From: Candidatus Aerophobota bacterium
Lineage (GTDB): Bacteria > Aerophobota > Aerophobia > Aerophobales > JAGGXI01
Reading direction: 5' to 3'
DNA: 43,083 bases
NCBI GenBank assembly: GCA_034659655.1
Contig: JAYEHT010000201.1
Coordinates: 1-43,083 of the forward strand
This document shows positions 1 to 43,083 of this stretch, one piece after another (within the stretch, counting starts at the first letter, position 1; each line of letters begins with the position of its first letter). The position numbers and the translations under genes are program-made. The notes beneath the pieces were generated by a model. The model was not told where the DNA came from. It worked only from the letters and a program-made list of their open reading frames with translations, and did no database searches.

Positions 1-133
1 ATTAAGTAGAACGGTGTTTCATTAAAATTGGGTAAAAGTTCATAGTTTAGTACTTTTTTCTTCCCTTTTATCCATTTTTTGGAAGGATATCGAATTACTA
101 TTTAGAATTTTCCTGAAACTGGAGGAAAAATTC

Positions 134-161
134 TTGACTTTATTTATTTTCCTTATATAAT
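134..161 (+). promoter_or_regulatory. sigma70-like promoter candidate for ORF 182..604
   Basis: TTGACT at 134-139, a 16-nt spacer, TATAAT at 156-161. AAGGAGG follows at 168-174 and ATG at 182. Confidence 0.45.
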
Positions 162-181
162 TTAAAAAAGGAGGAAAAGAT

Positions 182-604
182 ATGATTCAATTAGGGTTAG
201 CAATTATCGCTCTTATCTTATTGATTACTTATTTAAGAAACATAAAGGCAAACAAACCAGAGAAAAAACATCCATCCTCACCCTTAAAAAAAGTAGATGT
301 AAAAATTGAGTTATTCAAACAAGAAATGATGGGATTCTTAAAAGAATTAAAAGGAAGAAAAACTCAGACAAGGATAAAAAGATTGGATCTAGAAATAGAA
401 AGATTACGTAAAGTAAGACAACTCGATGCTATCTTAGAAAAAGCTGAAAAGGAGACTAACCCCCAAAAAGCTATAGACTACTATTTAGAAGGCTTCTCTT
501 TTATTACAAAGAATAAATTCGAGCTAGATAGAAAAGAAGAAATTGAAGAAAAAATAAGGTCGCTTCAACAGGTAATAGATACGAATGTTCGCTCTCGCAG
601 ATAA
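182..604 (+). CDS. hypothetical membrane-anchored coiled-coil protein
   Basis: Good SD and ATG. N-terminal hydrophobic helix (LGLAIIALILLITYL) followed by a Lys/Glu-rich helical region. I recognise no family. Confidence 0.5.
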   Translation: MIQLGLAIIALILLITYLRNIKANKPEKKHPSSPLKKVDVKIELFKQEMMGFLKELKGRKTQTRIKRLDLEIERLRKVRQLDAILEKAEKETNPQKAIDYYLEGFSFITKNKFELDRKEEIEEKIRSLQQVIDTNVRSRR

Positions 605-639
605 ATCCTAGTAGATGTTTCTTATCTAACGGGATAAAT

Positions 640-1323
640 TTAAAATTCAGACTCAAGTATTTCCTTTACCGATTCCATATCCTGGAGAAAGAGCCTTTTC
701 CAGTTAGGTTTGTATATGCAGGCAGCTGGATGGAAGGTAGGAAGGAGAGCTATCTTTTTATAATATTGCCGCCTGCCCCGTAGAGAAGTAATCCCCTGGT
801 TAGTATTCAGAAGAACCTGAGTAGCAAATTTACCCAAAGTGCAAATTAAGCGAGGATTAATAATCTCTATCTGTTTTTTTAAATAAGGAAAACAGGTTTC
901 TATCTCCTCTGGAGAGGGGTCTCTATTAGCAGGAGGATGACATTTGAGAATATTAGCAATATATATTTGAGAAAGTGGGATATTAAATCTTTCAAGAGCC
1001 TCGGTTAAGACATTGCCTGCTGCTCCCACAAAAGGCTTTCCCTGCAAATCTTCATTCTTTCCGGGAGCTTCCCCTACCAGCATTAATTTTGCCTCAGGAC
1101 TACCCTGGCCAAAGACTAAATGAGTTCTCCCTTTAAAAAGAGGACATTTCCGACAATTTCGCATAGAACGATAAAGAGCTTCTAATAGTCTTTTAGGATT
1201 CTTTTTCTCTAAATTATCTCCTACCCTGTCCTCTTTTTTTGATATACCCTGCCTTTTCTCTAAATATCTTCTGAAAGATCTGACGATTTGGAGATAATCA
1301 GCATAAAGTTTTTCTTCAGCCAT
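640..1323 (-). CDS. uracil-DNA glycosylase, family 4
   Basis: Cys cluster CRKCPL near the N-terminus, motif [17 protein letters not shown], and C-terminal FHPAA. These are typical of family-4 (thermostable-type, Fe-S) UDGs. Confidence 0.8.
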
Positions 1324-1405
1324 CTTTTATTCCTATGAGAATAGAAATTTCTTCTTGAACTAATCATATTTGAAAAAGAGCTAAAGTCAAACGCAGAAGA
1401 AAAAG

Positions 1406-1434
1406 TTGACATTATGGATAAATTGTATTATATT
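1406..1434 (+). promoter_or_regulatory. sigma70-like promoter candidate for tRNA-Arg
   Basis: TTGACA at 1406-1411, a 17-nt spacer, TATATT at 1429-1434, about 25 nt upstream of the tRNA 5' end. Confidence 0.5.
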
Positions 1435-1458
1435 TATTACCGTCCATAAAAATCACCT

Positions 1459-1532
1459 GTCCTGGTAGCTCAATTGGATAGAGCAACAGCCTTCTAAGCT
1501 GTGGGTTGGGGGTTCAAATCCCCCTCAGGACT
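1459..1532 (+). tRNA. tRNA-Arg (anticodon TCT)
   Basis: Hand-folded cloverleaf: acceptor GTCCTGG/TCAGGAC, D arm GCTC..GAGC, anticodon stem ACAGC/GCTGT with loop CTTCTAA, T arm GGGGG-TTCAAAT-CCCCC. 74 nt, no encoded CCA. Confidence 0.9.
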
Positions 1533-1544
1533 CTATTTTAGCAT

Positions 1545-1616
1545 GCGGGGGTAGCTCAGCTGGTAGAGCATCGGCCTTAAAATCCTGGAATCTCCCGTAG
1601 CCGTTCAGGTCCTCCA
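1545..1616 (+). pseudogene. degenerate copy of tRNA-Gly(TCC); 5' half intact, 3' half scrambled
   Basis: 1542-1578 is identical to 3866-3902, which covers 3 nt of leader plus the tRNA-Gly 5' end through the first two anticodon-loop bases. After that the anticodon stem and T arm no longer fold. Only CCGTTC (1601-1606) and CTCCATAAT (1612-1620) echo the intact gene. Confidence 0.7.
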
Positions 1617-1627
1617 TAATTTTCCTC

Positions 1628-2908
1628 TCACCCAAGCTTCCTGACTTTTCTGGGAGCTGCAACCCACAAAAGGATACAAGACACACAGGTTACCAGGATA
1701 GCTATGATAAGGGCTATAAAATAGCTCTTTGTGGTATCAAATACAAACCCTCCAAACCAGGGTCCCAAAATACCTCCCAACCCGAAACTCAGAAGCATAA
1801 ACCCGTTGATAGAACCGAAATTTTTGCTGTGGAATATATCAGCTACTGCTGCTCCCAGAACAGGCCCATTCATTCCCATCCCTAACCCAAAAAAAATTGC
1901 ATATAAATAAGGTATCCAGCTATGAGAAACCTTTTCGAGCAGCAAAAGCATAAAAAGACCCAGAATTGAGGCAAGACATGCCAAAGTAAATGTTTTTTCT
2001 CTACCGATTTTATCCGAGATAAAACCACTCAAGCTCCCCAAAACCACCATTATTCCCCAGAGAGCAACTATTGAGGTGGCAAAAGCATTGCTGAATTCAG
2101 CATCTCTCAACAGAGCAATCTGATGAACCACCACAAAGTTTTCTACCAACCCAAAAATGCAAAAATATGTAAAAAACGTAAACCAAAACTGATAAGTCCC
2201 CATAGCTTTTCTTAAAGTCCAATTGACATTTACCCACTCTTTATCCACTTTCACTGTGCTTTGTACCCGATTGAGAGTTGATTTTGCTCTCTCTAAAGGA
2301 TGAATCCCATCTGGCAAAAGACCCACATCTTGAGGCCTATGACGAGAAAAAAGAGCAATCAGGGGCAGTAAAATAACCCCTATAAGGACACCAACCAAAA
2401 TAAAGGATGTACGCCAGCCGAATTTTGTGATTAAGGATTGCAGGAGGGGAATCATAAGGAAAGATGTCCCCCATCCTGAGGTAAATATTCCAAGGGCCAT
2501 TCCTCTTCTTCTAATAAACCAGTGAGGTAACACAGCAGCGTTAGCTGGATACCCTACCAAACTGATACCAATAGCATTTACTACGCCAAACAAAAGATAA
2601 AAATGATATAAGGTATTTACTTTGCTGCACAGTATCATAGCTAAAGTCAGAATAGTTGCCCCGGCTAAAAGAATCTTTTTGGGTCCGAATCTATCCACCA
2701 GAGCTCCAGCAAAAGGAGCAGTTATTCCGTATACAATTACGTTAACAGAGAAGATCCCGGCAGTGCTGGCTCTACTCCATCCAAATTCATTTAAAATCAC
2801 CACATAAAAAACTGAAAATGAATTACGAGATGCATAGGCTAAAACCATAGCAACAAAAGACATTGCTAAAACAATCCATCCGTAAAAGAATAGAGGTTTT
2901 TTACTCAT
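1628..2908 (-). CDS. MFS transporter (12-TM; oxalate/formate-antiporter-like subgroup is a guess)
   Basis: 426 aa, hydrophobic throughout with a central cytoplasmic loop. MFS-type motif DRFGPKK after TM2. Confidence 0.8.
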   Translation of the reverse strand: MSKKPLFFYGWIVLAMSFVAMVLAYASRNSFSVFYVVILNEFGWSRASTAGIFSVNVIVYGITAPFAGALVDRFGPKKILLAGATILTLAMILCSKVNTLYHFYLLFGVVNAIGISLVGYPANAAVLPHWFIRRRGMALGIFTSGWGTSFLMIPLLQSLITKFGWRTSFILVGVLIGVILLPLIALFSRHRPQDVGLLPDGIHPLERAKSTLNRVQSTVKVDKEWVNVNWTLRKAMGTYQFWFTFFTYFCIFGLVENFVVVHQIALLRDAEFSNAFATSIVALWGIMVVLGSLSGFISDKIGREKTFTLACLASILGLFMLLLLEKVSHSWIPYLYAIFFGLGMGMNGPVLGAAVADIFHSKNFGSINGFMLLSFGLGGILGPWFGGFVFDTTKSYFIALIIAILVTCVSCILLWVAAPRKVRKLG

Positions 2909-3201
2909 ATCTACATATATTAAAAGAAAAAATCAGTGGAGTCAATCAGACGCATTAAATCTGTCACCGCAAAATGATAATGCCATACTACTGTGAAATG
3001 TTTCAGATCAAAACAAATGAATAAAGAGAAAAAAATGGGAAAAAATCAGTTTGGGAAGACAAGTCCCCGAAAAGGACGGTTTCTAATTGCTGATAAGCTA
3101 TTAGAAATGACTTTCGAAGCTGATGGGGTTTTGCGGGAGATACAGCCTGATGGGCGGAGGGACGGTCAGGCGTATCGGGGGAATACAAAATAAGCTAAAA
3201 A

Positions 3202-3459
3202 TTAATACTCTAATTTAACTCCAAGTTTTTCAGCAATTTGTTGAATCCACTTTTCATGACGGTCCACTTTATGAGCTAACGCCACCATCTCCTGAAAGTA
3301 AGTGTCAGCTTTCTTAGCATAAGTATCAACTGCATTTAGTAAATTATTAACATCCTTTTTAGTAGAAAGATCTTTTACAGCTTCTTTTAAATCCTCTTTA
3401 GTGGCAAATACTTCTATAAGTTTTCGAATGTCATTATTAGTAAGCATATCTGCAGTCAC
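3202..3459 (-). CDS. small hypothetical helical protein (85 aa)
   Basis: Clean ORF with its own near-consensus promoter. Charged helical sequence ending KVDRHEKWIQQIAEKLGVKLEY. No family recognised. Confidence 0.5.
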   Translation of the reverse strand: MTADMLTNNDIRKLIEVFATKEDLKEAVKDLSTKKDVNNLLNAVDTYAKKADTYFQEMVALAHKVDRHEKWIQQIAEKLGVKLEY

Positions 3460-3482
3460 TTTAGTTTATTATTTCTGATTTT

Positions 3483-3510
3483 ATTATAACTCATCAAAAA
3501 GTAGTGTCAA
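3483..3510 (-). promoter_or_regulatory. sigma70-like promoter candidate for ORF 3202..3459
   Basis: On the minus strand: TTGACA (3510-3505), a 16-nt spacer, TATAAT (3488-3483). Confidence 0.45.
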
Positions 3511-3703
3511 ATTCTCCCATTTAAAACCTTCTCTTTTTTCATTATACTTATTTTTGAGGAGATCTCAAGTCAAAGTATGACAAATTATTTTTTTCTGGGT
3601 CCCATAAGGTCTGAAACATTTCAAGCTGAAAAGCCATAACTGGCAAGTTTTTCCTGAGGTATGGGGACATATGTCACTATTTTAAGTGATTTGATGCGAA
3701 ATA

Positions 3704-3732
3704 TTGACTTAAATAGAAAAATAATATATATT
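3704..3732 (+). promoter_or_regulatory. sigma70-like promoter candidate upstream of the tRNA operon
   Basis: TTGACT at 3704-3709, a 17-nt spacer, TATATT at 3727-3732. This would give a purine-rich leader of about 130 nt. A second TATAAT at 3857-3862 lies 7 nt before the tRNA-Gly 5' end. Confidence 0.4.
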
Positions 3733-3868
3733 ATAAAAGCGAAAGGGGAACAGAAAAGGGAGGTCTCCATAACCATAAGAGATAGGCAGTGGAAGGGAGA
3801 ATATTTAGACACCAAAGGAGAAATCAGAGAAAGCTTAAAATCCCAAAAATCCTAATTATAATGAACAT

Positions 3869-3944
3869 GCGGGGGTAGCTCAGCTGGTAGAGCATCGGCC
3901 TTCCAAGCCGATTGTCGCGGGTTCGAACCCCGTTCCCCGCTCCA
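3869..3944 (+). tRNA. tRNA-Gly (anticodon TCC), CCA encoded
   Basis: Acceptor GCGGGGG/TCCCCGC, anticodon stem TCGGC/GCCGA with loop CTTCCAA, T arm GCGGG-TTCGAAC-CCCGT, then T-CCA. Confidence 0.9.
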
Positions 3945-3948
3945 TAAT

Positions 3949-4026
3949 GGTGAGCGTAGCTCAATTGGTTAGAGCTCTGGACTGTGGATCCAGTGGTCGG
4001 GGGTTCAAATCCCCTCGCTCACCCCA
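3949..4026 (+). tRNA. tRNA-His (anticodon GTG) with encoded G-1 and CCA
   Basis: Extra 5' G before acceptor GTGAGCG/CGCTCAC, anticodon stem CTGGA/TCCAG with loop CTGTGGA, T arm GGGGG-TTCAAAT-CCCCT, discriminator C, CCA. Confidence 0.9.
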
Positions 4027-4064
4027 TATATTTTAGGAAATCATTAAACTCTTCATTTTTTAAA

Positions 4065-4161
4065 GGGGAGCAGGCCTTGCTTGCTCGAGTGAAACGAGAG
4101 TCGGCTTTGCCGACAAGGCCGTTGAGGGGGAAATGCGAAGCATGTCCCCCTCAAGGATCTT
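4065..4161 (+). repeat. structured intergenic repeat, copy 1 (three hairpins)
   Basis: Near-identical to 4454-4553. Closing helix GGCCTT (4073-4078) / AAGGCC (4115-4120) encloses hairpins 4084-4100 and 4100-4114. A long hairpin TTGAGGGGGA...TCCCCCTCAA follows at 4122-4154. The element abuts the 5' end of tRNA-Lys. Confidence 0.8.
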
Positions 4162-4235
4162 GGGCCGTTAGCTCAATTAGGCAGAGCAACGGACTCTTAA
4201 TCCGTAGGTTACAGGTTCGATTCCTGTACGGCCCA
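4162..4235 (+). tRNA. tRNA-Lys (anticodon CTT)
   Basis: Acceptor GGGCCGT/ACGGCCC, anticodon stem ACGGA/TCCGT with loop CTCTTAA, T arm ACAGG-TTCGATT-CCTGT. No encoded CCA. Confidence 0.9.
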
Positions 4236-4240
4236 TCAAA

Positions 4241-4312
4241 GCGGGAATAGCTCAGTGGTAGAGCATCACCTTGCCAAGGTGAGGGTCGCGGGTTCAAATC
4301 CCGTTTCCCGCT
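4241..4312 (+). tRNA. tRNA-Gly (anticodon GCC)
   Basis: Acceptor GCGGGAA/TTCCCGC, anticodon stem TCACC/GGTGA with loop TTGCCAA, T arm GCGGG-TTCAAAT-CCCGT. No encoded CCA. Confidence 0.9.
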
Positions 4313-4320
4313 CTCTAAGG

Positions 4321-4406
4321 GCGAGGGTGGCGGAATTGGTAGACGCGCTAGACTTAGGATCTAGTGAGATATTCTCATGCGGGTTCAAGTCCCGCCTCTC
4401 GCACCA
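4321..4406 (+). tRNA. tRNA-Leu (anticodon TAG), long variable arm, CCA encoded
   Basis: Acceptor GCGAGGG/CTCTCGC, anticodon stem CTAGA/TCTAG with loop CTTAGGA, variable arm TGAGATATTCTCAT, T arm GCGGG-TTCAAGT-CCCGC, A-CCA. Confidence 0.9.
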
Positions 4407-4453
4407 AAATATTTATAGCATCGGAATTTCAAAAACTCCTTCGAATTAAACAG

Positions 4454-4553
4454 GGGGAGCAGGCCTTGCTTGCTCGAGCGAAGCGAGAGTCGGCTTTGCC
4501 GATAAGGCCGTTGAGGGGGAAATTACGAAGGAATGTCCCCCTCAAATATCTTG
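4454..4553 (+). repeat. structured intergenic repeat, copy 2
   Basis: Same architecture as 4065-4161. Differences from copy 1 fall in hairpin positions as paired or wobble changes (see finding). It ends 17 nt before the tig start codon. Confidence 0.8.
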
Positions 4554-4570
4554 AAAAAGGAAAATAAGTA

Positions 4571-5875
4571 ATGGAAATAAGCATAGAAAAAAAAGAAAAC
4601 TCAGAGGTTAGTTTAAAGGTAGAATTCCCGGAAAAAAGAGTAGAAGAGGAACTTTCCCAGGCTTTTCGGAAATTGGTTAAAAATGTAGAAATCCCCGGTT
4701 TTAGAAAAGGAAAGATTCCCAGAAAAATATTTGAAAGAAGATTTGGAGAAGAGAGGATTCGGGAAGGGGTTATAAAAAAAGTCTATCCCGAAGTTCACAG
4801 AGAAATAGTAAATAGATATAAATTATTACCTCTCATTGAGCCAGAAATGAAGATTTTACAATTTTCTCGCCATAAGCCTCTAATCTTAGAAGTAAATCTA
4901 ATAACCGGACCGGAAGTTAAATTAGATAAATATAAAGAGATTAAAGTTGAGAGAGAGAAGATAAAGATATCTGAGGGTGAAATAGAAGAGGCGCTAAAGA
5001 ATCTCCAAAAACAATCTACTACTTATATTCCTGTTGAAGAGAAAAGGGAAATAAGAGAAGGAGATGGGATAATTATGGATTGGCAAGGTTTCTATAAAAA
5101 GGGGAAAAAACCTTTTATAAAAAAGGGAAAAGGAGAGTTTTTCAAAGTAGGTTCCTCCACATTTCCTCCTTCTTTCTCTAAAGGGTTAATTGGATTGAAG
5201 GTGGGAGAGAGAAAAAAAATAGAGATTACATTTCCCCCCTCTTTCTCTCAAAAGGAACTTGCAGGAGAAAAGGTCTCTTTTGATATAAACATAAGAGAAA
5301 TAAAGAAAGAAAAAATTCCTCAAATTGATGATGAGTTTGCCAGGGATCTCCAATTTGATAATTTAGAAGCTTTGAAAAAACATATTAAAGAAAGCTTAGC
5401 CGAAGTAAAAGAGAATAAAAGAAGAAAGAGCATAGAAAACCAGATAATTAAAAAAGTAGTAGATAGCTCTCAGGTTAATCTTTCTCCTTCCTTAATAGAA
5501 AGAAAAAAAGAGGAAAGATTAAAAGGATTAGAACTAAAGTTAAAAAATCAGAAGTATTCACTTGAAGAGTATATTAAGCAGCAGAAAACAAGCAAAGAAG
5601 AACTTGAAGAAAAAATAAAGTTGGAGATAGAAAAAGAACTGAAAACATTCTTCACCTTGCAAGCTATTACAGAAAAAGAGGAGATAGAAGTTAAAGAAGA
5701 GGAAGTAGAGAAAAGAATAAAAACTTTGATGAAGGGAGAAAAGACCGAGGAGAAGGTAAAAAAAATAAAGGAAAACCTGGCCAAGCAGGGAGATTTAGAG
5801 CTGCTTAAAAGTCAGATAAGACAGGAAAAAACAATTGATTTTTTATATAATGAGGCTAATATTAAAGGAGAGTAA
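4571..5875 (+). CDS. tig: trigger factor
   Basis: 434 aa. N-terminal ribosome-binding signature GFRKGKIP, a central FKBP-like segment, and a Lys/Glu-rich C-terminal arm. Lies immediately upstream of clpP as in many bacteria. Confidence 0.9.
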
Positions 5876-5904
5876 AATTTTTTTATCTAAATGAGGAGGA
5901 AAGG

Positions 5905-6489
5905 ATGGCTTTAATTCCTATGGTAATAGAAAAAACAGCGAGAGGGGAGAGAGCTTACGATATATATTCTCGCCTGCTTAAAGATAGAATAATTTTCATC
6001 GGTCAGCCCATAGACGATAATATAGCTAATACAGTAATTGCCCAAATGCTCTTTTTAGAAGTTGAAGACTCCAAAAAAGACATCTATCTTTACATTAACT
6101 CACCCGGAGGACTGGTTACTTCAGGGTTAGCTATATACGATACTATGCAATATGTGAGACCTGATGTTTCCACTATTTGTATGGGGCAAGCAGCCAGTGC
6201 CGCCGCCCTTCTCTTAGCTGCGGGAACTCCGGGGAAAAGATTTAGCTTGCCCAACACCAATATTTTAATTCATCAGCCAATGGGAGGAGCCAGAGGACAG
6301 GCTAGCGATGTAGGGATTCAAGCCCGTCAAATTCTAAAGATTAAAGGCAGATTAAATGATATTTTTGTGAAACATACCGGTCAAGCTAAGGAGAAGATTG
6401 AAAAAGATACTGATAGAGATTTTTATATGAGTGCCGAAGAAGCCAAAAAATACGGCGTTATCGATGAAGTAATTAAAACAAGGAAATAA
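5905..6489 (+). CDS. clpP: ATP-dependent Clp protease proteolytic subunit
   Basis: 194 aa with [20 protein letters not shown], active-site GQAAS, and IHQP. Confidence 0.95.
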
Positions 6490-6491
6490 CA

Positions 6492-8270
6492 TTGGTTGAA
6501 CAGGGGAAGATAATAAAAATCTCCGGTCCTTTAGTAGTAACTAAAGGTATCCCTCATGCTCGAATGTATGATGTAGTGAGGGTAGGAGAGAAAAGACTGA
6601 TTGGGGAAATCCTGGAGATAAGAGGCGAGAGAGCATCTATCCAGGTTTATGAGGATACAGGCGGCTTAAAACCTGGAGAACCTGTAGAATCTACCTATCA
6701 ACCCTTATCCGTAGAGTTAGCCCCTGGAATAATAGGAAATATATACGATGGAATACAGCGTCCTTTAGATCTCATCAAAGCAAAAACAGGAGATTTCATA
6801 ACCCGTGGGGTAGAGATGGAAGCGGTTGACAGAAAAAAAGAGTGGGAGTTTAAACCAACAGTAAAAATAGGAGAAAAGGTTTCTGGTGGAGATATATTAG
6901 GAGTGGTTCAGGAAACAGAGATAATAGAATATCGTCTTCTTGTTCCCCCGGGAATAGAAGGGAGAATAGAGAAAATCCATTCGGGTAGAGCAAAAGTGGA
7001 AGATGTAATTGCAGTAATTAAAACAGCAAAGGGGGGGAAGGAGGAAGTATCAATGCTCCAGAAATGGCCGGTAAGAAAGATGAGGCCCTATAAAAAACAG
7101 CTGGATCCTGCGCTGCCTCTTATTACCGGGCAAAGGGTTATTGATACATTTTTTCCTATAGCTAAAGGAGGCACAGCTTGCATTCCGGGACCATTTGGAA
7201 GTGGCAAAACTGTAATTCAGCATCAGCTATCCAAATGGGCGGATGCGGAAATTATTGTTTTCGTAGGTTGTGGAGAAAGAGGCAATGAGATGACCGATGT
7301 CCTGCGGGAATTTCCTGAATTAAAGGACCCTAAAACAGGTAAACCTTTAATGCAGAGAACTATTCTCATTGCTAACACATCTAATATGCCCGTAGCTGCT
7401 CGAGAAGCTTCTATTTATACAGGAATAACTTTAGCTGAGTATTATCGGGATATGGGTTATAATGTTGCTTTAATGGCTGATTCTACTTCTCGCTGGGCTG
7501 AAGCCTTAAGGGAGATGTCGGGAAGACTTGAAGAGATGCCGGGAGAAGAAGGATATCCAGCTTATCTTCCCTCAAGATTAGCAGAGTTTTATGAAAGAGC
7601 AGGAAGAATCATCTGTTTAGGGAAAGATGAGCGGGAGGCGAGTTTAAGCGCTATTGGGGCAGTATCTCCCCCTGGGGGAGACCTCTCTGAACCAGTAACT
7701 CAGGCTACCTTGCGGGTAGTTAGAGTATTTTGGGCTCTGATAGCTGAACTTGCCTATCAGCGCCACTTCCCAGCCATCCACTGGCTAAGAAGCTATTCTC
7801 TTTATGTAGATAATCTTAAGGAGTATTTTTCTAAAAGAATAGCCTCTGATTGGGTGAAACTGCGAGGTAAAGCTATAGCTCTTTTGCAAAAAGAGGATGA
7901 ATTAAAGGAGACTGTAAGACTTGTAGGATTAGACGCTTTATCCGATGAAGACAGAATAGCTATGGAAACTGCTCGTTCGGTAAGAGAAGATTTCCTGCAA
8001 CAGTTTGCCTTTCATGAAATAGATACCTACACTCCCATAAAGAAACAGTATCTAATGTTAAAATTAATTTTAAGTTATTACGATTTATCTCTTGAAGCTT
8101 TAAATAACGGAGCTCCTCTGGAAGAGCTCATATCTCTTCCAGTAAGGGAAGATATAGCAAAAGCAAAGTATACCCCCAATGAAGAGATTGAAAATGAGAT
8201 GAAAAAGATAAGTCAAAATTTAAAAGAAGAGATGAACAAATTGGGAAAAGAAGCGGAGGAGAGAATATGA
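6492..8270 (+). CDS. ntpA: V/A-type ATPase catalytic subunit A
   Basis: 592 aa. Walker A GPFGSGKT, and the non-homologous insert typical of A subunits. Begins at a TTG 2 nt after the clpP stop, with AAGGA about 9 nt upstream. Confidence 0.9.
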
Positions 8271-9655
8271 GAACTAGGGAATATACCTCAGTAAAGGAGC
8301 TTACAGGACCCCTTATGTTAATAGATAAAGTCTCCGATGTTTCCTACGAAGAATTAGTAGAGATAGAACTCTCTAATGGAGAAAAAAGGAGGGGAAGAGT
8401 ATTAGAGGTGACTTCTGAGACAGCGCTGGTGCAACTGTTCGAACGAGCAACAGATTTAGGAGTTAAAGGAGCTCAAATAAAATTTTTAGGCAAGGGTATC
8501 CAATTAGGAGTATCTGAAGATATCTTAGGAAGAGTATTTGATGGATGGGGAAGACCCCGAGATGGAGGAGCAGAGATAATCCCGGAAAAAAGAGTGGATA
8601 TAGAGGGAATACCGATAAACCCTGAGGCTCGTGCTTACCCCGTAGAATTTATTCAAACAGGAACCTCAGCTATTGATGGGCTAAACACTCTTTCCAGGGG
8701 GCAGAAATTACCAATCTTTTCCGGAGCAGGCCTCCCTCATGTGCAACTTGCCGCTCAAATAGCCAGACAGGCTAAAGTCTTGAAAAAAGAGGAGGAGTTT
8801 GCTGTAGTTTTTGCGGCTATGGGAACGACTTTTGAAGAAGCAAACTTTTTCATCTCGGACTTTGAAAAAAGTGGAGCCATAGAAAAAGTTGTCCTTTTTC
8901 TCAATCTTGCTGATGACCCTGTGATTGAGAGAATTGCTACTCCCAGAATGGCTTTAACCTGCGCTGAATATTTAGCTTTTGAAAAAGAGATGCATATCCT
9001 CGTTATTTTAACTGATATGACCAACTATGCAGAAGCTCTTCGGGAAATTTCCGCTGCTCGTCGAGAAGTCCCTGGAAGAAGGGGCTATCCCGGCTACCTT
9101 TATACCGACTTAGCTACCCTTTACGAGCGTGCTGGTAGAATTAAGGGAAGAGAAGGTTCTATTACCTTAATTCCCATTCTTACAATGCCCGATGATGATA
9201 AAACCCATCCTATTCCTGATCTTACCGGCTACATTACTGAAGGGCAGATAATTCTCCAGAGAAACCTTCACCAAAAAGGAATTTATCCTCCTATTAATGT
9301 TCTTCCCTCCTTATCCCGTTTAATGGATGAAGGGGTAGGAGAAGGGAAAACTCGAGAAGACCATAGAGAACTCTCCAATCAGCTCTATGCCGCTTATGCT
9401 CAAGGAATGGAAATTAGAGAATTAGCTCTGGTTATGGGAGAAGCTACTCTCAGCAAAATGGACAAAAAATATCTCCTGTTCGCTGATAGGTTTGAAGAAG
9501 AATTTACTTCTCAAGGAGAAAACGAAAATAGAGAAGTAGAGGAGACATTGAATTTAGGGTGGAAGCTCCTTAAAATAATTCCTACCCCTGAGCTAAAACG
9601 AGTAAGAGACGAATATATAGAAAAATATGGAAAAAGAGATAAAAAGAGAGATTAA
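8267..9655 (+). CDS. ntpB: V/A-type ATPase subunit B
   Basis: 462 aa with a degenerate P-loop region (FSGAGLPH) and [26 protein letters not shown] overlap with ntpA. Confidence 0.9.
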
Positions 9656-9657
9656 AA

Positions 9658-10278
9658 ATGTCTCCGGTAGTGCAAATCAATCCCACAAGAATGGAGCTCT
9701 TAAAACAGAAACAGAGATTAGGGGTAGCTAAAAGAGCTCACGATTTATTAGAAGATAAAAGGGATAAATTAATCAAGGAGTTTCTTCCTTTAATTAAAGA
9801 AGTGCGCACGCTAAGAGAAGAGGTAAGGAAAAATTTAAATAGAATCTATGCTGATTTTCAGTTAGCAAAAATGATAAATTCGGAAAGAGAAATAGAAGAA
9901 TCTCTTATGTGGCCTACAGTTAAAACAGGAATTGAGATTGAGGGCTACTCCCTTTTAAGAACTCCTCGATTTAAACTGGTAAAAGAAGGAGATATTCTCT
10001 GCTACGGATTTTATGAAAGTAACTGGAAACTGGATTCTGCTTTAAACTCTTTCTTCGAACTTCTTCCCTCCTTAATTCAGTTAGCTCAAAAAGAGGGAGA
10101 ACTGAAACAACTGGCTAAAGAGATAGAACGGACAAGGCGAAGGGTAAATGCCTTGGAGTATATTTTCATTCCCCAGATAGAAGAGGCAGTGGAATATATA
10201 ACCATGAAATTAGAAGAAAGAGAGAGAGCTCACATTATAAACTTGATGAAGATAAAGGAGATGCTGGAGGGAAGTTAG
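9658..10278 (+). CDS. ntpD: V/A-type ATPase central stalk subunit D
   Basis: 206 aa. N-terminal NPTRMELLKQKQRLGVAKRAHDLLEDKRDKLI is the hallmark of subunit D. Starts 2 nt after the ntpB stop. Confidence 0.85.
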   Translation: MSPVVQINPTRMELLKQKQRLGVAKRAHDLLEDKRDKLIKEFLPLIKEVRTLREEVRKNLNRIYADFQLAKMINSEREIEESLMWPTVKTGIEIEGYSLLRTPRFKLVKEGDILCYGFYESNWKLDSALNSFFELLPSLIQLAQKEGELKQLAKEIERTRRRVNALEYIFIPQIEEAVEYITMKLEERERAHIINLMKIKEMLEGS

Positions 10279-11449
10279 CTATCAATCTGGCAACTCTTTT
10301 TGCTCCCCCTGAACCTCCCATTCTTTGACTGCCAATTTTAGCCATATTATTTAATCGATGAGGGTTGGTAAGAAGTGAACAGACCTCTTTGGCTACAGAT
10401 TCTGCATTTCTGTCCACTATAGATATAGCTCCTCCTAAAAGCATACGTTGAATATAAAGGAATTTTTTTGTAATTTGAGGACCCCTGCCAGGGAAACTAA
10501 CCACAGGCTTACCTAAACCTACAGCCTGCTCATTAGCCATCCCGGCCAGACCAATTATTACCTGGGAAGAGTGAACTACATCACCAAATCTTCCCCGGAT
10601 TATTTTAATAAAAGTTTCTTTATCTGAAGTTAAAGAAGCTACTATCCCTTCCTTTTTTTCAGAAAAGCTATTAAGAGTTAATTTCCAATCAGGCTTTTTG
10701 CTCAACTTTTTTAAATCAAGTGAGGGAGAAAGAGAAAGGAGAAAAGCAACTTTTCCTAAAGAGGACATCTCTTGAGCGATTAACTTTACGGTATCCAAAA
10801 CAACAGTAAAATTATCATAAGCCTCCTTTTTACTTCCGGGAAGGATTCCCACCTTATATCGAGCTTCTCCTATTCCAAAATCTTCATTGGTTATACTTAA
10901 GCAGTCCATCATCACATTCCCCAGATAGATAGCATTTATATTAAAATCCTGCAAAGAAGAGGCTGTTTTTTTATCCCGGGGAATAACCAACTGGCAAAGA
11001 CGCCTGATTAACCACTTCTCTATTCTGTAATGCTCCTTCATTCCTTTTGCATAATCTGACTTAGCTGTAGGAAGAAAGATAATCGGTTTTTTAACAAAAA
11101 AAGAGGAGAGAAGAATTAAAAAAACATCTCCTACACAAACTACAAAATCTGTTAATTTCCGCTCACTCCTGAGGATATCTATACACTCTTTAAATACCTT
11201 AAGCCAGCCTGCTCTTATATCTTTAACTAAAAGAGAAGGGTTGAGACCTGCAAATCCTCCGCTGGGCATAATTTTTCGAGACCCTAAAACTTTTATATTT
11301 AGATGAGCGTAAGCTTTTCCTTCACCAACTAAAGGGAGAGCTTTAATATTTAAAGGATAAGGTAATTTCAACAATTCCTCAATTATCCTTGCGGCGATAG
11401 TATCTTCCGCATATCCATTGGATAGAAATAGTATATTTTTCTTATCCAT
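10235..11449 (-). CDS. GT-B glycosyltransferase of the lipid-A-disaccharide-synthase-related family (LpxB paralogue 1)
   Basis: 404 aa. N-terminal LFLSNGYAEDTIAARIIEEL, ILPGSKKE, and GLAGMANEQAVGLGKPVVSFPGRGPQ resemble the conserved LpxB-related family. The 3' end overlaps ntpD by 44 nt. Confidence 0.55.
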   Translation of the reverse strand: MDKKNILFLSNGYAEDTIAARIIEELLKLPYPLNIKALPLVGEGKAYAHLNIKVLGSRKIMPSGGFAGLNPSLLVKDIRAGWLKVFKECIDILRSERKLTDFVVCVGDVFLILLSSFFVKKPIIFLPTAKSDYAKGMKEHYRIEKWLIRRLCQLVIPRDKKTASSLQDFNINAIYLGNVMMDCLSITNEDFGIGEARYKVGILPGSKKEAYDNFTVVLDTVKLIAQEMSSLGKVAFLLSLSPSLDLKKLSKKPDWKLTLNSFSEKKEGIVASLTSDKETFIKIIRGRFGDVVHSSQVIIGLAGMANEQAVGLGKPVVSFPGRGPQITKKFLYIQRMLLGGAISIVDRNAESVAKEVCSLLTNPHRLNNMAKIGSQRMGGSGGAKRVARLIANFPPASPLSSSSL

Positions 11450-11450
11450 A

Positions 11451-12677
11451 TCAACTCTTTTCTTCTGCGGGAGTCTTTTTAGAAGAGGTGTAGAATCTCA
11501 TCATCCCGAGCCCTAAACCTATTATTAACCAGAACAGAAGTCCGAGTTGGAAATAATCTACAAAAGTCTCTACTACTCCATGAATCATAGCGCTAAATAT
11601 AGAAAGAAGACAACCAGCGACTAATCCATTGGCAACAAAAAAGGAGTGCTTTCGCAGGTAATTTATAGAATTACGGAAAAATATCATAATGACCCAGAGA
11701 AGCATTCCAAAACCGAGGATGCCTAATTCAGAGAGATAATTAAAGTAAATGCTATGAGCATGGGAATGAGCTGCCCTTATTGTCTGGGGATACTCAGGAG
11801 AAATTTTTACATAGGTTCCCAGTCCAGAACCGGTTATCGGATAATCTTTAATTATAGGAAAAACAATATTTTCCCAGGTATAGAGTCTCTGCTCCATATT
11901 TCCATATCTATTAGCAATACTGATTAACCAGTCGAAATTAAAGAGGACAAAAAGGAGGAGAATGAGTAAAAAAATTAAACAGAGCTTCCAGTTTTTAATG
12001 GCAAAAAGAATCACTAATACAGCAAAGACTGCCATCATACCTCCCAAAGATTTAGTTAAAGGCAAACAGACAAGGCCCAACCCTATAAAAATAGCCGGAA
12101 GCACCTTTTTCTTCATACTCTTTTGTATTAAAAGATAAACGAAGGATAAAGGTAAAACAAGGTCCAGATATTTAGCAAATCTGTTGGGATTACCCCAGGT
12201 TGAAGTAACTCCTCCTTTGGTAGCCATACTTATATTTAGAAAATACTTATGAAACTCAAATTCAAATTTTGTCAAGAATTGAATAATACCAAAGCCTGCC
12301 ACTACTATCCCTGATAATATAATCACCTGTAATATTTTTTCTACTCTTACACTATTCCCTACACTATCAATCATTAATAAACAGATAAAGGGATAAAAAA
12401 GGTAAAGCCCGAAACAACCGAGACTAAAAAGTTTATCCACAGAAAAAATAACAGAAAGCAGTATGGCAAAGGTCAAACCCAGCAAAGCAACTCCAAAAAT
12501 TTTAGGCTTAACACCCAAAAATCCCCTCAACTTTACCTTATGTAACCAGTAAACTAAAGCAATAATCATAGCAAGATAAGCTAAAGGAGTAAAAAAGGGC
12601 AAAAAGAAGATAAAGATTAAAACACTCCTCTCTATTGCCCGATCAACTTTTCTCTCCTTTTTGATATAATCTTCCAT
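11451..12677 (-). CDS. O-antigen ligase/polymerase-like membrane protein (Wzy_C-type)
   Basis: 408 aa with about 10-12 TM segments. The periplasmic-loop motif AHSHAHSIYFNYLSELGILGFG matches the O-antigen ligase domain signature. Confidence 0.7.
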   Translation of the reverse strand: MEDYIKKERKVDRAIERSVLIFIFFLPFFTPLAYLAMIIALVYWLHKVKLRGFLGVKPKIFGVALLGLTFAILLSVIFSVDKLFSLGCFGLYLFYPFICLLMIDSVGNSVRVEKILQVIILSGIVVAGFGIIQFLTKFEFEFHKYFLNISMATKGGVTSTWGNPNRFAKYLDLVLPLSFVYLLIQKSMKKKVLPAIFIGLGLVCLPLTKSLGGMMAVFAVLVILFAIKNWKLCLIFLLILLLFVLFNFDWLISIANRYGNMEQRLYTWENIVFPIIKDYPITGSGLGTYVKISPEYPQTIRAAHSHAHSIYFNYLSELGILGFGMLLWVIMIFFRNSINYLRKHSFFVANGLVAGCLLSIFSAMIHGVVETFVDYFQLGLLFWLIIGLGLGMMRFYTSSKKTPAEEKS

Positions 12678-12683
12678 TATTAT

Positions 12684-13598
12684 TTACTTACCTGTTTTTT
12701 TTATTTCTTCTCTAAATCCTTGAAGATAATAGTGGCAGGTAGTCAATCTTACAAGTGAGTCACATAACCAGCCTATTTTATGTTTTTGCGCAAATTCAAG
12801 AAGTTTTTTTCCGCTTTCCTTCTCATCAACCCATTTGCCTATAAAAGCAAAAGCGAAGAGAGGATTGCATTGAGTAGCCAATTTTACTTTAAACTCAGGG
12901 TATTTCTTATAATATAATGCTCCACTTATTCCCCGCCTCTTCTCTTTCTCGCAAAGATAATTTAAATTAAAATAACCCTTCTTCTTATAATGATACCCGA
13001 GAGCACTTCGATTTTTTTTCCTCTTTAATCCCCTTTTAATCAATCTATAGCCCAACTCTATGTCCTGCCAGCCGTAAACTGAAAAACTCTCATCAAATAA
13101 TCCTACCTCTAATAAAAATTTCTTTCTTATAGAGACATTAGCTGTATCAAAAGGAGAGAAAGAAATGTCAAAAACCCCCTTCCTCTTTTTACCCACCTCA
13201 TCAAGAGAAGATATTTGAATCAGCTCCCCGTTAACGATAACATCTCCATACTTTTTATGATAATTTAGATGCTGTTCAATAAAATCAGAGAGAACTATCA
13301 CATCGCTATCTACAAAGATAATAAATTCTCCTTCTGCTTTTTTTACTCCCCTATTTCTTGTTTTCGGAGCCCCCATCCTCTGTTTATTCCTTAAATATTT
13401 TACTTTACAAGGAGAAAATAAAGAGCTTATCATCTGTTCCGTTCCATCGGTGGAGCCATCATCAACTAAAACTATCTCATATTTATCCTGGGGATAGCTT
13501 TGATTAAAAAGAGCGGTAAGAACCTCTTTTAATATCTCTTTCCGATTATACGAAGGAATAACTATGCTCGCTTTAATCATCTTTTTCATTTTTCTCAA
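12684..13598 (-). CDS. family 2 glycosyltransferase (paralogue A)
   Basis: SIVIPSYNRK, YEIVLVDDGSTDGT, FVDSDV (DXD). The true start may be an internal Met, giving MIKAS. Confidence 0.85.
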   Translation of the reverse strand: MRKMKKMIKASIVIPSYNRKEILKEVLTALFNQSYPQDKYEIVLVDDGSTDGTEQMISSLFSPCKVKYLRNKQRMGAPKTRNRGVKKAEGEFIIFVDSDVIVLSDFIEQHLNYHKKYGDVIVNGELIQISSLDEVGKKRKGVFDISFSPFDTANVSIRKKFLLEVGLFDESFSVYGWQDIELGYRLIKRGLKRKKNRSALGYHYKKKGYFNLNYLCEKEKRRGISGALYYKKYPEFKVKLATQCNPLFAFAFIGKWVDEKESGKKLLEFAQKHKIGWLCDSLVRLTTCHYYLQGFREEIKKTGK

Positions 13599-13792
13599 AG
13601 AAGACTTCGGGCATTCCCTTCCGTCGCTGTATATCCGCTTTGAATTACTCTACTCATCTCCTTAGCTACGGGGAAAGCTTGAACTCGTCGCAGAGCTCCT
13701 CAAACAGCAAGTCTTTCTCCTTTTCCTCAACTCGGAGATTCGTTAAGGTAGCTCCTATAAGGCTCCTTCAGGGAAATGCCCTCAGTAGCGGA

Positions 13793-14716
13793 TTATAGAT
13801 ATAATTTCCTATGTAGATCAAGATTATATTTCTTCAAACCTTTCCTTAACCCTTTAGCATAAGCATGTACTAAATAAAACTTTATTAATAAATTTGAAAA
13901 AAGGTTAGCTTTCTCAGGAAAAGAGCTTTTACTTAAATTTCTATCCATCCAATCTTTAAAAAAGATTAGCTTATCGTACCAGAGATAGCGAAATCTTACT
14001 TCTCGTTTTATGCTTCTTAAGGGGTGTTTCTTGTAATAAAGCACAGCATTTACACCTCTATCATCTGCTTTCTTGTAAAGCTCGTTAAAATTATTTATAG
14101 CTTTCCCCTTTATATGGAAAGCATAAGCTTTTCTATTTTTTATTCTTCTCAACCCTATCTGTTTAAGCCTAAATCCCAGCTCTCTATCAAACCAGCCAAA
14201 GCCCCTGCCAAAATCCTCATCAAATAATCCCACTTTAATTAAATTCTCTTTTCGACAGGAGGTATTGGCAGTAATAAATGAAGCTCCAAAAAAATCAAAA
14301 AAAGCAAGAAGCTTTCCCCATTTATTATTAAATACGCCCTCTATTCTCTGAGTATTTATAGCTGGTCCGTCAACTATTATATTCTCATATTTTTTATGAA
14401 ACCTCATATGCTCACTAATAAATTGAGGAGGAACTAAAATATCTGAATCAATAAAGATTATCACGTTTCCCTCAGCTTTACTAATTCCAAAATTTCTGGC
14501 CTTGCTCGGCCCCTCTCTTCTATTATGTTGTAGATATTTCAATCTGCAGGGAGAGGTTTTCTCTTTTACCATCTTTTCCGTTCCATCGGTGGAGCCGTCA
14601 TCAACAACAACAATCTCATATTTATCTTCAGGATAATTCTGGCAAAACAGACACTCAACTGATTTTTCCAACAAAATCTTTCTATTATAAGTAGCAATAA
14701 CTACACTTACATCCAT
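13793..14716 (-). CDS. family 2 glycosyltransferase (paralogue B)
   Basis: VSVVIATYNRK, YEIVVVDDGSTDGT, FIDSDI. Clearly paralogous to the two neighbouring GT2 genes. Confidence 0.85.
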   Translation of the reverse strand: MDVSVVIATYNRKILLEKSVECLFCQNYPEDKYEIVVVDDGSTDGTEKMVKEKTSPCRLKYLQHNRREGPSKARNFGISKAEGNVIIFIDSDILVPPQFISEHMRFHKKYENIIVDGPAINTQRIEGVFNNKWGKLLAFFDFFGASFITANTSCRKENLIKVGLFDEDFGRGFGWFDRELGFRLKQIGLRRIKNRKAYAFHIKGKAINNFNELYKKADDRGVNAVLYYKKHPLRSIKREVRFRYLWYDKLIFFKDWMDRNLSKSSFPEKANLFSNLLIKFYLVHAYAKGLRKGLKKYNLDLHRKLYL

Positions 14717-15636
14717 GGAAGTAATCTAACCTTATATTTCCGCATACCTTCTTTTAAACCCTTACTATAAGCATAACTTGATTTCCACCTTACAAGTAGA
14801 TTTAACAAGAACTTATTATTATTTTTCCCTGCCGATGAAAGCATTTTTTCCCCAAAATCGTTATCTATCCACCAGATAAATTTGCTAAAAAGAAGAGTAT
14901 GTGTTCTTATGCCAAGCTTTACCTTTAAACTGGGATGTTTTTTATAGTAGAGGACCGCATTTACCCCTCGCTCCCTTATTCTTTCACATAAAGAAGGAAT
15001 ATCTGAAAAATTTCTTTTTCTCTTATAATGATAAACTATAGCTCCTACATCCCTTTTTACTTTAAGTCCTAATTTCTTAAGTCTTAGTCCCAATTCCCAA
15101 TCATGCCATCCATAACCTTCAAACTCCTCATTAAATCCACCCACTTTAAGCAAAATTTCTCTTTTAACCGAAAGATTAGAGGTGATAAGCGAAGGTCCTG
15201 ACCAGGCAAGTGACTCTCTAAATTTACTCCTTCTTATATCACTAAATACATCTTTAAGCTTATCTGTTGTCACTGTAGGTCCGCTAACCACCACATCTCC
15301 AAATCTGGAATGAAATTTTATATGCTCCTTTATAAAATCAGCAGGAGCAAAAATATCTGAATCAACGAAAACTATTATCTTTCCACGAGCATTTTTAATC
15401 CCCAAATTTCGAGCAATATGAGGCCCTCTTCGATTCTGATGGAGATACACTAATCTACAAGGGGGGGTGAGAGAATTTATCATTTCTTTAGTTCCATCGG
15501 TTGAGCCATCGTCAACGAGGATAATTTCATATCGATTTTTAGGGTAATTTTGTTGAAAGAGAAACTCAAGTGCTTTTCTCAACACATCTTTTCTATTATA
15601 GGTAGGAATAATAATACTTACCTCTATTCTCTCCAT
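14707..15636 (-). CDS. family 2 glycosyltransferase (paralogue C)
   Basis: VSIIIPTYNRK, YEIILVDDGSTDGT, FVDSDI. Overlaps paralogue B by 10 nt. Confidence 0.85.
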   Translation of the reverse strand: MERIEVSIIIPTYNRKDVLRKALEFLFQQNYPKNRYEIILVDDGSTDGTKEMINSLTPPCRLVYLHQNRRGPHIARNLGIKNARGKIIVFVDSDIFAPADFIKEHIKFHSRFGDVVVSGPTVTTDKLKDVFSDIRRSKFRESLAWSGPSLITSNLSVKREILLKVGGFNEEFEGYGWHDWELGLRLKKLGLKVKRDVGAIVYHYKRKRNFSDIPSLCERIRERGVNAVLYYKKHPSLKVKLGIRTHTLLFSKFIWWIDNDFGEKMLSSAGKNNNKFLLNLLVRWKSSYAYSKGLKEGMRKYKVRLLPWM

Positions 15637-15672
15637 CTTTTACCTACTATACCTTGGTAAATTTGCTCTATT

Positions 15673-17397
15673 TCAAGTTTTAAATTGGTTTTCGTACAAT
15701 CTTGCGTATAGTCCATTTTTAGCCATAAGTCCCTCGTGAGATCCCACCTCTTCCACTTTTCCTCCTTTAAGAACAACTATCTTATCCGCACCCAAAATGG
15801 TAGATAATCTGTGAGCAATGATAATGGTGGTTTTATTCCTCATCAACTTTTCCAAAGCTTCCTGAATTAAGACCTCAGCCTCTGCATCTACAGCAGAGGT
15901 AGCTTCATCAAGGATAAGTATACGGGGATCTCTAAGAATAGCTCTGGCAATGGCAATACGTTGCCTTTCTCCTCCGGATAACTTTACCCCTCTCTCGCCT
16001 ACCTGCGTTTCATATCCATCAGGTAAGGAACTAATAAAATCGTGAGCATTAGCTTTCTTTGCTGCCTCTACAATCTCTTCATTGGTTGCCTCCATTTTAC
16101 TATAAGCGATATTATCTCTTATGCTACCGCCAAAAAGTATAGTCTCTTGAGGAACAATTCCTATCTGCTCTCTTAAAGAAGTTAGTTTCACCTTTCTAAT
16201 CTCTTGCCCATCTACAGCTACCTTTCCCGAAGTAGGGTCATAAAAACGGGGAATAAGGCTAACCAGAGTGGTTTTACCCACTCCACTCGGCCCCACCAGA
16301 GCAATTCTTTCGCCAGGCCTTAAATCTAAATTAATGTTCTCTAAAACTAACTCCTTATCATTATAACTAAAGGAAACATCTTCAAATTTTATATATCCTT
16401 TTACAGGAAGCATTTCTACTGCTGAAGGGAGCTCTTTTATCTCTGGCTCAATATCGAGAATCTCAAAGATTCGGGCTGCGGAAGCTAATCCTCGCTCATA
16501 ATGACTGTAATTTCTACTTATCTGATTTAGTGGATTGACAGCTAATCCTACATATCCCAGAAAAGCAACCAGTTCTCCGATACTTAGAACCCCTCCTATT
16601 ACCTCCCTCGCTCCATACCATAAGATTACTACCAAACCGAGAGTAGTCAAAATCTCTACTATAGGGGGGAGCATAGCCACTTGCTGGGCTCTCTTCATAC
16701 CTAAACGTAAGTTTATTATATTCTGCTCCTCAAATTTTTTTATCTCCTGGTCTTCGGTAGCAAACGACTTTATTACTTCAATACCTCCTATAGTCTCCTG
16801 AAGAATGGAAGAAACATCTGCCATTTTAGCTTGAACTGAGGTACTAAACTTTTTCACACGAGAACCAATTCGGTTAATAGTAAAGAGCAAAAAGGGGAAG
16901 ACAGCTAAAACACAAAGAGATAGCTTCCAGTCTATATAGAAGAGAAATGCCAGAACTCCTACCATAATTAAAAAATTCAAAAATAACCTAATCATGCGGT
17001 TAGCAATAACTTCCTGGAGCACGTTCACATCGTCCACCACCCGGGACATAATCTCTCCGGTGCGCCTCTTTTTATAAAAACTCAGGGAAAGCTTCTGCAG
17101 ATGTTGAAATATTTGATTGCGCATATCTGTAACTACTTTATAGCCAATAAATGAGCTTAAGTAAGTCTGAAGATAGTAAAAGACCCCTTTTATGGCTATC
17201 GCTGCCACAATTCCAAGGGCAACTAAATTTAGTAAAAAAAGATTTTTTTCTATGATAACCTTATCAATCAAACCTTTTCCTAAAAACCAGGGAATTGCTA
17301 AGGTGCATAAGGTTACAAAGACTGCGCAAACTACGGTTAAAATTAAAATTTTTATATAAGAACGAAGATACCTCATTAATCGATATTGTGTATTCAT
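15673..17397 (-). CDS. msbA: ABC exporter with fused permease and ATPase, MsbA-like lipid flippase
   Basis: 574 aa. Six N-terminal TM helices, Walker A GPSGVGKTT, signature LSGGERQR, Walker B ILILDEATS. The gene symbol rests on family resemblance and context only. Confidence 0.75.
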   Translation of the reverse strand: MNTQYRLMRYLRSYIKILILTVVCAVFVTLCTLAIPWFLGKGLIDKVIIEKNLFLLNLVALGIVAAIAIKGVFYYLQTYLSSFIGYKVVTDMRNQIFQHLQKLSLSFYKKRRTGEIMSRVVDDVNVLQEVIANRMIRLFLNFLIMVGVLAFLFYIDWKLSLCVLAVFPFLLFTINRIGSRVKKFSTSVQAKMADVSSILQETIGGIEVIKSFATEDQEIKKFEEQNIINLRLGMKRAQQVAMLPPIVEILTTLGLVVILWYGAREVIGGVLSIGELVAFLGYVGLAVNPLNQISRNYSHYERGLASAARIFEILDIEPEIKELPSAVEMLPVKGYIKFEDVSFSYNDKELVLENINLDLRPGERIALVGPSGVGKTTLVSLIPRFYDPTSGKVAVDGQEIRKVKLTSLREQIGIVPQETILFGGSIRDNIAYSKMEATNEEIVEAAKKANAHDFISSLPDGYETQVGERGVKLSGGERQRIAIARAILRDPRILILDEATSAVDAEAEVLIQEALEKLMRNKTTIIIAHRLSTILGADKIVVLKGGKVEEVGSHEGLMAKNGLYARLYENQFKT

Positions 17398-17511
17398 AAA
17401 TTAGCTCCCATTTTTTAGCCCAAGCAATGCCAGAGGTAATAGTTAGCTTTCCTAAAAGAGTGAATGTGAATAGTAGATTAGCTTCTATAAAGCTTAGACC
17501 TCCCTCTTTTC

Positions 17512-17532
17512 AGGAAATCTTGCCTATTACAA
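17512..17532. repeat. 21-bp direct repeat, unit 1 (AGGAAATCTTGCCTATTACAA)
   Basis: Exact copy of 17549-17569. Lies in the divergent msbA / methyltransferase intergenic region. Confidence 0.85.
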
Positions 17533-17548
17533 TGTCTCAATATTTTTT

Positions 17549-17569
17549 AGGAAATCTTGCCTATTACAA
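17549..17569. repeat. 21-bp direct repeat, unit 2
   Basis: Exact copy of 17512-17532, with 37 bp between unit starts. Confidence 0.85.
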
Positions 17570-17822
17570 AAGAATAAGCCATTTCTTTTTTTTAGTCAAG
17601 TCCTCCTGAATTTACACTTATATTATACTACCAATTCAGTTATTGTAAAATCTATGGAAGGATAATTTATTCAGCTCTTTCTCAGAAATACTGGTTACAA
17701 TCTCAACCAATATTTTGAACTAAACTACCGTGATCGGTCAATATATAATTATAGGTTTTAAGGAAGTTTTGCAAGAAGGTTGACTAATAAATTTATTTCA
17801 TTAAAACTAAATTCTGGAGTAG

Positions 17823-18666
17823 ATGATCTCGGAGGAAATTTCAATGGTCAAAGAAAAAGTAAATGTACTTTTAAAATATTATCTTAGTATAAGCGGGACT
17901 AAACATTTACATTATGGATACTGGGAGAAAGGAGAAGAGCCTACAATGAAAAATGTTCGTCTAGCACAAGAGAGATATTCGGATCATCTCATCTCCTTCA
18001 TTCCTTCCGGAACTGCTAAAATACTGGATGTAGGGTGTGGAGTAGGGGGGGAATACTTTAAAATTGATGGAAAAAGGATATCAGGTTGTAGCTCTTTCCC
18101 CGGATTCTTATCAGTGCAGAGTATTTGAAAAAAATACTCAAGGCAAGGTTCCTTTCTATCTGAGTATCTTCGAGGAATTTAAATCTCAGGAGAAATTTGA
18201 CCTGGTATTAATGAGTGAAAGTTGTCAGTATATAAGTATTGAGAAGGGCCTAAGGAGATGTAGAGAAATTCTTCGTCCAGGGGGTTATCTTTTGGTAGCT
18301 GATTACTTTAAGGTTAAAAGATTGGATGAGAAAGATATACCCATCTCCGGGCACTCTCTCGAAGAATATCTGAAAAAAGTAAAGAGAGCAGGATTTAAAA
18401 TGATAAATTCCGAAGATATTACTTCTCGAGTTTCCCCTACTCTGGATTTTGGAAAAGAGTTTCTTGAAGATTGCGTAATGCCTAGTTTAAAAATAATAGT
18501 TTTTACAATAAAGGTATACGTTCCCCATCTTTACACTTTAGGTAATTTTTTTCTCGGAAAAATCGTTCGAAGAAGGGTTGATAAGGAATTTGAAGGAATA
18601 TTTGATTCTAAATTATTTGCCAGACATAGAAAGTATATGATATACCTTTTTCAACTAAGAAGTTGA
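17823..18666 (+). pseudogene. class I SAM-dependent methyltransferase interrupted by a +1 frameshift at a G7 tract
   Basis: ORF 17823-18128 ends just after SAM motif I (ILDVGCGVGG). ORF 18064-18666 continues in the +1 frame. Removing one G from GGGGGGG (18045-18051) gives the continuous sequence LDVGCGVGGNTLKLMEKGYQVVALSPD. Confidence 0.75.
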
Positions 18667-18720
18667 GAAACACAATACAAAATTTTGGGGAATGATTAGC
18701 TTCATAGCTAGTTTTTGACA

Positions 18721-19959
18721 TTACCTTAGTTTATTCAATATTATTTCGGCTAATTTGTCAGATGAGTTATGAGGAGGAAACAGTTCTTTAAGCTGAGCAG
18801 ATATTCTGTGAAGAGAGTCTGTATCTTTTAATAACTCTATTGCCTCTTTAGCTACATCTTCTGCCTGAACTACCCCCCTTACCTCAGGAACAATCTTTTT
18901 CCCTGCGTATCTATTGGGAGCAGCAGTAAATTTAACATTCTTATTATATTTTCTCACTATCAACCTTTTAATAGAGGTTCCCACGAGAGGAACACTCCCT
19001 ATCAATCCTGGCAAACCATCAAGAGGTATTGCCTCAGGCTTATTTAAAGGAACAGTCACCACCATAGGTACACCCAAAAAAGAGAGCTCTCCCGTATTGG
19101 TACCAGGAATAGTAATGGCTATTGTAGACATACTCATTACTTCATACTGATTTTCTTTAATTACCAAAACTTTTAAACCTGATTCTGTAATCAGCTTCCA
19201 TTGATCTTCCTCTTTTTTCAATTTAGCAGGGTTTACCGGAAATACCTTACTTAACTTATCTTTGGTTAAATTTGTTAATTCTTCTTTACCAACAAAGGGA
19301 GATAAGATTAAAAAGAATTGAATTTTAGGAAATTTCTCTTTAATTAACTCGCACACCCTCAAAAAAAGGGGCGTCATATACCGCACTATCCAGGGTCTAC
19401 TTCCCGGGAAAATAGATACAGATAAAGAATCAGGATTGATGTGTAAAAATTGAGACAGTTTTTCTTTAGACACCAACGGCTGGACTGCATCCTTTACTAA
19501 ATCACCCACGACAACAACTTTTTCTGATCTTGCACCTTTCTCTATAAATTTTTCCCTTATCTTGTTATTAAGAACCATAAATCTCTTAAAGAATCTTTTA
19601 TATCTTAATCTATGAGTATAAGCCATTGCTGGAAAACCCAATCGTTTAGAGAGAAATAAAGCATACAGGGGGTCTCCTCCTAAAAAGAGGACAACTCCCC
19701 TGCGAGAAGCACTTAAATGAAGTTCAGGGGGTTTAAGATTTAAAAAGAGATACTTAAAATACTCGCCTTTGCTCATTACATAATCTACTTCAGGAAAACT
19801 TTCTGCAACTTCTTTTTCCATTCCACTCGCATATTGGCAAGGAGTTATTACTACTACTATTTTTATCCCAGAAGTTTTCTTCTTTAAACTTCCTACTAAA
19901 GGCTTTACCCAACCTACCAATTCCCCTGGACTATTTGTCACTATAAAAACATAATTCAT
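18721..19959 (-). CDS. divergent LpxB-like GT-B glycosyltransferase (LpxB paralogue 2)
   Basis: 412 aa with TNSPGELVGW at the N-terminus, IFPGSRPW, and ITIPGTNTGELSFLGVPMVV. APNRYAGKKIVPEVRG parallels the LPNILAxxxIVPELLQ segment of the LpxB at 21135..22271. Confidence 0.5.
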   Translation of the reverse strand: MNYVFIVTNSPGELVGWVKPLVGSLKKKTSGIKIVVVITPCQYASGMEKEVAESFPEVDYVMSKGEYFKYLFLNLKPPELHLSASRRGVVLFLGGDPLYALFLSKRLGFPAMAYTHRLRYKRFFKRFMVLNNKIREKFIEKGARSEKVVVVGDLVKDAVQPLVSKEKLSQFLHINPDSLSVSIFPGSRPWIVRYMTPLFLRVCELIKEKFPKIQFFLILSPFVGKEELTNLTKDKLSKVFPVNPAKLKKEEDQWKLITESGLKVLVIKENQYEVMSMSTIAITIPGTNTGELSFLGVPMVVTVPLNKPEAIPLDGLPGLIGSVPLVGTSIKRLIVRKYNKNVKFTAAPNRYAGKKIVPEVRGVVQAEDVAKEAIELLKDTDSLHRISAQLKELFPPHNSSDKLAEIILNKLR

Positions 19960-19972
19960 CTTTTAAAAAACC

Positions 19973-21121
19973 TTACATCTTTAATTTTCTTGCCAGCCAA
20001 TTCCGCTCAATTTTCATAGAACCAGAGGGGCAAACTTCAGTGCAACAGAAACATCTAATGCATCTTTTCTGACTTATTACAGGGTAGCCATGATTCTCCA
20101 TTTTTATCGCCTTTACCGGGCAGGCTTCAGCGCAATCCCCACATCTTTCGCAATTTTCCTCATCAACGCCGGGAGTAACCTTTAAAAGAAGAGAGGCCGT
20201 TGGCCTAAGAACATAAAAGACAAAAGAAGGCACCCTTTTTAATAAAGTATTAAGATTGGAGACTAATTCAAAATCCTCTACTTTTGCTTCATTCAGAGGA
20301 ACCCCTTTGATTTCTATCTCCTCAAGTTTTCCCACCCCCAATCCTCTTTTAGCCGCTGTTTTTGTAATCTCAATATCAAAAGGATGATAACCAATAATAT
20401 TTGAGGCTACAGCATCCAGAGCTACAAGATCTTTACCTGCTAAAATTAGCCCTACTTTATAGGGAGAGCCACAGATGGGACCGTCTCCCTCCATGCCCAC
20501 AACTCCATCCATAATAGCGAGCGAGGGTTTAACTACCGAAAAGATATCTACCATCAGTTCAGCAAAATCTCGCGGGCGAGGAGCTAACGCATGAAGCTCC
20601 TTTTTCCTAAATCCGGGAATAGTCCCATATAAATTCTTGATTGCTCCTGTAAAAAGAGTAAAACTATGCGTCTTCAGTTTGGGAAGAGAGATTACCACAT
20701 CCGCATCTAAAACTTCTTTAGCTATATGTAAAACTGGTATCCTCTTATTAGTTAAATTATCAATCTCTTTAACTTCTCTAAAATTGATTACCTCTGCTCC
20801 CTCCTCCTCGGCAGCTCTTCTAAAGCCTGTTTTCTGCCATGCGCATTCGATACGCCGATAAGCAACGCCAGGAGCATCTCCCACTAACGGTTCTCCTCCC
20901 ATCTCTTTAACCATCCTGATTACTGCTCTAAGGATAGAGGGATGAGTGGTGGCTGCTTTTTCAGGAAAATCGGAGTTTATCATATTTACTTTAAGAAGCA
21001 CCCTCTTCTTGGGCTTTATAATCTCATCTATTCCCCCTATTAATTGTAAGCTTTCTCTCACCGTATCATCTACTTCCTTTTGCTGATAACTATTACATCT
21101 TACAATAGAGACCTTGCTCAA
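19973..21121 (-). CDS. DUF362 domain protein with a C-terminal 2x[4Fe-4S] ferredoxin domain
   Basis: N-terminal VSIVRC..VLLKVNM..HPSILRAV pattern of DUF362. The C-terminus carries CERCGDCAEACP and CIRCFCCTEVCP. Confidence 0.7.
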   Translation of the reverse strand: MSKVSIVRCNSYQQKEVDDTVRESLQLIGGIDEIIKPKKRVLLKVNMINSDFPEKAATTHPSILRAVIRMVKEMGGEPLVGDAPGVAYRRIECAWQKTGFRRAAEEEGAEVINFREVKEIDNLTNKRIPVLHIAKEVLDADVVISLPKLKTHSFTLFTGAIKNLYGTIPGFRKKELHALAPRPRDFAELMVDIFSVVKPSLAIMDGVVGMEGDGPICGSPYKVGLILAGKDLVALDAVASNIIGYHPFDIEITKTAAKRGLGVGKLEEIEIKGVPLNEAKVEDFELVSNLNTLLKRVPSFVFYVLRPTASLLLKVTPGVDEENCERCGDCAEACPVKAIKMENHGYPVISQKRCIRCFCCTEVCPSGSMKIERNWLARKLKM

Positions 21122-21134
21122 ATTTAAGGCTCCT

Positions 21135-22271
21135 TTAAGATACTACCTCTAAAACCACTTTTGCTGCTCGGTCTATAACTCCAGGCCTTCCCAATTTTTT
21201 AACCACCTTCTTTAACTCCATTCTCATTTTCCCCAATTTTTGAGGATGGTTAACTAATTCCAGAACAAGATTACTTAATCTATCGGGCTTTGCCTGAAAT
21301 TGCAGTAATTCGGGAACAATCATTTTATTAGCTAATATATTAGGAAGACCTATGTAAGGCAATTTTACCAGAATTTTTCCTATAAGCCAGGTGCTTAAAA
21401 ATGTCTTATAGACAATAATCATGGGAGTACCCAGGCAACTTGCCTCCAATGTGGCAGTCCCCGAAGAGATAATAAGAAGATGAGAAACATTCATCATATC
21501 ATACACACCATCGGTTACAATTTTAACAGGAACCTCACTTTTATTAACCATCCTCATAATTTTATCTTTAAAAACAGAGGAGGGGAGAGGAAGCAAAAAT
21601 TGAATATTCTTCAATCTCCTACTTACTTTCCCGGCAGTAGTTAACATTAAGGGAAGAAGACTATTTATCTCCTGCTCCCGGCTTCCGGGAAGAAGTCCAA
21701 TTATAAATCCACGAGAGTTAAGGTTAAATTTACGGAAAGACTCTTCCTTGCTCATAGTTGGCCTGGCAATATCCAAGAAAGGATGTCCCACAAAGCTCAC
21801 CCTTGCTCCACATTCTCGATAGATTTCAGCTTCAAAGGGGAAAATAGCAATAACCCTCTCCAATTCTCTGGCTACTCTTTTCCCTTTACGGTCAGGCCAG
21901 GCCCAAATAGGAGGAGCAACATAATAGACTGTAGGAATACCAAATTTTTTGGATATCCGGGCAATGCTTAAATTAAAATCTCGGCTATCTATAAGGATTA
22001 AAAGAGAGGGTCTCTCCTTTGAAAGAATCTTTTTCATCATCGACCTTATCTTTAAAAAAGAGGGATAATACTTTACCCCTTCTAAAAGACCTATTGTTCC
22101 CAGATGTACAGTAAAAGACCTCACATCCACCCCTGCTCTCTGCATCCTCTCTCCCCCGATACCCACAAATTTAACATAAGGATTTATTCTTTTAATAGCT
22201 TTAACTAAATTTGCGGCGTGGATATCACCGGAAACCTCTGTTGCTGAGATTAGAATCTTTAACTCTGGCAT
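21135..22271 (-). CDS. lpxB: lipid-A-disaccharide synthase
   Basis: 378 aa with ILISATEVSGDIHAANLVKAI, LLPGSREQEI, SGTATLEASCLGTPMIIVYK, and GLPNILANKMIVPELLQ. Confidence 0.85.
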   Translation of the reverse strand: MPELKILISATEVSGDIHAANLVKAIKRINPYVKFVGIGGERMQRAGVDVRSFTVHLGTIGLLEGVKYYPSFLKIRSMMKKILSKERPSLLILIDSRDFNLSIARISKKFGIPTVYYVAPPIWAWPDRKGKRVARELERVIAIFPFEAEIYRECGARVSFVGHPFLDIARPTMSKEESFRKFNLNSRGFIIGLLPGSREQEINSLLPLMLTTAGKVSRRLKNIQFLLPLPSSVFKDKIMRMVNKSEVPVKIVTDGVYDMMNVSHLLIISSGTATLEASCLGTPMIIVYKTFLSTWLIGKILVKLPYIGLPNILANKMIVPELLQFQAKPDRLSNLVLELVNHPQKLGKMRMELKKVVKKLGRPGVIDRAAKVVLEVVS

Positions 22272-23119
22272 CTATCTCCCCTTACCCTCATATTATCAAT
22301 CAATCTCACTTTTCCTATCTTTACAGCGAGAGCAATGAGAACTTCTCCTTCTATATTTTGTACCTCTTCCATATTATCTGGGTCAACAATAGCAATATAA
22401 TCTATTTTAGCTAAAGGCTCTTTCTCTATCAACTTCCTCATCTTAAGAATAATTTGGGAAGATTCTCTCTCTCCTCTGAGAATCCACTTCTTTGCTTTCT
22501 TAAGAGATCTATAAAGTAGAGTAGCCGCCTCTCTCTCCTCTTCATTAAAATAGGAATTACGAGAGCTTACCGCCAGTCCATCTTTTTCTCTTACTGTAGG
22601 AAGAGTTACAATTTTAACATCCATATTTAAATCTCTTACCATCTTTTTAATTATTAAAGTCTGCTGATAATCCTTCTCTCCGAAATAGGCATAATCAGGA
22701 CTGGTTATATTAAAGAGTTTTACAACTACTGTAGCTACTCCCCTGAAGTGAGAAGGGCGAGAAGCTCCCTCTAAGATGGAAGACAATCTCCCTTCTACAT
22801 TGATAAAAGTAGAGTAACCTTGAGGATAGATCTTCCCTAGAAAGGGGACAAAGATTACATCCACTCCTTCTTTGGAGCTCAATTTTTTATCTCTTTCTAA
22901 ATCTCGAGGATAGGTGCGATAATCCTCCGCTGGTCCAAATTGGGCAGGATTAACAAAAATACTCGCCACCACTTCATTACATTCTTCTTTAGCTTTTCTA
23001 ATTAAAGAGAGGTGTCCTTTATGAAGGTATCCCATCGTGGGAACGAGAGCTATAATTTTCTTACCTTTTATTCTCCTTATATAATCCTTCATCTCATTAA
23101 TTTCTCTAATCAACTTCAT
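22259..23119 (-). CDS. panC: pantoate--beta-alanine ligase
   Basis: 286 aa with LVPTMGYLHKGHLSLI, FVNPAQFGP, and YFGEKDYQQ. Confidence 0.9.
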   Translation of the reverse strand: MKLIREINEMKDYIRRIKGKKIIALVPTMGYLHKGHLSLIRKAKEECNEVVASIFVNPAQFGPAEDYRTYPRDLERDKKLSSKEGVDVIFVPFLGKIYPQGYSTFINVEGRLSSILEGASRPSHFRGVATVVVKLFNITSPDYAYFGEKDYQQTLIIKKMVRDLNMDVKIVTLPTVREKDGLAVSSRNSYFNEEEREAATLLYRSLKKAKKWILRGERESSQIILKMRKLIEKEPLAKIDYIAIVDPDNMEEVQNIEGEVLIALAVKIGKVRLIDNMRVRGDRCQS

Positions 23120-23880
23120 TATTTAAACCACCGAGAGGCTTTCTCTTTTTCTTCTTTCTTAACTAATTTTTCTGAAATCCTCTTTATATTTTTCTGGCAG
23201 GTCTCCCTTATCCCAGGATTATCTTCCCCCTGTGTAAGAAGAACATATCTCCATTGAAGAATCGATTTTTTTAGCTGTCCATTTTTCTCATAGGCAAAAG
23301 CTAAGATCCTCTCCAATATAGGAGGATAATCCTCTAAAGCAATAGCCTGTTTTATACCTTCTATAGCCTTCTCGTATTCATAAGTTTTAAAAAGCCTTAG
23401 CATGAAGTCTCGATAGAGGCGGAGCTCAAAAGCATAAGGATTATTTCTAATCCCCTCATCTAAAAAAGAGATTGCTTCATTTACATACCCTGCATCCTCC
23501 ATCACTAAAGCTCCAAAAGAGTAGCCAGCTACAAAATGAGGACTCAATTTTCCCATGGCCCGCAGCAGAGGATAACTCCTTTTATATCTCTCCTCTTTTG
23601 TCCGGCCCCTCCCACCAAAATGTTGTATAACCTGTAAAAAGAAGAGGTCAGATAAAGCCTCTTTAAATCCTAAACCTGCTATCACTCCTCCTGAGATTGC
23701 TTCTTTTGGATGAGATTCACCTAGATACCGAATAACCTCTCCTGAATAAAGAATCGGCTTCTCTGAATTCATATGATTTTCCAATTCTATTTTGCTCAGG
23801 AAAAGGAAAACAATTAGAAGAATCAAAAGCAGTGGTGTCCACTTCTCTATAGATTTACGGAAAAATTTTGTAAATATCAT
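23119..23880 (-). CDS. hypothetical membrane-anchored protein with TPR-like helical repeats
   Basis: N-terminal TM helix (WTPLLLILLIVFLFL) followed by repeated helix pairs with Ala/Tyr spacing. Tightly packed between aroA and panC. Confidence 0.5.
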   Translation of the reverse strand: MIFTKFFRKSIEKWTPLLLILLIVFLFLSKIELENHMNSEKPILYSGEVIRYLGESHPKEAISGGVIAGLGFKEALSDLFFLQVIQHFGGRGRTKEERYKRSYPLLRAMGKLSPHFVAGYSFGALVMEDAGYVNEAISFLDEGIRNNPYAFELRLYRDFMLRLFKTYEYEKAIEGIKQAIALEDYPPILERILAFAYEKNGQLKKSILQWRYVLLTQGEDNPGIRETCQKNIKRISEKLVKKEEKEKASRWFK

Positions 23881-23907
23881 CTCTACTCTTTATCCTGTAA
23901 AAAACAA

Positions 23908-25206
23908 TTAATACTCCACCACAGAATTAAGAATCTCCCAGAAATCAGGAAAAGAGGTGGCAATGCACTCTACATCTGATATCCTGACTCCTCCCTCGGC
24001 AGCTAAACCGGCCACTGCCAGAGCCATACCCATTCTATGGTCTCCCCAGCTTTTGCATTCTGCTCCCTTTAAACCCTTTTTCCCTTTAATTATCATCCCA
24101 TCATCTTCTTCCTCAATATCCGCTCCTAGCTTCCTTAATTCTTTAACTACTGCCTTAATTCTATCTGTCTCCTTAACCCGAAGCTCCTGAGCATCTTTAA
24201 TTACAGTCTCCCCTTGAACAAAACAACCAACCACAGCTAATATAGGAATCTCATCAATTAAACGGGGAATCATTTCTCCATCTATGGTAATTCCCTTTAA
24301 CTCATTCTTTCCCCTTACCTCTAAGTCTCCTACTTCCTCCTCGTATACTCTCTTTAGATTAGCAACTCTTATATCCGCTCCCATTTTAAGGAGGACATTA
24401 ATAAATCCTCTGCGGGTAGGATTTAAACCAACATTTAAAATCTTAACCTTTGAGCCTTTTAAAATAGCTGCTCCACCTATAAAAAGAGAAGCCGCTGAAA
24501 TATCCCCGGGAACTACTATATCTCTTCCCGAAAATTGAGCTCCTCCTTCTAAACTTACTCTCAAATTACCTACTTTAATCTTAACTCCTAAAAACTTGAG
24601 CATTCTTTCAGTATGGTCGCGGGAGAGATAGGGCTCCCTGACAACAGTCTTTCCTTTAGCATTTAACCCTGCTAAAAGCAAGCAGGACTTAACTTGAGCA
24701 GAAGGAATGGGAGAAAAATAATCAATCCCTTTCAGCCTTCTTCCCACAATGGTTAAAGGTGGAAATTGACCATTCTCCCTGCCAAAGATAAAAGCTCCCA
24801 TTCTCCTTAAGGGCTCTGTCACTCTTCTCATAGGTCTCTTTTGCAGGTATTTATCCCCGGAAAGAACAGAGTAAAAGTCTCGTCCGGCTAATAATCCAGA
24901 CAGTAACCTCATCGTTGTCCCGGAATTCTCACAATTAAGAATATCTTCCGGTTCCTTTAATCCAGAAAGCCCTCTCCCCCAAACAACTATTCCATCCTCT
25001 CTTTCTTCAATTTCTATCCCCATCAGCTTCAAATTATTTAAAGTAGCTAAACAATCCCTCCCTTTTTGTAATCCTTTAATAACCGATTTTCCCTGGGCAA
25101 TAGAAGATAGAATCAAGGCTCGATGGGATATAGATTTATCCCCGGGGAGGGTAATCTCTCCCTTTAAACACCTTGCCGACCTCACAAAGATAAAGCTCTT
25201 CTCCAT
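23908..25206 (-). CDS. aroA: 3-phosphoshikimate 1-carboxyvinyltransferase (EPSP synthase)
   Basis: 432 aa with LPGDKSISHRALIL, NSGTTMRLL, and DHRMGMALAVAGL. Confidence 0.9.
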   Translation of the reverse strand: MEKSFIFVRSARCLKGEITLPGDKSISHRALILSSIAQGKSVIKGLQKGRDCLATLNNLKLMGIEIEEREDGIVVWGRGLSGLKEPEDILNCENSGTTMRLLSGLLAGRDFYSVLSGDKYLQKRPMRRVTEPLRRMGAFIFGRENGQFPPLTIVGRRLKGIDYFSPIPSAQVKSCLLLAGLNAKGKTVVREPYLSRDHTERMLKFLGVKIKVGNLRVSLEGGAQFSGRDIVVPGDISAASLFIGGAAILKGSKVKILNVGLNPTRRGFINVLLKMGADIRVANLKRVYEEEVGDLEVRGKNELKGITIDGEMIPRLIDEIPILAVVGCFVQGETVIKDAQELRVKETDRIKAVVKELRKLGADIEEEDDGMIIKGKKGLKGAECKSWGDHRMGMALAVAGLAAEGGVRISDVECIATSFPDFWEILNSVVEY

Positions 25207-26220
25207 TTACAACCTTCTTCCTACGGCTTCAGCAATAAGTTTTATTTCCTTCATTAATCTCTGAAAATCTAAAGGAAGTATTGATTGAAAACCATCGGAT
25301 AAAGCCTCTTCCGGTTTGGGATGAACCTCAACCATTAAACCATCCGCCCCGGCAGCTATAGCTGCCCTGGATAGAGGGAGTATGAGCTCTCTTTTACCTG
25401 TACCATGGCTTGGATCAACAAGAACAGGAAGATGAGTTAAAATCTTAATTTGAGAGACAGCAGAAATATCCAGAGTAAAACGGGTAGAATCCTCAAATGT
25501 TCTTATCCCCCTCTCGCAAAGTATGACCCGGGAATTTCCTCCGGAAAGAATATACTCTGCAGACATCAAAAGTTCTTTCACTGTAGAGGCCATTCCTCGC
25601 TTAAGCAACACAGGCTTCTCAGTCTTTCCCACCTCTTTTAAAAGATTAAAATTCTGCATATTCCGTGCCCCAATCTGAATAATATCCGCATATTCGGACA
25701 CCAGCTCCATCTGTTTTGCATCCATTACTTCTGTAACCACAGGAAGTTTCGTTAATTTACCTACCTCTGCTAAATATTTTAGCCCCTTCTCGCCCAGACC
25801 CTGGAAAGAGTAAGGAGAAGTTCGTGGTTTAAAAGCACCTCCCCGCAAGATTTTTGCTCCGGATTTTTTTACTTCTAAAGCCACTTTCGAAAGCATCTCC
25901 CTATTTTCTACAGAACAAGGGCCACCAATAACTACAATCTCCTTATCTCCGAGCTTCACATCTTTCACTTTGATAACAGTGTTTTTTTTCTTAAACTCTC
26001 TACTGACTAATTTATAGGGCTTGGAGATAGGGGTAATAGACTCCACAACAAACATTGGCTCAAAAATCTCTTGAGTTAAAATAGCATTCTCACCAATTAC
26101 CCCAATAATTGTTCTCTCTTTTCCCTTTGAGATATGGGGAGTAAACCCTAAATCCTTAATCTTTTGAACAACCTCCTCCATTCCCTTTTTTGTAGTACCT
26201 GGTTTTAAAGTGATAATCAT
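25207..26220 (-). CDS. aroF: 3-deoxy-7-phosphoheptulonate (DAHP) synthase, class I-beta, with an N-terminal regulatory domain
   Basis: [24 protein letters not shown] place the start at the Met of MIITLKPG (26220), which forms an ATGA overlap with the pheA stop, rather than at the upstream ATG at 26271 given in the ORF track. Confidence 0.85.
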
Positions 26221-27287
26221 TTTATCTCCTTCTCCTTTGGATAAGAACCTAAAATTTTTAAGAAAAGGCACTGCTCCTCAAGCTCAGCTAAAGCTTTTTT
26301 TACTTTATCATTATCTTTATGACCAATAAAATCAACAAAAAAGACATACTCCCAGGGCTTTTTCTTTGTGGGTCGAGATTCAATTTTAGTTAAATTAAGT
26401 TGATACCTGCGAAAAGGAGCCAGCATATCATAAAGGGCACCCACTCTATCTTTAATGGAAAAAATGATAGAAGTCTTATCATCTCCGCTCTTTTCTGCAT
26501 AATCTCTTCCTATAACAAAAAAACGGGTATAATTACTTGCTCTATCTTCAATATGAGAAGCTAAGATCTTCAGATTATATAAAGAGGCGGCAGTATCTGA
26601 AGCAATGGCAGCGGAGAGGGACTGCTCGGAAGCTATTTGAGCAGCTTTAGCTGTGCTCTCCACTTCAATAAGGTTTACGGAAGGTAAATTTTCCTCTAAC
26701 CACCTATCGCATTGAGCCAGAGCCTGAGGGTGAGAATAGACCTTTTTCACTTTCTCTAACCTTCCTTTTCCTAAAAGGTAATGGGATATTTCCAGCATAA
26801 TCTCCGCATAAATCTTCAAATCCGAATCTAAAAACATATCCAGGGTATAAGTGACTACCCCTTCCATTGAATTCTCTACAGGCACAACCCCGAAATCAGC
26901 CTCCTTTTTTTCTACCTCACTAAAGACCCGGGTAATATTTTTCTGAGGAAGTAAATCTACTCCCTTACCAAAGCTCTTAATCGCCGCCAAATGAGTAAAG
27001 GTAGCTGAGGGACCTAAATAAGCAACTTTTAATTTCTTCTCCAGGGAGAGAGAGGTCTTCAGAATAAGATGGACAATCTCTGCTAAATCCTTATCGGGTA
27101 AAGGTCCCTTATTCTCCTTTAATAAATTATCTAAGATTTTTCTTTCTCTTGCTGGTGAATAATAACTTTTTCCGCTTTTTCTTTTTATTCTGGCAATTTC
27201 TAAAACTCTCTTTGCTCGTTCATTTAATATCTTCACCAACTTTAAATCGAGAGTATCGATCTCCTGCCGTAAATTTTTCAACCCCAT
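26217..27287 (-). CDS. pheA: bifunctional chorismate mutase / prephenate dehydratase
   Basis: 356 aa. N-terminal CM helix ([20 protein letters not shown]), a PDT domain, and a C-terminal ACT region with TKIESRP. Confidence 0.85.
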
Positions 27288-27288
27288 C

Positions 27289-27735
27289 TCAATCTCTCCT
27301 TTCTTTTAAAATCTCTACGGATGCTCTTAAAGCGAGAAGATAGCTTTGAGGGCCGAAACCGGTTATCTGTCCCACACACACTTCTGCTATTAAAGAATTT
27401 CTTCGAAAAGACTCTCTTTTATAAATATTGGAAAGGTGAACCTCCACCGCAGGAATCTCCACTCCTGCTATAGCATCCCTTATAGCAATGCTCGTATGAG
27501 TGTAAGCGGCAGCGTTAATTATTAATGCATCTGCCCAATCCCTATTCTTCCCGATAAAAGAGACAATTTCTCCTTCATTATTTGACTGCTTTATTTTTAC
27601 CTCGCAATTTAGCTCTTTTGCCTCTTTTTCAATCATCTGATTAATTTGATTAAGAGTAGCTTCTCCATAGATATCTTTCTCTCTTCTTCCAAGTAAGTTG
27701 AGATTTGGCCCGTGAATTATCAGGATATGTCTCAT
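27289..27735 (-). CDS. aroQ: type II 3-dehydroquinate dehydratase
   Basis: 148 aa with ILIIHGPNLNLLGRRE, QSNNEGEIV, INAAAYTHTSIAIRDA, and EVHLSN. Confidence 0.9.
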   Translation of the reverse strand: MRHILIIHGPNLNLLGRREKDIYGEATLNQINQMIEKEAKELNCEVKIKQSNNEGEIVSFIGKNRDWADALIINAAAYTHTSIAIRDAIAGVEIPAVEVHLSNIYKRESFRRNSLIAEVCVGQITGFGPQSYLLALRASVEILKERRD

Positions 27736-27790
27736 TTTTTATAATCCTTTTCTTTTTAACCTCCACTATTCAAACTAACCTTCTAATCTT

Positions 27791-27814
27791 GGGTAGGGGA
27801 GGCTTTAGCCTCCC
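27791..27814. repeat. REP-like unit 1 (GTAG + 7-bp hairpin)
   Basis: GGGTAGGGGAGGCTTTAGCCTCCC, with stem GGGAGGC/GCCTCCC and loop TTTA. Lies 2 nt beyond the RAYT stop codon. Confidence 0.8.
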
Positions 27815-27816
27815 TT

Positions 27817-28263
27817 TTATTCATAAAAAACAGCACCATACCTGTTCTTATAGTACATTGCACTTGAAAACTTATAATTTTCTGCTCTCTCAGCCAATCC
27901 TACTTTTACAGGGTTATAATGAATATAGTTGAATTTCTTTTTAAATTTATCCTCTGAAAAGAGCGTTAAATCGTAAAATCCTTTTTGCCAAAATTTTCCT
28001 TTATTGATAGCTTTTGAACTTCTTCCTTTTATCATCTGCATAATCTTTGAAATTCCATCCTTCACAGGTTTTAAAAGAATATGAAGATGATCTGGCATTA
28101 TTACATAAGCAATTAACACAAAATAACCTTCTCTTGTCAATTCTTTGATAGTTCCATCAATTAATTTCATCTCTGATCTATTAAAGGTACGACCAATATT
28201 AGCTATTCGGGTACTCACAAAATAAATCATTCCATCAATTTCGAAATGCGGTGGCTGAGCCAT
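27817..28263 (-). CDS. REP-associated tyrosine transposase (RAYT) / IS200-like Y1 HUH transposase
   Basis: 148 aa. HUH motif in IMPDHLHILL, catalytic-Tyr region NYIHYNPVKVGLAERAENYKFSS. Flanked by inverted GTAG-hairpin repeats. Confidence 0.8.
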   Translation of the reverse strand: MAQPPHFEIDGMIYFVSTRIANIGRTFNRSEMKLIDGTIKELTREGYFVLIAYVIMPDHLHILLKPVKDGISKIMQMIKGRSSKAINKGKFWQKGFYDLTLFSEDKFKKKFNYIHYNPVKVGLAERAENYKFSSAMYYKNRYGAVFYE

Positions 28264-28279
28264 AGCCCTTTCTCCAGAA

Positions 28280-28305
28280 GAGGGCGACTAAAGTCGCCCC
28301 TACCC
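28280..28305. repeat. REP-like unit 2 (inverted orientation, compensated stem)
   Basis: The reverse complement reads GGGTAGGGGCGACTTTAGTCGCCCTC. Flank, GTAG and TTTA loop match unit 1. The stem core CGAC/GTCG replaces AGGC/GCCT. Confidence 0.8.
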
Positions 28306-28330
28306 CCCTACGAAGTTGTCCTTATTTCTT

Positions 28331-28353
28331 GGTAGAGGAGGCTTTAGCCTCCC
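28331..28353. repeat. REP-like unit 3 (same orientation as unit 1)
   Basis: GGTAGAGGAGGCTTTAGCCTCCC, directly after the aroB stop codon. With its flanks (28328-28356) it forms a ~30-nt direct repeat with 27788-27817. Confidence 0.8.
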
Positions 28354-28354
28354 T

Positions 28355-29425
28355 TTAAAGAACGCTCTTTATTATACGAGGAGGAACATCTCCTGTAAGA
28401 AATACCTCTCCTATATCCTTAGGCAATACAAAATGAATTCTTTCTCCCTTCCTTTTCTTATCTCTATAAAGAGCTCTCCAGAGTCTATTTTTATCTAATC
28501 CTCTTACTTCTGTAGGCAAACCAAAATCTTTTAAAAGCTTCTTCAGGCGAAAAAGCTTATCCTGAGAAAAAATTCCCATCTTTACAGCAATCTTCCCCGC
28601 AGCTACCATTCCTACAGATACAGCTTCACCATGGGTATACCTCTTATATTCGGTAACTACCTCTATAGCGTGCCCTATGGTATGCCCAAAATTTAAAAAT
28701 TCCCTTCCCTTTCTCTCTTCCCTCTCATCTTTTTCTACTATACGAGCTTTATTCCTCGCCGCCCTGGTTATTATAAACTGAAGAGAGTCCTCATCTAATC
28801 TCTTTATGCAGGATAAATTTTTCTCTAAATAAAGAAAAAGCTCTTTATCCTTTATTATCCCATATTTTACTACCTCAGCTAACCCTCCTTTAACTTCTCG
28901 CAAGGGGAGCGTCTTTAAAACCTTCTGATTCATATAGACAAACATCGGTTGATAAAAAGAGCCTACTAAATTTTTTCCTTCAGGCAGATTTACTGCTGTT
29001 TTCCCCCCTATGCTGGCATCAACCTGAGCAAGAAGAGTGGTGGGAAAAGAGATAAAATTTATCCCCCTCAGGTAAGTAGAAGCTACAAATCCTGCTAAAT
29101 CCCCTATAACTCCTCCTCCGAGAGCAAGTATAGTAGAATAGCGATCTAAGTTATGTTGAATACACCAATTATACAATTTTAACGCCTGAGATAATGATTT
29201 ATATCTTTCCCCCTGGGGAACCTTAGCTAAAAAGACATTAAAACCAGAACTCTCAAGACTATTTTTTACTTTCTCTCCGTATAATCCATAAACCTTTCCA
29301 TTGCTGACAATTAAAACCCTTTCTCCTCTATTAAAATCGGAAGCTATTTTTCCTATATTATCTATCTTCCCCCCTATATATACCGGATAACTCCGTTTAT
29401 CAAGGTTAACGGTAATTATATTCAT
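28355..29425 (-). CDS. aroB: 3-dehydroquinate synthase
   Basis: 356 aa with ALGGGVIGDLAGFVASTYLRGI, DASIGGKTAVN, and NFGHTIGHAIE. Confidence 0.9.
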   Translation of the reverse strand: MNIITVNLDKRSYPVYIGGKIDNIGKIASDFNRGERVLIVSNGKVYGLYGEKVKNSLESSGFNVFLAKVPQGERYKSLSQALKLYNWCIQHNLDRYSTILALGGGVIGDLAGFVASTYLRGINFISFPTTLLAQVDASIGGKTAVNLPEGKNLVGSFYQPMFVYMNQKVLKTLPLREVKGGLAEVVKYGIIKDKELFLYLEKNLSCIKRLDEDSLQFIITRAARNKARIVEKDEREERKGREFLNFGHTIGHAIEVVTEYKRYTHGEAVSVGMVAAGKIAVKMGIFSQDKLFRLKKLLKDFGLPTEVRGLDKNRLWRALYRDKKRKGERIHFVLPKDIGEVFLTGDVPPRIIKSVL

Positions 29426-29921
29426 CTTTTAAAGCTCTCAATATCTTCTCGGCTACTTCTTCAGGGGATAAATTGGATGTCTCTATTTTTAAATCCGCCT
29501 TTTCATAGTAAGGCTTACGTATCTCCAAAAGTTCCTCAATCTTCTCTTTTCTATTTTCGCCCTTTAATAAAGGACGAGTATTCTCTTTAGATGCCCTCTT
29601 TAAAATTATCTCCGACCTTGCCCAGAGACATATAATAATTCCCTTACTTTTTAAGGCACTTAAATTCTCTTTTCTTAAAACTGCTCCTCCGCCCGTGGAG
29701 ATAACATAATTATCCCATCTTGAAACCTCGCTGATTATCTGGCTCTCTTTTTGACGAAAATACCCCTCTCCCTCTACTTCAAATATCTCAAAAATTTTCT
29801 TCTTTTCTCTTTTTTCAATCACTTCATCTATATCTACATAATTCATTTTCAATTCCTGAGCTAATATCTTACCTGCTACACTTTTACCCGTACCCATAAA
29901 ACCGGTTAGCACAATATTCAT
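29406..29921 (-). CDS. aroK: shikimate kinase
   Basis: 171 aa with the P-loop LTGFMGTGKS and ISTGGG. Confidence 0.9.
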   Translation of the reverse strand: MNIVLTGFMGTGKSVAGKILAQELKMNYVDIDEVIEKREKKKIFEIFEVEGEGYFRQKESQIISEVSRWDNYVISTGGGAVLRKENLSALKSKGIIICLWARSEIILKRASKENTRPLLKGENRKEKIEELLEIRKPYYEKADLKIETSNLSPEEVAEKILRALKDEYNYR

Positions 29922-31081
29922 ATATTCTCTATCTGCTCTAAGTAACTAGCATAGTTTCTCTTTGTCTCTTTTAAACTATCCCCACCAAATTTTTCTCGCA
30001 TAGCTTTAGCAACCTCAAAAGCGGAGACCCCTTCACCTATAACTGCTGCTGGCGGAACAGCACAAACATCGGCACGCTCTTTCGCCGCCTTAACCTCCTC
30101 TTTGGTAACTAAATCTACAGAGTGAAGAGCTCGAGCTAAAGTAGAGATAGGCTTCATAGCTGCCCGCAAAATTATAGGCTCACCATTTGTCATCCCTCCT
30201 TCAATGCCTCCGGCATTATTTGTCAAACGGTAAAACTCTCTCTTTTGCTTATTGTAAAATATCTCATCCTGGACTTGAGAGCCAAATTTTTTGGCGGCAG
30301 AAAAACCCAATCCGATCTCTATCCCCACAATAGCCTGAATGCTCATCATTGCTCTGGCTAAACAAGCATCCAATTTGAGGTCCCATTGAATATAGCTACC
30401 TAAACCAATGGGTAGGCCTCTAATCATCACTTCAAAGATTCCTCCCAGACTATCGCCTGAGTTCCTTGCTCTATCTATTAACTTCATCATCTCCTTTTCT
30501 ACCTCTTTATTCAAACAACGAAGAGGAGAACCTTCAATCAGAGGATAGTTTTTATTTAAAGGTTTCCACTCACTCTTATCCTTTACTTTACCAATTTGTA
30601 TTACCCGGCTATAGAGATGGATACCAAACTCCTGAAGAAATTTTTTACAGACTGCCCCTACAGCCACTCTAACTGTTGTCTCTCTGGCACTTGCCCGTTC
30701 CAAAACATCCCTTATATCTTTAAAATCGTATTTAACTACCCCTGCAAAATCTGCATGTCCAGGCCGAGGATGAGTAAGAGCTTTAATCTCTTTCCCTTTT
30801 ATCTCCTCTATGCTCATAATATCCTGCCAATTTTCCCAATCAAGATTTCTAACCATTAAAGTGAGAGGGCTACCCAGAGTCTTTCCCAGACGAACACCGG
30901 AGAGAATCTCCACTTTATCTTTCTCAATACGCATCCTCCCACCTCGGCCATAGCCAACTTGTCGGCGAGCTAAATCCTTATCTATATCTTCATTTGACAA
31001 TCTTAATCCTGCGGGTATACCCTCCAGAATAGTCACTAAAGCCTTGCCATGTGATTCCCCGGAAGTTAGGTAACGAAGCAT
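29918..31081 (-). CDS. aroC: chorismate synthase
   Basis: 387 aa with LTSGESHGKALV, GRGGRMRIE, RPGHADF, and SARETT. Confidence 0.9.
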   Translation of the reverse strand: MLRYLTSGESHGKALVTILEGIPAGLRLSNEDIDKDLARRQVGYGRGGRMRIEKDKVEILSGVRLGKTLGSPLTLMVRNLDWENWQDIMSIEEIKGKEIKALTHPRPGHADFAGVVKYDFKDIRDVLERASARETTVRVAVGAVCKKFLQEFGIHLYSRVIQIGKVKDKSEWKPLNKNYPLIEGSPLRCLNKEVEKEMMKLIDRARNSGDSLGGIFEVMIRGLPIGLGSYIQWDLKLDACLARAMMSIQAIVGIEIGLGFSAAKKFGSQVQDEIFYNKQKREFYRLTNNAGGIEGGMTNGEPIILRAAMKPISTLARALHSVDLVTKEEVKAAKERADVCAVPPAAVIGEGVSAFEVAKAMREKFGGDSLKETKRNYASYLEQIENI

Positions 31082-31088
31082 CTTCTTC

Positions 31089-31937
31089 TTACCTTTCTAA
31101 CGCCTCTTTCATCTTTTTTAGAGGTGCTTTTTTATGAGTCCAGATTTCAAAGGAGCAGGCGCCCTGATAAATAAGCATTCCTGAGCCTCCCAGGCAGGAC
31201 AAATTCCTTTCCTCTGCCGCTTTTAAAAGTTCAGTCTTTCTATTATAGACAACATCATAAACAAATGTATGAGGAGTCAATAACTCCACATCTATTAGCA
31301 AAGGGTCTTCAGTATGCATCCCAACAGAGGTAGCATTAACCAATAAATCGACCTCATTCATTACTGTAGATGAGTTTACTTTATCAAAATCAATCAGTGT
31401 TATTTTACATTTACCCTGAAAAAACTTCTTTAAATGCTCTAATAAAACTTTTGCTTTCCTTCTGGTTCTATTAGCAATACTTAATTTTTTTACTCCCGCC
31501 TCTATTAAAGCAAAAGAGATAGCCCGGGCTGCTCCTCCCGCTCCTAATATAAGAGCTTTCTTTCCTTGCGGATTAAATCCTCCCTCTTCTGTTAAAGAGC
31601 TAATGAATCCTTTCCCATCTGTATTATAGCCAATTAGCTTATCATCTCTATAGCAAACTGTGTTCACCGCTTCCATCATTCTCACCTCAGGAGAGAGCTC
31701 ATCAAGATAGGGCAAAATTTTTTTCTTGTGAGGAATGGTAACATTCACTCCCACCATATTCAAAGATTTTATAGATTCAACAGCTATCTTCAAATCTTTC
31801 GGTTTTACTGAAAAGGGAAGATAAACAAAATCAAGTCCTAAAGCTTTGAAAGCAGCATTCTGAAAAAGAGGAGAAAGTGAATGACTCACCGGATAACCAA
31901 ATATTCCTACTATTTTTGTCTTACCACTGATCTCCAT
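31089..31937 (-). CDS. aroE: shikimate 5-dehydrogenase
   Basis: 282 aa with GIFGYPVSHSLSPLFQNAAF, NVTIPHK, and GAGGAARA. Confidence 0.9.
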   Translation of the reverse strand: MEISGKTKIVGIFGYPVSHSLSPLFQNAAFKALGLDFVYLPFSVKPKDLKIAVESIKSLNMVGVNVTIPHKKKILPYLDELSPEVRMMEAVNTVCYRDDKLIGYNTDGKGFISSLTEEGGFNPQGKKALILGAGGAARAISFALIEAGVKKLSIANRTRRKAKVLLEHLKKFFQGKCKITLIDFDKVNSSTVMNEVDLLVNATSVGMHTEDPLLIDVELLTPHTFVYDVVYNRKTELLKAAEERNLSCLGGSGMLIYQGACSFEIWTHKKAPLKKMKEALER

Positions 31938-31983
31938 TTTTTATGAAATCCCATAAAGAAGATTTAAGCTGTATCTTTATAGA

Positions 31984-32011
31984 ATTTTACCATATCTACT
32001 TAAGGTGTCAA
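31984..32011 (-). promoter_or_regulatory. sigma70-like promoter candidate for the shikimate operon
   Basis: On the minus strand: TTGACA (32011-32006), a 16-nt spacer ending in TGG, TAAAAT (31989-31984). Lies about 45 nt upstream of the aroE ATG. Confidence 0.45.
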
Positions 32012-32104
32012 TTTAAGCTTCTTATTTGGTAAGGAGAGTAGTCTGAAAAGGAATGAAAAAACAGAATAAGATTTTAATTTTGTCTATCGCGGAAAGGAAA
32101 ATTT

Positions 32105-33853
32105 TTATTTCGGCCTTCCCTCCTTATCCCAACCTCTCAGGCGATAATAATCGGAAAGCATCTTCTCGTAATCCTCTTCTTTCAATACTTTTCCATCTTC
32201 AAGGGGTTCGGTGAAGAATCGAGTAGGAGGAAAGTCATCTTTTTTACCTAATCCCTCTCTTATATTAAATCTTCTGGTGGTATCCATTATCCTGCAGCAG
32301 ATTCTCTTTAAATCTTTCTTTGTTAATTTAAGACCTGCAGTTGCTTCATAGACAACACTTAAATCATCCCAACCGATGAGGTCTCTATAGAATCGGCAAA
32401 GGATTAAGGTATCAAAAAGGGTGTGTCTATCCTCAAAATCTACAAAAACTTCAGCTTTTCCCTCAATAGCATCAGGTGCAATCATCCCCGATAGCTCCGC
32501 CTTGTAGATAGTAGCTCTTAGGTGACAGGCTCCCCGATCAGATGTGCCGTAAGCCAAAGACATTCCTTTTAATGTGCGAGGTTCATAACCGGGAGGCTCC
32601 ATGCCCTTCGCATGAATAGCTAAATCTTCTAAGTTAAGTTCTCTGCTCACCTGTTTTATTCCCTGAGAGAGAAGGGCTCCCAATCCTTTTCTTTTCGCAA
32701 TATCTTTAATTAAGTTGGCCGCTCCATCAACATCACCATAATCTAATTTAGTATCTATACGACCTCTTCGGGAAGCTTCCATAACAAAGGCTACTAAATT
32801 GCCCGCAGTTATTGTATCAATCCCTAAACGGTCACAGATATCATTTAAATAAGCTATCTCCTCCAGAGTCTCAATTAAACAGAGTCCCCCAAAGACACAG
32901 ATTGTCTCATACTCCGGTCCTTCAATTATTAAGCCCTTGTGCCTTCCTTTTAATACTTGACTGAGCTTCCCGCAAGCCATAAAACAGCCGGTGCAGGCAT
33001 TTGGTTTTACCTTCAACTCCTTAATAAGGGTCTCCCCACTTATTCTCTCCCAATCATCACGATGTCCCCTTGTCCAGTATTTAGTGGGAAATGCTCCTGC
33101 CTTATTACATAGAGCTACCAGTTGAGGAGTCCCCAATCTTCTGTAAGCAGCTACGCCAGGATTATCCTTTCCTTTAGCTCTTAAATCTTTAATATAATTT
33201 TTTAAAAGACTCTCATCAAAAAATTTTCTCTTCTTTTTTCCATGGAAAACTATCCCCTTTAACTTCTTAGAGCCCATCACCGCTCCCATGCCACATCTTC
33301 CCAAAGAGCGCCAGTAATTATTTTTTATACAGGAGAATCTAACCAGATTCTCACCCGCCGGTCCTATAACTACTGCCTGAGCTTCAGGAACACCTGCTTC
33401 CTTTAAAACAGCATCTTCAGTCTCGTAAGTCTCTTTTCCCCAGAGATGGGAAGCAGAGTGAAATTTAACTCCTTCGTCAGAAATCTCCACAAAAACAGGA
33501 GATTTAGAAGCTCCTTCAAAGATAATAGCATCATAACCTGTTCTACTTATATGAGGAGCCACCTTTCCTCCAGAATAAGACTCTCCATAAAAATTGGTTA
33601 AAGGGGATTTGCTGAATACCCCATATCTACTGGCAGCAGGGATCCTGCTGTCCGTTGCATTCCCTACAGCAAAGATTAATTTATTATCTTCAGATAGAGG
33701 GTCAATTCTTTCTTTAACCTCATTTAGCAATAGATAGCTTCCTGATCCTTTACCTCCGAAATAGGTTTTAAGAACCTCATCCGATATATCTTCCACTTTA
33801 TAACTTTGATTACTTAGATCTATCCTTAAAAGCTGATTAAAGAACCCGTACAT
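32105..33853 (-). CDS. aldehyde:ferredoxin oxidoreductase family (tungstopterin-type)
   Basis: 582 aa. N-terminal LLRIDLSNQSYKVEDIS..YFGGKG plus conserved Cys and EPRxxKG-like segments typical of AOR enzymes. Confidence 0.8.
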   Translation of the reverse strand: MYGFFNQLLRIDLSNQSYKVEDISDEVLKTYFGGKGSGSYLLLNEVKERIDPLSEDNKLIFAVGNATDSRIPAASRYGVFSKSPLTNFYGESYSGGKVAPHISRTGYDAIIFEGASKSPVFVEISDEGVKFHSASHLWGKETYETEDAVLKEAGVPEAQAVVIGPAGENLVRFSCIKNNYWRSLGRCGMGAVMGSKKLKGIVFHGKKKRKFFDESLLKNYIKDLRAKGKDNPGVAAYRRLGTPQLVALCNKAGAFPTKYWTRGHRDDWERISGETLIKELKVKPNACTGCFMACGKLSQVLKGRHKGLIIEGPEYETICVFGGLCLIETLEEIAYLNDICDRLGIDTITAGNLVAFVMEASRRGRIDTKLDYGDVDGAANLIKDIAKRKGLGALLSQGIKQVSRELNLEDLAIHAKGMEPPGYEPRTLKGMSLAYGTSDRGACHLRATIYKAELSGMIAPDAIEGKAEVFVDFEDRHTLFDTLILCRFYRDLIGWDDLSVVYEATAGLKLTKKDLKRICCRIMDTTRRFNIREGLGKKDDFPPTRFFTEPLEDGKVLKEEDYEKMLSDYYRLRGWDKEGRPK

Positions 33854-33956
33854 ATTTTAGCTCCTCCAAAATTTTTTATTGTAAGATAAACTGCTATTCT
33901 GGATCCGGCATGGGGGAAATCTCCGCAGAAATAAACCCTATAATTAACTTCTTTAA

Positions 33957-33984
33957 AATATACCAATAATTTTAGCAAAGTCAA
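33957..33984 (-). promoter_or_regulatory. sigma70-like promoter candidate for the AOR gene (extended -10)
   Basis: On the minus strand: TTGACT (33984-33979), a 16-nt spacer, TGG-TATATT (33965-33957). The IS left end lies only 15 nt upstream of the -35. Confidence 0.4.
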
Positions 33985-34048
33985 AATACGAGTTTAAAAA
34001 CAGAAAAATTGAAAGTTCCTCTGACTAAGATTTAGCAAGCATTATGGA

Positions 34049-34085
34049 GGGAGTCAAAACAAAGTTGACTCCCTTTTTCTTTTTT
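34049..34085 (+). terminator. intrinsic-terminator-like hairpin just inside the IS left end
   Basis: GGGAGTCAA (34049-34057) pairs with TTGACTCCC (34065-34073), followed by a T-run at 34074-34085. An extended -10 (TGGTATAAT, 34085-34093) for the IS genes follows immediately. Confidence 0.55.
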
Positions 34086-34131
34086 GGTATAATCCTATAT
34101 GTATATATTATATAAAGAAATAGGATAGCTT

Positions 34132-34539
34132 ATGATGGTAGACAGAAAAGCTCTTAGTGATATTCGTCAAGAGATAGTCTGGTTAAGGGAGGATCGAAAA
34201 AAATTAGAAGATTCACTTTTTAGACCAAAGAAAATGATTAGAGCCTCCTTAGTCTTTTTACCCAACTATTGCGGTAAAAAGGATTGTAGGTGCAAAAAGG
34301 GATTCCCTCACGGACCATATCCTTATCTTTCAGAAAGAAGAAAAGGAAAGACGAGAATGACCTATGTAAAAAAGAGCGATCTTTATGAGATAAAGGCTCA
34401 AGCCGAGGAATACGCTCGGTTTCAGCATAAATTAGCTCGCCTTACCAAGATAAACAAGAAGATAAGGTCCCTTTTGGAGAAGATACGAGATTTGAATTGT
34501 CGAGAAGTAGATGAATACAGGAAGAGAGGGGAAAAATGA
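34132..34539 (+). CDS. IS accessory protein (small Cys-rich / HGPY-motif protein)
   Basis: 135 aa with the motif CGKKDCRCKKGFPHGPYPYLSERRKGK. This resembles accessory ORFs found upstream of some IS transposases. ATGA overlap with the transposase. Confidence 0.6.
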   Translation: MMVDRKALSDIRQEIVWLREDRKKLEDSLFRPKKMIRASLVFLPNYCGKKDCRCKKGFPHGPYPYLSERRKGKTRMTYVKKSDLYEIKAQAEEYARFQHKLARLTKINKKIRSLLEKIRDLNCREVDEYRKRGEK

Positions 34540-36128
34540 GAGAAACTATTAAGGTATGGATAAGGAACGAGAAGAAGACAGAGGAAGCTATAATTAACGG
34601 AGAAAAGGTTGAAGTAGTAGAAAGTGATTTTGGAGCTAATGAGTTTGTCATTGACTTTCTCAAAGAGGCAGGTTTCTGGGATATTATAACAGACATGAAG
34701 CCCGAGATGAAAAAGAACAATGGATACCCATCAAATATCATCTTAGGCACTCTCATTATGAAGGAACTCCTCTCTATAGGCAAGCTATCCGGAGTTGGTA
34801 AGATTATTCAAGACGGCAAACTTATGGCCGATACCGGCTTTAATATTGAAAAAATTAAGAAAGCTGAAGAAAAGGGAAAGGGAGTAATAGATCTGGGGAC
34901 CTTGAGGAATCACCTAAAGAAGATTCCTCAAGATGAATCAGACAAAGCTTTTTATCAACATATCAAAATCTCGAGGGATAAAAGATGGATCAGGGGCAAG
35001 GAATATGTAGCTGATGCAGTAGAACTGGAGATTCCTTACGGAGAAACCTTTGAAGGGATGGGAAGAGTATGGAAGAAAAAGGAGAAAGGGTATAAATATG
35101 GCTACAAATTAGAGCTTTTGATGAATGTCACCACCACCGGAAGACTGCGCTTTATAGGGGCAGCCTTAGGTCCCATAAATAGTGATGAGAGGGCTCTTCT
35201 CACCCATATTTTCCAGGATATAGAAAAATATCTGGGCAAGGGTAAGGTAGGCGAGATAATAGATAGCCTTACCTTAGATAGAGGTTATTGGGAAGGACGT
35301 TTCTTGTGGGAATTAAAACATAGGTGGAAAGTAGACTTTGTCACCTTAGTTAGAGATGATGACCTTGATTTTGTCAAACATGTAGAGTACTACTTAAGAG
35401 GAGTAGAACCAACTTTCAAGGAAAGATGGATACAGGTTAAGAAAAGAGGGAGAAAAGAGAAAAAGAAGATCAGGATATGCGGAATCAATGGACTTTACTT
35501 AAGAAGGTACTCTAAAGAGGGAAAAGAAAAGGACTTAGGTAAAGTCAACGCCGTAGTTGTCTATGATGAAAAAGATGGAAGGATGAGAAGAAGGATTTAT
35601 GTTACTCCCCTGGAGGCTGAAGAGGACCCTTTAAAAATCTACAAGTGCTACAAGGATAGATGGACCATTGAAAATCAAGGAATAAGGTATCTATCCCAGA
35701 GATGGAACTTGAGAGATTTGGCTGGAAGAAGCCTAAATTCTATTCAGGCCAGAATCTGGACCATTCTTGTGCTTTACAATGCGGTAAAGATTCTAGAGAT
35801 GAAATATGAGAATAAGATGGAGAAGCTCAAGGATAAAATGAGAGAAAAAGGTGAGCGATCCTATCTTTCAGGTTCTGCCTTAATAGTTTATGGAAAAGAT
35901 AAATACTACGGGATCTTTAGTGGAGTTGAATATGCTAGGCTTACCACCAAAAGAAGGAATCAAGAAATCGCCAAAGAACTGGAGAAAATGTTAGTGGAAA
36001 AGGCCTCAAAGAAGAAAATAGTCGAGTTTGTAAAGAGACTCATCAGGTTAGCATTAGGGATATCAATCCCCACTTCTATCTCAAAGAAGAAAATAGCTGA
36101 GTTTATAAAAAGATTAAGGAAAGAGTAG
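34536..36128 (+). CDS. DDE transposase, IS4 family-like
   Basis: 530 aa with LTLDRGYWEG (second Asp region) and YKDRWTIENQGIRYL (the Y-2-R-3-E signature of IS4-type transposases). Confidence 0.8.
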   Translation: MRETIKVWIRNEKKTEEAIINGEKVEVVESDFGANEFVIDFLKEAGFWDIITDMKPEMKKNNGYPSNIILGTLIMKELLSIGKLSGVGKIIQDGKLMADTGFNIEKIKKAEEKGKGVIDLGTLRNHLKKIPQDESDKAFYQHIKISRDKRWIRGKEYVADAVELEIPYGETFEGMGRVWKKKEKGYKYGYKLELLMNVTTTGRLRFIGAALGPINSDERALLTHIFQDIEKYLGKGKVGEIIDSLTLDRGYWEGRFLWELKHRWKVDFVTLVRDDDLDFVKHVEYYLRGVEPTFKERWIQVKKRGRKEKKKIRICGINGLYLRRYSKEGKEKDLGKVNAVVVYDEKDGRMRRRIYVTPLEAEEDPLKIYKCYKDRWTIENQGIRYLSQRWNLRDLAGRSLNSIQARIWTILVLYNAVKILEMKYENKMEKLKDKMREKGERSYLSGSALIVYGKDKYYGIFSGVEYARLTTKRRNQEIAKELEKMLVEKASKKKIVEFVKRLIRLALGISIPTSISKKKIAEFIKRLRKE

Positions 36129-36415
36129 TTTCTCTATACTCTGCTGCCAAATTCAAGGGATTATCTCGCCCACGAGAGGGGAAGTATTGCTTTTTTCCTA
36201 TCTTTTACCTCCTGAGGTAGTTATAAAGAGGAAATTCTTCTAAATTCCTTTCCCTACTTTCCGTTTTCCTATCAAAAAATTCTCATTTTATTCCATTTTT
36301 ACCCTGAGAACCCCAAAATAGCACCAACTTTCAATTTTTCTGTTAAAAAAATCGGGGTTGACGAAAAAAATATAAGTTATAATATAAAAGTGTGACCTTC
36401 CGATTTTTAATATTC

Positions 36416-36542
36416 TGTGTATAACTCGTAGAAATTTCTCCTAATCTTATTTACAGAGACGAAGATGATATTTTTTCTTGTCCTTTTTCCTAAAATTAAA
36501 GAGTTTTTAGTTATCCACAGCTGTGGATAAGTCTGTGATTAA
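36416..36542. promoter_or_regulatory. DnaA-box cluster upstream of dnaA (candidate oriC part 1 / dnaA autoregulatory region)
   Basis: TGTGTATAA at 36416-36424 (1 mismatch). Perfect TTATCCACA at 36511-36519, facing perfect TGTGGATAA at 36522-36530. TGTGATTAA at 36534-36542 (2 mismatches). A TTGACG / TATAAT-like promoter lies at about 36356-36390. Confidence 0.65.
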
Positions 36543-36577
36543 CTTTTATCTATTTTACAAAATAGAAAGGCTTTTTG

Positions 36578-37906
36578 ATGAATAGTAAAGAAGATATCTG
36601 GCAAAAACTTTTGTTTAATATCAAAAAGAAGGTTGATTCACAAAATTTCAAAGCGTGGTTAGAGCCTCTCCAAATGCACTCTCTCATTAATAATAAGATA
36701 ATTATTGGGACACCTAATAGTTTTTTTAAGGAGATGGTAGAGAAGAAGTATTTAAAGTTAATAAAAAAGGAGATGAGAGAGATAGTTGATGAAGATGTGG
36801 AGGTAGACTTTATTACTTCTTCCCCAACCAGAGACAAAAAAAGGGTAAATTCGGTTTACTCTTCCCCTAAAAAGAGACTTTTTAATAGACTAAATCCCAG
36901 ATACACTTTTTCTAATTTTGTAGTGGGTAATAATAATAGGTTGGCGCATGCCGCAGCCTTAGCAGTAGCACAATCACCTGCACAGGTATACAATCCTCTA
37001 TTTATCTATGGAGATGTAGGGTTAGGGAAGACACACCTTCTCCAGGCTATTGCTCATTATATTGTTGAGAAAAAAAAATTTTTAAAGTTTTCGTATATTT
37101 CATCAGAACAGTTTACTAATGAGATGATAAATGCTATTAAAGATGATAAAACAGTAGAATTTAGAAAGAAATATAGATATACGGATATTTTACTTGTGGA
37201 TGATATTCACTTCTTAGCAGGAAAAGAGAGGACGCAGGAAGAGTTTTTTCACACATTTAATGCCTTATACGAAGTTCATAAACAGATAGTTCTCTCAAGT
37301 GATAGATCCCCCACAGAGATTCCCACTCTCAAGGAAAGACTCCAATCCCGGTTTGAATGGGGATTAATTGCAGACATACAACCCCCAGATTTAGAAACAA
37401 GAGTTGCTATACTAAAGAAAAGGGCAGAGGCGGAGAAGATGGATCTTTCGGATGAAGTAGCTATATTCATAGCAGGGAGAGTAAAAACTAATATCCGTAA
37501 ATTAGAAGGTTGTTTGATACGTTTAATTGCTCGTGCTACTCTCTTTAAAGAGAAATTAGATAATGATTCCGCAAGAGAGATTCTAAAAGATATCCTTCCC
37601 GAAAAAGAACATACCTCTATTACTATCGGATTGATACAAAAAGTAGTAAGTGAGTATTATAGTATTAAGGAAGAAAATATAAAAAGTAAGAATAGAATGA
37701 AAACGATTGCTTTCCCAAGACAGATAGCAATGTATCTTTGCAGAGAGTTGACCGATGCTTCTTTTCCTGAGATTGGAGAGAAATTTGGAGGTAAAGACCA
37801 TACGACAGTAATGTACGCCTGGAGAAAAATAGACGGCTTAAAAGATAAGAATAAGAACTTACTGAGCGATCTCGAAAAGCTGAGTAAGATGTTAAAAAAC
37901 CATTGA
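36578..37906 (+). CDS. dnaA: chromosomal replication initiator protein DnaA
   Basis: Contains NPLFIYGDVGLGKTHLL (Walker A), LLVDDIHFL, and a C-terminal DNA-binding domain with FGGKDHTTVMYA. The ATG at 36578 (after GAAAGG) is preferred over the TTG at 36575. Confidence 0.95.
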   Translation: MNSKEDIWQKLLFNIKKKVDSQNFKAWLEPLQMHSLINNKIIIGTPNSFFKEMVEKKYLKLIKKEMREIVDEDVEVDFITSSPTRDKKRVNSVYSSPKKRLFNRLNPRYTFSNFVVGNNNRLAHAAALAVAQSPAQVYNPLFIYGDVGLGKTHLLQAIAHYIVEKKKFLKFSYISSEQFTNEMINAIKDDKTVEFRKKYRYTDILLVDDIHFLAGKERTQEEFFHTFNALYEVHKQIVLSSDRSPTEIPTLKERLQSRFEWGLIADIQPPDLETRVAILKKRAEAEKMDLSDEVAIFIAGRVKTNIRKLEGCLIRLIARATLFKEKLDNDSAREILKDILPEKEHTSITIGLIQKVVSEYYSIKEENIKSKNRMKTIAFPRQIAMYLCRELTDASFPEIGEKFGGKDHTTVMYAWRKIDGLKDKNKNLLSDLEKLSKMLKNH

Positions 37907-37921
37907 TAGTTTAATATAAAC

Positions 37922-38100
37922 AGTGGATAAATAAAAGTTAAATTTACTTCCTGTGGAAAAGCTATAAAAAAATTTTTTTATCCACTTTTTTTATTATCAG
38001 GTGTGAGAAGATTAATGTATAGTTTAGATGTTATCCACAATATTAACTCCATTACTATTACTATTCTATTAGAACAAATTTATTAAGTAACTGATAGTAT
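37922..38100. promoter_or_regulatory. DnaA-box cluster plus AT-rich tract downstream of dnaA (candidate oriC part 2)
   Basis: AGTGGATAA at 37922-37930, TGTGGAAAA at 37952-37960, TTATCCACT at 37978-37986, perfect TTATCCACA at 38031-38039. An AT-rich stretch with ATTACTATTACTATTCTATT follows at 38040-38100. Confidence 0.6.
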
Positions 38101-38143
38101 TAGGTGAACCTTTCTCAAATGAAAGAGGAATAAAATTCAACAT

Positions 38144-38347
38144 TTAATCCTTATCCGTCAATCTCATTTTACCCTCTATAATCTCTCGTAAGACAGAAGT
38201 GATAAGTTTTTCGTTAGAATTATCTAAAACATTTTTATCTTTTTCTTTAATTAATTCTCTTGCTCTTTTAATAGCTAAACGGGTAAGCTCATACTTATTA
38301 TCTATCTTTGCCTTTTTTAGTAGCTCATCTATTGAAAAATTAATCAA
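38144..38347 (-). CDS. rpoZ: DNA-directed RNA polymerase subunit omega
   Basis: 67 aa with NKYELTRLAIKRARELI. Lies directly downstream of gmk, the conserved arrangement. Confidence 0.75.
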   Translation of the reverse strand: MINFSIDELLKKAKIDNKYELTRLAIKRARELIKEKDKNVLDNSNEKLITSVLREIIEGKMRLTDKD

Positions 38348-38983
38348 TTAAAACTCCCCGATAGTTTCCTTATTTAACATTCTATTTGCTCGGTAATGTT
38401 CCGCTTTAATTATAACCAATAGGTTCTTTAAGGTTTCGTTTATCTCATTGTTAATTACTATATAGTCATAATAAGAAGCATATTTAACCTCTTCTTTTGC
38501 TCGCTCTATACGTTTTTTAACTTTTCCTTCATCCTCTGCACCTCTTTTACTTAATCGATTTTTTAGTTCTTTCCAAGAAGGGGGAAGAAGAAAGATGAGA
38601 ACCGCCTGTTGAGGATACTCTTTTTTTATCTCGACACCCCCTTTAACATCTACTTCTAATAATACATCTTTCCCCCCATCTTTTATAACTTCATTAAGAA
38701 ATTTCTCCGGGGTTCCGTATAATTGGCCATGGACTTCTGCCCATTCTACGAATTTATTTTCCTTTATCATTTTCTGAAACTCTTCTCGGGGAACAAAGTA
38801 ATAATCTACTCCCTCTATCTCATTTTTGCGAGGAGGCCGGGTGGTAAACGATACTGAGCAAGCAAAAGGAGGAGAGCTCTGTAGCAGTCTTTTACATAAA
38901 GTAGTCTTTCCTACTCCAGAAGGCGCGGAGATGACTATGATTATTCCTCCCATTTTTTTCAACAATTTCTCCTTTAAAGTCAT
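38348..38983 (-). CDS. gmk: guanylate kinase
   Basis: 211 aa with the P-loop ISAPSGVGKTTL, then TTRPPRKNEIEGVDYYFV. Confidence 0.9.
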   Translation of the reverse strand: MTLKEKLLKKMGGIIIVISAPSGVGKTTLCKRLLQSSPPFACSVSFTTRPPRKNEIEGVDYYFVPREEFQKMIKENKFVEWAEVHGQLYGTPEKFLNEVIKDGGKDVLLEVDVKGGVEIKKEYPQQAVLIFLLPPSWKELKNRLSKRGAEDEGKVKKRIERAKEEVKYASYYDYIVINNEINETLKNLLVIIKAEHYRANRMLNKETIGEF

Positions 38984-39855
38984 TCAATATTTTTTACTTC
39001 TTCGGCTATTTTTTCTATCTCTTGTTTAATTTTAATCACAGACCGAGATATATTAAGAGAATTAGTTTTCGCTCCGATAGTATTGATCTCCCTGTGCATC
39101 TCCTGTAAGATAAATTTTAATTTTTTCCCCACAGCTCCTTTTTCTTGCAGGGTATTTTCTAACTGTTTTAAATGAGAGCTAAAACGTACCTCCTCTTCTG
39201 TAATATCTCCCCGATTAACAAGACGAGATATTTCTGCTGCTATTTTACTGTTTTTTCCCTCGTTTAACAACTCTTTTAAATTCTCCTTAATCTTATTCTG
39301 ATAGCTAATTTTAGCTAATGGTATCTCTTCTTTTATTTGCGAGAGATATTTTTTAATTTTTTTTATACATTTTAGTATACTCTTAAGGTGTTTTTCTCCC
39401 TCTTTTTCCCTCATTTGAAGAACATTCTCTAAAGATTTAGATAAAGCTTTATCTAATAAATCCTTTACAATTTTTCCTTTAGTTTCTACCCCCTCTACTA
39501 TATTAATTATTTGAGGAAATTCCATAAGATGGGAGAGGTTAATCTCATCTTTTAACCCTAAATTATCTCGCAGTTGAGAAAGGGTTTGATAATATTGAGA
39601 AGCAGTCTGTTGGTTTACGGTAATTTTAGGGGAAGAGGAGCTTTTTGTAGATAACTCCACACTAACAGTTACTTTTCCCCGCTTAACCTTTTGTCTAATA
39701 AGTTCTTTTATTCTTTTTTCCCATAAAAAGGGAATTCCTTGAGATGAATTGATATCTATATCTAAAAAACGATGATTAACTGTTTTTATCTGTAAATATA
39801 GAGATACCTTCTTATTTTCTTGTTTGCTTTCCCCATAACCAGTCATACTTCTCAA
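38980..39855 (-). CDS. yicC: YicC family protein
   Basis: 291 aa with MRSMTGYG at the N-terminus, TVNHRFLDI, and a C-terminal EMHREINTIGAK. Conserved yicC-gmk-rpoZ order. Confidence 0.85.
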   Translation of the reverse strand: MRSMTGYGESKQENKKVSLYLQIKTVNHRFLDIDINSSQGIPFLWEKRIKELIRQKVKRGKVTVSVELSTKSSSSPKITVNQQTASQYYQTLSQLRDNLGLKDEINLSHLMEFPQIINIVEGVETKGKIVKDLLDKALSKSLENVLQMREKEGEKHLKSILKCIKKIKKYLSQIKEEIPLAKISYQNKIKENLKELLNEGKNSKIAAEISRLVNRGDITEEEVRFSSHLKQLENTLQEKGAVGKKLKFILQEMHREINTIGAKTNSLNISRSVIKIKQEIEKIAEEVKNIE

Positions 39856-39873
39856 TTTAATGTCTCCTTGATT

Positions 39874-39902
39874 ATTATATTAATTCTCTATTTTTCTGTC
39901 AA
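39874..39902 (-). promoter_or_regulatory. sigma70-like promoter candidate for yicC-gmk-rpoZ
   Basis: On the minus strand: TTGACA (39902-39897), a 17-nt spacer, TATAAT (39879-39874). AAGGAG lies upstream of the ATG. Confidence 0.5.
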
Positions 39903-39972
39903 TCTATTTTTACCAAGACCTCCGAAAAAACTTGCCGGTTCTCTGATAATCTAATCTGTGTAATTTCGACTT

Positions 39973-40779
39973 TTATGGAGCACTATTTAAGATAGTGCTC
40001 CATTTATCTGTGAAATCAGAGATTTCTGACCTTTTCAGAAATCTCTTTACCAGATCAATGAAGAATTTTTCTAATGAGCCTTCCCCTTTCTCTTTTATGG
40101 TTTTTATTTCCCCTGTGTAGATTAACTTTCCCTTATGAATAATTCCAATACGGTCACATATTTCCTCTACTTCGGATAAAATATGAGAGGAAAAGAATAC
40201 AGTTTTGCCATCTCTTTTAAGGGTTAAGATTATATCTTTTACTCTCTTTCTTCCCAGGGGATCTAATCCACTCATCGGTTCATCTAAAAGAAGGATTTCA
40301 GGGTTATTTATTAAAGTTGCGGCAATACCTAACCTCTGAGACATTCCCTTGGAAAATTCTTTAATTCTCGTTTTTTTATCCTCTGTTAGTCCTACTAAAC
40401 TAAGAGCATCTTTTATTCTTCTCTCTCTTGCCATCTTTTTTACTTTAAATAATTTTCCTAAAAAAACTAAAAATTCATAAGCGGATAGATACTCGTAAAA
40501 GCAGGGATCTTCAGGAAGGAAGCCTATCCTTTGTTTAATCCAGCTATTAACTTTCTCTTTTTTTAAAATTTCAACTTTCCCCTCGTCAGAAAAAACAAAT
40601 CCTAAAAGCATTTTAAGTAGAGTGCTTTTACCAGTTGCATTCAATCCCAAGAGACCAAATACCTCTCCTTTTCTTACCTTGAGGTTTACTTTCTCTAAAG
40701 CTAAAACTCTCCTTTTTTTTAAAAAACCCTTATATCCTTTATAGGTTTTACTTAACCCTTCAGTCTTAATTATAACCAT
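39973..40779 (-). CDS. ABC transporter ATP-binding protein (ABC-2 type)
   Basis: 268 aa with Walker A GLNATGKST, signature FSKGMSQRL, and Walker B LLLDEP. No permease gene is adjacent. Confidence 0.8.
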   Translation of the reverse strand: MVIIKTEGLSKTYKGYKGFLKKRRVLALEKVNLKVRKGEVFGLLGLNATGKSTLLKMLLGFVFSDEGKVEILKKEKVNSWIKQRIGFLPEDPCFYEYLSAYEFLVFLGKLFKVKKMARERRIKDALSLVGLTEDKKTRIKEFSKGMSQRLGIAATLINNPEILLLDEPMSGLDPLGRKRVKDIILTLKRDGKTVFFSSHILSEVEEICDRIGIIHKGKLIYTGEIKTIKEKGEGSLEKFFIDLVKRFLKRSEISDFTDKWSTILNSAP

Positions 40780-40930
40780 TCTCTTCTTTTTTATACTTTT
40801 TCACCTCAAGAAAAGGATTAAGGAACCGTTCTCCTTTTATCCTCACAGATTCGGTGAGATGCAGAGTGGGCTTTTCTTCGGCTTGAAGAATAAACTTATA
40901 TTTAGCTGAAGAGAGATAACTTAAATTCAT
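40766..40930 (-). CDS. possible small ORF (54 aa) overlapping the ABC ATPase start
   Basis: My own translation gives MNLSYLSSAKYKFILQAEEKPTLHLTESVRIKGERFLNPFLEVKKYKKEENGYN. It fills an otherwise empty 180-nt gap. It has no convincing SD and no recognisable family. Confidence 0.2.
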   Translation of the reverse strand: MNLSYLSSAKYKFILQAEEKPTLHLTESVRIKGERFLNPFLEVKKYKKEENGYN

Positions 40931-40958
40931 TTATTTTTATGTTTGTCTCTCTTTTATT

Positions 40959-41363
40959 TTAAATCTGTTCTATTTTTATTATTAACTCCCTGTCTCTGGG
41001 CCCATCAAATTCACAAAAATAGATAGACTGCCATGTCCCAAGAATTAGTTGATTATTATGAATAAGTAAGGTTTCTGAACATCCGATAAGGGAGGATTTT
41101 ATATGAGCAGGGGAATTTCCTTCTCTATGGGAATAATTACCGTGGGAAGGAACGATATTATTTAATTGATTTAATATATCTTTTCCTACATCAGGGTCTG
41201 CTCCTTCATTAATAGTTATCCCTGCTGTAGTATGAGGTACGTAGAGATAACAGATTCCCTCTTTTACTCTCGACTCTCTCACTTCCTTTTCTACTCGAGA
41301 GGTAGTATTTATAAACTCAGTTTTAGAATTAGTGGTGATACTTAATCTTTTTAACGTTTTCAT
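40959..41363 (-). CDS. yjbQ: YjbQ/UPF0047 family protein (secondary thiamine-phosphate synthase-like)
   Basis: 134 aa with YVPHTTAGITINEGADPDV, HREGNSPAHIKSSL, and GTWQSIYFCEFDGPR. Confidence 0.85.
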   Translation of the reverse strand: MKTLKRLSITTNSKTEFINTTSRVEKEVRESRVKEGICYLYVPHTTAGITINEGADPDVGKDILNQLNNIVPSHGNYSHREGNSPAHIKSSLIGCSETLLIHNNQLILGTWQSIYFCEFDGPRDRELIIKIEQI

Positions 41364-41463
41364 CTCCTGACTTTTATATAAATCCCATTAGACTAATTTT
41401 TTCATTTCTGCCCTTACCCTGTAAGATGAGAATCGTACAGGAATTACTGCCAGGACCCTTTTT

Positions 41464-41919
41464 CTAACGGGTAAACTTATCAGGGCTCATAATAGTTATG
41501 CGAGGATAACCACTTATCAAATTAAAGGCATTTATCTTTCTCTCTACCTCTTTTTTAACTATATGGGCCCTGTCCCAGCTTAAAAATATATCTATTCTAT
41601 TTGTTACCGCTAAGGATAAGTGCAGAGCATCATTATAGGAGTTCTGAGGAAATATCTTTTCCTGAATATATCTATTTGCCAATCTTTCTGCCAGAGAGGT
41701 TATCTCTAAAATGGGGAATTTAGAAATTAATGAAAGAATATCTTCTCTCTTTTTCTCTGTCTTTAGCGCTTTTATCTCCTCTACGGTTAGTTGAGAAACC
41801 ACTATCCGATAATGGTTAATCTCTTTCTTCCACCACTGGAGAGTAATTTTACGTCTCTCTGCTTCACTTTTTTCACAACAAGCAGAAGGAATAGAAGCAT
41901 CCAGATAAAGGCTTTTCAT
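41464..41919 (-). CDS. PIN-domain protein (VapC-like)
   Basis: 151 aa. Acidic residues are placed as in PIN nucleases: LYLDAS, TVEEI, NDALHLSLA, SWDRAH. No partner antitoxin ORF is visible. Confidence 0.6.
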   Translation of the reverse strand: MKSLYLDASIPSACCEKSEAERRKITLQWWKKEINHYRIVVSQLTVEEIKALKTEKKREDILSLISKFPILEITSLAERLANRYIQEKIFPQNSYNDALHLSLAVTNRIDIFLSWDRAHIVKKEVERKINAFNLISGYPRITIMSPDKFTR

Positions 41920-41924
41920 ATTTG

Positions 41925-42794
41925 TTAAAGTAGACCGTATTCATGTAAGGCTTTCTCAACTTTTACTTCGTTCTCTTCCCTCATTTCTCCTAATGGAAGC
42001 CTCCATTCTTTTTGAATCATTCCCATTTTAGCCATTGCTGTTTTTATGGGCAAAGGATTGGTTTCTATAAACATAGCCTCACATAAAGGATAGATCTTAT
42101 AATGAAGTTTCCGCGCCTTATCAATATCCCCTTTTAGATACAGGCTTATCATTTTTGCTGTCTCTTCGGGTATAATATTTGCCACTACGGAAATTACTCC
42201 CATACCCCCCAGAGAAAGAATGGGAAGGGTTTGAGAATCATTTCCAGAAAGGATAAAGAAATTAGGGTCCGATGCGGCAATTATGCTGGATATCTGGTCC
42301 ATGCTTCCGCTTGCCTCCTTAATCCCTATTATATTGTTCAGTCTGCTTAATTTAGCCACCGTTGCCGGAGAAATATTCACTCCTGTCCGCGAAGGAACAT
42401 TGTATATTACAATGGGAACCCCTATGGCATCCAATTTTCTGTAATGAGCTTCCAGGCAATTTTGTGTAGGTTTATTGTAATAAGGGGTGATAATGAGAGC
42501 TCCGTCTGCGCCTGCTTTTTTGGCAAATTCTGTCAATTCCTCTGCCTCTTTTGTGTTATTAGAGCCTGTTCCAGCAATTACAGGGACTCTTCCCTTTACT
42601 TCATCAATAGTAATCTCGATTACTCTCTTATGTTCCTCAGAAGACAGGGTAGGGGACTCTCCTGTTGTTCCACAAGGAACTATTCCATCTACTCCCTTCT
42701 CTAAACAGAACTGAATAACTCTTCTTATTGCTTCCTCATCTATTTCTCCTTTTTTAAAAGGGGTAACTATGGCTACAAAACATCCCTTAAACAT
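41925..42794 (-). CDS. dapA: 4-hydroxy-tetrahydrodipicolinate synthase
   Basis: 289 aa with VPCGTTGESPTLS, YNVPSRTG, and the active-site region GIKEASG. Confidence 0.9.
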   Translation of the reverse strand: MFKGCFVAIVTPFKKGEIDEEAIRRVIQFCLEKGVDGIVPCGTTGESPTLSSEEHKRVIEITIDEVKGRVPVIAGTGSNNTKEAEELTEFAKKAGADGALIITPYYNKPTQNCLEAHYRKLDAIGVPIVIYNVPSRTGVNISPATVAKLSRLNNIIGIKEASGSMDQISSIIAASDPNFFILSGNDSQTLPILSLGGMGVISVVANIIPEETAKMISLYLKGDIDKARKLHYKIYPLCEAMFIETNPLPIKTAMAKMGMIQKEWRLPLGEMREENEVKVEKALHEYGLL

Positions 42795-42867
42795 TCTTTC
42801 CCCCTTCTTTCTATAAAAAGTATTGTTAAAATTTCACCACAGAGAGATTATCCGCTTAGTAATATCT

Positions 42868-43083
42868 TTTATAAGACTATCTCCCACAGCTGGTGCAGCT
42901 TGTTAACCTGCAGGTTGAACAGCTACTCATTCCCGGAGTGGGCCCCTCTTTATTCCTCCCGATGAAAGATTTGGGGATAAGTTTCTTTAGTTGGTGATTA
43001 CCACATTTTCTACAGTGGATATCTTTTTCTTTCCCTATGGTTACCAGGCTTACAAACTCCTCCCCACAATTTTCGCATTTATA
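42868..43083 (-). CDS. FmdB-family zinc-ribbon protein (5' end outside the window)
   Basis: My own translation of the minus strand gives YKCENCGEEFVSLVTIGKEKDIHCRKCGNHQLKKLIPKSF...SCSTC, with a stop at 42870-42868. It shows the two CxxC pairs typical of the family. It is absent from the ORF track because no start codon lies in the window. Confidence 0.6.

Follow-up and report, generated by a model that had tools for sequence, protein, structure and literature searches.

What are the two near-identical elements that lie within the tRNA-tig operon of a Candidatus Aerophobetes genome, and are they part of that operon or have they moved into it? Transcript processing, genome rearrangement and assembly breaks are all shaped by small structured repeats that lie between genes, and to our knowledge such repeats have hardly been studied except in cultured model bacteria. 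The window, i.e. the whole stretch of 43,083 nucleotides that was analysed, holds two plus-strand copies with cores at 4065-4161 and 4454-4553, which is where an earlier note on this DNA had placed near-identical copies of ~98 nt. The cores are 96% identical over 70 nt (4065-4134 aligned with 4454-4523), and the similarity runs on in the alignment to ATCTTG at 4161 and 4553. Copy 1 adjoins the 5' end of tRNA-Lys with its own 3' end, while copy 2 is found between tRNA-Leu and tig. Two 20-mers derived from the element each occur exactly twice in the window as compared to 0.00-0.01 expected from shuffles, the G+C fraction of the cores is 0.54-0.56 against ~0.27-0.40 in flanking coding DNA (background roughly 33%), and the plus-strand fold z-scores of the two copies are -4.9 and -3.7. 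The heptamer GCGAAGC, to which the note had drawn attention, is indeed present in hairpin 3 of copy 1 (4135-4141) and in hairpin 1 of copy 2 (4478-4484), but two occurrences are what chance predicts for the whole window.

Our best explanation, to which we assign a probability of roughly 0.6, is that the elements represent a previously undescribed family of small (~125-170 nt; cores ~100 nt), non-autonomous and modular intergenic repeats of Candidatus Aerophobetes, which are mobile and form no conserved part of the operon. It would follow that an element within a tRNA operon of an AT-rich genome need not be a functional RNA gene, even if it is GC-rich, well folded and covarying.

Insertion into a tRNA operon

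The closest relatives at this locus, L001 and L002 (Tig 87% and 81% identical), have the same Gly-His-Lys-Gly-Leu-tig operon with tRNA genes ~98% identical to those of the window, and in both of them both spacers are empty, the His-Lys spacer being ~8 nt and the Leu-tig spacer ~30 nt long. The window copies can therefore be described as clean insertions of 125 nt and 136 nt, and the alignments show units that were apparently inserted into short T-rich intergenic spacers after the window lineage split from its closest sampled relatives. Precise loss in L001 and L002, instead of gain in the window lineage, stays formally conceivable. Three further lineages (L023, L025 and L027) likewise lack the element, their His-Lys spacers being compact. 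The left flanks of the insertions end in ..ATTTT, ..TATTT and ..AAACT, and each of the window insertions has TT on either side, which would allow for a 2-bp duplication, whereas the array at locus L003 lies instead between 14-bp direct repeats. With two insertions in an otherwise ~98% identical tRNA operon, the locus constitutes a clean and datable case in an uncultivated phylum.

The extent of ~98 nt given in the earlier note fits the core, but the inserted DNA is longer and includes an AT-rich 5' module in both copies (Table 1). Judged from the aligned copies, the full unit is an AT-rich 5' module made up of sub-modules, one of which would form a small ATTYC-TTC-GRAAT hairpin, followed by a GC-rich core, and the 5' module is less conserved than the core. 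The core is in turn modelled as a leader GGGGAGCA, a small domain of several hairpins closed by a helix of 7 bp, and a G5/C5 hairpin of 10-11 bp whose apex is hypervariable. A tail ending in ...ATC follows, (R)NATCTTG being common to the tails of most copies.

Table 1. Positions of the inserted units and their parts in the window.
Feature	Position	Strand	Remarks
Copy 1, whole inserted unit	4035..4159	+	125 nt; single clean gap against the empty His-Lys spacers of L001 and L002
Copy 1, TT	4160-4161	+	flank or 2-bp duplication
Copy 1, AT-rich 5' module AGGAAATCATTAAACTCTTCATTTTTTAAA	4035..4064	+	within the insertion; resembles 5' modules of other copies
Copy 1, three-way-junction domain	4073..4120	+	P1 encloses hairpins 1 and 2
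Copy 1, closing helix P1	GGCCTTG 4073-4079 / CAAGGCC 4114-4120	+	7 pairs
Copy 1, inner hairpins	hairpin 1 4084-4100; hairpin 2 4101-4113	+	
Copy 1, long hairpin P3	4122..4154	+	present in MFE folds
Copy 1, P3 arms	TTGAGGGGGA 4122-4131 / TCCCCCTCAA 4145-4154	+	
Copy 1, variable apex of P3	4132-4144	+	ATGC-GAA-GCAT
Copy 1, 3' tail GGATC(TT)	4155..4161	+	abuts tRNA-Lys, which starts at 4161 or 4162
Copy 2, whole inserted unit	4415..4550	+	136 nt; aligned with the empty Leu-tig spacers of L001 and L002
Copy 2, TT	4551-4552	+	flank or 2-bp duplication
Copy 2, AT-rich 5' module ATAGCATCGGAATTTCAAAAACTCCTTCGAATTAAACAG	4415..4453	+	ATCGGAAWTT and CAAAAAWTYCTTYRRATTAAA shared with L003 and L009 copies
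Copy 2, three-way-junction domain	4462..4509	+	P1 4462-4468 / 4503-4509, seventh pair G.T
Copy 2, inner hairpins	hairpin 1 4473-4489; hairpin 2 4490-4502	+	
Copy 2, long hairpin P3	4511..4545	+	arms 4511-4520 / 4536-4545
Copy 2, P3 apex	4521-4535	+	ATTAC-GAA-GGAAT, an inverted copy of the 5'-module hairpin motif
Copy 2, 3' tail ATATC(TTG)	4546..4553	+	3-5 nt upstream of the tig Shine-Dalgarno; tig ATG at 4571

Predicted fold and covariation

In the fold alignment 94.4% of the cells are paired, and seven pairs are changed on both sides as compared to 1.6 in shuffles (none of 500 reached as high) and 0-2 in slid controls. All seven pairs of P1 are kept in every copy, and four of them show compensatory changes in the diverged copy L009, although it should be mentioned that all P1 covariation stems from this one lineage, L010 being the same sequence. 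In P3 compensatory changes are seen in L009 at two of ten pairs, and the apex is different in every copy. The comparison thus supports P1 and P3 as probable helices, in agreement with the closing helix and the long hairpin of the fold proposed earlier. The two small inner hairpins of that fold gain nothing from the further copies, in which their sequences are either invariant or inconsistent with pairing. Enforcing the earlier fold costs 4-11 kcal/mol relative to the MFE, and the MFE fold of copy 1 has an alternative 8-bp hairpin, GAGCAGGC/GCTTGCTC; P1 is preferred over the latter because of the four compensatory pairs in L009.

The individual substitutions that had been taken to preserve pairing fare unequally. 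The change from T-A to C-G in hairpin 1 holds for the two window copies, but the same pair is T.G and G.G in other copies. The change from G-C to G-T assigned to the closing pair of hairpin 2 fits better as the seventh pair of P1, and the next pair is broken in three of six copies. The replacement of ATGC/GCAT by ATTAC/GGAAT in hairpin 3 is a swap of a hairpin module and no set of point compensations. Counts of G.T and C.A, i.e. of wobbles and mismatches, single out neither strand. Since P1 and P3 have been kept by compensatory change between genera, it would seem that a single-stranded form, be it ssDNA or RNA, is recognised during propagation by a putative trans-acting enzyme.

Copies at other loci

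Further copies occur in the pilin operon of L008, 3' of a tyrosine-recombinase gene and 3' of a PfkB kinase gene in L005, between a GTPase gene and mnmG (upstream of mnmG) in L003, whose host is placed in Aerophobetes by MnmG similarity, and in L009/L010 both between clpP and the V-ATPase A gene and between tRNA-Gly and tRNA-His. Tandem arrays are found in L003 and at L009:9548-9812. Several copies are degenerate: the junction is deleted in L009:9570-9665, L009:6369-6456 lacks the 5' strand of P1 as well as hairpin 1, L009:6575-6605 is a 5' module alone, L005:4743-4891 is a palindromic rearranged variant, and the 5'-module hairpin is found inverted within the P3 apex. These arrangements show units that occur singly or in tandem and that seemingly decay by internal deletion and module shuffling. 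Both ends of the L005 contig break inside a copy, and the repeat family accounts in this way for breaks between contigs of Aerophobetes MAGs.

Cores from different contigs are 93-97% similar, which is the level seen between the two window copies and could reflect functional constraint, not recent spread. Only ~10 copies or fragments were found. Two scans of large collections, each with one exact 20-mer, gave one and two true loci, the metagenome matches L004, L006 and L007 being chance 20-mer matches in high-G+C coding DNA, while ~125 kb of other Aerophobetes DNA holds no copy and a search of ~270 kb of fetched loci with covariance model R1 and nhmmer yielded no further members. A mobile repeat would be expected at high copy number, of which these counts are no demonstration. 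REPs and BIMEs are defined by many dispersed copies per genome; the 43-kb window has two copies, and mosaic arrays are seen in L003 and L009. The general features of structured interspersed repeats such as BOX, ERIC, Correia and RUP are all present, in that the element is short, non-coding and intergenic, has a stable predicted fold, occupies several unrelated loci and shows presence/absence polymorphism.

Known RNA families, genes and signals

The earlier note recognised no known RNA family in the element, and the Rfam scan bears this out: with Rfam 15 at gathering scores the matches in the whole window are six tRNAs only, and at E<=10 nothing credible is seen on the element, the best overlap being BjrC68 with 20.1 bits against a gathering score of 39 and covering hairpin 2 and P3 only. 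A tRNA- or tmRNA-like identity is rejected likewise, as ARAGORN reports six tRNAs only. The core is open in five of six frames, but between the copies there is a 2-nt indel in the apex; when peptides of these five frames were joined into one query, 5.8 billion proteins yielded no homologue, and the sixth frame has stops in the core. Nor is the element an intrinsic terminator, as the note had already concluded from the missing T-run, since there is no plus-strand terminator-like site in 3400-4700 and P3 is followed by AAGGATCTTG or AAATATCTTG. A plasmid, phage or viral origin is rejected as well, since the respective collections gave no match to the element.

Alternative explanations

The notion that operons have recruited the element as a cis-acting RNA module, which would serve in processing, insulation or stability, seems unlikely to us, but deserves consideration. 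Its GC-rich three-way junction and hairpin would then fold in the polycistronic transcript and block exonucleases or direct endonucleolytic cuts, thereby providing the mRNA or tRNA downstream with a protected, defined 5' end. Such a function is in agreement with the sense orientation relative to the flanking genes at 8 of 9 independent loci, with 3' tails that stop 0-12 nt short of the 5' end of a tRNA or of a Shine-Dalgarno in window copies 1 and 2, L008, L009:9812 and L009:6456, with the compensatory changes of P1 and P3, and with a G+C content equal to that of the neighbouring tRNAs in an AT-rich genome. The orientation bias is, however, equally expected from strand-specific insertion or purifying selection, and in spacers as short as the empty ones any insertion that is tolerated will inevitably adjoin the start of a gene. 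Furthermore, many copies are truncated or rearranged, and the L003 array is antisense to both of its neighbours. The closest relatives, and three other lineages besides, have the same operon without the element, which is therefore dispensable there, and the proposal that it is a processing or stability module of this polycistron is hence not supported as far as a conserved feature is concerned. An incidental effect at the RNA level may nonetheless occur. In our best explanation, too, both window copies, which lie downstream of the operon promoter in sense orientation, would be transcribed within the tRNA-tig precursor, where RNase P, by cleaving at tRNA-Lys, would release copy 1 at its 3' end, and a structured 5' leader of the tig mRNA would be formed by copy 2. 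Any effect on processing or stability would then probably be a side effect through which the insertions are tolerated, and would not account for the existence of the element.

The mobile repeats may also be viewed as a new type of mobile structured nucleic acid, the propagation of which depends on a fold (a junction domain closed by 7 bp and a G5/C5 hairpin with variable apex) and on recognition of neither the TIR/DDE nor the GTAG/RAYT kind, and which at the same time equips the operons of a candidate phylum with portable signals for processing or stability. We give this idea little credence; one possibility would be an RNA- or ssDNA-level element moved by an unrecognised enzyme. The search for a transposase, for terminal inverted repeats and for a consistent target duplication of the element came up empty, and as its helices covary yet the usual hallmarks of mobilisation were not seen, the mobilising enzyme could, once found, reveal something new.

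It is improbable that the resident REP-associated tyrosine (HUH/Y1) transposase accepts the element as a second class of substrate, moved as folded ssDNA in the manner proposed for REPs and BIMEs. The window does have a bona fide RAYT gene at 27817-28263 on the minus strand (NF047646, 105.5 bits against a cut-off of 80), the element is built from hairpins and forms mosaic arrays like BIMEs, and its inferred 3' boundary is at a C|T step (..ATC|TT). C-GAA-G triloops moreover recur at the hairpin apices, and GCGNAGC is described in PMC13037366 as a DNA mini-hairpin of extraordinary stability. The TCTTG of the tail also precedes both plus-strand REPs beside the RAYT gene, but this likeness amounts to 5 nt only. 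The earlier note remarked that the element, unlike the REPs of the window, carries no GTAG, and this applies throughout, since neither GTAG nor CTAC occurs in any of the ten copies or fragments, whereas a different, GTAG-bearing REP, GGTAGRGGAGGCTTTAGCCTCCC, flanks the RAYT gene. The counts of wobbles and mismatches, favouring neither strand, do not speak for ssDNA of a given strand either. Of the suggested second class of HUH-mobilised hairpin repeats, the mobile hairpin repeat is thus supported by its polymorphism and unrelated sites, while the link to HUH is not supported.

An independently transcribed, horizontally mobile small RNA gene, with the AT-rich 5' module as promoter and the core as RNA, is highly improbable, for although the 5' module is conserved along with the core, has TTGAAT or TTGGAT ~17 nt upstream of an A-rich hexamer in L008 and L005, and the L003 array is directed away from mnmG in the manner of a divergent transcription unit, a sigma-70-like promoter is predicted in neither window copy, the shortened 5' modules of copies 1 and 2 and L003 leave no room for a -10 element, the core is followed by no terminator and decayed copies are common. 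The novel small RNA family once suggested for the element accordingly survives as a family with no Rfam match and two covarying helices, but it behaves like a repeat that is dispersed, decays and rearranges, its copies being truncated, internally deleted, tandem or palindromic.

Comparison with known repeat systems

The mobile repeat family that we favour can be set beside several known systems. The PATEs derived from IS200/IS605 are similarly polar, with sub-terminal hairpins and no clear target duplication, and share the orientation-biased insertion beside T-rich sequence and a TCAA after the 3' hairpin. An IS200/IS605-type PATE is nevertheless rejected, since the left flanks listed above contain no fixed 4-5-nt target and the 5' hairpin (ATTCC-TTC-GGAAT) is unrelated to the 3' hairpin (GAGGGGG/CCCCCTC); no IS200/IS605 tnpA or tnpB gene with the ends of the element was seen.

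ERIC/IRU, Correia (CREE) and MITE elements each consist in essence of a single long, imperfect palindrome that has terminal inverted repeats, and TA is duplicated in the case of Correia elements. Like them, the Aerophobetes element is ~100-150 nt, non-autonomous, intergenic and insertion polymorphic between close relatives, and would be transcribed into structured RNA able to alter the processing of neighbouring transcripts. It differs by its strong polarity, with an AT-rich 5' end and a GC-rich 3' end, and by having no terminal inverted repeats, as the first 35 nt match the reverse complement of the last 35 nt at shuffle level in 4 of 5 copies and the match in copy 2 is an internal module, not a terminus. 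Nor is it a MITE of the resident DDE_Tnp_1 IS (33989-36354), the only IS tested, as it has no above-shuffle similarity to the ends of the latter.

REPs of E. coli and Pseudomonas are single palindromes of 20-40 nt with a conserved 5' GTAG. In common with REPs and BIMEs, the elements are hairpin-forming intergenic repeats in mosaic tandem arrays, in a genome that has a RAYT gene, and they are often found just 3' of or between operon genes, where upstream mRNA can be stabilised. In contrast, they are 95 nt or longer, comprise several helices and carry no GTAG, and the RAYT gene is accompanied by a different, typical REP.

BOX elements of Streptococcus pneumoniae have the structure boxA-boxB(n)-boxC and encode no transposase. 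The host phylum is a different one and a sequence relationship is therefore not expected, and the Aerophobetes core has a covariation-supported three-way junction and a G5/C5 hairpin as well as a so far low copy number. Both are, however, short, non-coding and modular, with modules varying in number and combination, both are predicted to form stable stem-loops, are intergenic and, in Aerophobetes presumably, co-transcribed with their neighbours, and vary in presence between strains, and neither encodes a transposase. The best reading is that the elements probably form a new family comparable in kind to BOX, BIME and ERIC elements.

Insertion in the tRNA-tig operon

The two near-identical copies described in the earlier note proved genuine, with 96% identity between 4065-4134 and 4454-4523 and similarity extending to ATCTTG at 4161 and 4553, and two different 20-mers of the element each occur twice in the window against an expectation of 0.00-0.01 from shuffles. 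Both copies are oriented sense within the operon, have the G+C content of the tRNA genes (about 0.55, against roughly 0.27-0.40 in flanking coding DNA) and are far better folded than shuffled sequence (z-scores of -4.9 and -3.7 on the plus strand). Two relatives recovered by way of trigger factor (L001 and L002, Tig identity 87% and 81%) have an identical tRNA set and order immediately 5' of tig, with tRNA genes about 98% identical to those of the window; their His-Lys spacer is ATATATTTT(T) only and their Leu-tig spacer about 30 nt. Global alignment against them leaves two clean gaps, the extra DNA of the window being 4035-4159 (125 nt) and 4415-4550 (136 nt), and judged by this comparison the element is an insertion and no part of the operon. 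Since the gaps span these intervals, the inserted unit is longer than first read: the cores are real, and the true unit adds a less conserved AT-rich 5' module at its start and ends ...ATC. Both insertions occupy a T-run with TT directly after, which makes a 2-bp TT duplication possible at each. The His-Lys spacer is likewise compact in three further Aerophobetes lineages (L023, L025, L027), and a search of these loci with R1, a covariance model of the element, found no copy anywhere in them.

A tRNA-Gly(tcc) 5' half at 1545-1580, directly after tRNA-Arg(tct) (1459-1533), shares 93% identity with the beginning of the intact gene (3869; 3866-3944). Because the intact Gly gene directly follows Arg in L002, about 2.3 kb (1581-3865) looks like an insertion at the anticodon loop that duplicated the tRNA 5' half; this segment holds an MFS transporter gene (1628-2908, minus strand) and small ORFs, and no integrase was seen within it.

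Fold and modular architecture

The tested structure, on about 100 columns aligned from the five most similar cores and L009:9720-9812, comprised the 7-bp closing helix P1 (GGCCTTG/CAAGGCC), two inner hairpins and the 10-bp P3 (TTGAGGGGGA/TCCCCCTCAA). Pairing holds in 94.4% of cells, and seven pairs are changed in both partners; column shuffles gave 1.6 +/- 1.1 such pairs (0/500 reached 7) and slid-partner controls 0-2. P1 of L009 reads GGCTCGA/TCGAGCC, four consecutive pairs being swapped with pairing intact, and the seventh P1 pair is G-C in copy 1, G.T in copy 2 and A-T in L009. A single lineage contributes all of the P1 covariation; P3 pairs change from T-A to C-G and from A-T to G-C. The compensatory T-A to C-G change reported for hairpin 1 holds between copies 1 and 2, but L005 has T.G at that pair and L008 has G.G, and this hairpin is equally compatible with a second register (CTCG/CGAG) that leaves a 7-nt loop. 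The outer T-A pair of hairpin 2 is broken in three of six copies. A possible alternative fold, the 8-bp hairpin GAGCAGGC/GCTTGCTC, is the predicted minimum free energy (MFE) structure of copy 1, and forcing the tested fold lies 4-11 kcal/mol above the MFE. Counts of G.T versus C.A favour neither strand, and sequence therefore cannot decide between a DNA and an RNA form.

No two copies share a P3 apex: window copies 1 and 2 have GC-GAA-GC and AC-GAA-GG, L005 has CAC-GAA-GTG and L008 only TATTTT; of the two L003 copies, the first has CGC-GAA-GCG and the second three mini-hairpins. The 5'-module hairpin ATTCC-TTC-GGAAT recurs in inverted form as the apex of copy 2 and of the second L003 copy, and for this reason the change from ATGC/GCAT to ATTAC/GGAAT in hairpin 3, formerly taken as compensatory, is a module swap. 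C-GAA-G apices recur among copies; GCGNAGC has been described as a DNA mini-hairpin of unusual stability (PMC13037366).

Distribution

One exact 20-mer scan per large collection gave few true matches: L003 among genomes, and L005 and L008 among metagenomes, where three other matches were chance hits in high-G+C coding DNA. L003 is labelled 'Clostridia', yet its MnmG is nearest to Aerophobetes proteins (85, 74 and 72% identity). An HMM and the covariance model added diverged copies in L009/L010, a lineage with Tig 48% identical to that of the window. Eight loci are sense and one antisense. Both ends of the L005 contig break inside a copy, and in L017, of the same species as L003 (MnmG 99%), the GTPase-mnmG interval holds a DUF2442 gene instead of the tandem pair. 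About 125 kb of other Aerophobetes DNA yielded no copy, and neither did plasmid, phage or viral collections.

Copies of the element and associated features
Feature	Position	Orientation	Remarks
tRNA-Gly(tcc), His, Lys, Gly(gcc), Leu(tag)	3869-4406		upstream of tig
tig	start 4571		3' of tRNA-Leu(tag)
L008 copy	within one operon, between two pilin-like genes	sense	
L005 left-end copy	~30 nt past tyrosine-recombinase gene	sense	
L005 right-end copy	past PfkB kinase gene	sense	rearranged palindromic variant
L009 array	L009:9548-9812, clpP to V-ATPase A gene	sense	3' remnant, junction-deleted copy, full copy
L009 partial copy	L009:6369-6456, tRNA-Gly to tRNA-His, abutting His		lacks P1 5' strand and hairpin 1
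L009 5' module alone	L009:6575-6605, His-Lys spacer		
L003 tandem pair	L003:3897-4159, GTPase gene to mnmG	antisense to both	interrupted by assembly gap
Swollen spacers	L009:6846-6930, 7300-7335, 7366-7390; L012:8480-8720, 8960-9075, 9165-9560		
RAYT gene	27817-28263	-	genuine; NF047646, 105.5 bits (cut-off 80)
GTAG REPs (GGTAGRGGAGGCTTTAGCCTCCC), n=3	27792-27815; ~28284-28306; 28331-28355	+; -; +	flank RAYT gene
IS terminal inverted repeats, 29 nt	33989-34017 / 36326-36354		
IS genes	34132-34539; 34536-36128		DUF6788 ORF; DDE_Tnp_1 transposase

A stretch just 5' of tRNA-Lys in L012 (8690-8722), missed by both the HMM and the covariance model, ends ...GTGAGGGGGTACGAG...GGCATATCTTG|GGCTGTT and resembles the GTTGAGGGGG arm and ATATCTTG tail of the element; it may be a decayed copy occupying the spacer of window copy 1. 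In other Aerophobetes, further, unrelated repeat families, including CCCTCTCCCC..GGGAGAGGG palindromes, a GTAG REP and GTGCGATAAATCGCAC-type repeats (L009/L012), swell the tRNA-operon spacers to as much as about 415 nt, and in this phylum such spacers seem to collect small repeats in general. A conserved 22-mer, GATTTGAAGCCGASYYGAGCGC, in tRNA-operon spacers of other lineages (L009:6013-6034, L023:2631-2652, L025:2351-2372, L027:1117-1138) is absent from the window and may be another repeat or RNA motif, distinct from the element. In some relatives (L009:9830-13192, L022:9611-12970) the gene for the V-type ATPase A subunit encodes about 1120 aa and contains an intein bearing a LAGLIDADG endonuclease; that of the window (6492-8270, 592 aa) is without the intein.

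Identity and mode of spread

A protein-coding role is dismissed because of the 2-nt indel that separates the copies and because a search with the open frames gave no match. A terminator, already doubted in the earlier note, or obvious promoter is likewise ruled out, and IS200/IS605-type identity failed on its defining tests. So did a TIR-type MITE: the element is without terminal inverted repeats and does not resemble the termini of the resident DDE insertion sequence (33989-36354). That insertion sequence sits directly 5' of dnaA (36575-37906), a gene whose position means that the window probably contains the chromosomal origin region. Mobilisation as a REP/RAYT substrate also failed on the defining tests; as first observed, GTAG is missing, neither it nor CTAC occurring in any of ten copies or fragments, and the RAYT gene is flanked by a different repeat, typical GTAG REPs. 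Both plus-strand REPs beside that gene have TCTTG directly 5' and the element has the 3' boundary ..ATC|TT, a likeness that may serve as a weak lead.

The element is a non-coding, modular unit with a strong fold that has been inserted into short T-rich spacers. It is present at unrelated intergenic sites of several Aerophobetes lineages, builds arrays, and degrades through deletion and rearrangement. We infer that the element is a mobile but non-autonomous repeat, spread in trans and plausibly by way of a single-stranded intermediate whose P1 and P3 helices are recognised; this would account for pairing being retained between genera and for the freely varying apex. Being sense and downstream of promoter-like sites (3704-3732 and 3835-3862), both window copies would lie within the tRNA-tig precursor transcript, where the 3' end of copy 1 would be set by the RNase P cut at tRNA-Lys and copy 2 would form a structured 5' leader of tig mRNA, ending 3-5 nt 5' of the Shine-Dalgarno sequence. 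Such RNA-level effects probably select which insertions survive, namely those in sense orientation between genes, but, given that the closest relatives lack the element, probably do not account for its existence, and the processing or stability module once proposed finds no support as a conserved feature of the operon. A check against Rfam matched no family, and we class the element among the structured interspersed intergenic repeats; in behaviour we take its nearest counterparts to be the modular pneumococcal BOX elements and BIME, ERIC or Correia-type repeats.

What the first reader, a model, noticed from the sequence alone, without database searches (positions are those of the whole stretch)
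27788..28357. RAYT transposase with GTAG-hairpin REP units inserted inside the shikimate operon
**What is there.** A 148-aa HUH/Y1 protein lies between aroB and aroQ, on the same strand as the operon. It carries PDHLHIL and YIHYNPVKVGLAE.

**REP units.** Three units surround it, each consisting of GGTAG, a 7-bp G+C hairpin and a TTTA loop:
- Unit 1 (27791-27814) and unit 3 (28331-28353) are direct copies.
- Unit 2 (28280-28305) is inverted.
- Unit 2 has two stem base pairs exchanged on both arms: AGGC/GCCT becomes CGAC/GTCG. The flank, GTAG and loop are unchanged.

**Why this supports REP/RAYT.** A conserved GTAG 5' of the hairpin is the feature recognised by the E. coli REP-associated transposase. 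Here it recurs in a very distant, AT-rich genome.

**Layout.** The ~30-nt direct repeat (27788-27817 and 28328-28356) brackets the whole cassette. This looks like the pre-existing REP that followed the aroB stop, duplicated by or targeted for insertion.

**Possible consequence.** The hairpins sit 1-2 nt after the aroB and RAYT stop codons. They could partition mRNA stability within the aroE-aroC-aroK-aroB / aroQ-pheA-aroF-aroA transcript.
Basis: partly seen in the sequence, partly recalled or inferred. Interest (0 to 1): 0.62.

Follow-up and report, generated by a model that had tools for sequence, protein, structure and literature searches.

The report
REPtron embedded in shikimate operon
A small hairpin-cutting enzyme gene (a RAYT) and the GTAG-tagged DNA hairpins it recognises sit between two shikimate-pathway genes of an uncultured Aerophobetes bacterium; this is a real example of a known system, and its relatives sit in different operons in related bacteria, so the cassette appears to have moved as a unit.

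Summary
A 148-aa HUH/Y1 protein (27817-28263, minus strand) lies between aroB and aroQ and passes NCBI's curated RAYT model (105.5 bits, cut-off 80) but not the IS200 model. It is bracketed by inverted GTAG-hairpin REPs, with a third REP 1 nt after the aroB stop.

The gene is single-copy. The same REP occurs at four other loci in this fragmented MAG, 52 times in a same-genus genome, 23 and 59 times in another family of the order, and 20 times in an anammox planctomycete. The reversed control pattern gives 0 everywhere.

The "compensated" unit 2 is a fixed dimorphism, not a random variant. In eight relatives read (54-81% identity, three phyla) GGGCGAC always precedes the ATG and GGGAGGC always follows the stop.

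The sister species has only a solo REP at aroB|aroQ. The closest RAYTs (81%, 76%) sit in other operons, always co-oriented with the downstream gene, and are more similar than housekeeping proteins.

Verdict: a genuine REPtron and a new member of a known kind. It adds evidence for unit mobility, which the literature says is lacking. Effects on mRNA are untested; a metatranscriptome shows that the gene and the junction occur in RNA.

The parts
28355..29425 (-). aroB (3-dehydroquinate synthase), the gene upstream of the cassette; its stop codon is at 28355-28357
   Evidence: ORF list. Pfam DHQ_synthase is recorded on the orthologous genes.
28331..28353 (+). REP unit 3 (hpA type, GGTAG-A-GGAGGC-TTTA-GCCTCC). 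On the operon mRNA it reads as hairpin-CUACC, starting 1 nt after the aroB stop. It is orthologous to the solo REP of the sister species.
   Evidence: RNA fold -12.2 kcal/mol.
28304..28330 (.). Spacer between REP3 and REP2. It contains a partial duplicate of the GTAGGGG foot. REP3, this spacer and REP2 together form an iREP-linker-REP junction of the kind repeated beside RAYT homologues.
   Evidence: Sequence. The same junction units appear.
28280..28305 (-). REP unit 2 (hpB type, GGGTAG-GGGCGAC-TTTA-GTCGCCC). This is the 5' end of the cassette, 18 nt upstream of the RAYT start codon and ahead of a GGAGAAAGGG ribosome-binding stretch.
   Evidence: The 5' position of hpB is conserved in 8 of 8 homologues read. 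ssDNA fold -8.2 kcal/mol, z -3.7.
27817..28263 (-). RAYT / TnpA-REP gene, 148 aa, with HUH at H59-L60-H61 and predicted catalytic Y113
   Evidence: NF047646 105.5 bits (cut-off 80) and Pfam Y1_Tnp 41 bits. 4ER8 E = 3.7e-9, with Y113 aligned to the E. coli catalytic Y115. H59, H61 and Y113 are invariant in 10 clade members. Single copy in the genome.
27791..27814 (+). REP unit 1 (hpA type, GGGTAG-GGGAGGC-TTTA-GCCTCCC). This is the 3' end of the cassette; on the mRNA the hairpin starts 2 nt after the RAYT stop.
   Evidence: The 3' position of hpA is conserved in homologues. RNA fold -14.2 kcal/mol, z -3.7.
27289..27735 (-). aroQ (type II 3-dehydroquinate dehydratase), the gene downstream of the cassette; it starts 57 nt after REP1
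   Evidence: It is 90% identical to the same-genus orthologue.

Best explanation
**What it is.** This is a REPtron: a single-copy REP-associated tyrosine transposase gene (RAYT, also called TnpA-REP) bracketed by its cognate REP hairpins. It lies in the aroB-aroQ gap of the shikimate operon of a Candidatus Aerophobetes MAG from a brine metagenome.

**Shown**
- The protein has the HUH/Y1 catalytic set and passes the curated RAYT model.
- In coding orientation the cassette reads GGGTAG-hpB(GGGCGAC), ribosome-binding site, RAYT, stop, hpA'(GGGAGGC)-CTACCC.
- The same two hairpins occur without the gene elsewhere in this genome, singly and as one inverted doublet (a REPIN). They are far more numerous in related genomes.
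- The cassette has no terminator-like hairpin on the sense strand.
- Its sequence is contiguous with aroB in metatranscriptome contigs.

**Inferred, by analogy with E. coli, Stenotrophomonas and Marinomonas TnpA-REP**
- The enzyme binds the folded single-stranded REP (GTAG foot, 7-bp stem and TTTA loop), cuts beside it through a 5'-phosphotyrosine link at Y113, and rejoins strands. This would spread REP/REPIN copies in trans.
- The gene is translated from the operon read-through transcript.

**History**
- The cassette entered the operon as a unit before or during diversification of this genus.
- The closest RAYTs (81% and 76% identity) lie in other operons of other families of the same order. 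Clean empty sites exist in their relatives.
- RAYT identity exceeds that of housekeeping proteins between the same hosts.
- For the local pair of species, I slightly favour (about 60:40) that the genus ancestor carried the cassette here. The sister species would then have deleted it by recombination between the direct REP copies, leaving a solo REP. The alternative is a recent insertion at a resident REP.
For: **Identity of the protein**
- NF047646 105.5 bits (cut-off 80), IS200 model 28.3 bits (cut-off 55), Pfam Y1_Tnp.
- 4ER8 is the best PDB match, with the HUH motifs and Y113/Y115 aligned. Y115F is the published catalytic mutant.
- H59, H61 and Y113 are invariant in the clade.

**REPs**
- Coordinates and repeats.
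- This genome holds 9 pattern hits, which are 8 units at 5 loci after merging a locus assembled twice. They include the doublet at C105:11822-11897.
- Counts elsewhere: 52 (same genus), 23 and 59 (another family), 20 (an anammox MAG). The reversed control gives 0.

**Copy number.** One copy of this RAYT in the genome.

**Conserved hpB-5' / hpA'-3' architecture.** Seen in homologues at 54-81% identity from Aerophobetes, Deltaproteobacteria MAGs and Candidatus Anammoxibacter.

**Different sites**
- Radical-SAM|hisD, ARMT1-like|argF, AMP-binding|livH-like, FlpD|HdrA-like and others.
- The RAYT is co-oriented with the downstream gene at 9 of 9 distinct sites.

**Empty sites**
- The sister species has aroB, a solo REP, then aroQ, in five independent assemblies.
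- G008 has a 31-nt ARMT1|argF gap with no REP, and no REP anywhere in its genome.

**RAYT versus housekeeping identity**

| Host pair | RAYT | Housekeeping proteins |
|---|---|---|
| Window versus L048 host | 81% | GatB 71%, ArgF 67% |
| Window versus L047 host | 76% | DnaJ 63%, radical-SAM 53% |

**RNA.** Contigs 27983-28309 (99.4% identical) and 28280-28626 in metatranscriptome run X4.
Against: - No biochemical activity is shown. Cleavage sites and the active strand are unknown.
- This genome has few REPs (8 units), while relatives with many REPs (G001, G005, G010) show no orthologous RAYT in their assemblies. The RAYT-to-REP dependence is therefore not demonstrated here. MAG incompleteness and contig breaks at REPs could explain both facts.
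- Higher RAYT identity than housekeeping identity could reflect slow RAYT evolution rather than transfer. Bertels et al. 2017 report slow evolution for some RAYT groups.
- Gain versus loss at aroB|aroQ cannot be resolved with two species.
- RNA coverage comes from an amplified, very uneven metatranscriptome of a related strain. DNA carry-over cannot be excluded.
Confidence: 0.85

Rival explanations
1. Recent gain. The aroB stop was already followed by an orphan REP, as in the sister species. A REP-bearing RAYT cassette, for instance a circular or single-stranded intermediate carrying hpA'-spacer-hpB-RAYT, integrated at that REP by RAYT-catalysed strand transfer or by recombination. That would produce the direct REP1/REP3 repeat.
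For: - The sister species carries exactly one hpA REP, 1 nt after the aroB stop, in five assemblies.
- REP3-spacer-REP2-RAYT-REP1 is the structure expected from integrating a circle at a REP.
- Other lineages show the cassette in fresh sites with clean empty sites in relatives.
- RAYT identity is higher than housekeeping identity.
Against: - The sister species has at least 40 REPIN-like copies and 52 REPs, so its lineage must once have had a cognate RAYT.
- A single deletion between REP1 and REP3 explains the solo REP with one event. The gain model needs a relocation plus a loss.
- The two models predict identical junction sequences.
- No empty-site or circle-specific reads were found in the DNA runs.
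Confidence: 0.4
2. An ordinary autonomous IS200/IS605-family insertion sequence has landed in the operon. The hairpins would simply be its left and right ends.
For: - Pfam Y1_Tnp match.
- The gene is bordered by two different subterminal hairpins, as in IS608.
- Orthologues lie at different sites in relatives.
Against: - Only one copy in the genome.
- IS200 model 28.3 bits, below the cut-off of 55, while the RAYT model is above its cut-off.
- The hairpins occur many times without the gene, singly and as gene-less doublets. There are 52 to 59 of them in genomes that lack the gene.
- A GTAG foot is typical of REPs.
Confidence: 0.05
3. The hairpins are primarily operon RNA elements, acting as stabilisers, processing barriers or translation dampers at the aroB stop, and selected for shikimate-operon regulation. 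The RAYT would be incidental.
For: - The hairpins start 1-2 nt after stop codons and are stable as RNA, at -12 to -15 kcal/mol.
- The REP at the aroB stop is retained in the sister species without the RAYT.
- RNA contigs show apparently about 10-fold higher depth over RAYT than over aroB.
- From memory, not checked here: E. coli REPs stabilise upstream mRNA (Newbury 1987), and a REP within 15 nt of a stop codon reduces translation via ribosome stalling (Liang, Rudd and Deutscher 2015).
Against: - The same hairpins flank RAYT orthologues in unrelated operons and occur in either orientation relative to transcription. They therefore belong to the RAYT system, not to shikimate regulation.
- aroB-aroQ junctions of 18 other genomes of the order have no such hairpin.
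- RNA depth in run X4 is extremely uneven across the whole operon.
Confidence: 0.15

Closest known systems
E. coli K-12 REPtron: TnpA-REP (RayT/YafM, PDB 4ER8) with Y/Z2 REPs and BIMEs (Nunvar 2010; Ton-Hoang 2012; Messing 2012; Corneloup 2021, PMC8266576)
   Same: - HUH/Y1 fold; it is the best PDB match (E = 3.7e-9), with HUH and the catalytic Tyr aligned.
- Single-copy gene bracketed by inverted REPs of two sequence types.
- GTAG foot 5' of the hairpin.
- REP/iREP pairs with linkers repeated in tandem beside the gene.
- REPs dispersed genome-wide.
   Different: - Here the REPs are short, perfect 7-bp palindromes with a 4-nt loop and no bulge. E. coli REPs are long and bulged.
- The protein is 148 aa and lacks the roughly 20-residue C-terminal tail.
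- The R104 equivalent is not conserved, and the E100 equivalent is Asp.
- The gene sits inside an operon, co-oriented with it.
- REP copy number is low in this genome.
Group 3 / subclass 2.5 REPtrons of Pseudomonas, Stenotrophomonas and Marinomonas, with REPINs (Bertels and Rainey 2011; Bertels 2017, PMC5581495; Quentin 2018, PMC6006769)
   Same: - Short, perfectly palindromic REPs preceded by GTAG.
- Inverted doublets (REPINs), such as C105:11822-11897.
- Asp at the E100-equivalent position.
- One RAYT per REP family, with several families in one genome.
   Different: - The host is an uncultured candidate phylum, not Proteobacteria.
- The protein lacks the N-terminal extension described for group 3.
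- Subclass membership was not tested, because no reference sequences were on hand.
- REP sequence is nearly invariant across phyla, whereas REPs are usually described as species-specific.
- Orthologues are not syntenic between related families.
IS200/IS605-family insertion sequences (IS608, ISDra2)
   Same: - Y1 HUH transposase gene bordered by two different subterminal hairpins, each with a tetranucleotide 5' 'guide' position.
- Strand-specific single-strand DNA chemistry.
- Uniform orientation relative to neighbouring genes fits the lagging-strand-template bias known for this family (Ton-Hoang 2010, from memory).
   Different: - Single copy.
- Fails the IS200 model cut-off.
- The ends are dispersed on their own in large excess over the gene.
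- No tnpB.

Membership tests
RAYT / TnpA-REP (REPtron) | HUH metal-binding motif plus a single catalytic tyrosine (Y1) in the IS200-like fold | tested here: met
   - H59-L60-H61 and Y113 are present.
- Y113 aligns with E. coli Y115 in 4ER8. Y115F is the catalytic mutant.
- These residues are invariant in 10 clade members.
RAYT / TnpA-REP (REPtron) | Scores above the curated cut-off of the RAYT model and below that of the IS200 model | tested here: met
   NF047646 105.5 bits against a cut-off of 80. NF033573 28.3 bits against a cut-off of 55. The same holds for six homologues.
RAYT / TnpA-REP (REPtron) | Gene immediately flanked by REP hairpins in inverted orientation, each with a GTAG (or GT[AG]G) foot | tested here: met
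   REP2 (28282-28303, -) and REP1 (27793-27814, +) form the inverted pair, and REP3 is an extra unit.
RAYT / TnpA-REP (REPtron) | The same REPs dispersed elsewhere in the genome without the gene, in excess of chance | tested here: met
   - Five further units at four loci in this 86%-complete MAG.
- 52, 23 and 59 units in relatives.
- The reversed control pattern gives 0.
- The count here is modest and is an underestimate, because contigs end at REPINs.
RAYT / TnpA-REP (REPtron) | Single copy per genome for a given REP family | tested here: met
   tblastn and the family search find one copy. The other Y1 genes are no more than 28% identical and have their own repeats.
RAYT / TnpA-REP (REPtron) | Housekeeping-like, vertically inherited and immobile gene ('domesticated'; 'no evidence of tnpAREP mobility', PMC8266576) | tested here: not met
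   - Orthologues at 76-81% identity lie at different loci in other families of the order, with empty sites in close relatives.
- RAYT identity exceeds housekeeping identity.
- This is a behavioural generalisation about the family, not a structural criterion for membership.
RAYT / TnpA-REP (REPtron) | Strand-specific binding, cleavage and strand transfer of single-stranded cognate REP in vitro | not testable with these tools
   This needs purified protein and oligonucleotide substrates, for example the CST assay of Corneloup 2021.
IS200/IS605 autonomous insertion sequence | Several near-identical copies of gene plus ends per genome, and a match to the IS200 transposase model | tested here: not met
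   One copy only. NF033573 is below its cut-off.
Rho-independent terminator | G+C-rich hairpin followed by a U-tract on the transcribed strand | tested here: not met
   The only terminator-like site is on the + strand, which is antisense to the operon. On the mRNA the hairpins are followed by CUACCC, not by U runs.

The most novel reading that the evidence does not exclude
This RAYT clade may not be an immobile, domesticated gene. It may be a still-mobile, promoter-less cassette of about 0.5 kb (GGGTAG-hpB, RAYT, hpA'-CTACCC) that travels between genomes and across phyla (Aerophobetes, Desulfobacterota-type MAGs, anammox Planctomycetota). Under this reading:
- It integrates as a unit into short intergenic gaps, always co-oriented with the downstream gene.
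- It lives off the host operon's transcript.
- It can be lost again by REP-REP recombination that leaves a solo REP, much like a solo LTR.
- Its two end hairpins stay almost invariant while the protein diverges to about 55% identity.
Probability: 0.45. Interest if true: 0.6.

Novelty: new member of a known kind. Interest (0 to 1): 0.38.

Why it matters
**Taxonomic reach.** REP/RAYT systems have been studied almost only in Proteobacteria. This case places an intact REPtron in the candidate phylum Aerophobetes. One REP sequence pair is shared by RAYTs in at least three phyla.

[quoted passage not shown] This clade offers several comparisons that make the question directly testable:
- occupied, empty and solo-REP sites;
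- non-syntenic orthologues;
- RAYT identity higher than housekeeping identity.

**A compact test system.** The cassette is small, with a 148-aa enzyme and two 22-nt substrates that differ by two base pairs.

**Practical consequences.** REPINs break MAG assemblies at these repeats. A REP can rewrite the 3' end of a neighbouring gene.

Tried and rejected
- **Excision or empty-site forms in the source metagenome.** The only 'skip' joints have 24-25-nt sides and extra letters between them. They are other REP doublets, not excision products. A circle junction could not be told apart anyway, because REP3-spacer-REP2 already mimics it.
- **Replication direction from GC skew.** The skew simply follows gene orientation, so it cannot test the lagging-strand idea.
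- **Rfam scan of 27000-29000.** Only sub-threshold chance hits.
- **Promoter and terminator scan.** Counts equal the shuffled expectation. The -35/-10-like site at 28399-28371 (-) is not evidence of a RAYT promoter.
- **Host names from cluster look-up.** Almost no names were returned. Taxonomy was settled instead through AroC homologues named Candidatus Aerophobetes.
- **A third lineage for the aroB|aroQ junction.**
  - P0121 (AroC 91% identical) sits on a contig that ends in aroK.
  - The four 87% contigs all belong to the sister species.
- **P0004 context.** Not informative about the sister species' RAYT.
- **RAYT group or subclass (Bertels groups, Quentin subclasses).** Not assigned, because no reference sequences were available. 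Only residue-level hints can be given.
- **Quantitative use of RNA depth.** Rejected, because coverage in X4 swings from 0 to about 6000 across the operon.
Full report
**1. What is in the sequence**

The region lies in a co-directional, minus-strand operon: aroE, aroC, aroK, aroB, a 148-aa ORF, aroQ, pheA, a DAHP synthase gene and aroA.

The 148-aa ORF (27817-28263) carries PDHLHIL and NYIHYNPVKVGL.

| Unit | Coordinates, strand | Sequence |
|---|---|---|
| REP1 | 27793-27814 (+) | GTAG GGGAGGC TTTA GCCTCCC |
| REP2 | 28282-28303 (-) | GTAG GGGCGAC TTTA GTCGCCC |
| REP3 | 28332-28353 (+) | GTAG A GGAGGC TTTA GCCTCC |

- REP3 has a 6-bp stem; its seventh pair is A.C.
- The repeat finder reports REP1 and REP3 as a 26-nt direct repeat at 96% identity. 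It reports REP1 and REP2 as arms of a 37-nt inverted repeat.
- On the mRNA strand the hairpins begin 1 nt after the aroB stop and 2 nt after the ORF's stop (read).

**2. The protein is a RAYT**

- Pfam gives Y1_Tnp at 41 bits.
- NCBIfam gives REP_Tyr_transpos (NF047646) at 105.5 bits against a cut-off of 80. The IS200 model reaches only 28.3 bits against a cut-off of 55.
- The best solved structure by sequence is E. coli TnpA-REP, 4ER8 (E = 3.7e-9). It aligns over residues 6-134, with HUH on HUH and Y113 on Y115.
- Y115F is the catalytic mutant used by Corneloup et al..
- H59, H61, W92, Y113 and N117 are invariant in ten clade members.
- The equivalent of E. coli E100 is Asp, as reported for subclasses 2.5 and 2.7. 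The equivalent of R104 is not conserved.
- I could not assign a Bertels group or a Quentin subclass.

**3. The hairpins are a dispersed REP family**

The host is a 315-contig, 1.99-Mb MAG with 38.6% G+C, estimated 86% complete.

- The pattern GTAGRGGNGNCTTTAGNCNCC occurs nine times in this genome. Two hits are one locus assembled twice, so there are eight units at five loci.
- One locus, C105:11822-11897, is an inverted doublet: GGGTAG-hpA, 30 nt, hpB'-CTACCC. It is the RAYT cassette without the gene, in other words a REPIN.
- This RAYT is single-copy.

Counts across 60 other genomes, plus one anammox MAG searched separately:

| Genome | REP units |
|---|---|
| Same-genus genome G001 | 52 |
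| G005 (another family of the order) | 23 |
| G010 (another family of the order) | 59 |
| Three other genomes | 1 each |
| The rest | 0 |
| Candidatus Anammoxibacter MAG (RAYT 54% identical) | 20 |
| Reversed control pattern, all 61 genomes | 0 |

- Three fully compensated stem variants (AGGC, AGAC, CGAC) recur in all these genomes.
- About 94% of hits are Watson-Crick paired at the two free positions, although the pattern does not demand it.
- As ssDNA the hairpins fold at -6 to -8 kcal/mol. As RNA they fold at -12 to -15 kcal/mol.

**4. Unit 2 is the cassette's other end, not a random variant**

I read the flanks of RAYT homologues at 81, 76, 61, 58, 57, 55 and 54% identity. They come from other Aerophobetes, Deltaproteobacteria-type MAGs and an anammox planctomycete.

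- In every case GGGTAG-GGGCGAC-TTTA-GTCGCCC lies 15-25 nt upstream of the ATG.
- In every case GGGAGGC-TAAA-GCCTCCC-CTACCC follows the stop, by 0-3 nt in all but the anammox locus, where it lies about 70 nt downstream.
- Minor deviations are GTAC for GTAG in two loci and a degenerate 5' hairpin in the anammox locus.
- Extra hpA'-linker-hpB junction units are repeated beside the gene, like BIMEs. The window's REP3-spacer-REP2 is one such unit.

The end hairpins are almost frozen while the protein has diverged to about 55% identity.

**5. Comparison of the junction**

- AroC homologues name the lineage Candidatus Aerophobetes. This agrees with an earlier unchecked note.
- In the same-genus species, aroB is followed 1 nt after its stop by a single hpA REP. 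About 80 nt further on aroQ begins, with no RAYT. This species comprises G001 plus four independent metagenome contigs, with AroC 87% and AroQ 90% identical to the window.
- Eighteen other genomes of the order have no such REP near aroQ.
- The occupied form is shared by a related strain in a different study. There, metatranscriptome contigs cover 27983-28309 and 28280-28626.

The occupied and solo-REP forms differ by exactly one REP plus the cassette. Integration at a resident REP and deletion by REP1 x REP3 recombination predict identical sequences.

The sister species carries at least 40 REPIN-like copies, so it must once have had a cognate RAYT. One deletion is therefore more parsimonious than a relocation plus a loss. 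I weight loss against gain at about 60:40.

**6. Evidence that the cassette moves as a unit**

The two closest RAYTs lie elsewhere:
- The 81% homologue lies between an ARMT1-like gene and argF, on three JGI contigs.
- The 76% homologue lies between a radical-SAM gene and hisD, in an NCBI MAG.

Their hosts belong to other families of the same order. ArgF is 87% identical to G008, and HisD is 84% identical to G003. G008 and G003 have no REP of this family and no orthologous RAYT. In G008 the ARMT1|argF gap is 31 nt and clean.

| Host pair | RAYT identity | Housekeeping identity |
|---|---|---|
| Window versus 81% host | 81% | GatB 71%, ArgF 67% |
| Window versus 76% host | 76% | DnaJ 63%, radical-SAM 53% |

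- More distant members sit in a liv-type transporter operon, between FlpD and an HdrA-like gene, and at other sites.
- At nine distinct sites the RAYT is always co-oriented with the downstream gene. A simple binomial gives about 0.002, assuming the sites are independent.
- Within lineages the position is stable. L051 and L052 share a site, L139-L142 share a site, and ten contigs carrying P0014 share a site.

This pattern fits rare transfer followed by vertical descent. The literature read here says there is no evidence for tnpA-REP mobility, while conceding horizontal transfer over long times.

**7. Expression and effect on the operon**

- The sense strand has no terminator-like site, and no Rfam family matches.
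- The promoter-like matches do not exceed the shuffled expectation.
- hpB lies just upstream of a GGAGAAAGGG ribosome-binding stretch.
- RNA-derived contigs link RAYT, REP2, REP3 and the aroB 3' end. They show apparently higher depth over RAYT (about 4,700) than over aroB (about 425).
- Depth across the whole operon swings between 0 and about 6,000 in this amplified library. I therefore use the data only as evidence of transcription and contiguity.
- The proposal that the hairpins partition mRNA stability, or damp aroB translation, remains plausible by analogy with E. coli REPs (from memory). It is untested.

**8. Verdict**

It is a REPtron, which is a known kind of system. I score it as a new member of that kind, of moderate interest.

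Four features go beyond the textbook picture:
- a conserved two-hairpin end dimorphism shared across phyla;
- an operon-embedded, co-oriented lifestyle;
- occupied, solo-REP and clean empty sites that argue for gain and loss of the whole cassette;

Noticed in passing
G000 contig C296:2641-3351 (locus L003:1302-2012): A second RAYT-like gene of 138 aa (NF047646 48.7 bits, below the cut-off) sits between NuoH-like and NuoB-like genes and is co-oriented with them. It is bracketed by its own REP family, TGTAGCG-GTGCGA-TTTA-TCGCAC, together with a compensated variant GTGGCA/TGCCAC.
   Followed up: partly
G000 contig C145:290-1241 (locus L002); also C131, C251, C308 and C170:6385-6460: A 292-aa Y1 protein with a C-terminal HTH (NF047646 88 bits) is bracketed by 19-nt inverted repeats, TTAGGGGTCAGGTCTTGCA. 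Nine such ends occur in the genome, including gene-less pairs. This looks like a TIRYT (Quentin subclass 2.1) with MITE-like derivatives.
   Followed up: partly
G000 contigs C36, C103, C105:6445-6472, C146, C155, C168, C296:7566-7593, C307, C312: A 'double-foot' palindrome, GTAGGGAACGGTCGCGACCGTTCCCTAC, has a GTAG foot on both strands and occurs at nine loci. No associated RAYT was identified.
   Followed up: no
G000 contig C105:11780-11975; G001, about 43 matches; ends of G000 contigs C248 and C216: The REPIN doublet is part of a composite element of about 190 nt, with at least 40 matches (79-95% identity) in the same-genus genome. The orthologous oppD|oppF-like gap of G001 lacks it and holds a different hairpin repeat. 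Two G000 contigs end at this element, so REP counts in this MAG are underestimates.
   Followed up: partly
L047:5885-5965 and 6478-6600: A 19-nt unit, CTCTTATTCTCTTGGGTAG, is tandemly repeated about 4 and about 6 times immediately 5' of the hpB REPs on both sides of the RAYT. The unit comprises the 5' flank plus the GGGTAG foot. This may be a trace of repeated cleavage and rejoining at the foot.
   Followed up: no
L048:2240-2275 and L049:3995-4030, compared with L135:2430-2470: The hpA REP overlaps the 3' end of the upstream ARMT1-like gene. Its last codons and its TGA stop, which lies in the hairpin loop, are supplied by the REP and replace the C-terminus seen in the REP-free relative.
   Followed up: partly
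L048:2310-2345, L048:2975-3100 and L049:4065-4115: An hpB variant carries a 25-nt insertion inside its 5' arm. The number of junction units downstream of the RAYT differs between samples that encode the identical RAYT protein, so the array structure is polymorphic.
   Followed up: no
G001, G005, G010 (whole genomes): Relatives with 52, 23 and 59 copies of this REP family show no orthologous RAYT in their assemblies. The best hit is 33% identical, or there is none. Either these are orphan REP populations or the RAYT loci were lost from the bins.
   Followed up: partly
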